Assembly (NCBI GenBank): GCA_002310235.1
Contig: DBYO01000035.1
Location: 418-64,417 of the forward strand
DNA from: Bacteroidales bacterium UBA1184
GTDB taxonomy: Bacteria > Bacteroidota > Bacteroidia > Bacteroidales > ML635J-15
Reading direction: 5' to 3'
DNA: 64,000 nt
Under the pieces are notes generated by a model. It was not told where the DNA came from, ran no database searches, and saw nothing but the letters and a program-made list of their open reading frames with translations. The number at the start of each line of letters is the position of its first letter. The first letter of the stretch is position 1. Positions 1 through 64,000 of this stretch are shown here, in pieces. Both the position numbers and the translations under genes were made by a program.

Positions 1-2340
1 GCATCAACATTCGGGATGATTGTCTGCAGAAGTGCGTACTCAGACTTTTCGGCTTCGGCAAGCTTTTCCGACATATCTGCACCCGACTGCTCTGCATTGG
101 TCAATGAGTAGAGCGACTGACGATAGTCGGCATAACGATTGGTGTAGTCGGTGGATGCGCTGGTTTTTGCTATCTCGCCGTGCTTCGACTTGTCAAGCTC
201 GGCATAGAAGCGCTGCTTTTCCTCGCCTAGGGTACGGACATTATCATTGCGCTCGGTGGTGACTTCGCTGAGGAAGCTCTGGAGACGCTTCTTCTCGCTG
301 CGATCTGCCATAGCCATATTGGTCTCGATAGTATTTATGTCACTGTCGTTGGTAGCTATGCGCTTCGAGATGTCAGTCTGACGAGCGACTGAGGTCTGCA
401 ATGTTTGAGTATTTGCGCTAATGCGCGAATTATTGTTGGTAGAAGCATTGTCTGCGCCTTCTGTTATGCTCTGATAGCCGTCTTGCGTATTATTTTGCGA
501 TTGGGTAGCATTGTTTCCATCAGAAACGGCTATATCGTTACGTTGACTTACCTCATTGCTATATTTTGCATCCAGACTGTTGTAAATCGGCATCAAAACA
601 GACTTCGTCTCAGCATCAACATTCGGGATGATTGTCTGCAGAAGTGCGTACTCAGACTTTTCGGCTTCGGCAAGCTTTTCCGACATGTCGGAGCCCGACT
701 GCTCTGCATTGGTCAACGAGTAGAGCGACTGACGATAGTCGGCATAACGATTGGTGTAGTCGGTGGATGCGCTGGTTTTTGCAATATCATCATGCTTAGA
801 CTTGTCGAGCTCGGCATAGAAGCGCTGCTTTTCCTCGCCTAGTGTACGGACATTATCATTGCGCTCGGTGGTGACTTCGCTGAGGAAGCTCTGGAGACGC
901 TTCTTCTCGCTGCGATCTGCCGTAGCCATATTGGTCTCGATAGTATTTATGTCACTGTCGTTGGTAGCTATGCGCTTGGAGATGTCCGTCTGACGCGTGA
1001 CGGAAGTCTGGAGGGACTGCGATACGGATGAAGTGTTTACATTTCCTGTATTATCGTTACCCTTCACTTGGTCTACACCATTCTGCTGGACATTTTGTGC
1101 TGAGGTTTCGTTACCCTTCCCTTCGGCTACGCTCAGGGGGCGGGTATTGTCAGCTACGTCATTACGCTGGCTTACCTCATTGCCGTATTTTGCATCAAGA
1201 TTGCTGTATATAGGCTGCAATACCGACTTAGTTTCCGCATCGACATTAGGCATGATTGTCTGCAGAAGTGCGTACTCCGACTTTTCGGCCTCGGCAAGTT
1301 TTTCCGTCATATCGGTGCCCGACTGCTCTGCACTGGTCAAGGTGTAGAGAGACTGGCGGTAGTCGGCATAGCGGTTGGTGTAGTCGGTCGATGCGCCGGT
1401 TTTTGCTATCTCGTCGTGCTTCGACTTGTCGAGCTCTGCATAGAAGCGCTGCTTTTCCTCACCAAGGGTACGGACATTCTCGTTGCGTTCTGTTGTAATT
1501 TCGTTGAGGAAGCTCTGAAGACGCTTCTTCTCGCTGCGGTCGGCCGTAGCCATATTAGTCTCGATGGTATTTATGTCGCTGACATTCGTTGCTATGCGCT
1601 TGGAGATGTCGGTCTGGCGCGTGACGGAAGTCTGGAGGGACTGCGAAACGGATGTAGTGCTTACTTTTCCTGTATTATCGTTACCCTTCACTTCGACAGG
1701 CTCAGTGGGCGGATTGGATTCGGCTACGCCGTTACGCTGGCTATTATTTGATGCGGATCCATTATTCGCAACAAGCTCAGCTGGCGATGTGTTTCCGTAT
1801 TTTGCATCAAGATTGCTGTATATTGGCTGCAATACCGACTTAGTTTCCGCATCGACATTAGGCATGATTGTCTGCAGGAGTGCGTACTCCGACTTTTCGG
1901 CTTCGGCAAGTTTTTCCGTCATATCGGTGCCCGACTGCTCTGCACTGGTCAGACTATACAGCGACTGGCGGTAGTCGGCATAGCGGTTGGTGTAGTCGGC
2001 CGATGCGCTGGTTTTTGCTATCTCGTCGTGCTTCGACTTGTCGAGCTCGGCATAGAAGCGCTGCTTTTCCTCGCCTAGTGTACGGACATTATCATTGCGC
2101 TCGGTGGTGACTTCGCTGAGGAAGCTCTGGAGACGCTTCTTCTCGCTGCGATCTGCCGTAGCCATGTTGGTCTCGATAGTATTTATGTCACTGTCGTTGG
2201 TAGCTATGCGCTTCGAGATGTCAGTCTGACGCGTGACGGAAGTCTGGAGAGACTGCGATACGGATGAAGTGTTTACATTTCCTGTATTATCGTTAGCCTT
2301 CACTTCGACAGGCTCAGTGGGCGGATTGGATTCGGCTACG
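1..2340 (-). repeat. In-frame tandem repeat array, at least 4 units of 612/624/612 bp, continuing past the left edge
   Basis: Unit starts gcatc[ag]acatt occur at 1, 613, 1237 and 1849, so all periods are multiples of 3. A conserved ~400-nt core alternates with a variable N/S/T/Q-rich linker. The + strand shadow ORFs 20..262, 1256..1498 and 1868..2110 repeat for the same reason. Confidence 0.95.
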
Positions 2341-5300
2341 CTCTGGATGCGAGCTTTGTCATTTTCACTCTGGGTGCTGGATGATACAACATCCTTTTGC
2401 GCCTTTATATCATTGTACAAACTCAGAATTGATTCTGTTAGTTCGTCATTCGGTTTATTTTCCAATTTTGTATCTGGAGAAACTGCCTGCATAAGTGTGG
2501 AATTGGCCGATTTCATCTTTTTGTTCGCTTCAGACAAATATCTCATCTTAGCGACATCATCAGTCTCCGCATCGGCTTGCTGCTTGTCCTCCAATGCCGA
2601 ATAGTAAATGACATCGGCCTGCTGTCGCTGCCTGTCACTAGATTTAGTGGTATTATATTTTTCGTTAAGCACATCGTAAACACGACTTTCCGCATCATAT
2701 TCCTCATTCAATATGGCAATGCGTTTTACAATGGCTCCTTCAAGAATATTCTCGGCATCAGCAAGATCTGAACCAGAAGACTTATGCTTTGAAGCCTCGA
2801 CCATATTAGAAACAGAACTAACATCTTTCGCAATATCAGTCTTGACAGACTTATCCTTTGCCGACGACCTTATTTTTGAAACTTCACGATTCATGTCGGC
2901 AATATCCTTTTTACGCTGTTGCAAAGCAACAAGATCATGCATTTCTGCCACATTGTCAACTATCTGGTTTTCAATATCAGATTTAACTTTCTCAACCAAA
3001 GTATTCTTGACATCAGTAGCTGACGACTGCGACTGTCCCGACATCTGCCCAGACAGTTCCTTTGACTTTTCAATCAGATTCTGTGTTGCAGAAACCAAAC
3101 CTGCCCACGATTCACCTTCAACTTTTGTCTGTCTAATAGCATTGAAATCATCAATTGCTTTCGATACAGATGCATTTTCCTCATATTCTAATTCAGAAGC
3201 AATTGCCTTTACATTTTCGGATATCTGCTTCTGAGTAGCATTGATACGTGCAAGCAAATCCTTCTTCTCTTCATCGGTTTCCGCTACATCGAATTGAGAT
3301 TCCAATCTCGACTTTTCGCTATTAAGTTCATCGGTAGCCTCCATTTTCTTCACTACCGCCAACGTTGACGGAGACATATAGTCTTCCAATGCCAGCACAT
3401 CGTCGGTAACAAGCCTAGTATCCTTTCCAGCATTCGATTCAATCGAATTATAGTCAATCACCTCCGAATATAAGCTTTCGTCCTCTTCAACAATTCTTTC
3501 AATCTCAGCCTCTTCCTTCTTTTCCTCTTCAGTTATTAAATCCTTCAACGCCACAATATCGTCAGAAGCAATATCATCTTCATCCTCTTCAAGTTGGTTC
3601 AAATCGATGCTTGCAATAAGCCTATCGATACTCTCGAGCATCTTCACTGACTCGTCGGCTCTCTGAATCATCAGATTCAAGCGCTTTGCCTCGACCTGCA
3701 TATTCTTCATGCCGCTAATGGCATCGACCTTCGAATTCTCCAGTGCCTTGTGCTCGTTCACATACCTTTCGCGCATAGCCGGGTCGGATTCGTTCTTAAT
3801 CAACTGCATTACCGACTCGAGTTTTTCGTTGAGGTCTCGCAGATTTTTACGGTCTTTCACCATATTTCGGCTCAATTTCTTCAGTGCGTCATCAGCCTGC
3901 TTCCTCTCCTTTTTCTTTTCGTCGATCATTACCTCAAGAGGTGATTTCACATTTATCTTTCCTACCGAAACACTTATATTATGCAACTTGAACTGATACT
4001 CTCCACTAGCGGGATCAAGAGTCTCGAGATTTGCCATATCCTTTACACAACGCTCCAAGGTAGGCGTTGCTGTAACGTAAACCGAATTAAACTTCTGTCC
4101 CAAATCATAAAACGTTACCACCGAACTTGCCATCCTTGAAATTTCAGACTGCGACATTCCTGAGTTTGCACCAGCAGCCCTTGCATTTCTAATCTTATTG
4201 GAAGTCATTTTAGCATAAGCGTTCAATTTCTTCGAATATTCATCGTAGTTTGATACTGCCGACACCTTTTCATCAAGCATTGTCTTTGTAGCCACAAACA
4301 AGTCGGTGGTATCGATTTCATACTTGACTTCCTGTTTTTCAGGTGTAGTATCCTTTACTTCTTCCGGACGGCTTATCTGTTCTTGCGAAATTCTATTATA
4401 TTCTGCTTCGGCTCCTGGTGTTACAGGCAATTCCGCTTGCTCGGCGAAATCCTCTTCGGTTTTTATAACAATTTTTTCTATCACAGGCTCGACAACATAG
4501 CGGCATACCATAACCTGTCCATCCTTCGACGATCTGTCAGACGCGAAGAAAGCTGATTTTCCATTTGCTTCAATAGCAAACATAAAATCATCGTAGGGAG
4601 TATTTATCGGGAAACCAAGATTTTCGGGTAAGTCCCACTGCCCAGTCGAGGCATCGTACTGCGACTTGAAAATATCGTAACCGCCAATGCTGTTGTGACC
4701 TTTTGACGCAAAATACAAAGAACCATCATTCGAAAGGAAAGGGAATGCCTCATCGAAATCAGTATTTATTTTCCCCGGCAAAAGTTGCAACGGAGACCAG
4801 CCATCATCGGTCTTATGCGATATATATAAGTCCAGCCCAGTTTTCATATCGTTGCCATACGAACTTACAATTGCAATTGTATCAAGGACATATACAAGAT
4901 CGACATCCTTATTGTTCTTGTCGTTTCGCATTCTGAAGAAATCGGGCTTTACAACAATATTTCCAGCAAAGAGCTTGCGTCCGTACGAGAAATGGAAATT
5001 TCCACGTTTCACTTTGCTGTTCGACATAACCTTAAGCACCCACGACTCCTGTCCAAGATTATTGGCCATTCGCGCCTTTCTAATCAAGTCGTCAACCTGA
5101 GCTATCATTGGCGAACGTCCCTTGGTTGTACTTACAAGGTATTCGCGATAGCGGCTGTAAAATGATATTGACTTAGTAAACAAATATTTGCGATTGTATG
5201 CCAAACCGAGATAATAATCGGCCTCTTTCAGATCATTATCGTAAGCCAAGGTTAGATATTTTATCGCCTTGTCGTACTCGTTGCGCAACATAACCATCGA

Positions 5301-5546
5301 TGCTCCGCAATAATAATTGAATATTGGATCGGCAGAATACCAGCTATGCAACTGCGAAAATCCCATGTAGGCGTTTGTGTAGTCAGCCGCCTCAAAATAG
5401 GCCACGCTGGCGTTGAACAAAGAAACCTCCGTCTTCGAATACTTCTTGACATCTACAAGTTTTGCATACTGCGCCGAGATATTTCCGACACAGACCGACA
5501 GCAAAATTGCCAACAAGACAAATATTTTCTCCAACTCTTTCAACAA
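1..5546 (-). CDS. Giant secreted protein, C-terminus beyond the left edge: signal peptide, TPR-like and PD40/TolB-like region, then ~1,500 aa of E/K/Q/D-rich helical sequence ending in 204-208-aa tandem repeats
   Basis: It is missing from the ORF track because it runs off the window. Hand translation of the minus frame (codons on + positions 3n..3n+2) gives (L/M)KELEKIFVLLAILLSVCVGNISAQ, then YYLGLAYNRKY, DGSLYFASKGHNSIGGYDIF and SAFFASDRSSKDGQ. The same frame reads the repeat region (MSEKLAEAEKSEYALLQTI..., ATG at 72-74). The stretches I checked contain no stops, and no competing minus-strand ORF of 60 aa or more is listed apart from 1724..1909 and 5261..5452. There is no in-frame ATG after the upstream TAA, so the start is TTG at 5546 or 5543. 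GTG at 5579 lies upstream of the putative -7 box. Confidence 0.8.
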   Translation of the reverse strand, partial: MLKELEKIFVLLAILLSVCVGNISAQYAKLVDVKKYSKTEVSLFNASVAYFEAADYTNAYMGFSQLHSWYSADPIFNYYCGASMVMLRNEYDKAIKYLTLAYDNDLKEADYYLGLAYNRKYLFTKSISFYSRYREYLVSTTKGRSPMIAQVDDLIRKARMANNLGQESWVLKVMSNSKVKRGNFHFSYGRKLFAGNIVVKPDFFRMRNDKNNKDVDLVYVLDTIAIVSSYGNDMKTGLDLYISHKTDDGWSPLQLLPGKINTDFDEAFPFLSNDGSLYFASKGHNSIGGYDIFKSQYDASTGQWDLPENLGFPINTPYDDFMFAIEANGKSAFFASDRSSKDGQVMVCRYVVEPVIEKIVIKTEEDFAEQAELPVTPGAEAEYNRISQEQISRPEEVKDTTPEKQEVKYEIDTTDLFVATKTMLDEKVSAVSNYDEYSKKLNAYAKMTSNKIRNARAAGANSGMSQSEISRMASSVVTFYDLGQKFNSVYVTATPTLERCVKDMANLETLDPASGEYQFKLHNISVSVGKINVKSPLEVMIDEKKKERKQADDALKKLSRNMVKDRKNLRDLNEKLESVMQLIKNESDPAMRERYVNEHKALENSKVDAISGMKNMQVEAKRLNLMIQRADESVKMLESIDRLIASIDLNQLEEDEDDIASDDIVALKDLITEEEKKEEAEIERIVEEDESLYSEVIDYNSIESNAGKDTRLVTDDVLALEDYMSPSTLAVVKKMEATDELNSEKSRLESQFDVAETDEEKKDLLARINATQKQISENVKAIASELEYEENASVSKAIDDFNAIRQTKVEGESWAGLVSATQNLIEKSKELSGQMSGQSQSSATDVKNTLVEKVKSDIENQIVDNVAEMHDLVALQQRKKDIADMNREVSKIRSSAKDKSVKTDIAKDVSSVSNMVEASKHKSSGSDLADAENILEGAIVKRIAILNEEYDAESRVYDVLNEKYNTTKSSDRQRQQADVIYYSALEDKQQADAETDDVAKMRYLSEANKKMKSANSTLMQAVSPDTKLENKPNDELTESILSLYNDIKAQKDVVSSSTQSENDKARIQSVAESNPPTEPVEVKANDNTGNVNTSSVSQSLQTSVTRQTDISKRIATNDSDINTIETNMATADRSEKKRLQSFLSEVTTERNDNVRTLGEEKQRFYAELDKSKHDEIAKTSASADYTNRYADYRQSLYSLTSAEQSGTDMTEKLAEAEKSEYALLQTIMPNVDAETKSVLQPIYSNLDAKYGNTSPAELVANNGSASNNSQRNGVAESNPPTEPVEVKGNDNTGKVSTTSVSQSLQTSVTRQTDISKRIATNVSDINTIETNMATADRSEKKRLQSFLNEITTERNENVRTLGEEKQRFYAELDKSKHDEIAKTGASTDYTNRYADYRQSLYTLTSAEQSGTDMTEKLAEAEKSEYALLQTIMPNVDAETKSVLQPIYSNLDAKYGNEVSQRNDVADNTRPLSVAEGKGNETSAQNVQQNGVDQVKGNDNTGNVNTSSVSQSLQTSVTRQTDISKRIATNDSDINTIETNMATADRSEKKRLQSFLSEVTTERNDNVRTLGEEKQRFYAELDKSKHDDIAKTSASTDYTNRYADYRQSLYSLTNAEQSGSDMSEKLAEAEKSEYALLQTIIPNVDAETKSVLMPIYNSLDAKYSNEVSQRNDIAVSDGNNATQSQNNTQDGYQSITEGADNASTNNNSRISANTQTLQTSVARQTDISKRIATNDSDINTIETNMAMADRSEKKRLQSFLSEVTTERNDNVRTLGEEKQRFYAELDKSKHGEIAKTSASTDYTNRYADYRQSLYSLTNAEQSGADMSEKLAEAEKSEYALLQTIIPNVD

Positions 5547-5581
5547 GTTACGCTTTCGCCTTAATAGCCTATAATACACTG

Positions 5582-5589
5582 CAAAACTA
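5582..5589 (-). promoter_or_regulatory. Bacteroidota-type -7 box (TAgtTTTG) for the giant gene
   Basis: The reverse complement of caaaacta is tagttttg, which matches TAnnTTTG ~36 nt upstream of the TTG start. Confidence 0.4.
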
Positions 5590-5739
5590 TTGAAATAAAT
5601 TTAATTATCAACAAGTTTTCAACAATTTTTCAACAGGGTGCTATGGGGACATAAAAATGCCCTTAGTCGCCCACATGGCAGCCAAGGACATCGTATGGCG
5701 GATATGATTTATAAAACTTAGTGAACAGAAAACAGAAGC

Positions 5740-7410
5740 CTACTTTCCCTTGCCCGTTTTAACCTCTATTTTCAGTCGTTTTCCCATAAACCTACGGTTC
5801 TTGAAAACCTTCAAAACCTTTTCCTGCAAGTCGGAATCGACCTCGAAGAAAGTATGTCCTGTAAGAATCTCGATCTTACCGACTTCGGCACCAGCAAGCA
5901 AGTCACTCGAATTGATAACATCCATCAGTTTCATCTTGGTAAGGCCATCTTTCTCGCCTACAGTTATGAAAAACTTGGTATATTTCAACTTACGGCTGCG
6001 CTTGTCGAACTTATCGTCACCCGACCTACGCGAAGCACCTTTCTTCTCGTCCTGCTTACGACCTTTGCCCTTCTTGTCCTTGTCGTAGATGTTAATGTCG
6101 GCAGCACCCTTGTAGTAGTTGAGGAAGCGGTTGAACTCTGTGGAAACAAACCTCTTGATTAGTTCTTCTCTATCGAGCGACTGAAGCCTAAGCATAATTG
6201 CAGGAAGGAAATCCTTTATCTGGTTGTCGATTGTCTCTATAGCCATCACCTTGTCAATCATCGACATAAGCTGAATCATACAGATATCCTTGCCGTCGGG
6301 AATTTTCTTGCGGACAATCTCCTTCTTGAGCAACTTCTCAATTTCACGGATCTTGTATTCTTCGCGGGTGTGGACAATCGTCACACACATTCCGCGCTTG
6401 CCAGCCCTACCGGTTCGTCCGCTTCGGTGAATGTAAGTTTCCCTATCATCGGGAAGATTGTAGTTGATGATATGCGTAAGATCGTTGACATCGATTCCGC
6501 GTGCCGCCACGTCGGTAGCGACAAGGATCTGCAAATGCTTGGAACGGAATTTAGCCATTACCATGTCGCGCTGTGCCTGCGACAAATCGCCATGCAGAGA
6601 ATCGGCGTTGTAGCCGTCCTGTATCAACTTGTCGGCAACTTCCTGCGTTTCCTTGCGGGTACGGCAGAAAACGATTCCGTATATATTCGGATTTATATCG
6701 ACTATACGCTTCAATGCAAGATAGCGGTTCTTTGCACTAACGAGATAATACACATGGTCGACATTTTCGGCGCCGGAATTTTTCTTTCCAACCGAAATTT
6801 CCATTGGCTGCATCATGTAGTCCTCGGCAATGCGACGAATGTCGTCGGGCATAGTAGCCGAAAACAAAAGCGTCTGCTTGAAGTCGGGCGTTGACGACAA
6901 AATATTATCCAAATCCTCCTTGAAACCCATATCGAGCATTTCGTCGGCTTCGTCAAGCACAAGAGTTTTTATTTTTCCTATCTTCAACGCTTTGCGTTCA
7001 ATCAAATCCATCACACGTCCAGGCGTTCCCACCACGATATGCGCACCAGCCTTCAGCGACTTTATCTGGGGTTCGATAGAAGCACCACCATACACAGCTA
7101 CAATCTTCACATCGGGCAGAAATTCGGCAAACGAAACCAAGTCCTTGGCAATCTGAACACATAGTTCACGTGTAGGCGAAAGGACAATCGCCTGAGTGTG
7201 CTGCGATTTAGCATCAATTCTTTCAATTATCGGAAGACCAAATGCAGCGGTTTTTCCAGTACCCGTCTGCGCCAAACCGATAATATCCTTCTCGGACGAC
7301 AGCAATTGGGGAATTACTTTTTCTTGAATAGGTGTAGGAGCTTCGAACCCACGCTTCTTTATTGCGGCCAACAATTTTTCGTTTAGCCCAAAATTTTCAA
7401 ATGATGACAT
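5740..7410 (-). CDS. deaD: DEAD-box ATP-dependent RNA helicase (DeaD/CsdA-like, with basic tail and DbpA-like C-terminal RNA-binding domain)
   Basis: The 556-aa ORF carries FEAPTPIQ (Q motif), AQTGTGKT, DEAD, SAT and HRSGRTGRAG. Its K/R-rich tail is followed by FFITVGEKDGL...GKIEI. Confidence 0.93.
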   Translation of the reverse strand: MSSFENFGLNEKLLAAIKKRGFEAPTPIQEKVIPQLLSSEKDIIGLAQTGTGKTAAFGLPIIERIDAKSQHTQAIVLSPTRELCVQIAKDLVSFAEFLPDVKIVAVYGGASIEPQIKSLKAGAHIVVGTPGRVMDLIERKALKIGKIKTLVLDEADEMLDMGFKEDLDNILSSTPDFKQTLLFSATMPDDIRRIAEDYMMQPMEISVGKKNSGAENVDHVYYLVSAKNRYLALKRIVDINPNIYGIVFCRTRKETQEVADKLIQDGYNADSLHGDLSQAQRDMVMAKFRSKHLQILVATDVAARGIDVNDLTHIINYNLPDDRETYIHRSGRTGRAGKRGMCVTIVHTREEYKIREIEKLLKKEIVRKKIPDGKDICMIQLMSMIDKVMAIETIDNQIKDFLPAIMLRLQSLDREELIKRFVSTEFNRFLNYYKGAADINIYDKDKKGKGRKQDEKKGASRRSGDDKFDKRSRKLKYTKFFITVGEKDGLTKMKLMDVINSSDLLAGAEVGKIEILTGHTFFEVDSDLQEKVLKVFKNRRFMGKRLKIEVKTGKGK

Positions 7411-7427
7411 AAAATTTTATTTGGGCA

Positions 7428-7435
7428 CAAAAATA
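7428..7435 (-). promoter_or_regulatory. -7 box (TAttTTTG) upstream of deaD
   Basis: The reverse complement of caaaaata is tatttttg, which ends 17 nt upstream of the ATG at 7410. Confidence 0.45.
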
Positions 7436-7444
7436 CAACTTTAT

Positions 7445-7472
7445 TTACGATTGACGAATTACGAATTACGAT
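7445..7472. repeat. Tandem heptamer (TTACGAT/TGACGAA/TTACGAA/TTACGAT), 4 units
   Basis: Read directly from the sequence. It lies just upstream of the deaD -7 box. Confidence 0.85.
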
Positions 7473-7479
7473 TGGCTAC

Positions 7480-7622
7480 GCCGAGCTAAAGGTTGGGCAA
7501 AAGGCCAGCAGAAGACCAGTCTTGATGTCGAACAGAAGACCAGTCCTACAGTCTACAAGACAGTTAGACTGTGAGACAACTGGACTGCTAGCCTTCGAGC
7601 CTGTTAGCCTTTGAGCCTTAGG
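7480..7622. repeat. Intergenic element copy A: [CT]AAAGG-rich half followed by about 9 phased 8-nt units CTKNNAGM
   Basis: The phased units are ctacaaga, cagttaga, ctgtgaga, caactgga, ctgctagc, cttcgagc, ctgttagc and ctttgagc (7553-7616). Copy B at 50505-50652 has the same architecture and shares some units. Confidence 0.8.
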
Positions 7623-7634
7623 TGTCGCCCTACA

Positions 7635-9470
7635 TCAATTATCCCTAACACACCTTAAACTAAGGAAACTGTCAGGTGGAAGTTTTTCATACCTCAAATC
7701 TGGAGAATAACTCGACAAATAACTATAATAAACATTATCGTTATCATACATTGTTGTACACCAGAAAAATGCATTGTTTCCAAAGCCTGTACTATAAGAT
7801 GTTCCTGCCGGCAACGCATTGAAACCTGTTTCTCCGAAATATCCACTTGACGTAAGGAGACCATCATCCCAAAGGTCTGCCTCTCCAGCCAACTTTGATC
7901 CTACATCGTAATACCTACCGCCAAGCGTATTATTTAGACGCGACCATTCCCCATAACTTGGCACATGCCAGCCATCGGGACAAATGCCCTGAACACCGCT
8001 AGGACTGGTATTGCTAGACTCTGCTCCATCCATAATTGCAGGCCAGTTATATAGATAACCATATTGCTGCACATTAGCAGAACTATCATTAGGATAATAA
8101 CGATATTTTTCTGATGTACTAGTACTGGTACTTAAGGTAGTATTTCCCACGTAGCGCAAATTCTCTGCCATCCATGTTTGCGTACCAATGGTAACGGTGG
8201 CATAGGTATTACCATCGCGCACATCGGTAAACGAACCCTGCGGATATGAAATAGTGTCGTTGCCAATATTACCACCGGATCCGCCACCGCCAGTATCCCC
8301 TCCTCCATTCTGCGACGGCAAATATACAGGTCGTATTGCCATTCCATAAGCCCTACCGTACCACCCTAAAACACATGTGTCGGGATTGTAATACATACAC
8401 ACTGCAGAACTCGGATGTTCTGGATTCAATGAGCTAGTCCAATAATACCCCTGGTCTGCAAGAGGAGTATATTCACTATCATCGTACCTAACATCAAATA
8501 GAGGTAAAAATATCTTGTTGCCATTCGGCCCAATGAAATACATACCGTCCACATAATTTATTGATGACCACTGACGAGTGCAGCTGGTTATCAACTCACT
8601 GAATTCCTCTTGCGTAGGTATTCGCCAGTTCGGGCCAAGTGTTGCGGTTGCAGCATCGTCTGATGCCTCGAGAACCATAAGGGTATCTGTAAATCCATTG
8701 TTTCCGTATTGCGACATATTGCAATATTTGGTCAATGTATTATATGTTCCGTTGCAATAATCATAAATACACCACTCAAACACAGACTTTGTTGCAGTTT
8801 CACCCCACGCGTACGCGTCGCTATAATCATTGGGAATTCTTGAACCTAAATTGCGAGTTGCCCATAGTGTTCCGCTCGGCAGACCAAGGTCAACATATTC
8901 TGGAATTTCCTCCGTATGATCATCACTGCCGCCAAAATTTATGTGGCGAGCCTCCCATTTGCCTGTTCTTTCATTATACACAAGCACATCACCATCCTGC
9001 GGATTCTCTATATCAACATCAAAGTTTACCAGTTTCTGAGCTGTAACTGCATAATTTGACGAAAAAGCATAAAAGCCGCTTGCAATTTCAACGAACCCGA
9101 GACTTGTAAAATCGCCAGCAATATCGGTTTGGTACTCTACCTGCATCCAGTAGTTTCCATTCTGCCACGGAATTTCGTCGAAAGGCACATTTGTTGAGCC
9201 ATTGCAACCACAGGCAAGCACATTACGATTAATCATAAACGACATAAAACCATTCTCGTTGGTAGTGGTCTGATGTATAGCACAATACACAGGTGTACCA
9301 TTCTGTCCACCTTCGTAGAATGTCACACGCACTGTAATGGTTCGGTTTGCTAGCGGCACATTGTCGGAATTGCGCACCGTAGCGGAAAAATTTACTGTCT
9401 GCGGAACCCCCTGCGAAAAAGCAGCGAAAGCTACGACAATTATCATAAAAAAGGAAACCAATCTCTTCAT
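7635..9470 (-). CDS. Secreted surface protein: N-terminal Ig/tail-fibre-like domain + DUF1566-like module + C-terminal FISUMP (Fibrobacter succinogenes major paralogous, TIGR02145-type) domain
   Basis: The track ORF is 7635..9506. I prefer Met13 as the start (MKRLVSFFMIIVVAFAAFSQ signal peptide) because it removes the overlap with the upstream stop at 9490. The middle module reads VDLGLPSGTLWATRNLG..YAWGE..WRIPTQEEFSEL..YWTSS..AIRPV. The C-terminal module reads DVRDGNTYATVTIGTQTWMAENL..YGYLYNW..GICPDGWHVPS..EWSRL..GFNALPAG..LRCVRD. Confidence 0.85.
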   Translation of the reverse strand: MKRLVSFFMIIVVAFAAFSQGVPQTVNFSATVRNSDNVPLANRTITVRVTFYEGGQNGTPVYCAIHQTTTNENGFMSFMINRNVLACGCNGSTNVPFDEIPWQNGNYWMQVEYQTDIAGDFTSLGFVEIASGFYAFSSNYAVTAQKLVNFDVDIENPQDGDVLVYNERTGKWEARHINFGGSDDHTEEIPEYVDLGLPSGTLWATRNLGSRIPNDYSDAYAWGETATKSVFEWCIYDYCNGTYNTLTKYCNMSQYGNNGFTDTLMVLEASDDAATATLGPNWRIPTQEEFSELITSCTRQWSSINYVDGMYFIGPNGNKIFLPLFDVRYDDSEYTPLADQGYYWTSSLNPEHPSSAVCMYYNPDTCVLGWYGRAYGMAIRPVYLPSQNGGGDTGGGGSGGNIGNDTISYPQGSFTDVRDGNTYATVTIGTQTWMAENLRYVGNTTLSTSTSTSEKYRYYPNDSSANVQQYGYLYNWPAIMDGAESSNTSPSGVQGICPDGWHVPSYGEWSRLNNTLGGRYYDVGSKLAGEADLWDDGLLTSSGYFGETGFNALPAGTSYSTGFGNNAFFWCTTMYDNDNVYYSYLSSYSPDLRYEKLPPDSFLSLRCVRDN

Positions 9471-9489
9471 AACCAAAACTTTTTTGCAA

Positions 9490-11319
9490 TTAATTATTAC
9501 GTACACACCTCACACTAAAACCATAATTTTTCGGATAATCCACTTTTTCAAAATTCACATTATCATAACTTATAATCCAATCTCCAGCACGGTCATCGCT
9601 AAACTCAGTTGACGACCAGAAATCGATTGAGTATCCCAATGGCCAATAATTTTCATAGTTACTAGCGAAAGCACCCGCGGCCAACGCATCAAATCCACTA
9701 GAACCAAATTCCGGGACTTGAGTTAAAACCCCTTGTTCCCATACCTCGGAAGCGCTTGCAAGTCGAGAAGCAACATTTTGACCTCCAACTGCAAACTGTA
9801 ACATAGACCATTCTGCATTGCTTGGCAGATGCCAGCCTTCGGGACAAATCCCCTGCACACCGCTAGGCACCGCATTGGAACTTGATTCCCCATTCATAGC
9901 CGCTATCCAGTTATACAGATAACCATAACGACGAACATTATTTTCATCGCCGACAGGATAATACCTATATGCCCTTGTATTACTTGAACTTGTACCCAAA
10001 GCAATATCGCCTTCGTAACGAAGATTTTCTGCCATCCAAGTTTGTTCTCCTATTGTAACGGTAGCATATTCGTTGCCATCGCGGCTATCGACTAAAGTTT
10101 CTCCTGGCACACCATTATGAATCGGTCGAACTCCGTGAGTTGGGTCATATATTGCTCGCACAGGGTAACCCTCTTCTCGCAAACGCGCATTTGCTATTTG
10201 GCAATAACCTGGATACCATTGAAAAGTCCAAGCGTCAGAAGGATAATCATAATCAAGGGAGCTTGTCCAATATTCAGTCCAATCATCATCATAATACAAA
10301 ACAAGATGATCTCTGTAATAATATCCTGCTATTGGAAAAAATATGCTATTGCCATTTGTTCCAGTAAATCTCTTACAATAAACACCATTCACTGTATCAT
10401 CAGAAAAAGTACAGCAAGCCATCAGTTCGTAATAATCTGCTACTGCAGGAGTTCTCCAGTTTGGGCCCCAATTTACGGTGGCAGCATCGTCCGACGGTTC
10501 CAACCAGTTAAGACTGTCAATAAAGCCATTGTACCCCCACTCTGGATATGTGCAATATTTTGTCAAATTATTGCTGTTTGCTTCCTCGCAATAGGCATAA
10601 GTACTCAATTCGTAGTTAGTCTTATTCGATGTTTCGCCCCAAGCATAATAGTTCCCACGCTCCTCAGGCGCACCAGCACCGATATTGCAAGTTGCCCACT
10701 TATTTCCACTCGGCAAACCCAAATCCACAAACTCGCGCACATCTGTAAAAATATTTCCCTGCTCAGTACTTCCACCTTCTATTTCAAAATGAAAAGGCTT
10801 CCATTTGCCAGTAGCACCGTCAAACACTAGCACGTCGCCATCACTTGCTGTCGACACATCTAGTCCGAGCCCATCAATCTTTTCAGCTACAAACGCATAA
10901 TTAGTAACCAATGAATAAAATCCACTTGATAGCTCAATATATCCCAAATCTACAAAATCTTCTGCCATATCGGACTGATATTCTATTTGCATCCAATACG
11001 CACCATCGACCCATGATATTTCATCGAAATCAATGCTTGGAGCGCCATTGCAACCATACGCAAACATATCGCGGTCGAGTCGAAACAATGCATCACCACG
11101 AGAATCTGTAACAGTCTGGTATATAGCACAATATTCGGGATTATCAACATCTGTTTCATAAAACAAAGTTACACGGACATTGACAGCTGTATTTACGATA
11201 GGAGCATCGTATGCATCGCGTATGGTTATGGAAAAGTTGACGGCCTGCGGAACACCCTGCCCCAATGCGAGCAGACTAGACCATATCAACAAACAAATCA
11301 ATGCTACAAAATATCTCAT
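9490..11319 (-). CDS. Tandem paralog of 7635..9470 with the same three-module architecture
   Basis: The 609-aa ORF has a signal peptide (LLALGQGVPQ). Its motifs are collinear with the neighbour: VDLGLPSGNKWATCNIGA..YAWGE; DSRDGNEYATVTIGEQTWMAENL..YGYLYNW..GICPEGWHLPS..GFSVRCVRNN. Confidence 0.88.
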   Translation of the reverse strand: MRYFVALICLLIWSSLLALGQGVPQAVNFSITIRDAYDAPIVNTAVNVRVTLFYETDVDNPEYCAIYQTVTDSRGDALFRLDRDMFAYGCNGAPSIDFDEISWVDGAYWMQIEYQSDMAEDFVDLGYIELSSGFYSLVTNYAFVAEKIDGLGLDVSTASDGDVLVFDGATGKWKPFHFEIEGGSTEQGNIFTDVREFVDLGLPSGNKWATCNIGAGAPEERGNYYAWGETSNKTNYELSTYAYCEEANSNNLTKYCTYPEWGYNGFIDSLNWLEPSDDAATVNWGPNWRTPAVADYYELMACCTFSDDTVNGVYCKRFTGTNGNSIFFPIAGYYYRDHLVLYYDDDWTEYWTSSLDYDYPSDAWTFQWYPGYCQIANARLREEGYPVRAIYDPTHGVRPIHNGVPGETLVDSRDGNEYATVTIGEQTWMAENLRYEGDIALGTSSSNTRAYRYYPVGDENNVRRYGYLYNWIAAMNGESSSNAVPSGVQGICPEGWHLPSNAEWSMLQFAVGGQNVASRLASASEVWEQGVLTQVPEFGSSGFDALAAGAFASNYENYWPLGYSIDFWSSTEFSDDRAGDWIISYDNVNFEKVDYPKNYGFSVRCVRNN

Positions 11320-11327
11320 ACGGCTTA

Positions 11328-11840
11328 TTATCTTTTTATCATTTTTACACTTCCGTTACCTATGCGTATTATATATACGCCCTGCGGCACCTGCGATACA
11401 TCAATTGTAATTTCAGGAGCAAAAGCAGCTATTTGACGGGAAAGCACAAGGCGTCCTCCAGCATCATATATTTCAACAGACTTGTCTCCTTCAAATGTTT
11501 CCACATCACCTATAACAATATTCACGAAATAGTCTGTAGGATTTGGATAAATAGAAATACCGTCCTCCAATACTATTCGACCTTCCTCTATACTTACCTC
11601 ACTATGAAAATCGTCCTCACCGTATTCTGATGTAATAGTCAGCGAACCATTTGCTCCGCTCAACGAAATTCCAAACGATGTCCCCCCTACGGCAGTTACA
11701 TTTTCATTACCGATTACAACCTGCGGAAACGACACGCGTTCCAACGACTGCGAATGCAAATCAAATGACACAACCGCCAAGATTACGACACCAACTATAT
11801 AAACAAACTTATTCTTACTCATATTATAAAATTTACTCAA
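11328..11840 (-). CDS. Small secreted protein with T9SS type A C-terminal sorting domain
   Basis: The 170-aa ORF has an N-terminal signal/TM segment. Its C-terminus reads IYPNPTDYFVNIVIG..VEIYDAGGRLV..IDVSQVPQGVYIIRIG, the Por secretion tail pattern. Its stop lies 8 nt before the next gene's start. Confidence 0.8.
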   Translation of the reverse strand: MSKFYNMSKNKFVYIVGVVILAVVSFDLHSQSLERVSFPQVVIGNENVTAVGGTSFGISLSGANGSLTITSEYGEDDFHSEVSIEEGRIVLEDGISIYPNPTDYFVNIVIGDVETFEGDKSVEIYDAGGRLVLSRQIAAFAPEITIDVSQVPQGVYIIRIGNGSVKMIKR

Positions 11841-11958
11841 CTAATACTTATAATATTCAACAGTCAAAATTAACATTTTTTCACACACAAACAAATTTTT
11901 AAAAATATTTTACAATATGCATTCTTCAAAAAAAATCAACAATTATAAGGTCAAAGAA

Positions 11959-11996
11959 GAGAAGGCTAAAAGTCGAATAAAACCTTTTAGCCTTCT
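11959..11996. terminator. 13-bp-stem hairpin downstream of 12021..13766 (orientation ambiguous)
   Basis: The arms are agaaggctaaaag and cttttagccttct with a 12-nt loop. The clean T-run is on the + strand, and the minus strand has only a T-rich tail. Confidence 0.4.
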
Positions 11997-12020
11997 TTTT
12001 TGTCAATTATTTATTACCAA

Positions 12021-13766
12021 TCATTTCCTCTTCTTCTTGGACTGAACGCAAACAGGACGCACAGAGAACCCGCTGTTACGTAAGGTGCCAGTGATGTTGC
12101 AAACGCCCGAACTGAAGTCAAGGAACTTAGCTAAGCTAGTATACTCTGTGTCAAGCGAACTCGTCCAGTAGTAACCGTTGAAATCGGCTCCGTCGTCATC
12201 GTTATCGTAAAGGTAACCTGCTGCGGGCAGGAAAATACTATTGCCATTGGTTCTGCTGGTGAACAACAATCCTTTTAAACCGTTCTGGGTTGTCCAGGTC
12301 GTATCGCAATTGTCAACAAGTTCCTGCATTTCGTCCAGTGTAGGCATTCTCCAGTTTCCGCCCCAATTAACAGAAGCAGCATCATCACTAGACTCCAATG
12401 TTGTAAGCGTATCTGTATAACCATTTAGTCCGAAACCTTCATCATTGCAATACTTTGTCAGCGTTAGTTCACCGCCATCACAATATTGATATGTTTCCCA
12501 ATCATATGTATCCTTGGTTTCAGTTTCGCCCCAAGCGTAATAATTGCCATACTCGGTAGGAATATTTGCGCCCACATTGGTGCACGCCCACAGTAAGCCG
12601 CTTGGCAAACCTAAATCGACATAGCCATAGCCATCCTTATAGCCTGTTGGATCGCTATAGGCATGTGGCTTGGTAAACTGTCCCACTTCGCTCTCAAGCA
12701 AACCATCGGGAGTCTTTACGTACGCCTTATAATAATAGGTTGTCTGCTCAAGGTTGTACAAATCATACGAGAACAATTGACTAGTCTCGCGACACATTAA
12801 AGTATCGGTAAGCTGAGAATCGCTACCGCCATACACAAAACCACATTCGTACAATTCCGAATTTCCTGCATAATAGGCGCTCAGGGTTACTGTGTCGCCA
12901 TTCCATGAAGGCTCGTTCAGATAAACATAATCCCCTATAAGCGTACCATTACCTGGAATCGTCATACTCACCACAGGACTATGTACAACAGTTGGCACAG
13001 AATCGCCATCATCCATACGCAAAGTTGCAAGTGCCACAACCGAATATTCGGCAGAATCGAGTTCCTGTGCATACAATCGGGCCACAAATATATTGGGGTT
13101 ATTATCTGATGGTTCTGCGTCATATAACAAATAATCGTCATTCCCATCCAGCTGCTGAATATCGGACTCTGTAAGGATACGCTTTGCCCAGAAGCGTTTT
13201 TCTTCCTCGCTCAACTGCCCGCGTTTCAGAGCAAATGCATATTGTTCCAAGCTTTCGGTTCCTTCTATAACTTCGCCGTAAAGCAGAATGCTTCCACCGT
13301 TAATTTCGAGATCAGAATTCACGATAATACGCGGGTAGCCAGACGAGAGCACTATTTCGACATCAAGCGCAGAATTTTCTCCCGACAAATACAGCAGACG
13401 GGTCGGATCTGACATTCCTGACAGCGTATCGCCCTGTATCACAGCCGACACGCCAACCCAGAAGCCTACTTCACGACGTACATATATGATCTCCGAATGC
13501 GCCAGGTCGTTAGAGAACAGTCCGTCACCATCGGCATCGAGAAAACGGCAGTTATAGCCTATGGTATCCTCAGTGCTATAGTAAATTGTAACACGAGCAT
13601 CAAACGATTCGATTGCCGCCTTATTGGCGAACTGACAGTCGCGCTTCAAACCGAGGTTAAGCACTCCTACATTACCATAATCCAACGGATCCTTGCGACA
13701 ACCAACAATCGCAAACACGACAATGGATAATATCGACATTAAAAGTAAAGCTCTCTTCATAAACAC
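12021..13766 (-). CDS. Lipoprotein with C-terminal DUF1566-like module (third member of the local family)
   Basis: The 581-aa ORF has the lipobox VFAIVGC. Its C-terminus reads YVDLGLPSGLLWACTNVGA..YYAWGETE..WRMPTLDEMQEL..NGNSIFLPAAG..YYWTSSL..GFSVRPV. Confidence 0.85.
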   Translation of the reverse strand: MFMKRALLLMSILSIVVFAIVGCRKDPLDYGNVGVLNLGLKRDCQFANKAAIESFDARVTIYYSTEDTIGYNCRFLDADGDGLFSNDLAHSEIIYVRREVGFWVGVSAVIQGDTLSGMSDPTRLLYLSGENSALDVEIVLSSGYPRIIVNSDLEINGGSILLYGEVIEGTESLEQYAFALKRGQLSEEEKRFWAKRILTESDIQQLDGNDDYLLYDAEPSDNNPNIFVARLYAQELDSAEYSVVALATLRMDDGDSVPTVVHSPVVSMTIPGNGTLIGDYVYLNEPSWNGDTVTLSAYYAGNSELYECGFVYGGSDSQLTDTLMCRETSQLFSYDLYNLEQTTYYYKAYVKTPDGLLESEVGQFTKPHAYSDPTGYKDGYGYVDLGLPSGLLWACTNVGANIPTEYGNYYAWGETETKDTYDWETYQYCDGGELTLTKYCNDEGFGLNGYTDTLTTLESSDDAASVNWGGNWRMPTLDEMQELVDNCDTTWTTQNGLKGLLFTSRTNGNSIFLPAAGYLYDNDDDGADFNGYYWTSSLDTEYTSLAKFLDFSSGVCNITGTLRNSGFSVRPVCVQSKKKRK

Positions 13767-14029
13767 CTAACATAAATGAGCCTCAAATATACAATATTTT
13801 TTATGATTTGCCGCTATATATCCACACAGAAAATTATTATTTCACGATAATGCGGAACAGGGAACAGAAAAAAATATGTGCCTGTAATCTCTTAACCAAT
13901 TTAGGTATTACAAATAATGACAGGAGGTTTGTGGATTAAAAATTTAAATACTTAATAATTAACTCATTATCCATTAAACCCTAAAAAATAATAAATATAA
14001 AATCATAATCTCAAATTGTAAATATTACT

Positions 14030-14037
14030 TATCTTTG
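14030..14037 (+). promoter_or_regulatory. -7 box (TAtcTTTG) upstream of the serA-like gene
   Basis: ttatctttg matches TAnnTTTG and ends 50 nt upstream of the ATG at 14088. Confidence 0.45.
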
Positions 14038-14087
14038 CCGAACTTTAAAAGCAGAACAATAATAAAATTTTAAAACACAAGATTGAA

Positions 14088-15011
14088 ATGAAAAAGGTTT
14101 TAGTAGCAACCGACAAACCGTTTGCTAAAGAAGCAGTTGACGGCATCCAGGCAAAGGCAAAAGCCGCTGGATACGAAGTTATTTTACTTGAAAAGTACGG
14201 AACCAAGGACAAACTTTTGGCTGCTGTAGCTAATGTTGACGCAATGATTATCAGAAGCGATGTTGCAGACAAGGAAGTTATCGAAGCTGGTAAGAACCTG
14301 AAGATTATCGTTAGGGCTGGTGCAGGTTTCGACAACATCGACCTCAATGCAGCAACCGCTTGCAATGTAGTTGCAATGAACACTCCTGGTCAGAACTCGA
14401 ATGCAGTTGCAGAACTTGCTATCGGTCTTATGATTATGGCAGCAAGAAACAACTACAATGGCAAGTCGGGTTCGGAAATCCACGGAAAGAAACTCGGTAT
14501 CTACGGTTACGGAAACGTTGGCCGCCTCCTCGGAAAGTACGCTATGGGATTCGGCATGGAAGTAGTTGCATACGACCCATTCCTCACAAAGGAACAAATT
14601 GAATCGACTGGCGCAAAGCAGTGCACCAACCTCGACGACCTGTTTGGCACCTGCCACTACATCTCGCTCCACTGCCCGGCTAACGACGAAACAAAGAAGT
14701 CAATCAACATGAGCAAAATCGGTAAGATGCCTAAGGGTGCAACCCTCATCAACACTGCCCGCAAGGAAGTCATCGACGAAGACGACCTCAAGAAGGTTCT
14801 TGCAGAAAGACCAGACTTCAAGTACATGGCAGACGTTGCTCCAGAATGCGCAGCTGAACTCAGAGAAAACTACGCTGACCGCGTATTCTTCACACCGAAG
14901 AAACTTGGCGCTCAGACCGAAGAAGCAAACGTTAACGCAGGTATCGCAGCAATCAACCAGATCGTTGACTACTTCGAGAACGGAAACGAAAGATTCAGAC
15001 TTAACAAGTAA
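14088..15011 (+). CDS. serA: D-isomer-specific 2-hydroxyacid dehydrogenase, short D-3-phosphoglycerate dehydrogenase type
   Basis: The 307-aa ORF has the NAD fold motif GIYGYGNVGR, plus RAGAGFDNID, INTARKEVIDE and the catalytic-region pattern of the family. Assigning PGDH rather than another 2-hydroxyacid DH is inference. Confidence 0.75.
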   Translation: MKKVLVATDKPFAKEAVDGIQAKAKAAGYEVILLEKYGTKDKLLAAVANVDAMIIRSDVADKEVIEAGKNLKIIVRAGAGFDNIDLNAATACNVVAMNTPGQNSNAVAELAIGLMIMAARNNYNGKSGSEIHGKKLGIYGYGNVGRLLGKYAMGFGMEVVAYDPFLTKEQIESTGAKQCTNLDDLFGTCHYISLHCPANDETKKSINMSKIGKMPKGATLINTARKEVIDEDDLKKVLAERPDFKYMADVAPECAAELRENYADRVFFTPKKLGAQTEEANVNAGIAAINQIVDYFENGNERFRLNK

Positions 15012-15027
15012 GAAATTTCATGCAAAC

Positions 15028-15058
15028 AAAAAAAAGCCGCTTTCGTGCGGCTTTTTTT
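15028..15058. terminator. Bidirectional rho-independent terminator between convergent genes
   Basis: aaaaaaaagccgc-tttcgt-gcggcttttttt: a GC stem flanked by an A-run and a T-run. Confidence 0.85.
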
Positions 15059-15076
15059 ATGCTTATTGATTATTAA

Positions 15077-18000
15077 TTATCGAACCATGTTTACAGTTCC
15101 CTGCTCTCTATGCGAGATACCATATACATCTTCGAACTGGCAATACCACTGGTATATACCATTTTCAAGAACCTTATCTCCCTTTCTCTTGCTACCCATA
15201 TCGGTACCATCCCACGCCCCATCGGAACAAGCATCGCAACTAGCCGACGGATCGAAACGCGTAGTTCTGAAAACCAATTCGCCCCAACGGTCATATACAG
15301 TAAGCAAGAAGTTATTGTTTGTTATACCGTTTCCACAGATGCGGAAGCAATCGTTCAAACCATCGCCATTAGGTGTAAAACTAGTTGGTGCATAGAATGA
15401 GAACTGGTTGTAAACTGTTATAAACCTAGAGGTAGTATCGGTACAATAATGGTCGCTCTGTGCAACGAGAATAACTTCATACTCACCCATTTCGGAGTAG
15501 GTATGTCTTGGGCTCTCGTATGTAGAACTATCCTGGTCGCCAAAGAACCAGAAATATCTATTTGCATCAATTGACCTATTGACAAACAAAACCTCTGCCG
15601 ACAATACCGATACAGACTGCATATCGGCATCAAACAATGCCCTTGGACGAGGATATACATGTACCATGTCGGGAACAGTCTTTTCAATCTCACAACCATA
15701 CTCACTCTGTACTCTCATTGTAACATCATAAGTACCAGGTTTACTATATGTATGGTCAACAACATTCTCCTCCGCATAATCGTTGTCGCCAAACTGCCAC
15801 ATATATTGAGAACCTTCAAGGGTCAACGGAGTGAACGAAACTGTAAGAGGTGCACAACCTTCAACATTAGTAGCAGTAAACAATTCATCAGGATAGCCAT
15901 GTACAAATATCTCTATAGAATCTGTTACAGAAGGTGTTCCACACATATCTGACAGCGAAATGTAGAACATTGTGGTAGAATCGGGGCGTACCGTGAATGG
16001 AGAAGGCACAACTCTGCCATCCTGCAATGTTAATGTATATGGTCCACCGTTACCACCATCAGCCTCAACATATATCAAAGCCTCGTCGCCACGGCATATT
16101 GTGTCGTAGCTAGTAAGTACAGAAGCGATACGCAGATCGGGATTTACGGTAACAGTTACCGGAGCCATTTCGATAGAACATCCATGCGAATCGTAAACCG
16201 TAAGCGTATATGTAGAGGTCTCCTTCGGTGCCACTTCGTACATTGTGCCGTTGTACAACACGCTATCCGACCCCGACCATCTATAATCGTAATATGGGGA
16301 ACCGCCTGTTACAGCTGTAGTAAGAAACGCCGACTGTCCCTTGCATATAGTCCGATTATCTATTGGCAATGCAACCAGAGGTTCGGGTTCTGGAATTACA
16401 AACTCTTCAGTATAACGGCATCCATTGCTATCGTGGACAGTAACGTTATATGCACCAGCAGAAGCAGTGAATATATCGGTTGTATTTCCATTAGGCCACA
16501 AGTATGTATATGGAGGAGTTGCACCATCGACAAATATACGGGCTTCGCCATCGTTACCACCGTTGCACGATACAGAGTCCATCGACCTTGAAATTATAAA
16601 ATCAACTGGCTGAGTGATAACAAAGCTACCAATAACCGAACATCCGATAAGATCGCTGACTGTAACAGTATAAGCGCCACTGCATATTCCATCATATATA
16701 TAGGTGTCGGACGGCCACGTGTACTGTAAAGGTGGCAAACCGCCTCTTAGAGCCAACTCGGCACGACCGTCGCAATGACCATAACACTTAATCTGTCTAA
16801 GCATTATGCTATCGATAACCATTTTGGGACTAACAGTCACAGTCATTGTCTCGACATTGCTTACACAGTTATGATCATCTCTGACATAAGCTGTGTAATG
16901 TGTTGTTGTCGTCAAGAAGTTGGAAATTTCGGCATTTGCTTCGAAATCGCCAGAACCAGTATTCCAATTATAACGGTATGGAGTAGTTCCGCCAAAAGCA
17001 TCCACTCTCACAGGAGTTGGCTCACCCTCACACACGGCATAGTCGGTTGTCATTGTAATAAACAAACGCTCTGGCTGTGTAAGAGCGACAAACCTTTCGT
17101 CGCTACAATTATTTTCATCGACAACTGTCAGGTAATATTCGCCAGCCGACAATCCAACTCTATCAGGCGCACCTAGCCCCATATCAGCCCACATGTAACG
17201 CAATTCTCCAGTACCACCACCAGCAAATACTGATATTGTTCCATCCTGCGACCCATAACAAGTAAGGTTGGTTGATGTTACTGTCTGTATAACCAATTCT
17301 AGCGGCTCGCTGATTACATAGTTATGCTGATCGGTACATCCGTTTGCATCGGTAATTGTAAGTGTATAATTACCAGCACCAGCATTCAAAAGTTCTGTTC
17401 CTGGAGCAGCCCATGAATATGTAATAGGAGCAGTTCCTCCATGGTGTACGACAACTGCCGAACCGCCATTACTATGATAACAAGGATCGTCAACCACAGT
17501 AATAGAATCAATTACAAGCTGTTCGGGATTCAATATCGACACCAATGTATCGGAAGTTATACATCCATTATTTTCTACAGTAAGGGTAACACCATGAGTA
17601 CCAGCAGTCTGCCATGACACTTGATGTGGTCCTAACGGAGTTGCTCCCTGTTGAACAAAAGCACCTTCGAAGCTCCATGTGAAGTTGGCATTGGCATCCA
17701 TGTTTCCAATGTAGGTAATAGAAGTTTCGTCTCCAAAGCATGAAATAGGAGTATATGTAAACGTATTTGTAGGTTGCTGCTGGAAAGTCGTTGTCACTTC
17801 TGCTACATCAACACAATCGTCACGTCCCAAATACTTTTCTGTCCAACGGAAAGTATATGTACCCCATCCATTTACGGTTACTTGGGTATTAGGAGAATTA
17901 GGATTGTTAAACGTTGCGGAATTATTCACATCATCGCCATTTGGATATGCTACAACTGTCCACTCTCCCGTATTTCCGTTCGGCACGTTCTGAGCAGAGA

Positions 18001-19684
18001 GGTTTGTCCTGTTAGTACAAATCAGGTCGGGGATGCTAGCAATTGTAGGTGTGGGGCGAATACAGCAGTTGACATTTTCGTATTCCAGCACTGTAACATA
18101 CAATGTAGTATCGTAAGTACAACCAAAATTATCGGTAGCCGAAAAAGTATAAGCCGTCTGACCCGGTGTTGTCGGATTTGCAATATTATTTGCAGCAAGG
18201 CCCTCGTTTGCCACCTCTGAACCTTCCCACCACAACTGATCATCGTAGGTGTTCTGGAACGAAATCACACTATCTGCGGACGGAATAAGGTAATCGGCAA
18301 AGTGAAACTCTGTCAGGAACACGGTTCCATCATCGGCTGGAAGGTAGTCGATAAATATAATACACCATTCGCCATTGATTGGACAACCTATTAAATTGCT
18401 GAAGTTATCAACTGGCTGATAGTATCCAGATGGCAAAGGATTACTATAACTAGGACAGTTTGCCGACATTAGTCCATTATTGTTACTCATTGACCAATAA
18501 TAGTCATATCCTACACCTACCCACTGATCTCCGTCGAGACAGGAGTTGGTACCTACATCATCATAATCGACAGCCTCTCCGAAGTATCCTCCGCCACAAG
18601 ACTGAGTAAACAATGTAACACGTTGACCGCTAGGACACTGGATCAATATATCAAGGTCACCCATCCACGAATGCTCCATTTGCATACCGATTGATTCTAT
18701 ATCGTTTGCAGACTGGATGACCTGTCCAGGAGCAAATTCTGTATAATAGAAACAACTCACCTGCTCTTGGTCCTCATGCTCATCGTCGAAGCAATGCTGC
18801 TCGTAGTTTACCTCTTGAATAGTCATCTGCCACTCATCGGGAGGAACAACAACACCTGTGAGTTGCACATCCTGACCTGGGCAAACTTCGGGCGTGACGG
18901 TAGTACCTGTAAATGTTGGCGGTACAGAAATATATACAGTCACAGTGTTAGAAACCGCTGTACATCCGATATTATCGGTAACCCTCAAAGAGTAAAAATA
19001 AGCGCCAGGAGCAAGAGGTTCGGCAAGTTCCCACAAGCCAACACCTTCGAAAACTTGATTTCCCTGATCGCTAAGAGCATTCCATGTATATGTCGCTGTT
19101 TCAGCCGACTGGTGATAATTTTCATCGTTGTGGTTGAAAATTACTTCAGAAGAAACTATACCGCCAGAACAACCCAAGTAAGCCTCTTCGGCAACGCTAT
19201 ATTCAGCCTCGGGTGTAATACTAACAGTAAAATCCTGACAAGGAACACCACATGAAATATTTATCTGGAATCCTGAGCTAATAACAGAACCATCGCTGCG
19301 CCAATATATTGTAAGACAGTTACCCGGAGTTGATGAGTAAGGTTGGTCAGCAGGAATAGTAGTTCCACCTACCGTAGCTAAAAGAGTACCTCCTGTATTC
19401 GGACCATCATAAAACTTTAAATAGTCATAGCTTACACTTTCTGTATTCAAATACACTATTTCTGCAATAACTGGTGCATTAGGAATTTCGGAACAGAACG
19501 TAATAGTATAAGTCTCACTGGTTGAATAGTTGCCGTTAGGACCTCCAGAATCGTACAATGTTGCATTACAGGTAGTTACCGTTCTACCATTGGTTGTACT
19601 ATTAAGATTGTAGGTCTGCGCCATTGTCTCAAAACCGTACAACAGGAACAAGGTTGACAATAATATGTATATAATCTTTTTCAT
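15077..19684 (-). CDS. Very large T9SS type B cargo (adhesin-like): CUB-like domain, proprotein-convertase P-domain-like, SprB/HYR-like and PKD repeats, gliding-motility-type C-terminal domain
   Basis: The ORF is 1535 aa. Its N-terminus reads CNATLYDSGGPNGNY...LKFYDGPN (CUB-like), followed by MEHSWMGDLDILIQCPSG (P-domain-like). Repeated units of the type C.G..DG.I.V...GG..PY.Y.W follow. A PKD-like segment reads FGDNDYAEE..HTYSKPGTYDV. The C-terminus reads FTPNGDGLNDCFRI...VYDRWGELVF. Confidence 0.88.
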   Translation of the reverse strand: MKKIIYILLSTLFLLYGFETMAQTYNLNSTTNGRTVTTCNATLYDSGGPNGNYSTSETYTITFCSEIPNAPVIAEIVYLNTESVSYDYLKFYDGPNTGGTLLATVGGTTIPADQPYSSTPGNCLTIYWRSDGSVISSGFQINISCGVPCQDFTVSITPEAEYSVAEEAYLGCSGGIVSSEVIFNHNDENYHQSAETATYTWNALSDQGNQVFEGVGLWELAEPLAPGAYFYSLRVTDNIGCTAVSNTVTVYISVPPTFTGTTVTPEVCPGQDVQLTGVVVPPDEWQMTIQEVNYEQHCFDDEHEDQEQVSCFYYTEFAPGQVIQSANDIESIGMQMEHSWMGDLDILIQCPSGQRVTLFTQSCGGGYFGEAVDYDDVGTNSCLDGDQWVGVGYDYYWSMSNNNGLMSANCPSYSNPLPSGYYQPVDNFSNLIGCPINGEWCIIFIDYLPADDGTVFLTEFHFADYLIPSADSVISFQNTYDDQLWWEGSEVANEGLAANNIANPTTPGQTAYTFSATDNFGCTYDTTLYVTVLEYENVNCCIRPTPTIASIPDLICTNRTNLSAQNVPNGNTGEWTVVAYPNGDDVNNSATFNNPNSPNTQVTVNGWGTYTFRWTEKYLGRDDCVDVAEVTTTFQQQPTNTFTYTPISCFGDETSITYIGNMDANANFTWSFEGAFVQQGATPLGPHQVSWQTAGTHGVTLTVENNGCITSDTLVSILNPEQLVIDSITVVDDPCYHSNGGSAVVVHHGGTAPITYSWAAPGTELLNAGAGNYTLTITDANGCTDQHNYVISEPLELVIQTVTSTNLTCYGSQDGTISVFAGGGTGELRYMWADMGLGAPDRVGLSAGEYYLTVVDENNCSDERFVALTQPERLFITMTTDYAVCEGEPTPVRVDAFGGTTPYRYNWNTGSGDFEANAEISNFLTTTTHYTAYVRDDHNCVSNVETMTVTVSPKMVIDSIMLRQIKCYGHCDGRAELALRGGLPPLQYTWPSDTYIYDGICSGAYTVTVSDLIGCSVIGSFVITQPVDFIISRSMDSVSCNGGNDGEARIFVDGATPPYTYLWPNGNTTDIFTASAGAYNVTVHDSNGCRYTEEFVIPEPEPLVALPIDNRTICKGQSAFLTTAVTGGSPYYDYRWSGSDSVLYNGTMYEVAPKETSTYTLTVYDSHGCSIEMAPVTVTVNPDLRIASVLTSYDTICRGDEALIYVEADGGNGGPYTLTLQDGRVVPSPFTVRPDSTTMFYISLSDMCGTPSVTDSIEIFVHGYPDELFTATNVEGCAPLTVSFTPLTLEGSQYMWQFGDNDYAEENVVDHTYSKPGTYDVTMRVQSEYGCEIEKTVPDMVHVYPRPRALFDADMQSVSVLSAEVLFVNRSIDANRYFWFFGDQDSSTYESPRHTYSEMGEYEVILVAQSDHYCTDTTSRFITVYNQFSFYAPTSFTPNGDGLNDCFRICGNGITNNNFLLTVYDRWGELVFRTTRFDPSASCDACSDGAWDGTDMGSKRKGDKVLENGIYQWYCQFEDVYGISHREQGTVNMVR

Positions 19685-20115
19685 CTTCCTAAGTATTTAT
19701 TGTATTTATCAGCAAGTTTCGAAGAAGAGTACACGCAAACCACATATCCTGTATCTCCTATCCTATACACTGTTGATTTATCCATTTTTATATCGAAATC
19801 GTATGCCATAATATTGAAGCTAGCTTCATCGTAAGCCACCTCAATTTCGCCTGCTTCTTTTGTATCCTTGTCGAAAAATCTCAAAAACGGGTATTTCTGA
19901 GCCTCATCTATACCTGATTTTTTAACAACAAAACCGTTATTAGCAAACCAATTCCAGTATTCGATCTCTTGTGGAGACAAACTGAGCATATTATTAATAT
20001 CCTCGGTCTGGAATTTTGAATACAGTTTGTTGTCGGGTACAACACTTGCCTGTTGTTGTGCAAAAACATTTGCCACAACAACAAGAGAAATAAGCGATAT
20101 CAATATTTTTTTCAT
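19681..20115 (-). CDS. Secreted hypothetical protein, translationally coupled to the T9SS cargo gene
   Basis: The 144-aa ORF has the signal peptide MKKILISLISLVVVANVFAQ. Its stop overlaps the next start (ATGA at 19681-19684). I did not recognise a family. Confidence 0.6.
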   Translation of the reverse strand: MKKILISLISLVVVANVFAQQQASVVPDNKLYSKFQTEDINNMLSLSPQEIEYWNWFANNGFVVKKSGIDEAQKYPFLRFFDKDTKEAGEIEVAYDEASFNIMAYDFDIKMDKSTVYRIGDTGYVVCVYSSSKLADKYNKYLGR

Positions 20116-20245
20116 GTTTCAGAAATTTTAATTCAATAGTAAAACGCATAAAATGCCATAGGGTTGCCTAACTGTGAAAAAAAATTTTTCACAAAGCACA
20201 ATACACATTTTACAACTTGCAAAGATATAAAAAAATTTTTCATAA

Positions 20246-20275
20246 CAAAAAAAGGGACTGAAAATTCAGTCCCTT
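20246..20275 (-). terminator. Rho-independent terminator after the exbB-exbD operon
   Basis: The minus strand reads aagggactg-aatttt-cagtccc followed by ttttttt. Confidence 0.75.
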
Positions 20276-20299
20276 ATATTTTTCGATATGAGATTAGAT

Positions 20300-20779
20300 T
20301 TAATAACCCATATCCTGGCGTGCAGAGTAATTAATCTTCAATGCACTTGCTTTTCTTAATTCCTGCTTGATATCGGTTATGATACCCATTTTTGTATCCT
20401 TGTGAACCTTTAGTGAAGTAGTCATGAATGGAACTTCAGCTTCGTCTCTTTCAGCACGTTCGGCGAGTATGTACTCGTATATATCCGACAATTCGGCGAA
20501 AGAAGAGTTCAACTGGATCTTTGGTTCGGTACCGTATATCTTCTGGTACTGCTGCAATGGTTTACCAACATATATGTAGCTTACCAGCGACTTCTTTTCA
20601 AGCTTCTTGATTTCGGTTGCAGTCGGTAAGTCGGAACCTTTGAGTTCGATCATAAGTTCGACTTCACGCATGGTAGTAGAAACCATGAAGAAGAAAAGGA
20701 TCATGAATACGATATCGGGCAAAGATGCTGTAGAAATAGCACCTAAGGTTTTCTTTTTCTTTTTTCCCATTACAGCCAT
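20300..20779 (-). CDS. exbD: Biopolymer transport protein ExbD/TolR
   Basis: The 159-aa ORF has a basic N-terminus, a single TM segment (LPDIVFMILFFFMVSTT) and a periplasmic domain. It sits in an exbB cluster. Confidence 0.85.
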   Translation of the reverse strand: MAVMGKKKKKTLGAISTASLPDIVFMILFFFMVSTTMREVELMIELKGSDLPTATEIKKLEKKSLVSYIYVGKPLQQYQKIYGTEPKIQLNSSFAELSDIYEYILAERAERDEAEVPFMTTSLKVHKDTKMGIITDIKQELRKASALKINYSARQDMGY

Positions 20780-21369
20780 TATTCTTTTCCTCCATAATTT
20801 TTAGGTTCTGCTTCGGAGATACGCTGAGGATAAATCTTTCTGATAGCTCCCTGTTGTTCATCGCTAAGCTCATCGTATGGCTTATTGAAGTACTTTTTGG
20901 AGGCCTCGTTACGTATCTCATTGTAAGCTGCAACCAATTCGTTCTGAACTTCGATATACCGACCATAAGTAGTACCACGGTCGTTCTGCAGGGATATAAT
21001 ACCCTTCGATGTCTTAACTGTACCTTTTATTCCTTCTACAGTTATTTCCTCCATCTCGGGAAGCGTAGGATCGTCGTCTCTATCGCAATTGATGAATCTC
21101 TTTGCATCTTCGCGAAGGTCTTCGAGATTATTCACCCATTCGCCATTTACAACTATGTTTCCCCTTGAGTTAACCTGTACCAAGTAAGCGTTACGCTTGT
21201 TGACCTCTGCATCGGTCTTCTGGTCCTTATTCTCCGGGATAGGTGGCAACTGGCGCTGGATACCGGTATCGACATCCATAGTAGTCGTCACTAGGAAGAA
21301 AATAAGCAACAAGAAAGCGATATCCGCCATGGAACTTGCGTTAATTTCCGGGGTTGATCTTTTTGCCAT
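20779..21369 (-). CDS. exbD: Biopolymer transport protein ExbD/TolR (second copy)
   Basis: The 196-aa ORF starts with the typical ExbD N-terminus INASSMADIAFLLLIFFLVTTTM. Confidence 0.85.
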   Translation of the reverse strand: MAKRSTPEINASSMADIAFLLLIFFLVTTTMDVDTGIQRQLPPIPENKDQKTDAEVNKRNAYLVQVNSRGNIVVNGEWVNNLEDLREDAKRFINCDRDDDPTLPEMEEITVEGIKGTVKTSKGIISLQNDRGTTYGRYIEVQNELVAAYNEIRNEASKKYFNKPYDELSDEQQGAIRKIYPQRISEAEPKNYGGKE

Positions 21370-21395
21370 AATAATACCCTTTTAAAAATTAACAA

Positions 21396-21920
21396 TTACT
21401 TCCACAATCTTGATACGGCACCATAAATAAGGGCCAAAATAGCTGCTGCACCAGCAATGTAAGTCATCCACAGACCAGCTTCAGCCAGCTTGATGTCACT
21501 GGAGGCTTCACCTGGCACATAACCGGCTTTTTGGATACCTATTGTATTAGGAGCAATACCATCTGCCAATGACCATGAAATGATAACAACAACAGCTATT
21601 GCCACCAAAACGATAGCAGGCTTTATCAACGACTTAGGAGAAGCAATACCGTCAGCTACTACACCGCCAATTTCAAAAACAACAAACATTGCAGCGCATA
21701 ATAGTGCCAAAAATTCGCAGGCGTACATTATAAAGCCGCCCCAATTGGTCGCTGCCGCATCAACGCCTTCAATTTTCTCGGCGCCAGTTGCTCCATCAAG
21801 AGCATCCATGGCTGCCTGCATCTCAGACGCCTCGCCTGGCAGTACAAAGAACAGCACAGATATAACTGCAGCCGCTCCTAATACGACCCAACCTAATATT
21901 TTAACTATTTTCTCTAACAT
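21396..21920 (-). CDS. Small polytopic membrane protein of the exbB-exbD cluster (hypothetical)
   Basis: The 174-aa ORF has about 4 hydrophobic segments. Its position between exbB and exbD is common in Bacteroidota clusters. Confidence 0.6.
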   Translation of the reverse strand: MLEKIVKILGWVVLGAAAVISVLFFVLPGEASEMQAAMDALDGATGAEKIEGVDAAATNWGGFIMYACEFLALLCAAMFVVFEIGGVVADGIASPKSLIKPAIVLVAIAVVVIISWSLADGIAPNTIGIQKAGYVPGEASSDIKLAEAGLWMTYIAGAAAILALIYGAVSRLWK

Positions 21921-21946
21921 CTCTGTAATTTTTTAATTGACGACAA

Positions 21947-22756
21947 TTAATTATTAGCCTTTCTTTCGTAATCTACAAGGATATCAACGAGTGAAATCGA
22001 TGCATCTTCCATTGTGTTAACCAATGTATCGATCTTACCAAGGATATAGTTGTAGAACACCTGAAGGATCATAGCACCGATCAAACCGCCTACGGTTGTG
22101 ATAAGAGCGACCTTGATACCACCAGCAACAACTGCAGGGTTGATATCACCAGCAGCCTCGATAGCGTCGAATGCGCCGATCATACCGATAACCGTACCCA
22201 TGAATCCCAACATAGGAAGAAGTGCGATGAACAATGAAATCCAAGTCAAACCCTTTTCCATCTGACCCATCTGTACAGAACCATAAGAAACAACCGACTT
22301 TTCAACCATGTCGATGCCATCCGGGTATCTTGAAAGACCCTGATAGAAGATGCTAGCTACAGGACCACGAGTATTGCGGCAAACATCCATTGCTGCGTCA
22401 ACACCGCCTTCGTTCAATGCGTTCTCTATCTTAGTCAACAACTTCTTTGTATTTACAGTAGCAAGGTTCAAGTAGATGATTCTTTCGAAAGCGATAGCCA
22501 AACCGAGAATCAAAGCTACAAGCAAGAATCCCATAAATATAGGACCACCTTCGATGATCTTAATCTTCAACTGCTGGTGGAACGGCTTTTCTTCTGTTGC
22601 TTCAGGAACAGTTTCATCGCCTGCTACAGGTTCATCCTGTGCAACTTCGGTTTGTGCCGGAGCAGCCTGCTCTTCTGTCTTTTCGTCTTGTGCAAATGTA
22701 GCGGTTGCAAAAGTCAGCAAACCTGCCAATGTAAGTAACGAGATTAACTTTTTCAT
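21947..22756 (-). CDS. exbB: MotA/TolQ/ExbB proton-channel family protein
   Basis: The 269-aa ORF has a signal/acidic N-terminal extension, then TM segments and LPMLGFMGTVIGMIGAF..AGGIKVALITTVGGLI. Confidence 0.9.
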   Translation of the reverse strand: MKKLISLLTLAGLLTFATATFAQDEKTEEQAAPAQTEVAQDEPVAGDETVPEATEEKPFHQQLKIKIIEGGPIFMGFLLVALILGLAIAFERIIYLNLATVNTKKLLTKIENALNEGGVDAAMDVCRNTRGPVASIFYQGLSRYPDGIDMVEKSVVSYGSVQMGQMEKGLTWISLFIALLPMLGFMGTVIGMIGAFDAIEAAGDINPAVVAGGIKVALITTVGGLIGAMILQVFYNYILGKIDTLVNTMEDASISLVDILVDYERKANN

Positions 22757-22847
22757 GACTAAATTCTGTTTTTAATTAATTTAATTCTAATTCTTATTTA
22801 TACCTATTTTATTTATTCAATGTTCAATTAAACGTTCAATCCCAATC

Positions 22848-22940
22848 TGGCGGAGAGAGTGGGATTCGAACCCACGATACGGCTTCACGCCGCATACACA
22901 CTTTCCAGGCGTGCGCCTTCAACCGCTCGGCCATCTCTCC
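22848..22940 (-). tRNA. tRNA-Ser (anticodon GGA), type II with long variable arm, CCA encoded
   Basis: The reverse complement is GGAGAGATGGCCGAGCGGTTGAAGGCGCACGCCTGGAAAGTGTG...GGTTCGAATCCCACTCTCTCCGCCA. The anticodon loop is CTGGAAA. Confidence 0.93.
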
Positions 22941-23082
22941 AGTGCGCCCAAAAAGGACTTGCAAAGTAATGAATTATTTAAGTGAAATAAAAATTTTTAA
23001 TCATTTTTTTTCATGTTTTTTTGCAAAGATTGTGCTTTCTATTGCAAAATTACCATGCAACATTTTGACAAACAAACATATA

Positions 23083-23862
23083 CTACTGTGCAATCCTAAA
23101 AAGTTTTTTCGCATTTTCAGATGTGATTTCACAAACTTTACCATAGTCGAGTTCCAAAAGCGACGACAATTTTTCGGCAACACACGACACAAAAGCCGGC
23201 TCGTTGCGCTTTCCCCTATGTGGGACTGGGGCGAGATAAGGAGAATCGGTCTCGAGAAGAATGCTCGCAAGCGGAACTTTTGCCACCACCTCCGGCAAAG
23301 TCGATTTCTTGTAGGTAAGCACCCCTCCTACACCTATATAAAAACCCATGCCAATGACACGATTTGCCGCCTCATAATCCTCCGAGAAACAATGAAATAC
23401 ACCAGTAAGTCCACTATCTTTGTAAGCCGACATGACATCCATTATATTCGAAAAAGCATTTCGGCAATGAATGATAACTGGGAAGTTCTTATCCTTGGCA
23501 TACGACAACTGATAATCAAAAACTTCCATCTGTTCTTTCAGATAAGTGTCGTCCCAATACAGGTCCATGCCAATCTCCCCTATTGCCACGATATTGGGCA
23601 ATGAATCGAATGTTGATTCAGAAAAAACAGCATCGAGTTCTCTCTTGAAATCGGCATTTACCGACGTGGGATGCAAACCATTCGCCACATAGAAATAATT
23701 TGTATCGGTTATAGCTAATGCCGAAAGCCTTTCTATCGAAGAACTGTCGATATTGGGCAGAATTATCTTCCCGACACCTGCCTCCTTAGCCCTCTTAAGA
23801 GCATCAGACCTATCGTCGTCGAACTCCTCGGAATAAATATGCGAATGTGTATCTATAAGCAT
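23083..23862 (-). CDS. tatD: TatD-family metal-dependent hydrolase
   Basis: The 259-aa ORF has MLIDTHSHIY, ...GLHP, IGEIGMDLYW, VIIHCR, GVFHCF and LLETDSPYL. Confidence 0.9.
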   Translation of the reverse strand: MLIDTHSHIYSEEFDDDRSDALKRAKEAGVGKIILPNIDSSSIERLSALAITDTNYFYVANGLHPTSVNADFKRELDAVFSESTFDSLPNIVAIGEIGMDLYWDDTYLKEQMEVFDYQLSYAKDKNFPVIIHCRNAFSNIMDVMSAYKDSGLTGVFHCFSEDYEAANRVIGMGFYIGVGGVLTYKKSTLPEVVAKVPLASILLETDSPYLAPVPHRGKRNEPAFVSCVAEKLSSLLELDYGKVCEITSENAKKLFRIAQ

Positions 23863-23867
23863 GATTA

Positions 23868-24986
23868 CTATCGCTTTAATGAGAAAATTTTACCGGGCAG
23901 CGACACTATTGCCCCTTTCATTTCTAGTTGCAACAATATAAGGCTCAACTCGTTGGGCGTAGTTTCGGTCTGACGGCGCAGGTTGTCGATATCCAGGAAC
24001 TCGTACTTAGAAAGCACATCAGTTACTTTTCTCTCATCGTCGGTCAACTCAAACTGAAAATCGAGCGTAGGCATTTTGCTCTGCGACTTTGACGTCCAGT
24101 TCATTATATACTCAAAATCGTCGAACGACTCACATAGGTTCGCTCGATTGGTCTTTATCAGTTTATTGCAACCACGGCTATAAGTCGATGTCACATTTCC
24201 TGGCAATGCAAACACATCTTTGTTATAGTTATTTGCGATATTGGCTGTGATAATTGAACCGCCTTTCTCGCCAGACTCCACCACAAGCAAGGCATCGCAC
24301 AACCCAGCGACTATTCTGTTTCGCTTCACAAAATTTGACGGATCTATCTTTGTTCCATGAGGAAAATCCGAAATCAAGGCACCATCGCACTCAACTATTT
24401 TGTCGGCGACCTTCTTATGTAACGACGGATATATTGTTTCAAGGCTATGTCCCAGCACCGCCCATGTTTTCAAATTATTTTTCAGAGCTGCCTTGTGAGC
24501 TGCCACATCAATGCCATAAGCAAGACCGCTTACTACAACCGCATCTGGGTATCTGTTTGCTAGTTCTGCAACAAACTCATTGCAGAACTCGACACCGTAT
24601 TTTGTAGCGTTACGGGTACCCACTATGCTGACAATATGCTTTGCCGTAAAATCGGGCATACCTTTATAATATAAGACAGACGGAGAATCGGCACACTCAC
24701 GCAACCGCTCTGGATAAGCCACATCGGCAAATGAAACAAAACCTATATCGTTGGCATATAAATACTTCAGCTCCTCCTCGGCGGCGACAAGAGCAGACTC
24801 AAAACTGGAATACAAGCGCGATGCCACAACTTCGCCAATCCCCTGCACCGACTGCAGCTGCTTGAACGAAGAATGAAACATATTCTTAGCTGAGCCAAAA
24901 TAGGAAATCAATTTCTTGGCATTGATGTCGCCTATTCCATGAACGAACGTAACGGCGACGTCGTAAAGTCTGTCGTCGTCAAGCAT
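23868..24986 (-). CDS. dprA: DNA-processing protein DprA (Smf)
   Basis: The 372-aa ORF has GIGDINAKKLISYFGS, VSGLAYGIDVAAHKAAL and VVESGEKGGSIITA, plus a C-terminal winged-helix-like tail. Confidence 0.9.
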   Translation of the reverse strand: MLDDDRLYDVAVTFVHGIGDINAKKLISYFGSAKNMFHSSFKQLQSVQGIGEVVASRLYSSFESALVAAEEELKYLYANDIGFVSFADVAYPERLRECADSPSVLYYKGMPDFTAKHIVSIVGTRNATKYGVEFCNEFVAELANRYPDAVVVSGLAYGIDVAAHKAALKNNLKTWAVLGHSLETIYPSLHKKVADKIVECDGALISDFPHGTKIDPSNFVKRNRIVAGLCDALLVVESGEKGGSIITANIANNYNKDVFALPGNVTSTYSRGCNKLIKTNRANLCESFDDFEYIMNWTSKSQSKMPTLDFQFELTDDERKVTDVLSKYEFLDIDNLRRQTETTPNELSLILLQLEMKGAIVSLPGKIFSLKR

Positions 24987-24988
24987 GA

Positions 24989-25444
24989 CTATCTTTTAAG
25001 AGCCTCAAGGTCCGACATCATATCTTGCAGTTCGGTAGCCGACATTACAGAAACGCTTATCGGTTTGAACTTAGCAGTTCCATTTGGCGTTCTCACATAT
25101 ATTACAACCATTTTGCGCAGACCCATATGCGACTTTTCCAATTCAATGCTGACAAAATCCTTCTTAGGAATCTCCAGTTTAAAGTTTCCAGCCGAAAACA
25201 AGCCTAACGACGTGTATTTCAATATTATCTTGAAACCATCAGAATTATAATAAATGTAGTTGAACTTTTTTGCAAAAAGATAAACCTCAAGAAGCACAAA
25301 CAATCCGATACATGTATAGTCGAGTATATGCTTTGGCACCCATGTATAAATAAGGTCAAGCACAACAACAGCCACAAGCACCAGTATTACCAACATATAA
25401 CCGAGCTTTATCCGCGACGAAATCTCCTTAGTATCAATAATCAT
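24989..25444 (-). CDS. Hypothetical membrane protein (2 TM + small C-terminal domain)
   Basis: The 151-aa ORF is tightly packed with dprA (2-nt gap). I did not recognise a family. Confidence 0.55.
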   Translation of the reverse strand: MIIDTKEISSRIKLGYMLVILVLVAVVVLDLIYTWVPKHILDYTCIGLFVLLEVYLFAKKFNYIYYNSDGFKIILKYTSLGLFSAGNFKLEIPKKDFVSIELEKSHMGLRKMVVIYVRTPNGTAKFKPISVSVMSATELQDMMSDLEALKR

Positions 25445-25624
25445 AGCTATTCATTTTGTTATGGCACAAAGTTAATGCTATTTTTCCGAATAGGGACATT
25501 AACGTAACAATAAAACCTTTATTATTTTTTCACAAAAAAAAGGGCAAAAAAATTTTGTTAATAAAAATATTTGTGTTTACTTTGCCGTCTGTATCATTAG
25601 AAGTCTTATTTAGAATTGTAAAGT

Positions 25625-26413
25625 ATGAATACAAAAAAATTATTGGGTTATATGATTGCCATCTTAATGTTGGCACTTCCGTTAGTATTCTCAGGTTGTG
25701 GTAAAGTCGGTGATGAAGACCCATTTTTGTCGTTCCGCAGCAGGAAAGCTAGACTTTGTGGTAATTGGACAGTAACACATTTCACCTCCGAGATTCTAAA
25801 AAAAGAAAATAACATAAGCACAAATATCGTAACAACAGTAGAAGGTGATTCTTGGAAACAAGTTATAACAATTCCGAGTTCAGATAGTACCAGAACCTTG
25901 TCAGGCAAAATCGCTAAAGACGCAGGACAGGAAGAAGGCGCATACACATTTACCTTCGACAAGAACGGAAATGCCAAGATGGTATATAAGTATGAATTCG
26001 ACGAAGACCAATCAAGCGAAGATGACGACCAATCAACAATCCTCAGAACCGAAGTTTCTGAAGAAATGATTGGCAAATGGGAATTCGTGGGAGGAATTGA
26101 CAACGATTACAAAAACAAGGAAAGAATTTCGTTTATAATTGAATCACAAAAGACCACAACAAAAGAATGGGAGATAATTTCAAGCGATGACGAAGGTGGA
26201 GCAACTCTTCCTCACCTCTTATCATCAAGCACCATAAGCGATAGTTATGCTAATGGCGAAATGAGTATTATATACCAGATTGTAGAACTTCGCAACAAGG
26301 AAATTAAGCTCCATCAGGATATCAACACATTCCACTTGAGAAGCAACAATAGCTCAGCTGAAGCATATCAGACAATTGGTTTTGAAAACATCACTATGGA
26401 ACCAAGAAAATAA
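25625..26413 (+). CDS. Hypothetical lipoprotein
   Basis: The 262-aa ORF has the lipobox LPLVFSGC and an acidic D/E/S tract. Confidence 0.65.
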   Translation: MNTKKLLGYMIAILMLALPLVFSGCGKVGDEDPFLSFRSRKARLCGNWTVTHFTSEILKKENNISTNIVTTVEGDSWKQVITIPSSDSTRTLSGKIAKDAGQEEGAYTFTFDKNGNAKMVYKYEFDEDQSSEDDDQSTILRTEVSEEMIGKWEFVGGIDNDYKNKERISFIIESQKTTTKEWEIISSDDEGGATLPHLLSSSTISDSYANGEMSIIYQIVELRNKEIKLHQDINTFHLRSNNSSAEAYQTIGFENITMEPRK

Positions 26414-26432
26414 GCGAAACAAAATCACACAT

Positions 26433-26466
26433 AAAAAAGGCTCGGAAAATCCGAGCCTTTTTATTT
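26433..26466. terminator. Bidirectional rho-independent terminator
   Basis: aaaaaaggctcgg-aaaat-ccgagcctttttattttt lies between convergent genes. Confidence 0.85.
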
Positions 26467-26479
26467 TTCACATACATTA

Positions 26480-27352
26480 CTACTTTACAATAATGTAATT
26501 GCGATACTGTCCTACGTGTAAACCTAATTTCTCAAAGAAAGCCTTTAGCTTATCCTTGAAACTTGTCCGATTGCAGGAAAGGTCGTAATCGAACTTCCAG
26601 TTGAGACGGGCAATCCTATCGAGCATGACCTGCGGATGAGTGCCATCGAACTTGCGCAACGAATCAATATTAGAATAGTCGAACTGATCGGCTTTCTGCA
26701 CGTTCTCCTCTATCCACTTTTCATCATGCCACAACTTATTGAAGTCCTCCTGCTTGCGCTGCATGGCAAACGGGTCTTTCACCCAACCATAATGATATAC
26801 GTACGCATCAATCGGCTTAACATTTAGCTTTTTGTCATCGTCCTTACGGAAGCCCTGAGCGTCACGGAAAGAATATATATTCTTGTTGTTGCGAACAATC
26901 CTTATTTCGTTTCTGTACCAATGGAACGAAGTTCCTACATAATCGTAAGAGCCATAAAAATGCATGTACTTGAAAAGTAGCCCATCAATTCTGGCATCGT
27001 CAAGATTTTGTTCCATCGCAGTCTTTATCGCTGGCAGATACATCTCGTGAACAACCTCGTCGCCCTGAATATAGAAACACCAATCGAAACTATCGTCGAT
27101 AGCACGAAAAGCCTTGTTGGTTTCAACTGCGAGCACTTTGCCCCCTTCGCGAAGCGAATCATCCCACACTGTATCAATGATTTCTATCTTTTCGGGACAA
27201 ATCTTCTCTATCAATTCACGAGTACCATCATCCGAATTTCCAACTGCGACAACAAACTTGTCACACAAAGGAAGAATTGATGTAATTGCCTCAACTACAG
27301 GATAATCATACTTTATCGCATTGCGAATGAATGTAAAACCACAAACTTTCAT
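26480..27352 (-). CDS. Family 2 glycosyltransferase
   Basis: The 290-aa ORF has CGFTFIRNA..YPV.E.I.S.LP.CD.FVV..G.SDDGT and an acidic DxD-like region (WDDS, QGDE). Confidence 0.8.
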   Translation of the reverse strand: MKVCGFTFIRNAIKYDYPVVEAITSILPLCDKFVVAVGNSDDGTRELIEKICPEKIEIIDTVWDDSLREGGKVLAVETNKAFRAIDDSFDWCFYIQGDEVVHEMYLPAIKTAMEQNLDDARIDGLLFKYMHFYGSYDYVGTSFHWYRNEIRIVRNNKNIYSFRDAQGFRKDDDKKLNVKPIDAYVYHYGWVKDPFAMQRKQEDFNKLWHDEKWIEENVQKADQFDYSNIDSLRKFDGTHPQVMLDRIARLNWKFDYDLSCNRTSFKDKLKAFFEKLGLHVGQYRNYIIVK

Positions 27353-28398
27353 TTCAATAATTCATTAATCGTACAAAGGTAATCGTATTTCCACACAGAA
27401 TCGTATGATATGTTAGAAAAATTTACCTGCGGCAAATCTCCTTGAGCAAGTGTTACGAACCCGAACTTCTCACAGAACCGCTCTGCCAGATATTCCTGCT
27501 CGGGTTGACGCGGTGTAGGCACAAGCACAGCTCGCCGACCAAGAGCAGCAAGATCGCACAACGTACTATAACCGCTACGGCAAAAAATGCATCGAGCCGA
27601 TACTATAAGCGATGCTATCCTATCATCAGACGGATTGTTTTCACAAGAAATGTTTGACGGCAGCGATAGTTCAGTTTCTCCAACCACACCTCTTATTATC
27701 TGCAACCGCGAAGTAGGCATTGCCGAATATTTCTTGACGAAAACTCTTTCGAGCAAAGTGCGCTGGGGCTCAATACCAGACAATAACAACAGGTCGAAAT
27801 TGCCGTCTATTTTCTGCGGCATTTTTCCCAAAAAACGAGAAAGAGGCCCCAAATGTCCAACTTCCATTTCAGTTTTCGACAAGATTCCCGACAGTGACAA
27901 CTCGCCTTCGGCATCAGGCACAAAACAACACCTATATTTATTTATATAGCGAAAATGCAAACGCCTCATCATTCGTGCTGGCAATCGATTCAAAAAGCCA
28001 TTGTCGAAATTGAGCTGGTGTGTCATATAGAACGAAGGTACAGAATCGGAGTATAAACCCAATCTGTTGTCAGAAAAAACATAATCAACTGAATGTTTGG
28101 CAATTATCTTTTCCAATGCTTTATGTTCTTTACGAATATTCAATGCAAAGCGAAACATAGAGAACATAAAAGGAAGAGAAATCATCCCCCGTCGGCCGTA
28201 ATTCATTCTTGCCGATGGCAATTCCACAGAAACCAACTCGGGAAAGCGAGCAATCATATAGGCAAGCGAATCTCCACTGCCGCCAATTATCACTTCGAAA
28301 CCATGTTCTACAAGGAATTGCACAAGAGGCACACACCGCGAGGCATGACCTAGCCCCCAATCGAGAGGCGCTACAAGTATCTTCGATCCTGCTTTCAA
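27349..28398 (-). CDS. GT-B glycosyltransferase (MurG/GT28-like family)
   Basis: The 349-aa ORF has the N-terminus ILVAPLDWGLGHASRCVPLV and the C-terminus CRSGYSTLCDLAALGRRAVLVPTPRQPEQ. It overlaps the next gene by 4 nt. Confidence 0.75.
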   Translation of the reverse strand: MKAGSKILVAPLDWGLGHASRCVPLVQFLVEHGFEVIIGGSGDSLAYMIARFPELVSVELPSARMNYGRRGMISLPFMFSMFRFALNIRKEHKALEKIIAKHSVDYVFSDNRLGLYSDSVPSFYMTHQLNFDNGFLNRLPARMMRRLHFRYINKYRCCFVPDAEGELSLSGILSKTEMEVGHLGPLSRFLGKMPQKIDGNFDLLLLSGIEPQRTLLERVFVKKYSAMPTSRLQIIRGVVGETELSLPSNISCENNPSDDRIASLIVSARCIFCRSGYSTLCDLAALGRRAVLVPTPRQPEQEYLAERFCEKFGFVTLAQGDLPQVNFSNISYDSVWKYDYLCTINELLK

Positions 28399-28399
28399 A

Positions 28400-29164
28400 T
28401 TACGGAGTTACAAGTACTTGAAAACCTAAATTTCTAATACTCTCGCCAATTTTTTCGAGTTCTTCTGGCGCTACCTTCTGCAATCCAGAAAGCGGAGTTT
28501 CGCGTGCAATTGAGTACACCATAACCATCGAAGGATTAAGACGTTGGAGCGTATCATAATACAATCCAAGGGATTGGGCTGTAGTATTATCGAAAAACTT
28601 GCCATTTATGTTGCCTCGCATGAACATTGTCTGTATAATCGGATGCTCAAAATTGCGTGAAATATCATCAACAATGGCAACAATAGAAAGTTTTGTGGTT
28701 GGCTGGTTAATCAATTCAAAATCAGGCTGCACGAAAGTATCGATCTTCAGAATCGGTTCATCAATCATCTTGAGGGCAGCCACAACCTTTTCGTTTTTCA
28801 AGTTTGATGCATTTGTAAGAACCGAAATCTTAACATTGGACATGTATTTGTCACGCAAACGAACAGTTTCGGCAACAATTTCGGGAAAGTCGGGATTAAT
28901 TGTCGGTTCACCATTACCTGCAAAAGTAATAACATCAAGTGGTTGTGTATTTTCGGAGAAATACTTTTCCATTGCTGGGACAATATCGCCAAGCCTCGGA
29001 AGTTCAATCTTCACCCCCTTGCTGTTCCAACCGCACTCGCAATATACGCAATTGAAAGTACAAAATTTTGCATTTGTAGGCAACAGGTTCACCCCCAACG
29101 AATTGCCTAATCTTCTGGACTTTACCGGACCAAATATAATATTATCGAAAAGAAATGTAGCCAT
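28400..29164 (-). CDS. Radical SAM protein
   Basis: It has the CX3CX2C motif CTFNCVYC and the sequence GPVKSRRLGNSLGVNLLP. The track start at 29224 abuts the tRNA-Lys terminator, so I prefer Met21 (MATFLFDN...). Confidence 0.8.
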   Translation of the reverse strand: MATFLFDNIIFGPVKSRRLGNSLGVNLLPTNAKFCTFNCVYCECGWNSKGVKIELPRLGDIVPAMEKYFSENTQPLDVITFAGNGEPTINPDFPEIVAETVRLRDKYMSNVKISVLTNASNLKNEKVVAALKMIDEPILKIDTFVQPDFELINQPTTKLSIVAIVDDISRNFEHPIIQTMFMRGNINGKFFDNTTAQSLGLYYDTLQRLNPSMVMVYSIARETPLSGLQKVAPEELEKIGESIRNLGFQVLVTP

Positions 29165-29222
29165 AACTAATCTAAATTTGACACAAAGATAATCAGATTT
29201 TAAACATTGAGGGACATATAAC

Positions 29223-29248
29223 AAAAAATCCCGCTGTTGCGGGATTTT
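29223..29248 (-). terminator. Rho-independent terminator after tRNA-Lys
   Basis: The minus strand reads aaaatcccgc-aaca-gcgggat followed by tttttt. Confidence 0.8.
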
Positions 29249-29249
29249 G

Positions 29250-29322
29250 TCGGTCCGGAGGGGATCGAACCCTCGACACCCTGATTAAGAGTCAGGTGCT
29301 CTACCAACTGAGCTACGGACCG
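29250..29322 (-). tRNA. tRNA-Lys (anticodon CTT)
   Basis: The reverse complement is CGGTCCGTAGCTCAGTTGGTAGAGCACCTGACTCTTAATCAGGGTGTCGAGGGTTCGATCCCCTCCGGACCGA. The anticodon loop is CTCTTAA. Confidence 0.92.
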
Positions 29323-29342
29323 CTTAGCTGATTTTGCGAGTG

Positions 29343-29350
29343 CAAAGGTA
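29343..29350 (-). promoter_or_regulatory. -7 box (TAccTTTG) upstream of tRNA-Lys
   Basis: The reverse complement of caaaggta is tacctttg, which ends ~20 nt upstream of the tRNA 5' end. Confidence 0.45.
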
Positions 29351-29587
29351 ATGCTTTATTACAAACCCACAAAACTTTTTTTGAATATTTTTAGCATAGC
29401 AGGCAAATCTCTTGTTCACAATCACTTACATTTAACATTACTATTATTTCTTGTCGCAATAAAATATTCTAGAGATTAAAAAATAGATAATATGAGTATG
29501 TCGCAGACATAAATTTATATTTTTCCTAACATATTGGTATTGCACATTGGCAACATAAAACCGATATTTGCACCGCAATTATAGGAC

Positions 29588-29941
29588 ATGGAAAAGTTAC
29601 GGAAAATATTATGCGCATTGTTTTTGACATTGTTCATAGGAATGTTCCTTAGCAATACGATATTCCCTCATAGTCACATTATTAGAGGCATTACAATCGT
29701 ACATTCCCATCCGTACAACCCTTTCTCTTCCGAAAAACACCAACACAGCGACGATGAAATAAACCTCATCGCATATCTAGCAAATTGCCCTTTAATCGGA
29801 AACGAAACTCAAGACTTTCCGCAAATCTTTCTAACACCCACCCTCTTCGTTCCCAAGGCATACACCCAAAGCCTCCCAAGAAACGAAAAGCTATTGTTTT
29901 CACGTCCCCGCGACCCGCCATGCGAGACAATTCTCTCGTAA
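29588..29941 (+). CDS. Small membrane-anchored His-rich protein upstream of the TonB-dependent receptor (hypothetical)
   Basis: The 117-aa ORF has one N-terminal TM segment followed by PHSHIIRGITIVHSHPY...EKHQHSDDE. Confidence 0.55.
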   Translation: MEKLRKILCALFLTLFIGMFLSNTIFPHSHIIRGITIVHSHPYNPFSSEKHQHSDDEINLIAYLANCPLIGNETQDFPQIFLTPTLFVPKAYTQSLPRNEKLLFSRPRDPPCETILS

Positions 29942-29983
29942 AAAGCACAATAGAACAATAATATTCACACAAAAAAGCACAAA

Positions 29984-32269
29984 ATGAAAAAATATATATT
30001 GTTAGCAGTAATGCTAACTATAGGTATATGCCTTATGGCACAGACCGACAAAAAGACCGATGCAAACATTTTCGGCCATGTAGTTGACAAGCAGAGTGGC
30101 GAACACTTGCCATACATAAACATAATGGTGAAAGGCACAGCCATAGGGACGGCTACAGATGCTACAGGACATTTCCACCTCAACAACCTGCCAACAGGAA
30201 AACTTACCATTGTTGCACAAAGCATCGGCTATATGCCAGAGGAAAAAGTCGTTGATTTGGAAAAAGGAAAAATGGTTGAGCTTAACTTTGAAATAGAAGA
30301 AGATGCCATAATGCTCAACGACGTCGTGGTTTCGGCAAACAAGAACCAGACGAGCCGAACGGAAGCTCCAGTGGTTGTTGGCGTAATATCGCCAAAGACT
30401 TTTGAAAACACAAACTCGGTATGCCTTGCCGAAGGGCTTAACTTCCAACCCGGATTGAGACTGGAAACCAACTGTCAAAATTGCGGATTCCAACAGGTGC
30501 GCATAAACGGACTCGAAGGTTCTTATTCTCAGATACTTATCGATGGCAGGGCTGTAAGTAGCGCATTGTCACAAGTTTATGGTCTCGAGCAACTTCCTGT
30601 AAACATGATTGAAAAAGTGGAAGTTATCCGCGGTGGTGGCTCGGCAATTTTCGGTTCAAACGCTGTAGCAGGAACAATAAACATCCTTACACGCGAACCA
30701 CAGTTCAATAGTCTTTCGCTCGGTAACACCACCACGCTAATAGGAATGAAGAAAGCCGATGTAAACACCACACTCAATGCTTCGGTGGTTTCGAACGACA
30801 ACAAGGCTGGAATAACAATTTTCGCCGCTGCACGACAGCGCAGTCCTTTCGACTATGATGGTGACGGATTTACCGAAATTGGCAAGATAAATTCCAAGAA
30901 CATAGGCTTCCGTGGCTATTTGAAGACTGGAGATTATACAAAACTCACTGTCGAATACCACACCTTGGACGAATTCCGACGCGGAGGCAACAAACTTACG
31001 CAACCTGCCCACGAAGCCGACATTACCGAACAAACCGACCACAACATACATTGCGCTGGCGCAAAATACGATATCTTCTCTAAGAATAGCAAGCATTGGT
31101 TCCAATTATACACATCACTACAAAACATAAACCGAAGTAGTTACTATGGCACAGGGCAAGATCCTAACGCATACGGAAATACCAAAGATTTTGCATCGGT
31201 TAGCGGATTCCAGTACGTGTTCTACATGGACAAATTCCTATTCATGCCCGCAACATTGACATCTGGAATAGAATACAACTACAACTCACTTTATGACGAA
31301 TCGCTTGGATATAACAGAATTATCGAGCAAAAGATTAGCATATACAGTGCTTTTATACAAAACGAATGGAAGATAGCAAAGCTATCATTCCTCATCGGCG
31401 GACGTATCGACAAGCACAACATGATAAAGAACCCGATAATCAGTCCGCGCTGCAACATAAGGTATTCACCACTGAAATGGATGTCAATGCGAGCTGGCTA
31501 CGCAATGGGCTTCCGCGCTCCACAGGCATTCAACGAAGATCTGCACATTGCTGCTGTAGGAGGAGAAGTTTCTCTAATCAGCATTGACCCTGCATTAAGA
31601 CCCGAAAAGTCGCATTCTGCAAATGCATCCATAGATTTCAATACACAGTGGTCGCGGTCGGCAATCGATTTTCTAGTTGAAGGTTTTTACACCGTACTTA
31701 ACGATGTTTTTGTGCTTGAAGAAAACGGGCACGATGCCGATGGCAATATACTGCTAACCAGAACGAACGGAAGCGGAGCAACAGTTGCAGGAGCGAACTT
31801 CGAGCTCAAATACATACCGACAAAGAAAGTTGAGATACAAGCAGGATTCACCTACCAGCAAAGCCGCTACAAACAACCTGAGCAATGGAGCGAAACCGTT
31901 GTGGCACAAAGGCGCATGTTCCGCACACCCGACACCTACGGTTTCTTGACTACATATTATAGCCCTCTGAGAAACTTCGACATTGCACTTTCGGGAACAT
32001 ACACTGGAAAGATGCTAATCCAGCATTTCGCAGGCTACATAAACGAGGATGCCGAAACAATCAGCAAACCATTCTTCGACATGAACCTGAAACTTTCGTA
32101 CACCTTTAAAATAAAAGACGATGTAAACCTTGAAACAAGTCTCGGCATGAAAAACATTTTCAACAGCTACCAGAACGACTTCGACCAGGGCGAACTCCGA
32201 GATGCGGGATACATCTACGGACCGAGCTTGCCGAGAAGCATATATTTCGGAGTGAAAATTTCGCTGTAG
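29984..32269 (+). CDS. TonB-dependent receptor (carboxypeptidase-regulatory-like N-domain + plug + beta-barrel)
   Basis: The 761-aa ORF has GHVVDKQSGEHLPYINIMVKGT..ATDATGHFHL and the plug sequence IEKVEVIRGGGSAIFGSNAVAGTINI. Its terminal residues are YFGVKISL, with an aromatic residue near the C-terminus. Confidence 0.9.
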   Translation: MKKYILLAVMLTIGICLMAQTDKKTDANIFGHVVDKQSGEHLPYINIMVKGTAIGTATDATGHFHLNNLPTGKLTIVAQSIGYMPEEKVVDLEKGKMVELNFEIEEDAIMLNDVVVSANKNQTSRTEAPVVVGVISPKTFENTNSVCLAEGLNFQPGLRLETNCQNCGFQQVRINGLEGSYSQILIDGRAVSSALSQVYGLEQLPVNMIEKVEVIRGGGSAIFGSNAVAGTINILTREPQFNSLSLGNTTTLIGMKKADVNTTLNASVVSNDNKAGITIFAAARQRSPFDYDGDGFTEIGKINSKNIGFRGYLKTGDYTKLTVEYHTLDEFRRGGNKLTQPAHEADITEQTDHNIHCAGAKYDIFSKNSKHWFQLYTSLQNINRSSYYGTGQDPNAYGNTKDFASVSGFQYVFYMDKFLFMPATLTSGIEYNYNSLYDESLGYNRIIEQKISIYSAFIQNEWKIAKLSFLIGGRIDKHNMIKNPIISPRCNIRYSPLKWMSMRAGYAMGFRAPQAFNEDLHIAAVGGEVSLISIDPALRPEKSHSANASIDFNTQWSRSAIDFLVEGFYTVLNDVFVLEENGHDADGNILLTRTNGSGATVAGANFELKYIPTKKVEIQAGFTYQQSRYKQPEQWSETVVAQRRMFRTPDTYGFLTTYYSPLRNFDIALSGTYTGKMLIQHFAGYINEDAETISKPFFDMNLKLSYTFKIKDDVNLETSLGMKNIFNSYQNDFDQGELRDAGYIYGPSLPRSIYFGVKISL

Positions 32270-32287
32270 GCATTATAATTCAATAAT

Positions 32288-32320
32288 TTGTAGGGGCACA
32301 ATGTTTTGTGCCCCTACAAA
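32288..32320 (+). terminator. Hairpin terminator after the TonB-dependent receptor gene
   Basis: tttgtaggggcacaa-tgt-ttgtgcccctacaaa has a 15-bp stem. The trailing T-run is weak. Confidence 0.6.
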
Positions 32321-32349
32321 TTATATATCGCCACAAAAAATACCAACAA

Positions 32350-32380
32350 ATAGCGATTGCACGCCTTGTGTAATCGCTAT
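32350..32380 (+). promoter_or_regulatory. Inverted repeat ATAGCGATT-N13-AATCGCTAT abutting the feoAB -7 box (candidate operator, or second hairpin terminator)
   Basis: The arms are perfect over 9 bp. They extend to 13 bp with one mismatch, leaving a 5-nt loop. Confidence 0.5.
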
Positions 32381-32387
32381 ACTTTTG
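32380..32387 (+). promoter_or_regulatory. -7 box (TActTTTG) upstream of feoAB
   Basis: tacttttg ends 20 nt upstream of the ATG at 32408. Confidence 0.5.
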
Positions 32388-32407
32388 CAGCGTAAATTGG
32401 AATTGTA

Positions 32408-34810
32408 ATGAAACTATCGGAACTGCACAATGGAGAATCGGCCGTAATCGTCAAGGTTTCGGGACACGGCGGATTCAGGAAAAGGATAATGGAGATGGGA
32501 TTTGTGCGCGGTCGCAAGGTGACATCAGTAATAGATGCGCCGCTTAACGACCCGATAAAATACACCATAATGGGCTACGACGTGCTGTTGCGCCGCAGCG
32601 AAGCCCAACTCATCGAGGTACTTCCCGAGGAAGAAGCCAATGCAATGCTTACTGTCGAAGATGCACAAGCGCCTAACTTCTTCGCCTGCACCGACTGCGA
32701 CTCATGCGGTCTGACCTGCGGAGCAAGACGCAGCAAAACCACACAGCGCAACATCATAAACATAGCCTTCGTAGGCAACCCAAACAGCGGAAAAACTTCG
32801 CTGTTCAACGCACTGTCGGGCGGACACGAACACGTCGGAAACTACAGCGGTGTCACCGTGGATGTAAAAACTGGGCACTTCAACTACAAAGGCTACCATT
32901 TCAATATTACCGACCTGCCGGGAACATACTCTCTGTCGGCTTATTCTCCTGAAGAATTGTTTGTCCGCCGCAACCTGCTCGAATCGATGCCCGATGTGAT
33001 TGTAAATGTGGTTGTTGCCTCCAACCTCGAACGCAACCTCTACCTCACGACCGAACTTATCGACTTGAGCCAGCGCGTAATAGTTGCACTAAACATGTAC
33101 GATGAGCTTGAAGCCACAGGAGCAAAACTCGACTACCAGAACCTCGGCTCTATGATAGGTATCCCGATGGTACCGACTGTCGCAAAGACAGGCAAAGGTC
33201 TCGACAAACTGCTCGACACTATTATTGACATGTTCGAAGGAGACAACAAATCGGCAAGACACATCCACATAAATTATGGTTCGATATTGGAACCTGAGAT
33301 CTCTAAACTTGCTGATATTCTTCACAAAACCGAAGATTTTCCACAGCAGTTTCCCGCAAGATACTGGGCTATAAAGATGATGGAAGGCGACAAAGAAGTC
33401 GCAACTCTGCTGCAAAACAGCAAGTCGTACGACAAACTTGAAAAACAAGCCGCAATATCCTCTGAAGAAGTAAAAAAACAGCTTGACATTGATGCAGAAA
33501 CCGCCATCAGTGATGCTAAGTACGGGTTTATCTCGGGCGCACTGCACGAAACCTTTACCGAAGGCAAAAAGGAAGCCAACAAACGCACACGCAAACTCGA
33601 CAAGCTGATTGTAAACAAATGGCTCGGTTTTCCACTGTTTATCCTGCTAATGTGGCTAATGTTCAGCGTTACCTTCTGGCTTGGCGCATATCCGCAAGAT
33701 TGGATTGCAGCTGGCTTCGATGCATTAGGCAACCTTTTCAGCGGAATTATCCCAGAAGGTGCATGGCGCTCGCTAGTCGTTGACGGAATAATAGGTGGCG
33801 TGGGCGCTGTTGCCGAATTCCTACCAAACATAATATTGCTCTATATGTTCATCTCGCTGATGGAAGACTCAGGCTACATGTCGCGAGCCGCCTTCCTCAT
33901 GGACAAGATGATGCACGGAATGGGACTTCACGGCAAGTCGTTCATTCCTATGATTATGGGATTCGGTTGCAACGTTCCGGCAATAATGGCAACACGCTCT
34001 ATCGAAAGCAAAAGCAGCCGTCTGATAACCATACTTGTAGTACCTTTCATGTCGTGCAGCGCACGTCTGCCGATATACCTGCTTCTGGCAGGAGCATTCT
34101 TCCCCAAATATGCAGCAACGGTAATGATTTGCCTCTATCTGCTTGGAATAATCGTGGCGGTGCTCACGGCAAAACTTCTGCGACTGACAGCCTTCAAGCA
34201 AGACGAAACCCCGTTTGTAATGGAGCTTCCGCCCTACCGCTGGCCAACTATGCGAGCAACCTTGAAGCACATCTGGGAAAAATGCTACCAATACATAAAG
34301 AAAATTGGAACAGTAATCCTACTTGCCTCGGTAATAATCTGGGTATTAAGCTACTATCCGCATACCGACATTTCAGAAACTGAACTTGCAAAAACCGAAG
34401 GAATTACGGAAGCCGAAGCCAACGAAATACAATACGAGAACTCCAGTCTCGGCATGATAGGCAAGTTCGTTGCTCCAGTTATGTCGCCAATGGGCTTCGA
34501 CTGGAAGATAAGCGTAGCCGTTCTGTCGAGCATTCCTGCAAAGGAAATCGTTGTAAGTACCCTTGGTGTTCTATATGCCAGCGAAGAAGACGACCTTGGT
34601 GAAGCCCTGCAAAAATCCGGTGACCTGAACACTGCTTCAGCACTGGCACTGATGGTGTTCATGCTGCTATTCTTCCCATGCATAGCCACTATTGGAGCTG
34701 TAGCTAGCGAAACCAAGAAGGTAAAGTGGGCTTTGTTCTCAGTATTTTACAACACGGCCGTTGCATGGATTGCGGCATACGTCACATATCTTATTGCAAG
34801 CCTATTCTAA
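32408..34810 (+). CDS. feoB: Ferrous iron transporter, FeoA-FeoB fusion
   Basis: The ORF is 800 aa. Its N-terminal FeoA-like SH3 region reads LSELHNGESAVIVKV.. and is followed by the G-domain sequence IAFVGNPNSGKTSLFNALSG, DLPGTYSL and a polytopic gate domain. Confidence 0.93.
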   Translation: MKLSELHNGESAVIVKVSGHGGFRKRIMEMGFVRGRKVTSVIDAPLNDPIKYTIMGYDVLLRRSEAQLIEVLPEEEANAMLTVEDAQAPNFFACTDCDSCGLTCGARRSKTTQRNIINIAFVGNPNSGKTSLFNALSGGHEHVGNYSGVTVDVKTGHFNYKGYHFNITDLPGTYSLSAYSPEELFVRRNLLESMPDVIVNVVVASNLERNLYLTTELIDLSQRVIVALNMYDELEATGAKLDYQNLGSMIGIPMVPTVAKTGKGLDKLLDTIIDMFEGDNKSARHIHINYGSILEPEISKLADILHKTEDFPQQFPARYWAIKMMEGDKEVATLLQNSKSYDKLEKQAAISSEEVKKQLDIDAETAISDAKYGFISGALHETFTEGKKEANKRTRKLDKLIVNKWLGFPLFILLMWLMFSVTFWLGAYPQDWIAAGFDALGNLFSGIIPEGAWRSLVVDGIIGGVGAVAEFLPNIILLYMFISLMEDSGYMSRAAFLMDKMMHGMGLHGKSFIPMIMGFGCNVPAIMATRSIESKSSRLITILVVPFMSCSARLPIYLLLAGAFFPKYAATVMICLYLLGIIVAVLTAKLLRLTAFKQDETPFVMELPPYRWPTMRATLKHIWEKCYQYIKKIGTVILLASVIIWVLSYYPHTDISETELAKTEGITEAEANEIQYENSSLGMIGKFVAPVMSPMGFDWKISVAVLSSIPAKEIVVSTLGVLYASEEDDLGEALQKSGDLNTASALALMVFMLLFFPCIATIGAVASETKKVKWALFSVFYNTAVAWIAAYVTYLIASLF

Positions 34811-34839
34811 TGTTCACTGATTTAATAGCCATAAACGCT

Positions 34840-34875
34840 AATTCGGACAGTGCAAAAACTGTCCGAATTATTTTT
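34840..34875 (+). terminator. Rho-independent terminator after feoAB
   Basis: The sequence is aattcggacag-tgcaaaaa-ctgtccgaatt followed by attttt. Confidence 0.8.
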
Positions 34876-34899
34876 ACAACCCGCCACGAGAATATTAAC

Positions 34900-34907
34900 T
34901 ATATTTG
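34900..34907 (+). promoter_or_regulatory. -7 box (TAtaTTTG) upstream of the hemerythrin-like gene
   Basis: tatatttg overlaps the track's ATG at 34905, which argues for the ATG at 34935 as the real start. Confidence 0.45.
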
Positions 34908-34934
34908 CAAACAGATTTACAAAAACAAAAGAAA

Positions 34935-35624
34935 ATGAACGACAATGCACCCATTTTCTCGGCGCGGACAAAAATGTCGGAAATAATAACCGACAGTTCG
35001 CTGCTCTCAATCATCGAAAGGCTCAACATAAAACTGGGCTTCGGAGAGGCAAGCATCGACGAAATATGTCACCGTCACGGGCTATCTACCGAACTTTTCC
35101 TAATGATATGCAAAGTTTACTCGCTCGAAAATTTCAAACCGGAGATTGCCCACCTTACCCGTGACGACATTCCAAAACTCATAGGCTATTTGCAACGCAC
35201 TCACCAGTACTGGACAGAAAGCTTCTTCCCCAACTTGCATTCTAATATCCACACAATGCTAGAATCGTGCGATGAGACAAGCAAAAAGATGCTCAACAAG
35301 TTCTACGACGACTACGACGAAGAAATACAAAAGCACCTTGATTACGAAGAAAATACAGTTTTCCCTTACATATTGTCACTGGTTAATGCAGAACAAAAAA
35401 AGACCTGCGAGTTTCGGATAAGGAACTTCGAGGAAAACCACAGCAACATTGAGGAAAAACTTCACGATCTGAAAAACATTGTCATAAAATACCTTCCCGA
35501 CAGTGCTCCTCAACAGTCACGTATAAACGTGCTCAACGAAATATTCAAGATTGAGAACGACCTCTGTAAACATTCGGTCATCGAAAACAAGATTCTGATT
35601 CCGCTTGTGTCAAAATACGAATAA
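34935..35624 (+). CDS. Hemerythrin/RIC(ScdA)-like di-iron domain protein
   Basis: The protein is 229 aa counted from MNDNAPIF. Spaced H/E motifs are present: THQYWTESFFPNLHSNIH, HLDYEENTVFPYI, EENHSNIEEKLHDL and HSVIENKILIPL. The family call is tentative. Confidence 0.55.
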   Translation: MNDNAPIFSARTKMSEIITDSSLLSIIERLNIKLGFGEASIDEICHRHGLSTELFLMICKVYSLENFKPEIAHLTRDDIPKLIGYLQRTHQYWTESFFPNLHSNIHTMLESCDETSKKMLNKFYDDYDEEIQKHLDYEENTVFPYILSLVNAEQKKTCEFRIRNFEENHSNIEEKLHDLKNIVIKYLPDSAPQQSRINVLNEIFKIENDLCKHSVIENKILIPLVSKYE

Positions 35625-35625
35625 A

Positions 35626-36219
35626 ATGAGCAATAAAAAATATAGGGTAACAATAATAGAACCGTCGGAAATAGTTTCGGCAGGCTTGAAATATCTCATC
35701 GAATATGCCGGCACATTCCAAGTGACAAAGATTTTTCATAACCTGCAAGAATTCAACGAACTGCCAAGCGGCAACCCAAACATTATTATAGTAAACCCAT
35801 CGGTCCTAAGTGCATTGGGAGGAGAAAACACAAAATCTCTTTCTACAAAAGACGACACAACCATCATAGCAATCAACTATGGAGCTTACGATGAAGAAAA
35901 CTTGCGCAATTACGACGGGTGCATAGGAATATTCAACACCAAGGAACAAGTAGAAAAGAAATTGCAAGCAGCTCTAAAGATTTCATCAGACAAAGAACAA
36001 GACGAAAACAGCAACGAACTTTCGCTTCGTGAACGAGAAATACTAACAGCAGTTGCCAAAGGCAAAACCAATAAGGAAATAGCCGATGAATTCAATTTGT
36101 CGATTCATACGGTAATTTCGCACCGAAAAAACATTTCCCACAAACTAGGCATCAACAGTATTGCCGGTCTGACAATATATGCGGTAATGAACAAACTTCT
36201 TGATGTAGAGGATTTTTAG
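35626..36219 (+). CDS. LuxR/GerE-type transcription factor with a degenerate (pseudo-)receiver domain
   Basis: The start MSNKKYRV follows the upstream stop directly. The C-terminus reads LSLREREILTAVAKGKTNKEIADEFNLSIHTVISHRKNISHKLG. The N-terminal domain has EPSE where the acidic pair is expected, and NIIIVNPS where the phospho-acceptor Asp is expected. Confidence 0.8.
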   Translation: MSNKKYRVTIIEPSEIVSAGLKYLIEYAGTFQVTKIFHNLQEFNELPSGNPNIIIVNPSVLSALGGENTKSLSTKDDTTIIAINYGAYDEENLRNYDGCIGIFNTKEQVEKKLQAALKISSDKEQDENSNELSLREREILTAVAKGKTNKEIADEFNLSIHTVISHRKNISHKLGINSIAGLTIYAVMNKLLDVEDF

Positions 36220-36277
36220 CCACCCAAATTATCAAATCGCCCAATCCCTCTAATATCGCATATTGAAGACAATAAAG

Positions 36278-36730
36278 CTATCTTTCCTTAATGTCCTTCA
36301 GCCAATTACAATTCATAAAATCAGGCATTGCCAGACACCTATCTTCTGCAGCTCTCATAACCTCCTGATCCTCTGGTGTCTTATCTTTATAGCCTAACAT
36401 ATGCAGAACACCATGAATAATAACTCTGAAAATTTCTGTTGTTTCGGTTGAATAAGTTTTTGCGTTCTCTGCAACCCTATCAACACTTATATACACCTCA
36501 CCCGAAATTTTATTTCCCTCTGAGTTGTCAAACGTGATAACATCTGTAAAATAATCATGCTTCAGGTACTCCTGATTCATCTCCAACAGATAGTTATCGG
36601 AACAAAAAACATAAGAAATCTTCCCTACTTTTTTTTCGTGGGACTCAATTACGTCCTTTATCCACTTCTTAAGTGCAATGTACTTTACCCTCGGCTTTTC
36701 GACATCAGCACAAAAAAATTCTATTGCCAT
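36278..36730 (-). CDS. ybeY: rRNA maturation endoribonuclease YbeY
   Basis: The 150-aa ORF has the zinc motif HGVLHMLGY. Confidence 0.92.
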   Translation of the reverse strand: MAIEFFCADVEKPRVKYIALKKWIKDVIESHEKKVGKISYVFCSDNYLLEMNQEYLKHDYFTDVITFDNSEGNKISGEVYISVDRVAENAKTYSTETTEIFRVIIHGVLHMLGYKDKTPEDQEVMRAAEDRCLAMPDFMNCNWLKDIKER

Positions 36731-36731
36731 A

Positions 36732-39700
36732 TTATTTATCCTTTAAGTTTTTTAAATATTCCTTGTATTTCGTTTTATAATAGTCTTTTAACTTTAAATT
36801 CGACACCTGCAACAATTCGTTGAACCTTATCTCGCTTTCTTTTTCCTCGAAAGCTTTGTCGGGATTGCTTAGTTTATACTCCTTGGCTTCGTGCGACTGA
36901 CGCTTCTGCTCGGTTTCTCGCTCGTTCTGACTATTCTCCGCCTGAAGCAAACGTGTAATTATCTGCTCTTGACGATTTACTGTCTGCTGAGTGACATTGC
37001 GGTTTACCAAATCCCTTATATTCTGTTCTATCATCTTGTTTGCTTCCTGGAGATACTTTGCTGCATCGGGACTTAGCTCACCGTTCATCATATCGTTCAT
37101 CATCTTCTGCATCATCTCCTGCTGCATAAGCATCTTGGCAAGTTGCTCGCCGTTTTGCGCCTGCTGACCATTTTTCTTCATCTGGTCAAGCATCTGCTGC
37201 ATCTGTTGTTTCAGTTGCTGCTGCATATTGCGCATCTGCCCCATCTGCTTTTGCTGTGGCTGTCCCTGCCCCTTGTTCTTGCACTTGTTACAACTGGAAC
37301 TCGAATTACTTTGCATCTGCATCTGCTGCTGTTGCATCTGGTCAAGAGTTTCCGACAACAGCAAAGCAAGGTTATTTGCCGATGTAAGCGCCTTTTGCTG
37401 AGACACTTGCGCCTGATACTTCGAGGAATTTCCAAGATGATCCATAACTGCTGCCAATTCTTTGCGGATATTCATTATATCCGATGAAACTACGGATGCC
37501 AACCCAGGCACACGTGCCGACAATGCATTGATAGAATCACGTATCACAGTAAAGTTGTCGGTTAAATTTTTCTGACGTACAACATATTCCTTATATTGTG
37601 GCGATTTGTACGACAAAGGCTTCATTCCCAGCATAATATCTTCTTGATCGAACGAAAATGTAAGAACGTTCTCCAACATCTGCCTGATGTTCTCCATGTT
37701 CTCACCATTTTCATCCATCTCCATCTGCGCCATCATAGAGTCCATCTTCTGCGAAAGTTCCTGCATCTTCTGCGAACTGTTATTCTGCTTGTCCGACGCC
37801 TTGTTATTCTTGTTCTCATTAAGGTCATCGCTAGCCTGCTGCATTTCATTCGAAATGTCGTTCATCTCATTCTTGAAATCATTCAGAGGCATAGGCTCCT
37901 TTAATGCAGAATTTTTCTCCAAAGTCTTGTTGTACTCTTCCTTAAGCTTGTCGAACTGTTCTTTCAATTCAGACTGCTCTTTTTTGAGTTCTTCCTGCGA
38001 CTTGCTCTTTTCCTTGGTTTCCTCGGCAAGTTTCTTTTCCTTTTCGGCAAGGTTTTCCATCTGGTCGGCAATGCTCTTTACGCGCTCCTCGACCTCCGAA
38101 CGCTTTAGCAATTCAAGAGTATTGTCCATATTTTGCTCCATCTCCTCTACCGACATCTTGAACTCTTCCGACTTCTTGAAAAACTCATCCTTGTTGAAGT
38201 TTTCCATCAGCTTTTTCATTTCCTCAATCATCTGACGCATCTCGTCGGTCATGAGGTTTTCCATTAGCGCATTGATTTCGGCTTGCTTTTTAAGAAGTTC
38301 CTCGCTCTTGGAGAACTGCTCTTTTGCCTGCTGAAGCTGGTTTTGCTCGTTTTTTATCTGCTCCATTAGTTGTTCGAGCTGGTCTTCCTTTTCAATGATG
38401 TCCTGCATGAGCTGCGAGCGGTCATAGGGCGAGAGGCTTTCGTTTACAAGTTTGCGTTTCAACTCATCGATGCTCTTCTTGATATCTTCGCTTATCTTCT
38501 TTGCCTCGTCAACTTTGCTTTCGGTTTCACTGTTTGTCTGGTCGCTCATATCCTGTAAGTCCTGAGCCGACGGAATATTGAATTCCATGACCTTAGAACG
38601 TGCAGTCTTAGGTCCGCTATAACCGTCATTGTCTGCGACCTCAAAATAGTATGTAAGTTTGTTGCCAGTATGCTCAACCGACGCGAAATCAAATGCATAA
38701 TAGAAATCCTGGGAACTCAGCCTTTGCGAGAACTGCACTGGCGATTTTGAAATTTCCTTGTCGCCATCGAAACAATGAAAAGTCAAACGCGAAAAGCCAT
38801 AATCGTCATCTATAGAACCCTTAAAATATACAATTGCCGGATTCGTACTATCACGAGCTTCGTTTACCGCAATGGCTGGATATAAGTCGGGAATAACCTT
38901 TATTCTATACTTTATATCAATAATTTCGCTAAAATATTCATTTCCGACAAACAGCGAATAGTCGCTGCTTGCGGTTATGCGTTTGCTAAGCTTGTACTCG
39001 TTATTGTTCTTTTCGGTAGGTAGAATGGTGCTGTCCATCACAACAACGAGCGAATCGAGGTTTGCCGTACCGAAAGTCCATATCACATTTGAACCTATTG
39101 GCACTTCAATATCTCCAGAATTCTTGATTTCTTCAGCATCGAGTCCAGTGTATGCCATTGGTGTAATGTTAATCTTGAAATCCAGAATTATAGGTGCTGG
39201 CAAAACACTGACCTCGTAGTCCTTCGACTCGATGTCTTGTGCGGTGAAATAAAACTTGAACGAATTGTTTAATGTCTTAAAGTCGTACTTGAAGGTCGAT
39301 GCTGACAGTTTTTCCATATAGAAGGCATTTCCTCCGAAGTTTATCATTACCTGCTCGGGCACATATTGTCCTTCCACACGCAAATTAACACTGAAATCAT
39401 CGCCCTGGCGAACCTGCATCGTATCGTTTTCGAGTATGAACGAAAACGGAGCAGGCATTTCGAAATGCTCGTCGTACTTCACGATTCTCTCTGTGCCTTC
39501 GGTTACGATAGCCGGCTTGAACGAGATTATCAGCACGAAAACCAGCACAACAGGAGCAAGATAAAGTAGATACTTTACATTCTTCTTAATCTTTATTGCC
39601 GACAGGAACGGGATTGGCGAAAGTTTTTCAATTCTCTGCGAGATACTTGCATAAATAAGGTCGCGAGTTTCGGAATTTTCGTCAAGCAAGGAATTTAGTT

Positions 39701-40040
39701 CCAATGTATTTTGCAGTTTATCGGCGACTTCTGGAAAATGTTTTCCAAGAATGCGGCTTGCTTCGGAATACGACAAGCGCTTGCCGATTTTCATCAGTTT
39801 GAGCATCGGCCACAATATCATCGTCACGAAAACTATCGCATAGAGAGTTATCGATGATACAAACAAAGCTGTACGGAAAGCCGATGAAAATCTGCCGTAA
39901 TATTCTGCAATTACGACAATTAGATACCATAATCCCGATATTGCAAGTGCAAGTATAACACCCTTTACCATCTTATTCAGATAGTACTTCTTGATAAACT
40001 TATCAAGTTTAGAAATCAGTATGTTATACTTATCGACCAT
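36732..40040 (-). CDS. Large membrane-anchored coiled-coil protein with Q/M-rich tract (DUF4175-like, tentative)
   Basis: The 1102-aa ORF has N-terminal TM segments, a beta-rich middle region, a long E/K coiled coil, and then QQQMQMQSNSSSSCNKCKNKGQGQPQQKQMGQMRNMQQQLKQQMQQ. It ends 1 nt before the ybeY start. Confidence 0.6.
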   Translation of the reverse strand: MVDKYNILISKLDKFIKKYYLNKMVKGVILALAISGLWYLIVVIAEYYGRFSSAFRTALFVSSITLYAIVFVTMILWPMLKLMKIGKRLSYSEASRILGKHFPEVADKLQNTLELNSLLDENSETRDLIYASISQRIEKLSPIPFLSAIKIKKNVKYLLYLAPVVLVFVLIISFKPAIVTEGTERIVKYDEHFEMPAPFSFILENDTMQVRQGDDFSVNLRVEGQYVPEQVMINFGGNAFYMEKLSASTFKYDFKTLNNSFKFYFTAQDIESKDYEVSVLPAPIILDFKINITPMAYTGLDAEEIKNSGDIEVPIGSNVIWTFGTANLDSLVVVMDSTILPTEKNNNEYKLSKRITASSDYSLFVGNEYFSEIIDIKYRIKVIPDLYPAIAVNEARDSTNPAIVYFKGSIDDDYGFSRLTFHCFDGDKEISKSPVQFSQRLSSQDFYYAFDFASVEHTGNKLTYYFEVADNDGYSGPKTARSKVMEFNIPSAQDLQDMSDQTNSETESKVDEAKKISEDIKKSIDELKRKLVNESLSPYDRSQLMQDIIEKEDQLEQLMEQIKNEQNQLQQAKEQFSKSEELLKKQAEINALMENLMTDEMRQMIEEMKKLMENFNKDEFFKKSEEFKMSVEEMEQNMDNTLELLKRSEVEERVKSIADQMENLAEKEKKLAEETKEKSKSQEELKKEQSELKEQFDKLKEEYNKTLEKNSALKEPMPLNDFKNEMNDISNEMQQASDDLNENKNNKASDKQNNSSQKMQELSQKMDSMMAQMEMDENGENMENIRQMLENVLTFSFDQEDIMLGMKPLSYKSPQYKEYVVRQKNLTDNFTVIRDSINALSARVPGLASVVSSDIMNIRKELAAVMDHLGNSSKYQAQVSQQKALTSANNLALLLSETLDQMQQQQMQMQSNSSSSCNKCKNKGQGQPQQKQMGQMRNMQQQLKQQMQQMLDQMKKNGQQAQNGEQLAKMLMQQEMMQKMMNDMMNGELSPDAAKYLQEANKMIEQNIRDLVNRNVTQQTVNRQEQIITRLLQAENSQNERETEQKRQSHEAKEYKLSNPDKAFEEKESEIRFNELLQVSNLKLKDYYKTKYKEYLKNLKDK

Positions 40041-40164
40041 TACAATTGTTAGAAATTGACAAAAATAATAAAAAGACCTTATGTATCAAAATAAAAAAAA
40101 TTTAGTCAGATAATGTCATGCAATAAACTTGCCATTGTATATGGCCTGGCATTAAACTACCATA

Positions 40165-40194
40165 ACAAAAAAGCCGACAAAACTGCCGGCTTTT
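40165..40194 (-). terminator. Rho-independent terminator after the S46 peptidase gene
   Basis: The minus strand reads aaaagccggc-agtttt-gtcggct followed by tttttt. Confidence 0.75.
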
Positions 40195-40214
40195 CCATGT
40201 GATAAATTTTAGTT

Positions 40215-42374
40215 CTATCTCTTTATGTCCATCTCCTTAATCAAGTTCTGCGCATTAGCATACTTGTCGATGATGAACAAAGCGTATCTTACATCCAAGC
40301 AGATGCATCTCTGCAGGTTTTCTTCGAAGTCGATGTCGCCCGACATTGCCTCGCTGTTGCCGTCGAATGCAAGACCTATAAGTTCGCCATTGCCATTTAT
40401 TACCGGGCTACCAGAATTTCCACCGGTAATGTCGTTGTTGGTAATGAAGCAAGTAGGAACATCGCCGTTCTTGTTTACATAGGGACCGAAGTTCTTGTCC
40501 TTGTAAAGCTGTTTCAACTTTTCGGGAACGATAAATTCGTAGCTGTCAGGATTTTCCTTTTCCATTACGCCCTTCAATGTTGTAAAATAATCGTAGAATA
40601 CGCCATCACGAGGCTCGTAGCTCTTTACATTTCCGTAAGTCATTCTTATGGTAGAGTTAGCATCGGGTGCGAAATTCTTACCTTCGTTCATAGCGAGTAC
40701 ACCTTCGATGAAAATACGATTATTGCGCTCAAGGTCAACAGAAAGGTCGTTGTATTCGTTGTAAACGCCTCTGTAAACATCAATAATATCGTTACCCATT
40801 TGCAATACCGGATCTTTGGTGAATGCAGAACCTGAGGGCTTGTCGAGGAACGCATTGAACTTAGCTTCGGTTGCGAAAATTGACTTTGAGAATGCATCGT
40901 CAACATACTTTTCCACATCGCCTTTGTACTTGGTCTGTATTGTCTTGAAGAATTCTGGATAATACTTGGCATCCATTTCGTCGTATGCTTTGCGGAACAA
41001 CGCCTTCATCAAGGCACGCTCTGTTTCTGGATCATAGTCTTTGTAGAAAGCTTTTGCTGGTTCTCTCATATCGCTGACTGCAGAATTTATTTCTGCTATT
41101 TCCTTTGAAGCGAAAGCTGTAGCCATCGATCTGCAACCAAAAGCATAATATGGAAGTTCGGTGCCGAGAAGAGCTTCTGTTATATACATTTTTGCAACAG
41201 CCTGTGCTTTTCTCGACTGGTATATCTTCTGCAAAGCATTCAAAGCATTGCGATACTTAGGTTCACCCTTTCCATCTGCCCACTTGCACAAGTCAGCCTC
41301 AATGTCCTTCTTTATTCCCATGGTATTGAGGTGAGCAAGAGCCTTGTTCTGCTCGTTCGAATACTTCCAGTAATTTGAACATGAAGCATATTTCGAAGCA
41401 TACTGAATCTTTACCTTCGGATCGGCATTCATCTTCTTGCGCAACACATTTACCTTAACATCTCTGATTTCGTATCTCAGTTTGTTTGTTACCTGCATAA
41501 CTTCTTCAAGTCCGTACGAAGTCACGTATCTGTTGGTTGTTCCAGGGAAGCCCATTACCATTGCGAAATCGCCATCTTCAATTCCCTTAGCGCTTACAGG
41601 AAGGAAATGCTTGGGTTTCAGAGGAACATTGTTCTTTGCATACTTTGCAGGTGAACCATCTGGAGCAGTATAAATTCTGAACATCGAGAAGTCGGCAGTA
41701 TGGCGTGGCCACATCCAGTTGTCGGTATCACCGCCAAACTTACCCATTGATGAAGGAGGAGCACCAACAAGACGAACATCCTGATATATAACATATACGA
41801 GCAAGAAATACTGGTTTCCGCCAAACATGTCCTTTACCTGTGCCTTGTAGTTTGTTCCAGCAACTGCATTGTCAACTATGGTTTTGGTTGCCTTTTTCAA
41901 TGCAATGTTACGGTCCTTTTCCGACATATCCTTCTTGAACGACTTTTCGATTTCGGCAGTAACATCTTCGATACGAACAAGAATTGATGCTGTGATACCA
42001 GGATTCGACAATTCCTCAGACTTCGAGTATGCCCAGAAACCATCCTTCAAATAGTCGTGTTCCACTGTCGAATGGGTCTGAATCATTGAATATCCGCAGT
42101 GGTGATTGGTGAACATAAGGCCTTCGCCCGAAACAATTTCGCCAGTGCAGAAATGCCAGAACGGAGAACCATCCTTGCCCAAACCAACAACTGCATCCTT
42201 TATACAGCCTTGGTTTACACTATATATGTCCTCAGGGGTCAACTTGAACCCCTGCTTCTTCATATCATCGTAGTTCTTGCCAATCATCGACAATAGCCAC
42301 ATACCTTCGTCTGCCCTTGCAGTGAATCCCATTGCAAAAACAAACACGAACAAAATCGCTGTAAATCTTCTCAT
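40215..42374 (-). CDS. S46-family dipeptidyl-peptidase (DPP7/DPP11 type)
   Basis: The 719-aa ORF has ADEGMWL after the signal peptide, FTNHHCG (catalytic His) and GGNSGSPVINGNGELIGLAFDGN (catalytic Ser). Confidence 0.92.
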   Translation of the reverse strand: MRRFTAILFVFVFAMGFTARADEGMWLLSMIGKNYDDMKKQGFKLTPEDIYSVNQGCIKDAVVGLGKDGSPFWHFCTGEIVSGEGLMFTNHHCGYSMIQTHSTVEHDYLKDGFWAYSKSEELSNPGITASILVRIEDVTAEIEKSFKKDMSEKDRNIALKKATKTIVDNAVAGTNYKAQVKDMFGGNQYFLLVYVIYQDVRLVGAPPSSMGKFGGDTDNWMWPRHTADFSMFRIYTAPDGSPAKYAKNNVPLKPKHFLPVSAKGIEDGDFAMVMGFPGTTNRYVTSYGLEEVMQVTNKLRYEIRDVKVNVLRKKMNADPKVKIQYASKYASCSNYWKYSNEQNKALAHLNTMGIKKDIEADLCKWADGKGEPKYRNALNALQKIYQSRKAQAVAKMYITEALLGTELPYYAFGCRSMATAFASKEIAEINSAVSDMREPAKAFYKDYDPETERALMKALFRKAYDEMDAKYYPEFFKTIQTKYKGDVEKYVDDAFSKSIFATEAKFNAFLDKPSGSAFTKDPVLQMGNDIIDVYRGVYNEYNDLSVDLERNNRIFIEGVLAMNEGKNFAPDANSTIRMTYGNVKSYEPRDGVFYDYFTTLKGVMEKENPDSYEFIVPEKLKQLYKDKNFGPYVNKNGDVPTCFITNNDITGGNSGSPVINGNGELIGLAFDGNSEAMSGDIDFEENLQRCICLDVRYALFIIDKYANAQNLIKEMDIKR

Positions 42375-42400
42375 AAATCCAATTTTAAACTATTTATATT

Positions 42401-44503
42401 CTACTTTTTATATTTCTCCAAACCTTCGTTAAGGAATTCCATAAATTCCTCGGCATTAGTGTTGTACGACATCGGTTTCGTAAGCACCTGACCTTCGGGA
42501 GTTACAACCACGTAGTACGGCTGAGTGTTGCATTGGAAGTTGACAATCTGGATATCAGCATTCACCTCGCCCAATGTCTTCTTCACCTTGCCGTCGTTCG
42601 ACGAAGTAAACTGCTCTTCGGCAGGCACTTCTACCGACTTTTCATCGACATACAAGGCTGTCATTACAAACTCGTTGTTGAACTTTTCGGCAATCGACTT
42701 GTTAGCCCAGATTTCGGCCTGCATCTTCTTGCAGTTTGCGCACGAATGTCCTGTGAAATATAGTATCACAGGCTTGTTCTGCGACTTGGCGCACTCGAAC
42801 GCCTGCTTGTAGTCGAAATATGCATTGACACCGTAAGCAGTATGCATCGACTCCGAATATTTTGGTGTTCCACACAAAGCGCCTTCCGAAGCAGCGCCAC
42901 CATCATCGGCAAGGTTGAAGTTCTGCGTAGTCATTGGCGGAAGCAAGCCCGATACGGATGAAAGGTTAGCGCCGAACATTCCTGGGAACAAATAAAGTGC
43001 GAACACAAAGAACGCAGATGCCAGAATCATACGGAAGAAACCGACAGTCTTGACCTCGCTGTCCATTTTGAAACGAATCTTGCCGAGAAGATAAAGTCCG
43101 CACAAAACACTGATTACAATCCAGATGGCAATGTAAAGTTCGCGGCTCATAATGTCGAGGTGATAGTTCTGGTCGATGTTGGAGAAGTACTTGAGCGAGA
43201 ATGCCAACAGGCAGAAGCCCATTACAACCTTCACAGAGTTCATCCATCCGCCCGACTTCGGCAACTTCTTGAGCCAGTTTGGTGCTATTGCCAAAATTGT
43301 GAACGGCAAAGCGAAACCAAGTCCGAAACCTAACATTCCGATTGTCGGCTCAAGTACGTTTCCTCCGGCAGCCTTAACCAGCAAAGCACCAACTATAGGT
43401 CCTGTGCAGCTGAAGCTAACTATTACAGTAGTAAGTGCAAGGAAGAATGATGCAAAGATTCCGCCCTTATCGACCTGCTTGTCGCTCTTGTTTGCCAGCG
43501 AAGTCGGCAATATAATCTCGAACAGACCGAACAACGATGCGGCAAATGCAACAAACAAAATGAAGAATATAAGGTTAGGAATCCAGTGTGTGCTAAGCAC
43601 CGTTGTTAGTCCAGCCCCAGCATTTGTAAGCGAGACAATAACACCAATCAACGTGTAAAGTATGGTTATTGAAATTCCAAAAATCAAAGCCTTGAGTATC
43701 GAGTTGAACTTGCTCGAATCGCCCTGCATGAAGAAGCTGATAGTCATAGGAATCATCGGGAACACGCAAGGTGTGAGGATACCAAGAATACCGAACAGCA
43801 GCGAAAGAAAGAAGAATGACCACAACGAGCCGTCCTCATCTGGTTCTTCGACAAACTCATTCTGCGAAACTATGCGTGGAGTTCCGCCCTTATCCGACTG
43901 AACGGGTTCTGCAACTACTTCAGCGGAGTCGGCAGCAGTTTCTTCTTCTGCAACGACAGCATCGGTTGCTTCTTGTGCCTTATTGTCGGTTTCGGTTTTA
44001 GCATCAGCGGTATTTGCTGATTCGGCAACTTCTTTCTTTGGCAAATCGATATTGAACTTTGCATCGGCATTTACCGGCAAGCACTGTCCGTCTTCGAAGC
44101 AAGCTTGTCCCGACAATGAAGCCGTTACCGAGAACGAAGCATCTGCAGTAGCCTCTATTTTCTGCTTGAAAGTAGCCTTCTTGGTAAAATACTTGACATT
44201 TACCATGAATACATCATCGTATTCAGCAGTTGGAGCTGGCGATTCGGTAGTTGCGCCTACCAGTTTGTACTTGCCCGACTTGTCGAACTTTATTTCGAGA
44301 GGCATAGGTCCACCTGCATCGAAATGCTGTGAATAGAGGTGCCACTTGTCCTCGATTGTTGCTGTCATTACAAGATTGAATTCCTTGTCGGAAATTTTCT
44401 CGGTCGAGAATTTCCACTTAACAGGTTCGGCCATCTGTGCAAAAAGCATTGAGAATGCGAACATTGCAGTAGCCAACAAAAAGATTTTTCGCAAAAAGTT
44501 CAT
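42401..44503 (-). CDS. dsbD: DsbD-family thiol:disulfide interchange protein (N-domain + cytochrome c biogenesis TM core + thioredoxin domain)
   Basis: The 700-aa ORF has the TM core with LTPCVFPMIPMT and the C-terminal sequence ILYFTGHSCANCKKM. Confidence 0.88.
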   Translation of the reverse strand: MNFLRKIFLLATAMFAFSMLFAQMAEPVKWKFSTEKISDKEFNLVMTATIEDKWHLYSQHFDAGGPMPLEIKFDKSGKYKLVGATTESPAPTAEYDDVFMVNVKYFTKKATFKQKIEATADASFSVTASLSGQACFEDGQCLPVNADAKFNIDLPKKEVAESANTADAKTETDNKAQEATDAVVAEEETAADSAEVVAEPVQSDKGGTPRIVSQNEFVEEPDEDGSLWSFFFLSLLFGILGILTPCVFPMIPMTISFFMQGDSSKFNSILKALIFGISITILYTLIGVIVSLTNAGAGLTTVLSTHWIPNLIFFILFVAFAASLFGLFEIILPTSLANKSDKQVDKGGIFASFFLALTTVIVSFSCTGPIVGALLVKAAGGNVLEPTIGMLGFGLGFALPFTILAIAPNWLKKLPKSGGWMNSVKVVMGFCLLAFSLKYFSNIDQNYHLDIMSRELYIAIWIVISVLCGLYLLGKIRFKMDSEVKTVGFFRMILASAFFVFALYLFPGMFGANLSSVSGLLPPMTTQNFNLADDGGAASEGALCGTPKYSESMHTAYGVNAYFDYKQAFECAKSQNKPVILYFTGHSCANCKKMQAEIWANKSIAEKFNNEFVMTALYVDEKSVEVPAEEQFTSSNDGKVKKTLGEVNADIQIVNFQCNTQPYYVVVTPEGQVLTKPMSYNTNAEEFMEFLNEGLEKYKK

Positions 44504-44594
44504 ATACGTTTTGTTTTGTGAATTGCAAAATTAAAAATAAATTTATGATTTACGATGGATGATTCTGGTTTTTTGTTGGCAAACCAACAAGATA

Positions 44595-45581
44595 TTATTG
44601 ATTGCGGACTGGTCGCACCGACATTCCATAATAACGATGCGCGTTTTCCCTGACGGGTCCGTCATAACCAACCTTCAAATAATAAGCATCAGGCGGCCAA
44701 GGATCGTAAATATGACTTGACCAATAATAGCCCGTAAAAGGACTATATGCTCCGCAAGTTTCATTGGAATACTCTCCCGCTCCTGGCAAAAATATAGTTC
44801 TGCCATTGGGTCCTGTGAAAATCGCACCTTTGACACCATTGCTTAACGACCATGAAAACGTACAATACTCAATAAGCTCCCATATATCATGTTTGGTTGG
44901 GGTTTTCCAATCGTTCCCCCAGCAAACTGTAGCAGCATCGTCGGAAGCCTCCAACACGACAAGATCATCCTCGTAATCATTATAACCGAATTCGGGGCTA
45001 GGACAATATTTTAACAGGTTGGCATCACAACTATGACAGAGCAGATACGTCGACCATCTGTAACTGTTTTTTTGTGACGTTTCGCCCCACGCAAAGTAAC
45101 TTCCATAATCTTCAGGTCTGGCAGCACCTACATTGCAAGTTGCCCACAATGTACCACTAGGCAAACCGAGGTCAACATATTCGTGGGTTGCGGGAGGTAC
45201 CACTGGATTGCCACCACCAGAACCGCCACTGCCCCCACCCGATTGTCCTCCTGAACCACCAGTGGAACTTGCATACGACCATTGCGCATAAAGGATCATG
45301 TCAGCTGTCAATGATATTTCTTCGCATTCGGCATACGATATGCCCGTATTGTCAGCCATCGTATTCCAGCCCACAAAGTTGTAGTTTTCACGTGTAAACT
45401 CATTGGGCGACAAAGCTTTTTCTATCCCATCGACAAACACCTGCGATGGCATTGTTCCACTTCCTCCATTTGGATCAAAAGTAACAGTATACGTCTTTAT
45501 ATCCCACAAATCACAACCATCAAACGCTAACATTCCCAACAGAAAAAGCGCGACGGTTATAGCAAGATTTCCTCTATTCAT
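44595..45581 (-). CDS. Lipoprotein: Listeria-Bacteroides (InlB B-type) repeat + G/S linker + DUF1566-like module (fourth family member)
   Basis: The 328-aa ORF has the lipobox LAFDGC, then YTVTFDPNGGSG...FVGWNT..., the linker GGSGGQSGGGSGGSGGG, and then YVDLGLPSGTLWATCNVGA..YFAWGETS..WKTPTKHDIWEL..YYWSS..GMSVRPVR. Confidence 0.85.
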   Translation of the reverse strand: MNRGNLAITVALFLLGMLAFDGCDLWDIKTYTVTFDPNGGSGTMPSQVFVDGIEKALSPNEFTRENYNFVGWNTMADNTGISYAECEEISLTADMILYAQWSYASSTGGSGGQSGGGSGGSGGGNPVVPPATHEYVDLGLPSGTLWATCNVGAARPEDYGSYFAWGETSQKNSYRWSTYLLCHSCDANLLKYCPSPEFGYNDYEDDLVVLEASDDAATVCWGNDWKTPTKHDIWELIEYCTFSWSLSNGVKGAIFTGPNGRTIFLPGAGEYSNETCGAYSPFTGYYWSSHIYDPWPPDAYYLKVGYDGPVRENAHRYYGMSVRPVRNQ

Positions 45582-45685
45582 AAACTTAAATCTAATTATT
45601 CTGCAAAAATAATAAGAACATAGACATATTATCGAAAAATAAGCTCAACTTCGTGATATTTTTTTGCGCATTCAAGAAAAAGATG

Positions 45686-45693
45686 TAATTTTG
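45686..45693 (+). promoter_or_regulatory. -7 box (TAatTTTG) upstream of the tRNA-Val pair
   Basis: taattttg ends 12 nt upstream of the tRNA 5' end. Confidence 0.5.
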
Positions 45694-45705
45694 TCGCCAC
45701 TTTCT

Positions 45706-45780
45706 GATCTGTTAGCTCAGTTGGTTTAGAGCGCTTGCTTGACAGGCAAGAGGTCACAAGTTCAAATCTTGTACAGATCA
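45706..45780 (+). tRNA. tRNA-Val (anticodon GAC)
   Basis: GATCTGTTAGCTCAGTTGGTTTAGAGCGCTTGCTTGACAGGCAAGAGGTCACAAGTTCAAATCTTGTACAGATCA folds as a cloverleaf by eye. The anticodon loop is TTGACAG. Confidence 0.9.
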
Positions 45781-45788
45781 CTTTCATT

Positions 45789-45863
45789 GGTCTGTTAGCT
45801 CAGTTGGTTCAGAGCGCTTCCTTCACACGGAAGAGGTCAACAGTTCGAATCTGCTACAGACCA
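45789..45863 (+). tRNA. tRNA-Val (anticodon CAC)
   Basis: GGTCTGTTAGCTCAGTTGGTTCAGAGCGCTTCCTTCACACGGAAGAGGTCAACAGTTCGAATCTGCTACAGACCA. The anticodon loop is TTCACAC, and the T stem has one mismatch. Confidence 0.88.
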
Positions 45864-45865
45864 CC

Positions 45866-45897
45866 AACCTCGCTTACAAAGTCGAGGTTATTTTTTT
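45866..45897 (+). terminator. Rho-independent terminator after the tRNA-Val pair
   Basis: The sequence is aacctcg-cttacaaagt-cgaggtt followed by attttttt. Confidence 0.8.
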
Positions 45898-45923
45898 ATA
45901 AATAATCTAAAATTGATTAACGA

Positions 45924-47525
45924 CTACATTAATTCGTCGTCGAATTCGTCGAAGAAATGGTACTCCATATATGTATAAGCCATCATCGGAAGCACCTCTA
46001 TTTTACAATCGTACAATTTCTGCCACTGCTTACGCAACGAACGGAAGAAACCCTTGTTTATGAACGCCTCGACAAAGGGATGTGTCTTAATAACAATCTT
46101 TTTTACGTTGCTCTTCTTCAGAATGTACTTCAACTGGTTTTCTATCTCATCGGTAAGATTAAGGCTTGCCTGTATTTTTCCAGTTCCGTTGCAGCAAGGA
46201 CAGGTTTCGGCAGTCTTCTTGTCGGTTTCGGGACGCACACGCTGACGTGTTATCTCCATCAGGCAGAAACGGCTCAATTGAGTAAGATGATATCGCGCCC
46301 TATCGTTTGACATGCACTCCTTCATCTTCTCATATATAGCCTTCTTACTCTCGCTGCTGTGAACATCGATAAAGTCAACCACAATTATTCCGCCCATATC
46401 GCGCAAACGAAGTTGGCGTGCTATTTCCTCGGCAGCGATAAGGTTAACTTCAAGCGCATTCGTTTCCTGGTCATTCTTCGAATTTGCCCTATTTCCAGAG
46501 TTGACATCGATAACATGTCCGGCCTCTGTATGGTCGATGACGATATAAGCGCCAGAACGCATAGGGACGGTACGACCAAAAGCTGTTTTTATCTGCTTTT
46601 CGATTCCGTAATAGTCGAAAATTGGCGTACGGTCGGTATAAAGTTTTACGATTTTTGTCTTTTCGGGAGCTATTTCGGAAATGAACTTCTTAACCTCATT
46701 GTAAAGATCCTCATCGTTGACAACAATCTGATGGAAGGATGAGTTAAGCATATCGCGGAGGAATGCCGTAGTTCTATTCATCTCGCCAAGGACGACACTT
46801 GGAGGCTCCACCACCGAAAGCTGGTGATACAGCTCCTTCCACTTGTCGAGCAAGGATGTTAGTTCCTTGTCAAGTTCCGACAATGGTTTGTCCTGCGCCA
46901 CGGTACGCACAATAACGCCAAAATTCTTCGGCACAAGGCTTTCGAGCCAACCGCGCAGACGTTTGCGGGTTTCGTTTGACTTTATTTTCTGGCTTACCGA
47001 TATACGATTGTTGAACGGCAACAGAACCAGGTTACGTCCGGCAATAGAAATTTCGCAAGTGAGACGTGGACCTTTCGACGAAATAGGCTCCTTAGCCACC
47101 TGCACCAGCACATACTCGCCAACTTTGAGCAAGTCGGAGATTTTGCCACGCTTATCTATATCGGGTTCAACCTTAATGTTGGTGAGGCCATTGGGGTTTT
47201 GGGTCATCCCCATGCGGACGAACTTTTTCAAGGTCATGAAGCCAGAACCGAGGTCAAGATAATGCAGAAAAGCATCCTTTCTATATCCGACATCGATGAA
47301 CGCAGCATTCAATCCTGGCATAAGCTTGTTGACTCTTCCTAGATAAATATCACCTACCGAAAAATCAACATTGCTGTATTCGGTGCTAAGTTCTACAAGT
47401 CGCTTGTTATTTAGCAAAGCTATATTGACCTCGGAACTTCTGACATCCAAAAACAACTCGCTACATACCTCTATTTTCTCGTCGTCCACGCTAGGCTCTC
47501 CTACAATGTTTTTGCAAAAAATCAA
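45924..47525 (-). CDS. rng: Ribonuclease G/E family (Rne/Rng)
   Basis: The S1 domain reads GDIYLGRVNKLMPGLNAAFIDVG. The catalytic core has VVDFID and a CPCCNGTG zinc-link-like motif. The track start is TTG at 47525, inside a terminator hairpin and T-run, so GTG at 47489 or a later start is more plausible. Confidence 0.88.
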   Translation of the reverse strand: MIFCKNIVGEPSVDDEKIEVCSELFLDVRSSEVNIALLNNKRLVELSTEYSNVDFSVGDIYLGRVNKLMPGLNAAFIDVGYRKDAFLHYLDLGSGFMTLKKFVRMGMTQNPNGLTNIKVEPDIDKRGKISDLLKVGEYVLVQVAKEPISSKGPRLTCEISIAGRNLVLLPFNNRISVSQKIKSNETRKRLRGWLESLVPKNFGVIVRTVAQDKPLSELDKELTSLLDKWKELYHQLSVVEPPSVVLGEMNRTTAFLRDMLNSSFHQIVVNDEDLYNEVKKFISEIAPEKTKIVKLYTDRTPIFDYYGIEKQIKTAFGRTVPMRSGAYIVIDHTEAGHVIDVNSGNRANSKNDQETNALEVNLIAAEEIARQLRLRDMGGIIVVDFIDVHSSESKKAIYEKMKECMSNDRARYHLTQLSRFCLMEITRQRVRPETDKKTAETCPCCNGTGKIQASLNLTDEIENQLKYILKKSNVKKIVIKTHPFVEAFINKGFFRSLRKQWQKLYDCKIEVLPMMAYTYMEYHFFDEFDDELM

Positions 47526-47552
47526 ACCTTCGGGAAAAACGCCGAAGGTTTG
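47516..47552 (-). terminator. Strong hairpin + U-tract at the hup operon / rng junction
   Basis: The minus strand reads caaaccttcgg-cgtttttc-ccgaaggtttg followed by atttttt. Confidence 0.7.
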
Positions 47553-47582
47553 GATAATTTCTTAATTCAAAAAAAGAAAATA

Positions 47583-47675
47583 CTATTTTTTCTTTTTATG
47601 TCTGTTCTTACGAAGACGTTTTTTCCTCTTGTGAGTTGACATTTTATGTCTTTTTCTCTTCTTTCCGCTTGGCAT
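47583..47675 (-). CDS. 30-aa Arg/Lys-rich mini-protein, bS22-like (AURKAIP1/COX24-type) candidate ribosomal protein
   Basis: It is below the ORF-track cutoff, so I translated it by hand: MPSGKKRKRHKMSTHKRKKRLRKNRHKKKK*. It begins 8 nt after the HU stop. The pattern resembles mycobacterial bS22 (..[20 protein letters not shown]..) as I recall it. Confidence 0.6.
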   Translation of the reverse strand: MPSGKKRKRHKMSTHKRKKRLRKNRHKKKK

Positions 47676-47683
47676 AACTGTAA

Positions 47684-47974
47684 TTATTTAACCTTGTTAT
47701 TATCCTTTACTTCTGAAACAAAAGATTTTGCCGGCTTGAAAGCAGGAATATTGTGAGCTGGAATAGTTATTGTTGTATTCTTAGCCATATCCCTTGCGGT
47801 CTTTTCTGCTCTTTTCTTAACAACGAAACTTCCAAAACCTCTTAAAAATACATCTTCACCGTTGATCAAAGAACCTTTTACCGATTCCATGAAAGCTTCA
47901 ACAGTCTTCTGAACTACCATTTTTTCGATTCCGGTATTTTCGGAAATTGCATTTACAATGTCTGCTTTAGTCAT
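47684..47974 (-). CDS. hup: HU-family DNA-binding protein
   Basis: The 96-aa ORF reads MTKADIVNAISE...GFGSF..KKRAEKTARDM..N..I.IPA...P.FKP. Confidence 0.92.
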   Translation of the reverse strand: MTKADIVNAISENTGIEKMVVQKTVEAFMESVKGSLINGEDVFLRGFGSFVVKKRAEKTARDMAKNTTITIPAHNIPAFKPAKSFVSEVKDNNKVK

Positions 47975-48039
47975 TTTCTTAATATTTAATTGTTTATAAA
48001 TAAATTACCTTTTAAATATCCCCGTCATTTTTGGGAGTG

Positions 48040-48047
48040 CAAATGTA
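48040..48047 (-). promoter_or_regulatory. -7 box (TAcaTTTG) upstream of hup
   Basis: The reverse complement of caaatgta is tacatttg. Confidence 0.4.
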
Positions 48048-48106
48048 ATAACTTTTTTTGTATGAGCAAAATAAAATTTATTTTTTTTCGATTTGACTAT
48101 ATTTTT

Positions 48107-49522
48107 TTACAATCCTTTGCCCAAGAATACTATTTTTATGGTATAAATAAGTATCTTCATGTCCATTAGCAACGACCTGTTTTCAATATACAAAATATCA
48201 TATTTTAGTCGTTCCACCATCTGGTCAACATTCTCGGCATAACCATACTTTACTTGTCCCCACGACGTTATACCTGGTCTTACCGACAACAAATGAAGGT
48301 AATGTGGCGCCTTTTTTACAATCTGCTGTATATAGAATTCACGTTCTGGACGCGGACCGACAAGACTCATATCTCCACGCAGCACATTGAAGAACTGCGG
48401 AGTCTCATCCATTCGTGTCTTTCTCATAATCTTGCCAATGCGCGTAATGCGCGGGTCATCTTTTTTGCTCAATGCCGGACCATCCTTCTCCGAATTAACG
48501 TACATGGAACGGAATTTATAAATCTTGAACGGCTTATGGTAACGGCCGATGCGCTCATGACTATATATCACGGGTCCCGGAGAACTAATCTTTACTGCGA
48601 TTGCCAGCACAAGATATAGCGGAGACAAAATTATCATAGCCAATATACTCAGCAAGATGTCGAAGAACCGCTTTGTAAAAAGCTGCCATACAGGCATTAC
48701 ATTTTGGTTTATCTCTATTAGCGGCATACCTATTATTGATGTTATGCGCACCTTACCTATAAGCATGTCGTACATGTCGGGAATTACCTTCACCGATACG
48801 CGTAGTCCGTATAACTTATTAACTATGTGTGTTATCTTATTGTGCTCACTCGACTCTATAGCAATCACAATCTCCTCGATTTTGTACTTATCAACGATCT
48901 CCCTTATGTCCTCTACGCTACCAAAATTGGGCACATAGTTCTCCATCTGGTATTTTTCCTGCTTATCGACATATACGAAACCTATAAAATTCAATCCCGA
49001 AGAGATATTCTGAGACTCTAGTTCGCGATACAATTCCACCGCCTTGTCGTTGCTGCCAACCATAAGTGTATTGAAACGCAATCGACGATTGTGAACACGC
49101 TTGTTGGTCACCGTTGTGATAATAAGACGCGGTATGTAGGTAAACGTAAACTGCATCAACAGCAACAGACCAAACATACTATAGTACTGCTTGTAGTTAC
49201 CGACCCAGTCATCGAGTACAAAGGCGAAGAATAGTATAACCACGCCGAGCAGTGTAACGGCTGCCGTGGTGCCCAATTCGTGAACTCTTGACTTACGGAA
49301 AGGCGAACGATAATAGTCGCTCATTAGATGCAGCAACAACCAGAACAATGGAATTACCACCATTGAGACATAGAATTTCCAGTCGAGCTCAACGGGAATA
49401 GAATATCCAAGGCGCAACGGCTCAATTTCAACTTTACGATAACAATAGAACAAACCCCATGTAGCCGCAGCCGCAAGATAATCACATAGTATATATTTTA
49501 AATTCTGCCTTGCCTTATGCAT
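48107..49522 (-). CDS. Polyprenyl-phosphate glycosylphosphotransferase (WbaP/bacterial sugar transferase family)
   Basis: The 471-aa ORF has N-terminal TM segments and a central Rossmann-like domain. Its C-terminus reads RIGKIMRKTRMDETPQFFNVLRGDMSLVGPRPE. Confidence 0.88.
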   Translation of the reverse strand: MHKARQNLKYILCDYLAAAATWGLFYCYRKVEIEPLRLGYSIPVELDWKFYVSMVVIPLFWLLLHLMSDYYRSPFRKSRVHELGTTAAVTLLGVVILFFAFVLDDWVGNYKQYYSMFGLLLLMQFTFTYIPRLIITTVTNKRVHNRRLRFNTLMVGSNDKAVELYRELESQNISSGLNFIGFVYVDKQEKYQMENYVPNFGSVEDIREIVDKYKIEEIVIAIESSEHNKITHIVNKLYGLRVSVKVIPDMYDMLIGKVRITSIIGMPLIEINQNVMPVWQLFTKRFFDILLSILAMIILSPLYLVLAIAVKISSPGPVIYSHERIGRYHKPFKIYKFRSMYVNSEKDGPALSKKDDPRITRIGKIMRKTRMDETPQFFNVLRGDMSLVGPRPEREFYIQQIVKKAPHYLHLLSVRPGITSWGQVKYGYAENVDQMVERLKYDILYIENRSLLMDMKILIYTIKIVFLGKGL

Positions 49523-49530
49523 AATATGCT

Positions 49531-50427
49531 TTAGTTTTCAAGATGCAACAACTTCAGGTTGTCGATATATATCTCGGTATTCTGTCCAACCGGGCTAATA
49601 GTATCGACTCTTACAGCAGTAAAGAACGGCTGAAACTGACCGCAATTTGAAGAGGAATTTATAATAGCACGGTTTAGATTAATATACACACGTTTCCATT
49701 TCCCGTCAGTCGGGTAAAACGTATATACATTTTCGCGCACACCACTTGTTGATGTTGCACTTTCAACTACACCGAACATTCCAAAATTGAATTTATCGTT
49801 GCACTTATAACTTATTTCGAGATAAGTTTCACCATTTTCCGAAATAGAATACACATCCGAAGCACGGCATTCAAAATATCCGCTATAATCGTCTTTCGGG
49901 ATTACCACTTTCATAGCATAACCATCGTAACCACCATCATTAGAAAGATCGAAGCCGTATGTGCTGGAATCAGACTTTTCGAACTTCGAACCTATCTGAT
50001 CGAAGTTTTCCATGAGTATAAAATTAACACCTTGTCTATACGAATAATGTGGTGTCAACTTCATGGTTGTATTAGGGGTAAGCACAGTGTCTATACTATA
50101 GTTTGTAAGCATTGGATACACATTCCTTTGGGCATCAAGACCCGATGCCTTTATCCCTGGCTCTATTTCTATGCGAACTTTGCCCGATGCGAGCACAGGC
50201 ACTTCGAACGGAATCTCGAAAACGCCAATTGTCGAAACCTTAGTGCTTCCTGCCGACAACCAGCAGTCGGATATGTTATGCAAGGCAGATCCCTGAGACG
50301 GGTCAACAATATCGATGACAGCATCATCAACGCAAATGAAAGCGGGAACTCCTTCATTAGGATCATTTTCCTTGCACGACGCAAACACCAAGACAATCGC
50401 AAACGCCAATATCAGTATTTTCTTCAT
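49531..50427 (-). CDS. Hypothetical lipoprotein
   Basis: The 298-aa ORF has the lipobox LVFASC. It lies 8 nt upstream of the sugar transferase gene. Confidence 0.65.
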   Translation of the reverse strand: MKKILILAFAIVLVFASCKENDPNEGVPAFICVDDAVIDIVDPSQGSALHNISDCWLSAGSTKVSTIGVFEIPFEVPVLASGKVRIEIEPGIKASGLDAQRNVYPMLTNYSIDTVLTPNTTMKLTPHYSYRQGVNFILMENFDQIGSKFEKSDSSTYGFDLSNDGGYDGYAMKVVIPKDDYSGYFECRASDVYSISENGETYLEISYKCNDKFNFGMFGVVESATSTSGVRENVYTFYPTDGKWKRVYINLNRAIINSSSNCGQFQPFFTAVRVDTISPVGQNTEIYIDNLKLLHLEN

Positions 50428-50454
50428 CTGACAATTATTCTAAATATAAGAGAG

Positions 50455-50462
50455 CAAAGGTA
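50455..50462 (-). promoter_or_regulatory. -7 box (TAccTTTG); a second candidate is tatctttg at 50485-50492
   Basis: The reverse complement of caaaggta is tacctttg, which ends 27 nt upstream of the ATG at 50427. Confidence 0.4.
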
Positions 50463-50504
50463 GATAAAATTTCCGACAGGCAGACAAAGATATCAAATAA
50501 ATTT

Positions 50505-50652
50505 CACGCACGAAGCTCCAAAGGCTTGCAGACTCAAAGGCGAACAGGCAAAAAGGTTCAAAGTCCCAAAAAAGAACAGTCTAAAAGGCTGTTAGACTGC
50601 CAGACTGTAAGCCTGCGCGACTGTGAGACTGCAAGCCTGTGAGCCTGTTAGA
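50505..50652. repeat. Intergenic element copy B: [CT]AAAGG-rich half + 9 perfectly phased 8-nt units CTGNNAGM
   Basis: The units are ctaaaagg, ctgttaga, ctgccaga, ctgtaagc, ctgcgcga, ctgtgaga, ctgcaagc, ctgtgagc and ctgttaga (50581-50652). They end 2 nt from the stop codon of 50655..51764. Confidence 0.85.
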
Positions 50653-50654
50653 CT

Positions 50655-51764
50655 TTACTCCTTCGGCAACATTACAAACTCCGACACCTTAAAAAGTTCC
50701 ACAGGCTTGGTACTATCGGGAGGAATTGCCATGATAGCCGGCTTGAAATTCTCAACATCGGCCATAAAATTTGCGATATAAAGGAAAGTGCCGTCATCTA
50801 GCCATGCCATCGAAGGTCCCTCGTCGTACGAAATATCAGTACCATCCAAGATCATCTGGTATTTTCCATCGAGACTAGCAATGCAGTACGGACCATGCGG
50901 GAAATCGCCCCAACCGGTAACAGCGCCAAAGACAACCCTGTCGCCTTTGGGTGAAATTCCGCTAAAATTGAATTCTTCTGGAGTCGATTCAAACTTCATC
51001 TTGTTGGTAAGACAAACTCCACCATTTCCCTCCGATCCGTAATAGTAGTTATACGACGATCCTTCTCTTTCTTCATCGTCATCATCAGCACCTGCCTCGT
51101 AGAAACTGGAGTAAGTAATTACTTCATCTTCTTCGTCTTCCTCATCGTTTGTCGAGCTTTCAAAATAACTATAAAGTTTTTCTATACTCTGAGAAGTCAC
51201 GAACTTGTGCGATTCATTGTCGTACACCTTTATCTTGGTAAACCAGTAACCATCCCAGCTGAAATCGTAGTTCACACCGAAATATCTGCCGTCGTCACTC
51301 ACCCTCAGTGCCGAATATGTACCGTATGTCTCTGTTATGCAATCATTACAGGACAAGTCCCAGTTGACAATCTGCTTTGGCGTTGGATCCTCCGAATCGA
51401 AGTCGATATATTTCAACACCATGGAACTGTCCTTGCATACTGAATAATACAAGCCAAGGGTGCCTGGCACAAAACTGTAATTTACGATTTCATCAGTTTC
51501 ACCTTCATACACAATAGAATCCATACGTTCCATACTGAAAAAGCAGAACTTATTTCCTCTAAAATACATGATGTCGCAATCTGCAATCTTCAGCAACGTA
51601 TCTTCCACTATGCTGTCCTCAACTATGCTGTCGGCAACAACCTTATCATCATTTGGCGTTACTGCCTTGTCTTTCGACTTGCATGAAAACGAAACGACAG
51701 ACATCATCAACACTGCACCGAACAAAAAACCGCTTACCAGATATTTTTCAAAACTCTTTATCAT
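50655..51764 (-). CDS. Hypothetical lipoprotein with acidic low-complexity insert (possibly beta-propeller-like)
   Basis: The 369-aa ORF has VVSFSC, D/E runs (NDEEDEEDE, DDDDEE) and ISPKGDRVVFG. Confidence 0.6.
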   Translation of the reverse strand: MIKSFEKYLVSGFLFGAVLMMSVVSFSCKSKDKAVTPNDDKVVADSIVEDSIVEDTLLKIADCDIMYFRGNKFCFFSMERMDSIVYEGETDEIVNYSFVPGTLGLYYSVCKDSSMVLKYIDFDSEDPTPKQIVNWDLSCNDCITETYGTYSALRVSDDGRYFGVNYDFSWDGYWFTKIKVYDNESHKFVTSQSIEKLYSYFESSTNDEEDEEDEVITYSSFYEAGADDDDEEREGSSYNYYYGSEGNGGVCLTNKMKFESTPEEFNFSGISPKGDRVVFGAVTGWGDFPHGPYCIASLDGKYQMILDGTDISYDEGPSMAWLDDGTFLYIANFMADVENFKPAIMAIPPDSTKPVELFKVSEFVMLPKE

Positions 51765-52023
51765 ACCTATTTATTATTAATCAAACAATGTTTAAATTTT
51801 CTGCAAAGATATACATTTTGTGGAAAACAAAAACACCGTTCAATTATCATAATGGACAATGCGCACATCGTCCCAATAAATATAACCGGCGCAAATCATT
51901 GCGCCGCTACAACCATTAAATCCTTGAACCAGATCCCTTGACCCTTGTACAGTCGCGGAGCGCCACGACCACTACAACTTGAAACCAGAAACTTAGAAAA
52001 TTGAAACCATAATCGGTGAAGCC

Positions 52024-52974
52024 CTAAAATCCCAATTTTATCTTGTCCTTTATTTTCTTAACCACCTCGTAGGTCTTGAGGATGGTATCAACGTTGACTT
52101 CGGGCGACTTGTTGTAAAGAATTGATTTTGCGAAGGATGTAAACTCGTCGTAATAGACATTGTTGGGTTTTACCATAATCTGTTCGACGCTCAAATCGCC
52201 AACCGACTGACTGAAGAACGACGGATCATCGACATCGCCACGCTTTTTCACCAGCGAAGCCTTATTTGCTAGCATGTCGATATTTGTATAGCTATCGCGA
52301 CAATAGAATGTCATCTTGTGCGAATCGTCCTCGGCAATGCGGCTTGCTACGAAATGTGCCACACAACCGTTATAGAACTCGATGCGAGCATTAATTACAT
52401 CAGGAACAACCGATGGCATCTGCGTTATGGCAGAAGCGCTTGCGTAGATGTTCTTCACATTCGACTTCACCACACTCAACACAATGTCAACATCGTTGAT
52501 GAGCATGTCCATCAGCACCGAGCAATATTCGCTGTTGGAATTGAACCGTCTATGGTTTACCGACTGGATAAAGCGCGGTGAAACAATGAATGGCTTTGCC
52601 GAAAGGAAAGTGTTGTTGAAACGATGATGGAATCCTGCCTGCACCTTCACATTGGCTTCATCGACTATGCTCGACAATTTGGTTACATCGGTACTGCAAT
52701 ATGATGAAGCAGGCTCGAAAAACACATGTTTCGACGACTTTACTAATGTTTTTATTTCTTCAAGGCTTGTTGCAGGAGAAACGGCGATTACCGCATCGAC
52801 ATTGTTGAGGAAAGCCCCTTCCTCGTCGAACTCGCGCAGATGCAATTTGGTGTCGCCATGCTCTGGCTTTGCAGAATACATACCAACGACATCCAATTCG
52901 GCCACATCGAGAATGTTCTCCACCATTCCCACAGTGCTCGAATCAATGCTTCCGTAAACGCCAGTCCTTATCAT
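52024..52974 (-). CDS. Gfo/Idh/MocA-like oxidoreductase-fold protein with degenerate dinucleotide motif (tentative)
   Basis: The 316-aa ORF has the overall layout of the family, but its N-terminus reads GVYGSIDSS instead of GxGxxG. Confidence 0.45.
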   Translation of the reverse strand: MIRTGVYGSIDSSTVGMVENILDVAELDVVGMYSAKPEHGDTKLHLREFDEEGAFLNNVDAVIAVSPATSLEEIKTLVKSSKHVFFEPASSYCSTDVTKLSSIVDEANVKVQAGFHHRFNNTFLSAKPFIVSPRFIQSVNHRRFNSNSEYCSVLMDMLINDVDIVLSVVKSNVKNIYASASAITQMPSVVPDVINARIEFYNGCVAHFVASRIAEDDSHKMTFYCRDSYTNIDMLANKASLVKKRGDVDDPSFFSQSVGDLSVEQIMVKPNNVYYDEFTSFAKSILYNKSPEVNVDTILKTYEVVKKIKDKIKLGF

Positions 52975-53194
52975 TTTTAAAATTTAAAGCACAAAAATAT
53001 TCTGCCTTTCGTTCTCATTTTCAACCTTCCGACATCTTTTTTCAACTACATGATGTTAAAGCCAGCAAGTCCGCCCCACACCATGCCATTCCCTCACCTC
53101 GGACGACAATAGCACTTAGCGACTGATAAAACAAACATTACACGTCTCGCGTAAAAAAAGTCAAAAAATTATTTGCCACTTCGGTAAAAAGGTG

Positions 53195-53202
53195 TACTTT
53201 TG
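53195..53202 (+). promoter_or_regulatory. -7 box (TActTTTG) upstream of tRNA-Arg
   Basis: tacttttg ends 14 nt upstream of the tRNA 5' end. Confidence 0.5.
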
Positions 53203-53216
53203 CAGTCCAAAATGAT

Positions 53217-53290
53217 GGTCCAGTAGCTCAGCTGGATAGAGCAACGGCCTTCTAAGCCGTAGGCCACAGGTTCGAATCCTGTCTGGATCA
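53217..53290 (+). tRNA. tRNA-Arg (anticodon TCT)
   Basis: GGTCCAGTAGCTCAGCTGGATAGAGCAACGGCCTTCTAAGCCGTAGGCCACAGGTTCGAATCCTGTCTGGATCA. The anticodon loop is CTTCTAA. Confidence 0.92.
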
Positions 53291-53293
53291 CAA

Positions 53294-53319
53294 AAGCACT
53301 GGGAATCAGTGCTTTTTTT
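53294..53319 (+). terminator. Rho-independent terminator after tRNA-Arg
   Basis: The sequence is aagcactg-ggaat-cagtgctt followed by ttttt. Confidence 0.8.
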
Positions 53320-53333
53320 GTTAACGCAAAGAC

Positions 53334-54317
53334 ATGGGAACGATATTGCAGCCGAATTTTCAGGAAATAGCGAAAGGCATCGGAATCGACCTAACGGGCT
53401 TCGAAAAATTGCTGATTGACACCATAAATTCCGACAACAGCGACTTCAAGCCAATGCTACAGCACGTTTTCAACGCAAAAGGCAAACGCATTCGTCCCCT
53501 GCTCGTCTATCTTTCGGCAAAGATTTTCGGCAAGCCAACAATAAGCACCGACCGCGCCGCCCTAATAGTCGAAATACTGCACAACGCAACACTTATCCAC
53601 GACGACATTGTCGATGAGTCGGACATCCGCCGCAACCAGCCCACACTCAACGCAACCAAGGGCAACAAGGCGGCAGTACTCGCTGGCGACTACCTGTTTG
53701 CAAAAGCAATAAGCATAGCCGCCCAGAATGGCGAACATGCAATTATCTACATGCTTATGCCAACCGTCTGCGCAATGAGCGAAGGCGAACTGCAACAGCT
53801 TGATTCAAAAGACTTCAGCACCGACGAAGCAAGGTACTACGAAATCATTTTCAAGAAAACCGCTTCGCTGATAGCATCGTGTCTGAAAGTCGGAGCAGTT
53901 ACCGCTGGAGCAAGCGAACTGCAGACCGAGCAGATTTGCAAAATCGGCGAGAAAATCGGCTACATCTTCCAGATAAAGGACGATATGCTCGACTACTCGT
54001 CCAACGGCAAGACAGGCAAGGAAAGCGGCAACGACATCAAGGAATGCAAGGTCACAATGCCGCTCATCTGCGCATGGAACAATATGACCGCCAGCGAACA
54101 GGACAAGCTTTTGTCGCTTTGGAACACTGAACGTACCGCCGAAAACATCGAGCAGATCCGCAAAATAGTTGTCGAAAAGAACGGCATAGGCGACAGCCTG
54201 AAAAAGATAATGGCAATAAAGTCGGAAACCGACGCCCTTATCGCACAGCTGCCCGACAACAAATACCGCAAATATCTGAAACAGATTACAGAATATATCA
54301 TCGAACGTGAAAACTAG
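53334..54317 (+). CDS. Long-chain polyprenyl diphosphate synthase (IspB-like)
   Basis: The 327-aa ORF has the first DDxxD motif (LIHDDIVDES) and the second (FQIKDDMLDY). Confidence 0.9.
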   Translation: MGTILQPNFQEIAKGIGIDLTGFEKLLIDTINSDNSDFKPMLQHVFNAKGKRIRPLLVYLSAKIFGKPTISTDRAALIVEILHNATLIHDDIVDESDIRRNQPTLNATKGNKAAVLAGDYLFAKAISIAAQNGEHAIIYMLMPTVCAMSEGELQQLDSKDFSTDEARYYEIIFKKTASLIASCLKVGAVTAGASELQTEQICKIGEKIGYIFQIKDDMLDYSSNGKTGKESGNDIKECKVTMPLICAWNNMTASEQDKLLSLWNTERTAENIEQIRKIVVEKNGIGDSLKKIMAIKSETDALIAQLPDNKYRKYLKQITEYIIEREN

Positions 54318-54323
54318 AACGTC

Positions 54324-55268
54324 ATGAAGCAAGTTGAGATAACCCACGCAAAGAACGGATTCGGCAAAGCCCTGGCCGACCTTGCCGACACCGACAAGCG
54401 AATCGTATGCCTCGGACTCGACATTACCAATTCCGTCGGCATGAACTTTTTCAAGGAACGCCATCCCGAAAGGTTCTTCTCGATGGGTATTGCAGAGCAG
54501 AACGCCGCAGCCACGGCAGCAGGACTTGCATTGTCGGGCAAGATTCCGGCATTTTCGACCTACGCGGTATTCTCAGCTTTGCGTAGCATCGACCAGATAA
54601 GAGTTTCGGTATGCTACAACAACCTTCATGTAATCATCGGCGGTGCACATGCTGGCATATCAGTTGGTCCCGACGGCGCAACACATCAGGCTCTCGAAGA
54701 CCTTGCCATAATGCGCGCGATGCCAAACATGACAGTCCTCAGTCCCTGCGACGAGAACCAGACCTACCTTGCCACAGTTGCTGCCGTAAAGCAGTTGAAC
54801 ACACCTTGTTACATCCGCTACGGACGCGAGGCTGTTCCGAACTTCACCGACAAGAACGACAAGTTTGAAATCGGCAAGGCTCAGTGGCTCAGGCACGGCA
54901 AGGATGTCGGACTGATAGCTACAGGTTCGATGATTTGGACAGCTCTAGAAACGGCAGAACGCCTTGAGGCAAACGGAATTTCAGCCGCCGTGATGAATAT
55001 TCATACGCTGAAGCCAATCGACAAGCAGGCCATTGTTGACATTGCCAACGAAACAGGCAGAATTGTCACCATCGAGGAGCACCAGATTACAGGCGGACTT
55101 GGTGGTGCAGTTGCCGAAGTCCTTGGCGAACACCGTCCTACACCTATTAAAATTATCGGTATGCCCGACTGCTTTGGTGAATCTGGCAAGCCGGCGGAAC
55201 TGCTACACAAGTTTGGTCTTGATGCAGAAGCCATTACAGCAAAGACATTGGAATTCATTCACAAATAA
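54324..55268 (+). CDS. Transketolase-family protein, C-terminal (pyrimidine-binding + C-domain) subunit
   Basis: The 314-aa ORF has FFSMGIAEQNAAATAAGLA, GPDGATHQALEDLAIMRAMPNM and IVTIEEH...GGLG. Confidence 0.88.
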   Translation: MKQVEITHAKNGFGKALADLADTDKRIVCLGLDITNSVGMNFFKERHPERFFSMGIAEQNAAATAAGLALSGKIPAFSTYAVFSALRSIDQIRVSVCYNNLHVIIGGAHAGISVGPDGATHQALEDLAIMRAMPNMTVLSPCDENQTYLATVAAVKQLNTPCYIRYGREAVPNFTDKNDKFEIGKAQWLRHGKDVGLIATGSMIWTALETAERLEANGISAAVMNIHTLKPIDKQAIVDIANETGRIVTIEEHQITGGLGGAVAEVLGEHRPTPIKIIGMPDCFGESGKPAELLHKFGLDAEAITAKTLEFIHK

Positions 55269-55278
55269 ACCGACGGCA

Positions 55279-55698
55279 ATGTGCAAGATAACAGTTAATA
55301 ACCTTGACGAGCTGCGCGATGCTGCCAAACGTTTCCTTGAAATAGTTGGAGATGCGAAGATTTTTGCATTCTATGGTGAAATGGGCGTAGGCAAAACAAC
55401 CTTCCTGAAGGAACTTTGCCGCGAAATGGAAGTCGAGGACGAAATCACCAGCCCCACCTTTGCCATCGTAAACGAATACTACTCAAAGAAATACGGACAG
55501 ATTTTCCATTTCGACTTCTACCGCATCGACGACCTACGCGAGGTTTACGACATGGGCTTCGAGGAGTACCTTGAAAGCGGAGCATACATATTTATGGAAT
55601 GGTCGGAAAAAATAGATCACATCCTACCCGACGGTATAGCTAAAGTCTATATTACGCAGGATGACAAGCAGGTCAGAACCATACGAATAAAAAAATAG
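55279..55698 (+). CDS. tsaE: tRNA t6A37 biosynthesis ATPase TsaE
   Basis: The real start is the ATG at 55279 (MCKITVNNLDEL...). The P-loop reads FYGEMGVGKTTF, followed by SPTFAIVNEY, HFDFYR and EW. The longer track ORF 55033.. overlaps the transketolase gene. Confidence 0.9.
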   Translation: MCKITVNNLDELRDAAKRFLEIVGDAKIFAFYGEMGVGKTTFLKELCREMEVEDEITSPTFAIVNEYYSKKYGQIFHFDFYRIDDLREVYDMGFEEYLESGAYIFMEWSEKIDHILPDGIAKVYITQDDKQVRTIRIKK

Positions 55699-55729
55699 TA
55701 AAGAATAATTTTCCTATCGAAAAAAATTG

Positions 55730-55737
55730 TATCTTTG
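55730..55737 (+). promoter_or_regulatory. -7 box (TAtcTTTG) upstream of tRNA-Leu
   Basis: tatctttg ends 11 nt upstream of the tRNA 5' end. Confidence 0.5.
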
Positions 55738-55748
55738 CGCCGCAATTC

Positions 55749-55830
55749 GCGGATGTGGCGTAATTGGTAGCCGCGCTAGACTTAGGATCTAGTGCCGAAA
55801 GGCGTGGGGGTTCGAGTCCCTTCATCCGTA
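55749..55830 (+). tRNA. tRNA-Leu (anticodon TAG), type II
   Basis: GCGGATGTGGCGTAATTGGTAGCCGCGCTAGACTTAGGATCTAGTGCCGAAAGGCGTGGGGGTTCGAGTCCCTTCATCCGTA. The anticodon loop is CTTAGGA. Confidence 0.9.
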
Positions 55831-55836
55831 CAACCG

Positions 55837-55865
55837 ACCGCATGACATTTTTAGTGCGGTTTTTT
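55837..55865 (+). terminator. Terminator-like hairpin after tRNA-Leu
   Basis: The sequence is accgca-N12-tgcggt followed by ttttt. Confidence 0.6.
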
Positions 55866-55912
55866 AGATTATATGATTTTGTAATTTAGTAATTTTTCAA
55901 AAAAACGACCTA

Positions 55913-57259
55913 ATGGAAGTTGTAAAAAACCAAATTGACGATTTAAACCTTACGCTGAATATCACCGTAAGCAAGGAAGACATTGAAGAAAGCGTAGAAA
56001 AGACCTTGAAAGCTTATCGCCAGAAAGCAGAAATCAAAGGTTTCAGAAAAGGTAACGCCCCGATGGGACTGATTAGAAAAATGTACGCTCAGGCAGTATT
56101 GGCTGACGAACTCAACAAGTTCGTAGGAAAGACCCTCAGCGAATACATCGAAAATGAAAAGCTTAACATCCTCGGCGAACCTCTGCCAAACGAAGGCACA
56201 AAGACCATCGACCTCGCAAAGGACGAAAAGTTCGAATTTGCATTCGACCTCGGTATAGCTCCCGAATTCGAAATAAAGCTTTCGAAGAGAGACAAGCTCA
56301 ACAAGTACATCGTTAAGGCTGAAGACAAGGACGTTGAAAAGTACATCGAAAACTACAGAAGCCAGTACGGAAAGTACGAGGACGTTAAGAAGGCAACTGC
56401 AAAGTCGCTCCTTACCGGCAGTTTGACACAGATTGCTGAAGACGGTTCGGAAATCGAAGGCGGCATCAAGAATGAAGAGGCTAGCCTCGCTATCGAATTC
56501 ATAAAGGACGCTAAGATTAAGAAGCAGTTCACTGGCGCTACAGTTGATACTATCATCGACTTCGACATCAAGAAGGCATTCGAAGAAGAAGGCAAGATTG
56601 CAGTTATGCTCAAGGCTAAGAAGGAAGAAGTTGCCAATATGACACCTAACTTCCGCCTCGTAGTTAAGACAGTAAAAGAATACAAGCAGGCTGCAGTTAA
56701 CCAGGAATTGTTCGACAAGTGCTTCGGCAAGGACGTTGTAAAGACCGAAGAAGAATTCCGTACCCGCATCGCCGAAGACATCACCGCTTCGTTCAAGCGC
56801 GAAAGCAAGTACAAGATGATGCTCGACATCAAGGAAAAGCTCCTCAAGAAACTCGACCTCAAGCTTCCGGAAGAATTCTTGAAACGTTGGGTTAAGGTTA
56901 CAAACGAAAAGCTCACTCAGGAAGAAATCGATAACGAATTCCCGAAGTTCCTCGATGACCTCCGCTGGACTCTCATCAAGACCAAGACCGCTAAGGATCA
57001 CGACATAAAGGTTGAGAAGGAAGAACTCGAAAAGGCTGCACAGGAAATGGTTGCCGCTCAGTTCGCTCAGTACGGAATGGCTTATATTCCGAACGAATAC
57101 GTAGAAAAGTATGCTAAGGAACTTCTCCAGAAGGAAGACGAAGTTCGCCGCATCTACGAACACGAACTCGAAGACAAGGTTGTTGATTTCCTCGCAGAAC
57201 AGGTTAAGCTCGAAGACAGCGAAATCACTATCGACGAATTCATGAAGTTGTTCAAGTAA
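55913..57259 (+). CDS. tig: Trigger factor
   Basis: The 448-aa ORF has the N-terminal ribosome-binding region with GFRKGNAPMGLIRKMY. It is a K/E-rich three-domain protein. Confidence 0.92.
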   Translation: MEVVKNQIDDLNLTLNITVSKEDIEESVEKTLKAYRQKAEIKGFRKGNAPMGLIRKMYAQAVLADELNKFVGKTLSEYIENEKLNILGEPLPNEGTKTIDLAKDEKFEFAFDLGIAPEFEIKLSKRDKLNKYIVKAEDKDVEKYIENYRSQYGKYEDVKKATAKSLLTGSLTQIAEDGSEIEGGIKNEEASLAIEFIKDAKIKKQFTGATVDTIIDFDIKKAFEEEGKIAVMLKAKKEEVANMTPNFRLVVKTVKEYKQAAVNQELFDKCFGKDVVKTEEEFRTRIAEDITASFKRESKYKMMLDIKEKLLKKLDLKLPEEFLKRWVKVTNEKLTQEEIDNEFPKFLDDLRWTLIKTKTAKDHDIKVEKEELEKAAQEMVAAQFAQYGMAYIPNEYVEKYAKELLQKEDEVRRIYEHELEDKVVDFLAEQVKLEDSEITIDEFMKLFK

Positions 57260-57278
57260 ACTTCAAAAACCATACAAC

Positions 57279-57308
57279 AAAAAAAGGTCTCCATTCGAGA
57301 CCTTTTTT
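57279..57308. terminator. Bidirectional rho-independent terminator between tig and hsdM
   Basis: The sequence is aaaaaaaggtctc-cattc-gagacctttttt. Confidence 0.85.
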
Positions 57309-57330
57309 ATTTTTTATACGTTGATTCTTT

Positions 57331-58842
57331 TTATTTGCCCAAATCCTCAATTATATTCTTAAAGCATTTCAAACTGCTTTCGATATTTTCAACAATGTCG
57401 GCGGCAATTTCCTCAGGCTCGGGAAGATTGTCGAGATCGGTAAGGCTCTTGTCCTTTATCCAGAATATGTCGAGGTTGGTTTTGTCGCGGGCAACAATCT
57501 CATCGTAAGTGAACTTGCGCCAACGTCCTTCGGGATTTTCCTCGCTCCAAGTTTCGGTACGCAGATTGCGATTTTCGGGATTATAGCACTTGATAAAATC
57601 GGACAAATCCTCGAATGTGAGCGGTGACTTCTTGAGCGTGTGGTGAATGTTGGTGCGGTAGTCGTAAATCCAAATGTTCCTGGTCTGCACTTCCTTGCTT
57701 GCAGGACGATTGTCGAAGAAAAGCACATTTGCCTTTACTCCGTTTGCATAGAAAATACCGGTAGGCAGACGAAGAATAGTGTGCAGTTCGGTGGTTTTCA
57801 TCAGTTGCTTGCGAATCTCCTCGCCTGCTCCTCCTTCGAAAAGTACATTGTCGGGCAACACGACAGCCGCCTGACCGTTGATTTTCAACAAAGTTTTGAT
57901 ATGCTGAAGGAAATTCAACTGCTTGTTGGAAGTGGTTTCCCAGAAATCCTGACGGTTGTAACTCAAATCCTCCTTCTCCACTTCGCCGTCCTCGTTGGTA
58001 ATGGTAATGCTGCTCTTTTTTCCGAAAGGCGGATTTGTGAGCACATAGTCGTAGCGGTTGCCTGTGTCGGACACAAGTGCATCGTTGGGCGAAATGAAAT
58101 CCTCGCTGTCGAGTTCGCCAATGTTGTGCAGATAAAGATTCATCAGGCACAGACGGCGCGTGTTGGCCACAATCTCGTTGCCGAAGAAGGTCTTTTTCTT
58201 CAGAAACAGTTTCTGGTCTTTGTTGAGCGGCTGACCTGCAATATAATCGTAGGCGGCAAGGAAGAAACCACCCGTTCCGCAGGCTGGGTCAATTATGGTC
58301 TTTTCTGGTTTCGGACGCACGCACTCCACCATTGCACGAATCAACGCACGGGGCGTAAAATACTGACCAGCACCGCTTTTGGTGTCTTCGGCATTCTTTT
58401 CGAGCAAGCCCTCGTATATCTTGCCTTTCACGTCAGAACCCATCAGCGACCAGTTTTCTCGGTTAATCATCTCGATTACGCGAAGCAGTTTGGCAGGATC
58501 CTGAATCTTGTTCTGGCTCTTAGTGTAGATTTGCCCCAACATTCCTTTCTCCGTGCCAAGGCTGCGAAGCATCTGCACATAGTAGGCCTCCAATTCGGCA
58601 CCGCGCTTGCTTGTGAGAGTTTCCCAGTCGCACATTTCACCGCCGGGGATTTCCTTTCCTTCGGCATCCTTTAGGCGCGGAAACTTCAACCCCTTGTTGT
58701 AAGGCGGTTTGTTCATCTCGTCGGCCATCTTCAAAAAGAGCAGATAGGTAATTTGCTCCAAATAGTCGCCGTAACTTACGCCATCGTCGCGAAGGACATT
58801 GGCCATATTCCAGATTTTCGATATTATTGTTGATTCGGTCAT
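57331..58842 (-). CDS. hsdM: Type I restriction-modification system, DNA methyltransferase subunit HsdM
   Basis: It has the HsdM N-domain (LRDDGVSYGDYLEQITYLLFLKMADE), the SAM motif IIDPACGTGGF and the catalytic motif NPPFG. I prefer the ATG at 58842 (MTESTII...) over the track's TTG at 58863. Confidence 0.93.
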   Translation of the reverse strand: MTESTIISKIWNMANVLRDDGVSYGDYLEQITYLLFLKMADEMNKPPYNKGLKFPRLKDAEGKEIPGGEMCDWETLTSKRGAELEAYYVQMLRSLGTEKGMLGQIYTKSQNKIQDPAKLLRVIEMINRENWSLMGSDVKGKIYEGLLEKNAEDTKSGAGQYFTPRALIRAMVECVRPKPEKTIIDPACGTGGFFLAAYDYIAGQPLNKDQKLFLKKKTFFGNEIVANTRRLCLMNLYLHNIGELDSEDFISPNDALVSDTGNRYDYVLTNPPFGKKSSITITNEDGEVEKEDLSYNRQDFWETTSNKQLNFLQHIKTLLKINGQAAVVLPDNVLFEGGAGEEIRKQLMKTTELHTILRLPTGIFYANGVKANVLFFDNRPASKEVQTRNIWIYDYRTNIHHTLKKSPLTFEDLSDFIKCYNPENRNLRTETWSEENPEGRWRKFTYDEIVARDKTNLDIFWIKDKSLTDLDNLPEPEEIAADIVENIESSLKCFKNIIEDLGK

Positions 58843-58863
58843 AAACTTCTCATTAATATACAA

Positions 58864-59568
58864 CTATAATCCATAATAGTATTTTATGGCGATACCTATG
58901 AATATCGCTATGGAAAAACTTAGTAATGTACCTATCAATACATATTCTGACTTGGCTTTATCGCCTTCGGCAAAACGCAAAATTGATTTCGCAGCTATGA
59001 TAAATCCAACAGCTTCATATTGTCCTAATAATATAAATGTAAACGCGAGTAACCTCTCTACTATTCCTATCAATTTTCCTGCATTAGGCAAATCATCCCC
59101 ACATTCTTCTTCCGTCCCTTTTGACACCTTTATATTTACCGCCTTAAAAATCTCCTTAATTATTATGTTAGACGGCTTTATGCAAACAAGGACACCCAAC
59201 AGTAATGCCAAATGCATTTCCTCCACACAACACAACCAATTAGGCAAATTACAATTCCACAGATAACAAACTGCCACAATGACCATCAAATGTATCAACT
59301 GGTCAATAAAGAAAATGCCCTTACACTTGGACGCATAACATTTCATTGCATCGACAAGCAAATGAGAAACCGCTATGATTAATGCAACCCACCAAAAACC
59401 GAATGAAAATGAGAACAGCCAAGCGCACAAAAAGGTTATAAGAACATGTATATAAAGTTTCGGCGACCTAAAACCTCTTTTTCCTTTGTCTGCGCACGAT
59501 TTATCTGTCTGTAAATAGAAATCACTAATTGTGTGGGCAATTATTTGTAATAATAAAAACCGTATCAT
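58864..59568 (-). CDS. DUF3307-like polytopic membrane protein
   Basis: The 234-aa ORF has at least 5 hydrophobic segments and polar motifs AHTISDFYLQ, VSHLLVDAMK and FIDQLIHL. It starts 2 nt after the SatD-like stop and ends 21 nt before the hsdM ATG. The family name is from memory. Confidence 0.6.
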   Translation of the reverse strand: MIRFLLLQIIAHTISDFYLQTDKSCADKGKRGFRSPKLYIHVLITFLCAWLFSFSFGFWWVALIIAVSHLLVDAMKCYASKCKGIFFIDQLIHLMVIVAVCYLWNCNLPNWLCCVEEMHLALLLGVLVCIKPSNIIIKEIFKAVNIKVSKGTEEECGDDLPNAGKLIGIVERLLAFTFILLGQYEAVGFIIAAKSILRFAEGDKAKSEYVLIGTLLSFSIAIFIGIAIKYYYGL

Positions 59569-59570
59569 AA

Positions 59571-60263
59571 CTAAAAGTTTATTTGTTCGTAATACTTCAG
59601 CAACTGCTCAACAGCATTCCAACCAAACAATGTCGAATGCTGATTTACAGCAGATTGATTAATACCCAATTTTTCGGATATTTCGTTCTCGTTTTTTCCT
59701 AACAGACGATAATATATGACTTCACATTGACGCTCCGTTGCTCGCTTAAACAATACATCCAACAAACCCAAATAAGCATTTATCTGTTGTGTCAATTTAC
59801 AATTCGAAGACTCGAAAAACAATGTATTTTTTATCACTACTTTTGATTTGTTCGAAGTTCGCTGGCGTTCTATTGCCCTTCCCGAAGCATATATGGCCTC
59901 GCCATCCAACATATTTGTCTGCTTATCGGCAATACGCATTTCACCAACGGCAATGGCTATTCTAACACCATATGTCTTAAACATATTTAAACGCCTCTTG
60001 TCTACATTTTGATCTGCACATTCTGTGTCAACCTTAAATTTTTTTATCATCGTTTTTAAAAGCAAGGCTATACGCAATGAGTTTTGTGGATTTCCCATAT
60101 AAATTTCCACGCTATCACCTTTGCTTAATCGGCCCCATGTATCTTCGTATTCTTTTTCTATTTGCTCAACAAAGACCCCTATCTCGTTCTGCAATTGACT
60201 TAAAGCACAAGGTGTCAGTTCTGTAGAAGATACTATGTCCGCTGAAATTGTAGCTCTATTCAT
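59571..60263 (-). CDS. SatD-like protein: N-terminal class III nucleotidyl-cyclase-like domain + C-terminal sigma-70 region 4/LuxR-like HTH
   Basis: The 230-aa ORF has the ordered motifs ISADIVSSTEL, GDSVEIYMGNPQNSLRIALLL, VRIAIAVGEM and GEAIYASGRAIE. Its C-terminus reads ERQCEVIYYRLLGKNENEISEKLGINQSAVNQH. The family and fold calls are by eye. Confidence 0.6.
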   Translation of the reverse strand: MNRATISADIVSSTELTPCALSQLQNEIGVFVEQIEKEYEDTWGRLSKGDSVEIYMGNPQNSLRIALLLKTMIKKFKVDTECADQNVDKRRLNMFKTYGVRIAIAVGEMRIADKQTNMLDGEAIYASGRAIERQRTSNKSKVVIKNTLFFESSNCKLTQQINAYLGLLDVLFKRATERQCEVIYYRLLGKNENEISEKLGINQSAVNQHSTLFGWNAVEQLLKYYEQINF

Positions 60264-60279
60264 AAATTTTATTTTTTTG

Positions 60280-60287
60280 CAAAGATA
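60280..60287 (-). promoter_or_regulatory. -7 box (TAtcTTTG) for the satD-like/DUF3307/hsdM operon
   Basis: The reverse complement of caaagata is tatctttg, which ends 16 nt upstream of the ATG at 60263. Confidence 0.5.
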
Positions 60288-60294
60288 CTAAATT

Positions 60295-60374
60295 TTATAA
60301 GCCAAAAAACTTATAAACTGTATTTATAAGCCAAATAACTTATAAACCATATTTATAAGCCAAATAACTTATAA
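60295..60374. promoter_or_regulatory. Three phased palindromes TTATAAG-N8-CTTATAA (29-bp spacing): candidate operator array
   Basis: Left arms are at 60295, 60324 and 60353, and right arms at 60310, 60339 and 60368. The spacer is ccaaaaaa in copy 1 and ccaaataa in copies 2 and 3. The array sits immediately upstream of the -7 box. Confidence 0.7.
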
Positions 60375-60395
60375 ATCGTTTCAAAACAAAACTTA

Positions 60396-60530
60396 TTATT
60401 TTGTTTGTAACAACCAGTCTATCACATTGATTTTCTGTAAACCATCAACTACGCTTCCATCGAAATCCAATGAAAGCAGATACTTTGGATTAGCATCACG
60501 AATACACTTTAATGACGAAATTTCCCATAT
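60396..60530 (-). pseudogene. Start-less 44-codon open frame with protein-like composition (possible gene remnant)
   Basis: The minus frame reads IWEISSLKCIRDANPKYLLSLDFDGSVVDGLQKINVIDWLLQTK*, bounded upstream by TGA, with no ATG or GTG start. Confidence 0.3.
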
Positions 60531-60600
60531 TCATTCGCAGAGCTCCAAATATGTATTTCTTTTTATCATACAATAAAAATTGTGATTGCAAATATACACA

Positions 60601-60642
60601 ATAATGACGAAAACTACAAAATTCAACAAATTTCGTCATTAT
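60601..60642 (-). terminator. 12-bp perfect hairpin downstream of hsdS
   Basis: The arms are ataatgacgaaa and tttcgtcattat with an 18-nt loop. There is no clean U-tract. A third aatgacgaaa copy lies at 60511-60520. Confidence 0.45.
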
Positions 60643-60664
60643 CGTATAGGTGACTTCGATAGAT

Positions 60665-61864
60665 TCAGCCACAATTTGCGGTCGTTGAACCTGTTAAGAC
60701 AACCAATTCCCCGCTAAATGCCTTTTTGAGTATGCTTTGTCTCAGTGCCTCGGTCTTTTGCAACGATTCGGTAATGCGTGCCTCGGCTGCCTCGGCCTGC
60801 GACAGGCGCGATTCTATCTCCTCAACTATGCGCTGCTGCTCGTAAAGAGAAGGAAAAGGTATTTCACAATTTCTTATAATTCCTTGGTTTAAATTACTCA
60901 TAGTTGTTCCATTACTTGAATTCTCAAAATATGAAACAATTTTCTGACTGCTCAATAAATGACACAAATAAGTCGCATTCAGCAATTTACCACCTCTAAT
61001 AAACAAACTACCTGTTCCGCACAGCATTCCATCCTCTTTTCTTGAAACCACTGCACACCTTCCCATCTCTCCTCTCCGACCTAATATAACATCATCTATT
61101 TGTAAATAATAATTAGACAACTCTTTGTATTTTTCCAATGATACAGTAAACGAATTATAAGGAAATATCTTTTTATTATTAATGTGCATCGGATTAATTA
61201 ATGGAATACCACCTTCAATATAGTCGGACTTATGTAATTGCGTACCAAATGGTCCTATTTGAATTTTCTCTGCCACTTCTCCCAACTTCACCGTTTCCCA
61301 TTTCCCATCATCATTGTTCAGCCAATGGTTTAGCACTGCCTGCCTGTATATTTTTAGTTGCTGCTGTGCGGTGCGCAAGTGCTCCACGGCTTTGTCGAGT
61401 TCGGCAAATAGGGATTCTATGCGGGAAACTATGAGACGCTGGGTGGGGGTGTCAACATCGGGAATTTCAAAATTCCACAACAAATTGGGTTCAATATGCG
61501 GTATTCCTACTCCTCTTGGATTGCTATTCAACACTTTGTATTTCGATTGAAGAAAATAAAACAAAAAATCGTTTGTGTATTTTTCACTGCTTATTTTCGC
61601 CAAAGTCGAACCTATTGCACCTTCAACACCTCTACCAACAAAACCACAACGTGCACCGTCCCAAACAATTAAAACATCGTCTGGCGTACAAAATGTGCAA
61701 TTCTCCCCATCGGTATAATTGTCTATAATACCTTTCTCAAAGGCTTTAATATCAACATACGGAATTGCAAAACCATTCGTCTTTTCTTTAGAAACGTTTT
61801 TGGGTTTCTTGCCTTTGATACTGTGGGCAATTTCTATGAGCTTATATTTATTTAACAATCTCAT
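60665..61864 (-). CDS. hsdS: Type I restriction-modification system, specificity subunit HsdS (two target-recognition domains)
   Basis: The 399-aa ORF has two AT-rich variable halves separated and followed by GC-richer conserved helices (QRLIVSRIESLFAELDKAVEHLRTAQQQLKIYRQAVL; EQQRIVEEIESRLSQAEAAE..LRQSILKKAFSGEL). Confidence 0.9.
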   Translation of the reverse strand: MRLLNKYKLIEIAHSIKGKKPKNVSKEKTNGFAIPYVDIKAFEKGIIDNYTDGENCTFCTPDDVLIVWDGARCGFVGRGVEGAIGSTLAKISSEKYTNDFLFYFLQSKYKVLNSNPRGVGIPHIEPNLLWNFEIPDVDTPTQRLIVSRIESLFAELDKAVEHLRTAQQQLKIYRQAVLNHWLNNDDGKWETVKLGEVAEKIQIGPFGTQLHKSDYIEGGIPLINPMHINNKKIFPYNSFTVSLEKYKELSNYYLQIDDVILGRRGEMGRCAVVSRKEDGMLCGTGSLFIRGGKLLNATYLCHLLSSQKIVSYFENSSNGTTMSNLNQGIIRNCEIPFPSLYEQQRIVEEIESRLSQAEAAEARITESLQKTEALRQSILKKAFSGELVVLTGSTTANCG

Positions 61865-61870
61865 TGTATA

Positions 61871-63577
61871 TCAAAATAAAGATGGATATCCAAGTTGTAT
61901 ATCATATTTAACGAGTATTTTTTTTACCTTTTCAAATTCATTATCTTGAAGTAAATGGTATTTTTCATTTAAGTTAATTTTTTTAGCCATAAAATCTATA
62001 TTATAATCTTCCTCTATTCCTAATACCATTTGACTATTCTGAGGTTGCTCTCTCAGTATAAATTCATAAATATTTTTTATATGAGGAATGTCTTGCGCTT
62101 GTTGATTAGGAGAATCAATAATTATTGGGCAAAACATACTTGATGAATTGTTATTAGCTATATGCAGTATAGAAAAATAATATGCCATGATTGCTCTAAG
62201 AGACGAACTTCCTGTATTTTTAGGTTCTAAGTATATGTTTTTTATAGATGAAACATCATATTCTACATCTAGCTGTTGTAAATATATAGACATATATCTT
62301 TTATAGTCTTCTTTTATTTTCTCTCTTTTTTCTCTTTGCAATTTCTTTTCGTCTTTAATCTTTTGCTCCAAATCTGTTATTTCAAAATTTATTGCTTCCA
62401 ACCTTCTTTTTCGCTCACACATATCTTCTTCAAAGAATCGTATCGTCTCTTTAGCCCCTTCATTAACAATTATATCTGAAAGAGTTATATTTTCCTTTTG
62501 CTGATGCATTAACTCACTAATTTTATCATATTTTTCTTTATAAGAATTAATATTTTTCCTTTCTTCTTCAATCTTATCGTTTATTGCTTTTAAATCTTTT
62601 TCTAAATCTTGAAGAATGACAGAACATCGATTTTCTTCTTTAATAAAAGCAAAACGATGGTCCATACTATTAGTATAGTTCATACCACAAGTTGGACAAA
62701 CTAACTTATCTGGTTTTGATAATGAATATTTATAATCATCATTGAGTTCTTTTAATGTATGTTTTGTAATATTTATTTGGGAAAACAAATTATACTTTTG
62801 ATCATAATATTCTATTAATTGCGCCTTACTTTTTTTCTGCTTAGCAATCAAATCACTACATTCTTGTTCTAATCTTTTTATTTCACATTGGAAATCATTT
62901 AAAGTCATTGCAAAATATTTTATACTTGCCGTATCTTTTATTTTATTATCCAGGACTGATATTATATTATATTCTTTTTCCTCATTATCATAATTTATCT
63001 TCTTTGTTTCTCTATCACATTGTAATTCATATAGTTTTCTACTATTATATCCGATATGATATTCTATTGTGTTCTTTTTGTAATCTTTAATCTGTTGCAA
63101 ACCTTTAAATGAATTCCATGCTGTTGTCCAACCTGAATCTTGGTCAATATAATAAGGAATAAAAACAAATGCAGGGGGAGGAACAATAAAGTTACCATTT
63201 TTATCGGGAAGTTTTATTACAAATCCTAATAAGTTCGCAATATACTGACTATATTCTCCAGAAATCTTTGAATATGATTTTAAAAGTTGATCTTTAGAAT
63301 CGTAAATCGATATAGTATTATCAACTTTTCTATAAATAGAATACTCCTCATTATTAATTGAGAATCGCAATAAAACATCAACCCTCGCATCTTTCCATTT
63401 TGGATTAACCTTCAATGAATCAGCACCGAACGCATAATATATACTTTTAATTAAAGAACTTTTCCCAGTATCATTTGTCCCTATTATTATTGTTCTTTGC
63501 TGATCGAACACTACTTCTCTCGCCCTTTTCTCCTTGAAAGAACAGAGCAGTATCTTTATTAATTTGAAGCTTTTCAT
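61871..63577 (-). CDS. ABC/SMC-like ATPase with coiled-coil insertion and CxxC hook (Rad50/LmuB-like; defence-associated candidate)
   Basis: The 568-aa ORF has Walker A GTNDTGKS (aa 33-40), a Q-loop-like YIDQDSGW, a K/E-rich helical region at aa ~185-440 with CPTCG at aa 294-298 (C294/C297; nt 62687-62698), a signature-like TGSSSLR, and Walker B/D-loop-like FCPIIIDSPNQQ (aa ~482-493). Its stop lies 6 nt before the hsdS start. Confidence 0.7.
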   Translation of the reverse strand: MKSFKLIKILLCSFKEKRAREVVFDQQRTIIIGTNDTGKSSLIKSIYYAFGADSLKVNPKWKDARVDVLLRFSINNEEYSIYRKVDNTISIYDSKDQLLKSYSKISGEYSQYIANLLGFVIKLPDKNGNFIVPPPAFVFIPYYIDQDSGWTTAWNSFKGLQQIKDYKKNTIEYHIGYNSRKLYELQCDRETKKINYDNEEKEYNIISVLDNKIKDTASIKYFAMTLNDFQCEIKRLEQECSDLIAKQKKSKAQLIEYYDQKYNLFSQINITKHTLKELNDDYKYSLSKPDKLVCPTCGMNYTNSMDHRFAFIKEENRCSVILQDLEKDLKAINDKIEEERKNINSYKEKYDKISELMHQQKENITLSDIIVNEGAKETIRFFEEDMCERKRRLEAINFEITDLEQKIKDEKKLQREKREKIKEDYKRYMSIYLQQLDVEYDVSSIKNIYLEPKNTGSSSLRAIMAYYFSILHIANNNSSSMFCPIIIDSPNQQAQDIPHIKNIYEFILREQPQNSQMVLGIEEDYNIDFMAKKINLNEKYHLLQDNEFEKVKKILVKYDIQLGYPSLF

Positions 63578-63624
63578 ATTGTTTATTTCTAAGATTTCTT
63601 ATTATCTTTTTGTAATTATCATCT

Positions 63625-64000
63625 TCATTCATAACACTTTATCATTATTATTGCTTTAATATATTGTTCATTATATATATCCTGATTTACAGCATCACTA
63701 GAATATAAATCAAAACACTCTTTAATTATTTGCATAAATGTTTTTCCTTCAGGCTTTATGTTTACCTTTATCATATCAATTTTTTCTTCAATTTTTTTGA
63801 GAATCACATGATTGGGATTCATAGAATCAATCATATAGTTGTCAATCACACGTAAATACAACTTTATATCTCCAAATAGAATATTTTCTTCTCCTAATGT
63901 TCTTTTGATACCATCTTTTATCGAACTCCAATCTTTGGTTGTGCAATATTTCTCCATAAATGTTTTAAACTCAGAACGTTTATATCCTTTTTTTTTCACA
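63625..64000 (-). CDS. Hypothetical protein upstream of the ATPase (at least 124 aa; N-terminus possibly beyond the window)
   Basis: The frame is open to the window edge. The track's 'M' is a GTG at 63997-63999. The sequence is very AT-rich and I did not recognise a family. Confidence 0.5.
   Translation of the reverse strand, partial: VKKKGYKRSEFKTFMEKYCTTKDWSSIKDGIKRTLGEENILFGDIKLYLRVIDNYMIDSMNPNHVILKKIEEKIDMIKVNIKPEGKTFMQIIKECFDLYSSDAVNQDIYNEQYIKAIIMIKCYE

Follow-up and report, generated by a model that had tools for sequence, protein, structure and literature searches.

The two-gene Lamassu system BcLmuAB from Bacillus cellulasensis NIO-1130 (PDB 9ux7/9ux8) is the one described by Doron et al. 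2018. The Walker B of both BcLmuB and VcLmuB is reported to be "naturally deviant" and yet to permit slow hydrolysis of ATP, and the CQYC of the Bacillus LmuB has been named a canonical Zn-hook motif; sensing of DNA ends and tetramerisation of LmuA have been proposed to be common to types I and II (bioRxiv 10.1101/2025.06.23.660979). The Walker B of short Lamassu systems follows the pattern hhhhD[Q/S/T/E], and a published phylogeny places the origin of Lamassu in SbcCD (PMC12663957). Co-directional defence systems within type I restriction-modification (R-M) loci have already been described (Payne et al. 2024; TgvAB; PrrC), the embedded genes being co-oriented with the locus in 96.7% of cases (Payne et al. 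2024). In the literature searched we found no description of a Lamassu in a type I R-M operon, and Lamassu, lmuB and DUF3307 are all absent from the supplements of Payne et al. 2024.

Here we consider a locus at the end of the window (the whole 64,000-nucleotide stretch of DNA analysed), which very probably holds a Lamassu anti-phage cassette, complete with both genes of the type I ("short") system, self-contained and horizontally acquired, in the junction between hsdR and hsdS. The window end was extended with the 16.6-kb contig L001, identical to the window over a 9332-bp overlap (window position = 71267 minus L001 position). This extension past 64000, suggested in the first-pass annotation, yielded both hsdR and a Cap4-type lmuA, and the full operon order on the contig is hsdR-lmuA-lmuB-hsdS-p230-DUF3307-hsdM (Table 1).

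The carrier is the chromosomal type I R-M operon of a rumen Bacteroidales bacterium, with intact and co-oriented hsdR, hsdS and hsdM in a single cluster. HsdR (934 aa) matches Pfam ResIII, SWI2_SNF2 and EcoEI_R_C and PADLOC REase_I (E = 5e-52); HsdS matches Methylase_S in two stretches (E = 4.5e-28) and Specificity_I (E = 5e-53); HsdM matches N6_Mtase (E = 4.7e-69), HsdM_N and MTase_I (E = 1.2e-192). The gaps around the cassette are 1 nt (hsdR-lmuA), 47 nt (lmuA-lmuB) and 6 nt (lmuB-hsdS). The open reading frames, the latter two gaps, the motif strings with their order and the drop in G+C, all reported in the first-pass annotation, were confirmed.

Table 1. Features of the locus in window coordinates
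Feature	Position	Strand	Basis
lmuA, 3' part (codons about 239-362 of 362)	63625..64000	-	PADLOC PDLC00238 LmuA
lmuA-lmuB spacer, 47 nt	63578..63624	-	ORF list
lmuB, 568-aa SMC/Rad50-like ABC ATPase, coiled coil and CxxC hook	61871..63577	-	PADLOC LmuB
Walker A GTNDTGKS, residues 33-40	63458..63481	-	
Q-loop region YIDQDSGW, residues 143-150	63128..63151	-	
CPTCG hook motif, residues 294-298	62684..62698	-	
ABC signature-like TGSSSLR, residues 455-461	62195..62215	-	
Deviant Walker B and D-loop IIIDSPNQQ, residues 485-493	62099..62125	-	
hsdS, type I R-M specificity subunit, 399 aa	60665..61864	-	Pfam Methylase_S, PADLOC Specificity_I
hsdS-p230 intergenic region, 401 nt	60264..60664	-	
p230, 230 aa, weak C-terminal HTH	59571..60263	-	GerE E 6.8e-4
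DUF3307 protein, 234 aa	58864..59568	-	Pfam DUF3307 E 5e-25
hsdM, methyltransferase, 503 aa as called on public contigs	57331..58842	-	Pfam, PADLOC
Terminator-like hairpin, bidirectional, hsdM-tig	57280..57308 (L001 13959-13987)	both	

Judging from its sequence and predicted fold, the 568-aa protein is LmuB, a Rad50-like ABC ATPase with a predicted zinc-hook CxxC. It matches the PADLOC profile PDLC00249 with E = 7.3e-167 (residues 1-557 of 568 against profile positions 1-556 of 565), and 12 more PADLOC LmuB models match it at E < 1e-28. The sole sequence match in PDB is 9ux7_A, "Lamassu protein LmuB" from Bacillus (E = 1.2e-9), with CPTCG aligned to the CQYC of the latter. The AF2 model (pLDDT 86.4) features a split head, two long kinked antiparallel helices and an apical hook, the CPTCG being placed at the apex of the coiled coil, between helices 226-286 and 305-363. 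Foldseek search with this model returns the type I LmuB 9ux7_A at the top (E = 1.2e-20, ~20% identity), followed by type II LmuB chains, among which YydD (9a6c) also ranks, and then by SMC and Rad50. Thus, the split-head ABC ATPase with a CxxC hook that had been recognized earlier is LmuB by the PADLOC profile, the solved structure, the model and the structural search alike.

In the alignment of 20 homologues, the invariant residues are G33, N35, T37, G38, K39 and S40 in Walker A; Y143, D145, Q146, D147 and W150 in the Q-loop region; C294, P295, C297 and G298 in the hook; G456, S457 and R461 in the signature-like motif; and D488, Q492 and Q493 in the Walker B/D-loop. The Walker B has Ser in place of the usual catalytic Glu after Asp, and IIIDS fits the hhhhD[Q/S/T/E] pattern of short Lamassu (PMC12663957), in agreement with the initial comparison of the motif after Walker B to that of Lamassu. 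Pfam by itself leaves the ATPase unassigned, yielding only sub-threshold SMC_N, AAA_15 and AAA_21 and no DUF3732 match, and the NCBIfam matches are only to Rad50, SMC and PtuA, all far below the thresholds. A guardian of the PrrC/RloC type, in which an ABC ATPase is fused to an anticodon-nuclease domain, was rejected, as no PrrC model is found among the best 25 of 34 PADLOC matches, all of them to LmuB, PtuA and GajA models, and the protein has no extra C-terminal domain, ending with the ABC head both in the alignment and in the AF2 model.

The gene upstream of lmuB had been reported as one of at least 124 aa; it indeed ends 47 nt upstream, but it is cut by the window end, and the full gene (L001 6554-7642, window 63625 to 64713) encodes 362 aa, the apparent GTG start at 63999 being an edge artefact. 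The in-window fragment matches PDLC00238 at profile positions 241-362 of 365 (E = 4.7e-12), and the full-length protein matches PADLOC LmuA end to end (E = 8.4e-93) and Pfam Cap4_nuclease; the N-terminal Cap4-type nuclease domain falls beyond the window end, and the C-terminal domain lies inside. All 20 homologues aligned have D54, Q71 and K73. Neither the single sequence nor a 20-sequence profile yielded a significant match among solved structures at E up to 10; hence, the nuclease assignment relies on the HMM matches and the three conserved residues, from which LmuA is predicted to be a Cap4-type nuclease effector.

Of the two roles proposed for the upstream gene, effector or ABC-3C middle component, only the former thus holds. 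No ORF capable of encoding LmuC is present in the 47-nt lmuA-lmuB spacer, and the cassette has no further ORF. As the gaps of only 1, 47 and 6 nt leave no room for lmuC, the system is of type I rather than type II, and the ABC-3C / type II Lamassu assignment, which requires a middle component (LmuC/MC) between the effector and the ATPase, was rejected. Elsewhere lmuA and lmuB are separated by similar distances: 44-54 nt where the pair is likewise embedded and, for most of the genome loci, about 47-60 nt.

The cassette differs from its carrier in composition. The G+C content is 0.24-0.29 over 61750-64000 and 0.47-0.52 in hsdM, and at third codon positions it is 0.20 in lmuA and lmuB, compared to 0.53 in hsdR, 0.60 in hsdM and 0.58 in tig; since the third positions are also affected, the drop is not solely an amino-acid effect. 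The DNA homology to eight close hsdR relatives ends precisely at the hsdR TAA. We looked for direct and inverted repeats at the cassette borders (transposon, integron or att signatures) and found none, only A-rich chance matches within genes. The lmuAB cassette has most likely been acquired horizontally.

Comparison of related operons points to a slot with variable content. Among hsdR relatives 63-89% identical, nine loci are compact, with junctions of 0-8 nt and hsdS immediately after hsdR, and the others hold cargo in the same slots, so that hsdS comes after quite different genes. The cargo includes short pAgo-SIR2, Septu, PDC-S06, GmrSD, SIR2, RhuM and toxin-antitoxin pairs, as well as cassettes without any annotation; in total, 96 cargo ORFs form 56 protein clusters, unrelated systems among them, and all but five small ORFs are co-oriented with the operon. 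This hsdR-hsdS-hsdM operon family is found across rumen, marine and freshwater metagenomes, and its hsdR family counts at least 582 metagenomic loci. From these comparisons, the hsdR-hsdS slot appears to be a site at which defence cassettes of many kinds are exchanged. The pairing of an SMC-like ATPase with a specificity subunit had initially been called unusual, which is overstated, as embedding in type I R-M loci is known and this hsd family carries dozens of cargoes at the junction.

We then considered the distribution of LmuAB itself. Among 80 GTDB species-representative LmuAB loci, LmuA is directly upstream of LmuB in 79, none is hsd-embedded, and hsdM or hsdS is found within 10 kb in only four; 42 plasmids and 13 temperate phages also carry relatives. 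The LmuA-LmuB pair, as far as gene neighbourhoods can tell, is a self-contained module. The nearest non-self relatives are 39-43% identical. In metagenomes the picture is different: four of the nine closest LmuB relatives (P0002, P0004, P0007, P0009) reside in the same hsdR-hsdS slot. Three of these four lineages have hsd junctions of -4 to +35 nt, and the identity among the lineages is only 40-55% for LmuB and 53-63% for hsdR. The other five are not embedded, one of them adjoining a divergently oriented hsdM-hsdS pair. In a neighbour-joining tree, built without support values, the window sequence and P0002 are separate from the clade of P0004, P0007 and P0009, which suggests that Lamassu entered the hsdR-hsdS slot in at least two captures. 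Embedded and free proteins, both LmuB and LmuA, are collinear, share identical invariant residues and have no extra domain. As the embedding recurs in metagenomic relatives, a purely coincidental reading is weakened to that of recurrent capture in a promiscuous slot.

Promoters and terminators were scanned for as consensus matches only. The sigma-70 scan (48 sites vs. 34 expected) is uninformative in AT-rich Bacteroidales sequence, hence the Bacteroidetes motif TTTG...TAnnTTTG was used. The operon has the full motif at just two places, ahead of hsdR and within the hsdS-p230 gap (60589-60620), and a third match on the contig lies upstream of the operon (L001 303-334); three matches on L001 are not significant by themselves, as 17 of 200 shuffles reach three. 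From the start of hsdR to the end of hsdM the sole strong terminator-like site is the hairpin between hsdM and tig. Probably, then, lmuAB is co-transcribed with the hsd genes from the hsdR promoter, and hsdS is expressed by read-through of the cassette. The p230 and DUF3307 genes form a second embedded cassette, in the hsdS-hsdM slot, with p230 as its first gene, and the same pair recurs in this slot of L097 and L098. Immediately upstream of p230 there are 2.8 tandem 29-nt palindromic units (60294-60375). The p230 protein has no PADLOC or NCBIfam match, and its match to GerE (E = 6.8e-4) misses the Pfam cut-off.

A mechanism may be outlined from the structures and biochemistry of BcLmuAB and VcLmuACB (bioRxiv 10.1101/2025.06.23.660979; PMC12663957), with the activity, the trigger and the abortive phenotype all carried over from proteins with just some 20% identity (BcLmuB). 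Two LmuB chains would dimerise via the coiled coil and the hook, keeping one LmuA monomer inactive, and the LmuB heads would bind DNA ends or replication intermediates arising in phage infection. With ATP, LmuA would then be freed, tetramerise and cut DNA indiscriminately, so that the infection is aborted. Most likely, the cassette would work independently of the Hsd proteins while sharing their transcription.

If the ATPase were a housekeeping repair protein of the Rad50/SbcC/RecN/RecF type, one would expect it to score as such and to have the corresponding partner. A weak N-terminal SMC_N match (E = 5e-6, under the cut-off) and the Rad50 and SMC heads further down the Foldseek list could be taken in this sense, but the NCBIfam Rad50 models score 23-28 bits at cut-offs of 700-1087, the Mre11/SbcD partner is absent and the actual partner is a Cap4-type nuclease. 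The neighbours are defence genes, the composition is foreign, and the occurrence is patchy, extending to plasmids and phages. Given the overwhelming full-length LmuB HMM match and the Rad50 scores far under the cut-offs, a RecN/RecF/SbcC housekeeping identity was rejected, its probability being practically nil. Another reading, raised in the first-pass annotation, is that the SMC-like LmuB borrows HsdS as a sequence-specific targeting subunit. It draws only on the 6-nt lmuB-hsdS junction and the probable co-transcription, and we consider it very improbable: the operon itself supplies this hsdS with complete hsdM and hsdR genes of its own system, in relatives hsdS, as seen above, follows either hsdR directly or quite different cargo, and the conserved partner of LmuB is LmuA. 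The pairing of LmuA and LmuB in nearly all genome loci, none of them embedded and few near hsdM or hsdS, argues against such borrowing, as do the relatives on plasmids and phages, and in the solved complexes LmuB sits on DNA ends without sequence specificity (bioRxiv 10.1101/2025.06.23.660979; PMC12663957).

Functional coupling of the two systems, with the seamless hsdR-lmuAB-hsdS arrangement selected for it, has better grounds, although it too seems unlikely. In one version, Lamassu is a second layer, triggered by DNA ends from HsdR cleavage of incoming DNA; in the other, it is a guardian in the manner of PrrC, set off once the Hsd complex has been disabled by anti-restriction proteins of the phage. 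The trigger would be, respectively, HsdR-made ends or Hsd complexes that stall when such proteins block them, and the locus would operate as a restriction-then-suicide relay, similar to PrrC-EcoprrI but with an SMC-like DNA-end sensor. DNA ends do activate Lamassu in vitro (bioRxiv 10.1101/2025.06.23.660979; PMC12663957), and interplay has precedents in PrrC-EcoprrI and in TgvAB, which protects more strongly within the whole cluster. The four further lineages with LmuAB in the same slot and equally tight junctions, as well as the at least two captures suggested by the tree, also favour coupling, and such recurrence, exceeding what casual co-occurrence in islands would produce, makes full independence from Hsd less than certain. 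Against coupling stand the 80 genome loci, none of which is embedded and only four of which have hsdM or hsdS within 10 kb, the five of the nine nearest relatives that lie outside hsd operons, the collinearity of embedded and free proteins, and the many unrelated cargo clusters that the slot accepts. The tree itself has no support values. We prefer the self-contained Lamassu cassette, repeatedly captured by the slot; an embedded Lamassu-like system was the first alternative offered initially, and the PADLOC LmuA and LmuB matches and the structure matches support it.

The cassette itself is one more two-gene Lamassu, a fairly divergent one, whose rumen Bacteroidales host is uncultured; its context is the more useful part. 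A conserved operon with two precise slots, empty or filled, is a natural test bed for discovery of defence genes by "guilt-by-embedding", the p230-DUF3307 pair being an example; it suits the study of cassette swapping at a stop-codon-precise junction, and it allows one to ask whether embedded systems cooperate with restriction.

LmuB resembles Rad50/SbcC in its split ABC head and in the CxxC hook on an antiparallel coiled coil, but its coiled coil is much shorter, its Walker B is deviant, and its partner is of the Cap4 type, not Mre11/SbcD. With type II Lamassu, DdmABC and ABC-3C it shares the homologous LmuB fold (9uxh_F, 9hqx_B, 9nyg_B), and a Cap4-type LmuA effector is present in many type II members; here, however, LmuC is absent, LmuB is shorter, and the sequences are much less similar (13-14% in structural alignments). 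The closest likeness is to BcLmuAB: lmuA is followed by lmuB, with no lmuC; in LmuA, a nuclease domain of the Cap4/DUF4297 type at the N-terminus is followed by a C-terminal domain; and LmuB, of about 565 aa, combines Walker A and a deviant Walker B with a CxxC hook on a kinked coiled coil. Nevertheless, LmuB is only ~20% identical to that of BcLmuAB, LmuA has no detectable sequence likeness to any solved chain, and the cassette, from a rumen Bacteroidales host, does not stand alone but lies between hsdR and hsdS. Monitoring of the Hsd complex is a trait of PrrC, with no sign of the same for the embedded Lamassu. In its arrangement, the locus resembles PrrC in EcoprrI, TgvAB (V. cholerae VPI-2) and the C. 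jejuni rlo genes, where the cargo is co-oriented and the junctions are tight, and, as in the "guilt-by-embedding" loci (Payne et al. 2024), the content of the slot varies and includes known systems; what distinguishes it from the known embedded genes of type I R-M loci is that the cargo is a Lamassu.

By its matches to the PADLOC models, the 568-aa ATPase is LmuB, the Lamassu ATPase: the best model aligned its positions 1-556 of 565 with residues 1-557 at E 7.3e-167, and a dozen more LmuB models ranked below it. Pfam and NCBIfam gave only sub-threshold SMC_N, AAA_15 and Rad50 matches; Rad50/SbcC membership is rejected, and so is membership in PrrC, no model of which was among the 25 best of the 34 PADLOC hits of LmuB. 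When all solved structures were searched by sequence, the sole match was 'Lamassu protein LmuB' (9ux7/9ux8, E 1.2e-9), collinear over residues 7-543, with the query CPTC opposite CQYC. Twenty homologues sharing 31-84% identity with the query were aligned, and the invariant positions comprised Walker A (G33-x-N35-x-T37-G38-K39-S40), P134-P135-A136, Y143-x-D145-Q146-D147-x-x-W150, the hook motif C294-P295-x-C297-G298, G456-S457...R461, and D488-x-P490-x-Q492-Q493-x-Q495. The AlphaFold2 model based on this alignment reaches a mean pLDDT of 86.4 and shows a split ABC head plus a pair of long antiparallel helical arms, residues 180-286 and 305-435, broken at approximately 217-225 and 363-366, with the CxxC on a short beta-hairpin at the apex. 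In a Foldseek search of the PDB the model matched 9ux7_A best (E 1.2e-20), which is the type I LmuB in the LmuAB-DNA structure; the type II LmuB chains 9uxh_F, 9hqx_B and 9hqu came next, with YydD in their midst, and SMC, Rad50, JetC and AriA lower still.

Hence the PADLOC models, the 9ux7 match and the predicted fold bear out the first-pass annotation, which had described a Rad50/LmuB-like ABC ATPase with a CxxC hook. The five motif strings quoted there are each found in the protein (residues 33-40, 143-150, 294-298, 455-461 and 485-493), and the ORF map agrees with the reading frame and with both gaps around it (47 and 6 nt). The drop in G+C noted earlier also holds (0.24-0.29 across the lmuA-lmuB block vs 0.47-0.52 in hsdM), and third codon positions set the block apart from its flanks more strongly still (0.20 in lmuA and lmuB; 0.53 in hsdR, 0.60 in hsdM, 0.58 in tig).

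Ten public contigs, all from cattle-rumen samples, carry exactly this LmuB sequence. L001, the longest at 16.6 kb, matches the window at 100% over the 9332-bp overlap and adds 7.3 kb; a further nine contigs, each from another rumen sample, match L001 at 100%. The extension past position 64000 proposed earlier yielded full-length lmuA and then hsdR. The upstream gene ends where it had been placed; the one point to correct is its extent (at least 124 aa), as the window end cuts the gene and the GTG 'start' is an edge artefact. It had been put in the position of an ABC-3C middle component or effector, and is the LmuA effector: the 362-aa product has a Pfam Cap4_nuclease domain and aligns over its full length with PADLOC LmuA (E 8.4e-93). 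D54, Q71 and K73, invariant among 20 homologues, form a D...QxK pattern of the Cap4/PD-(D/E)xK type. A variant contig, L009, seen in five samples, differs from the locus by two substitutions in 3383 nt, both in lmuA: E53*, adjoining the invariant D54, and S167I. With E53*, the toxic nuclease effector appears to have been knocked out naturally.

On L001, a 934-aa hsdR directly precedes lmuA with a 1-nt gap, and the gene order is hsdR - lmuA - lmuB - hsdS - (401 nt) - p230 - DUF3307 - hsdM, followed by a hairpin terminator and the convergent tig. The housekeeping neighbours of the locus are labelled 'Bacteroidales bacterium' in NCBI MAG records. As there is no space for lmuC, ABC-3C membership is rejected, and the locus is a two-gene type I ('short') Lamassu, whose components show all testable sequence and fold features of this type. 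The Walker B of LmuB, IIIDS, conforms to the short-Lamassu pattern hhhhD[Q/S/T/E] (PMC12663957).

Judging from homology to the Bacillus type I complex BcLmuAB and the type II complex VcLmuACB (bioRxiv 10.1101/2025.06.23.660979; PMC12663957), a LmuB dimer formed via coiled coils and hook would hold one inactive LmuA, and its heads would bind dsDNA ends. In the presence of ATP, whose hydrolysis is slow owing to the deviant Walker B, LmuA would then be released; LmuA would tetramerise via its C-terminal domain (the window-encoded part), and the tetramer would degrade DNA non-specifically, aborting the infection.

Coordinates of the features (window numbering unless a contig is named)
Feature	Position	Strand	Remarks
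p230-DUF3307 cassette	58864-60263	minus	hsdS/hsdM junction, second embedded cassette
Palindromic array	60294-60375		2.8 tandem copies, 29-nt unit
Promoter-like motif in hsdS-p230 gap	60589-60620
hsdS	60665..61864		begins 6 nt downstream of lmuB
lmuB	61871..63577	minus	568-aa ORF in ORF map
lmuA 3' end	63625		47 nt upstream of lmuB
lmuA substitution sites	L009:447, L009:790		L001 6710, 7053; window 64557, 64214, beyond window end
Promoter consensus upstream of operon	L001 303-334
Short pAgo system	L157:6669-9829		hsdR/hsdS slot
Region with LmuAB of P0010	L184:3342-9704		free-standing
Recurrent cargo cluster	L167:14547-16385		612 aa, 4 members; no Pfam or PADLOC match
Recurrent cargo cluster	L101:12888-13865		no Pfam or PADLOC match
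Recurrent cargo cluster	L149:4190-5020		276 aa, always after DUF488 protein; no Pfam match
Recurrent cargo cluster	L153:11718-12725		no Pfam match
Recurrent cargo cluster	L133:6238-6885		no Pfam match

The nearest metagenomic LmuB relatives were looked up one by one. In P0002 (LmuB 84% identical), lmuB is followed after 6 nt by a fragment of hsdS that shares 89% identity with the window hsdS, and P0004, P0007 and P0009 (LmuB about 40%) each have the order hsdR, lmuA, lmuB, (x), hsdS. Identities among the embedded carriers are 53-63% for hsdR and 40-55% for LmuB, and an NJ tree without support values places the window with P0002, apart from the P0004/P0007/P0009 clade. The embedding of Lamassu recurs, probably through at least two captures. 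It is not a general property of the LmuAB family: in P0003, P0006, P0008 and P0010 the pair lies outside any hsd operon slot, and in P0013 it merely adjoins a divergently oriented hsdM-hsdS pair.

A survey with one genome per species gave 411 LmuB relatives, and in the best 80 loci LmuA was directly upstream of LmuB in 79. Profile searches of the 10-kb neighbourhoods of these 80 loci with hsdR, hsdS and hsdM models found type I genes in only four (L038, L046, L054 and L069), none with an hsd-embedded LmuAB. Relatives below 37% identity were also carried by 42 plasmids and by 13 temperate Klebsiella phages. Thus, given the near-constant pairing, the scarce hsd linkage and these carriers, LmuAB is a self-contained mobile module. 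The P0010 pair directly follows a SIR2_2 and DUF87 ATPase pair, and the element that carries them has a serine recombinase at one boundary and a tyrosine integrase at the other, hence an integrative element with a defence island.

Starting from hsdR, the survey found no fewer than 582 metagenomic relatives, and the 80 best of them, 63-100% identical, retain the order hsdR-hsdS-hsdM. Nine loci are fully compact, with junctions of 0-8 nt, and extra DNA of at least 500 nt is present at the hsdR/hsdS junction in 24 of 55 loci and at the hsdS/hsdM junction in 33 of 50. Nearly all of the 96 cargo ORFs (56 clusters) are co-oriented and have a G+C below that of hsdR. The cargo includes RhuM; Schlafen-AlbA2/HATPase_c_4 with DUF4062; DUF488; HigB with HTH-M78; DUF433 with PIN; GIY-YIG; DUF6161; GmrSD; YhcG; a deaminase; an HD protein; AAA_14/DUF4143; SIR2-APAZ with short pAgo; PDC-S06; ThsA-like SIR2; a TIR-like protein; and Septu PtuA, with an HNH protein after it in L119. 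One locus carries a complete short pAgo system (SIR2-APAZ, PADLOC E 2.4e-159; class I short pAgo, E 2.5e-174), so the hsdR/hsdS junction takes multi-gene systems besides Lamassu. The five unmatched recurrent clusters in the table are candidates for new defence genes.

This hsdR-hsdS-hsdM family (L094-L173) has two cargo slots that are stop-codon-precise. Compared with eight close relatives, whose hsdR shares 74-81% DNA identity, the window locus loses DNA homology exactly at the hsdR stop and regains it only in conserved parts of hsdS and in hsdM. No repeats were found at the borders of the lmuAB cassette; the simplest mechanism of cassette exchange would be homologous recombination through the conserved hsd flanks. 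If restriction and Lamassu truly cooperated, e.g. through restriction-generated DNA ends, recurrent seamless capture of lmuAB would be compatible with it, but the slot is promiscuous and the LmuAB family mostly free-standing, and we regard such cooperation as improbable.

In the second slot, p230 (230 aa) has only a weak C-terminal HTH match, and PADLOC and NCBIfam searches of p230 and the DUF3307 protein gave no match. This slot holds the same pair in two relatives, L097 with 81% and 79% identity and L098 with 23% and 33%; by 'guilt-by-embedding' the pair may be considered a defence candidate. Each unit of the array upstream is an imperfect palindrome, TTTATAAG-N8-CTTATAAA, and a TAtcTTTG motif follows the array, approximately 17 nt upstream of the p230 start. 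The segment of about 100 nt is conserved ahead of p230 in L097 and ahead of a Septu PtuA cargo in L166; an array of three palindromic units with the promoter-like motif precedes second-slot cargo in three loci, whatever the cargo. The segment thus looks like an operator/promoter of the second transcription unit of the operon, not specific to the cargo. The Bacteroidetes promoter consensus has one match 7 nt ahead of the start of hsdR and one in the hsdS-p230 gap, its sole other match on the contig being upstream of the operon, and no terminator-like hairpin was found before the hsdM end; these calls are consensus matches, by themselves no indication of function. Transcription of lmuAB is probably shared with the hsd carrier.

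Defence genes embedded in type I R-M, BREX, DISARM and Hma loci have been described, 96.7% of them co-oriented (Payne et al. 2024), and earlier type I R-M-embedded examples are PrrC, TgvAB and the C. jejuni rlo genes. Our literature search found no paper on Lamassu in such a position. Since the locus has the features of type I Lamassu and embedding has already been described, both the kind of system and its type of context are known, and any remaining novelty would lie in genuine cooperation between restriction and Lamassu.
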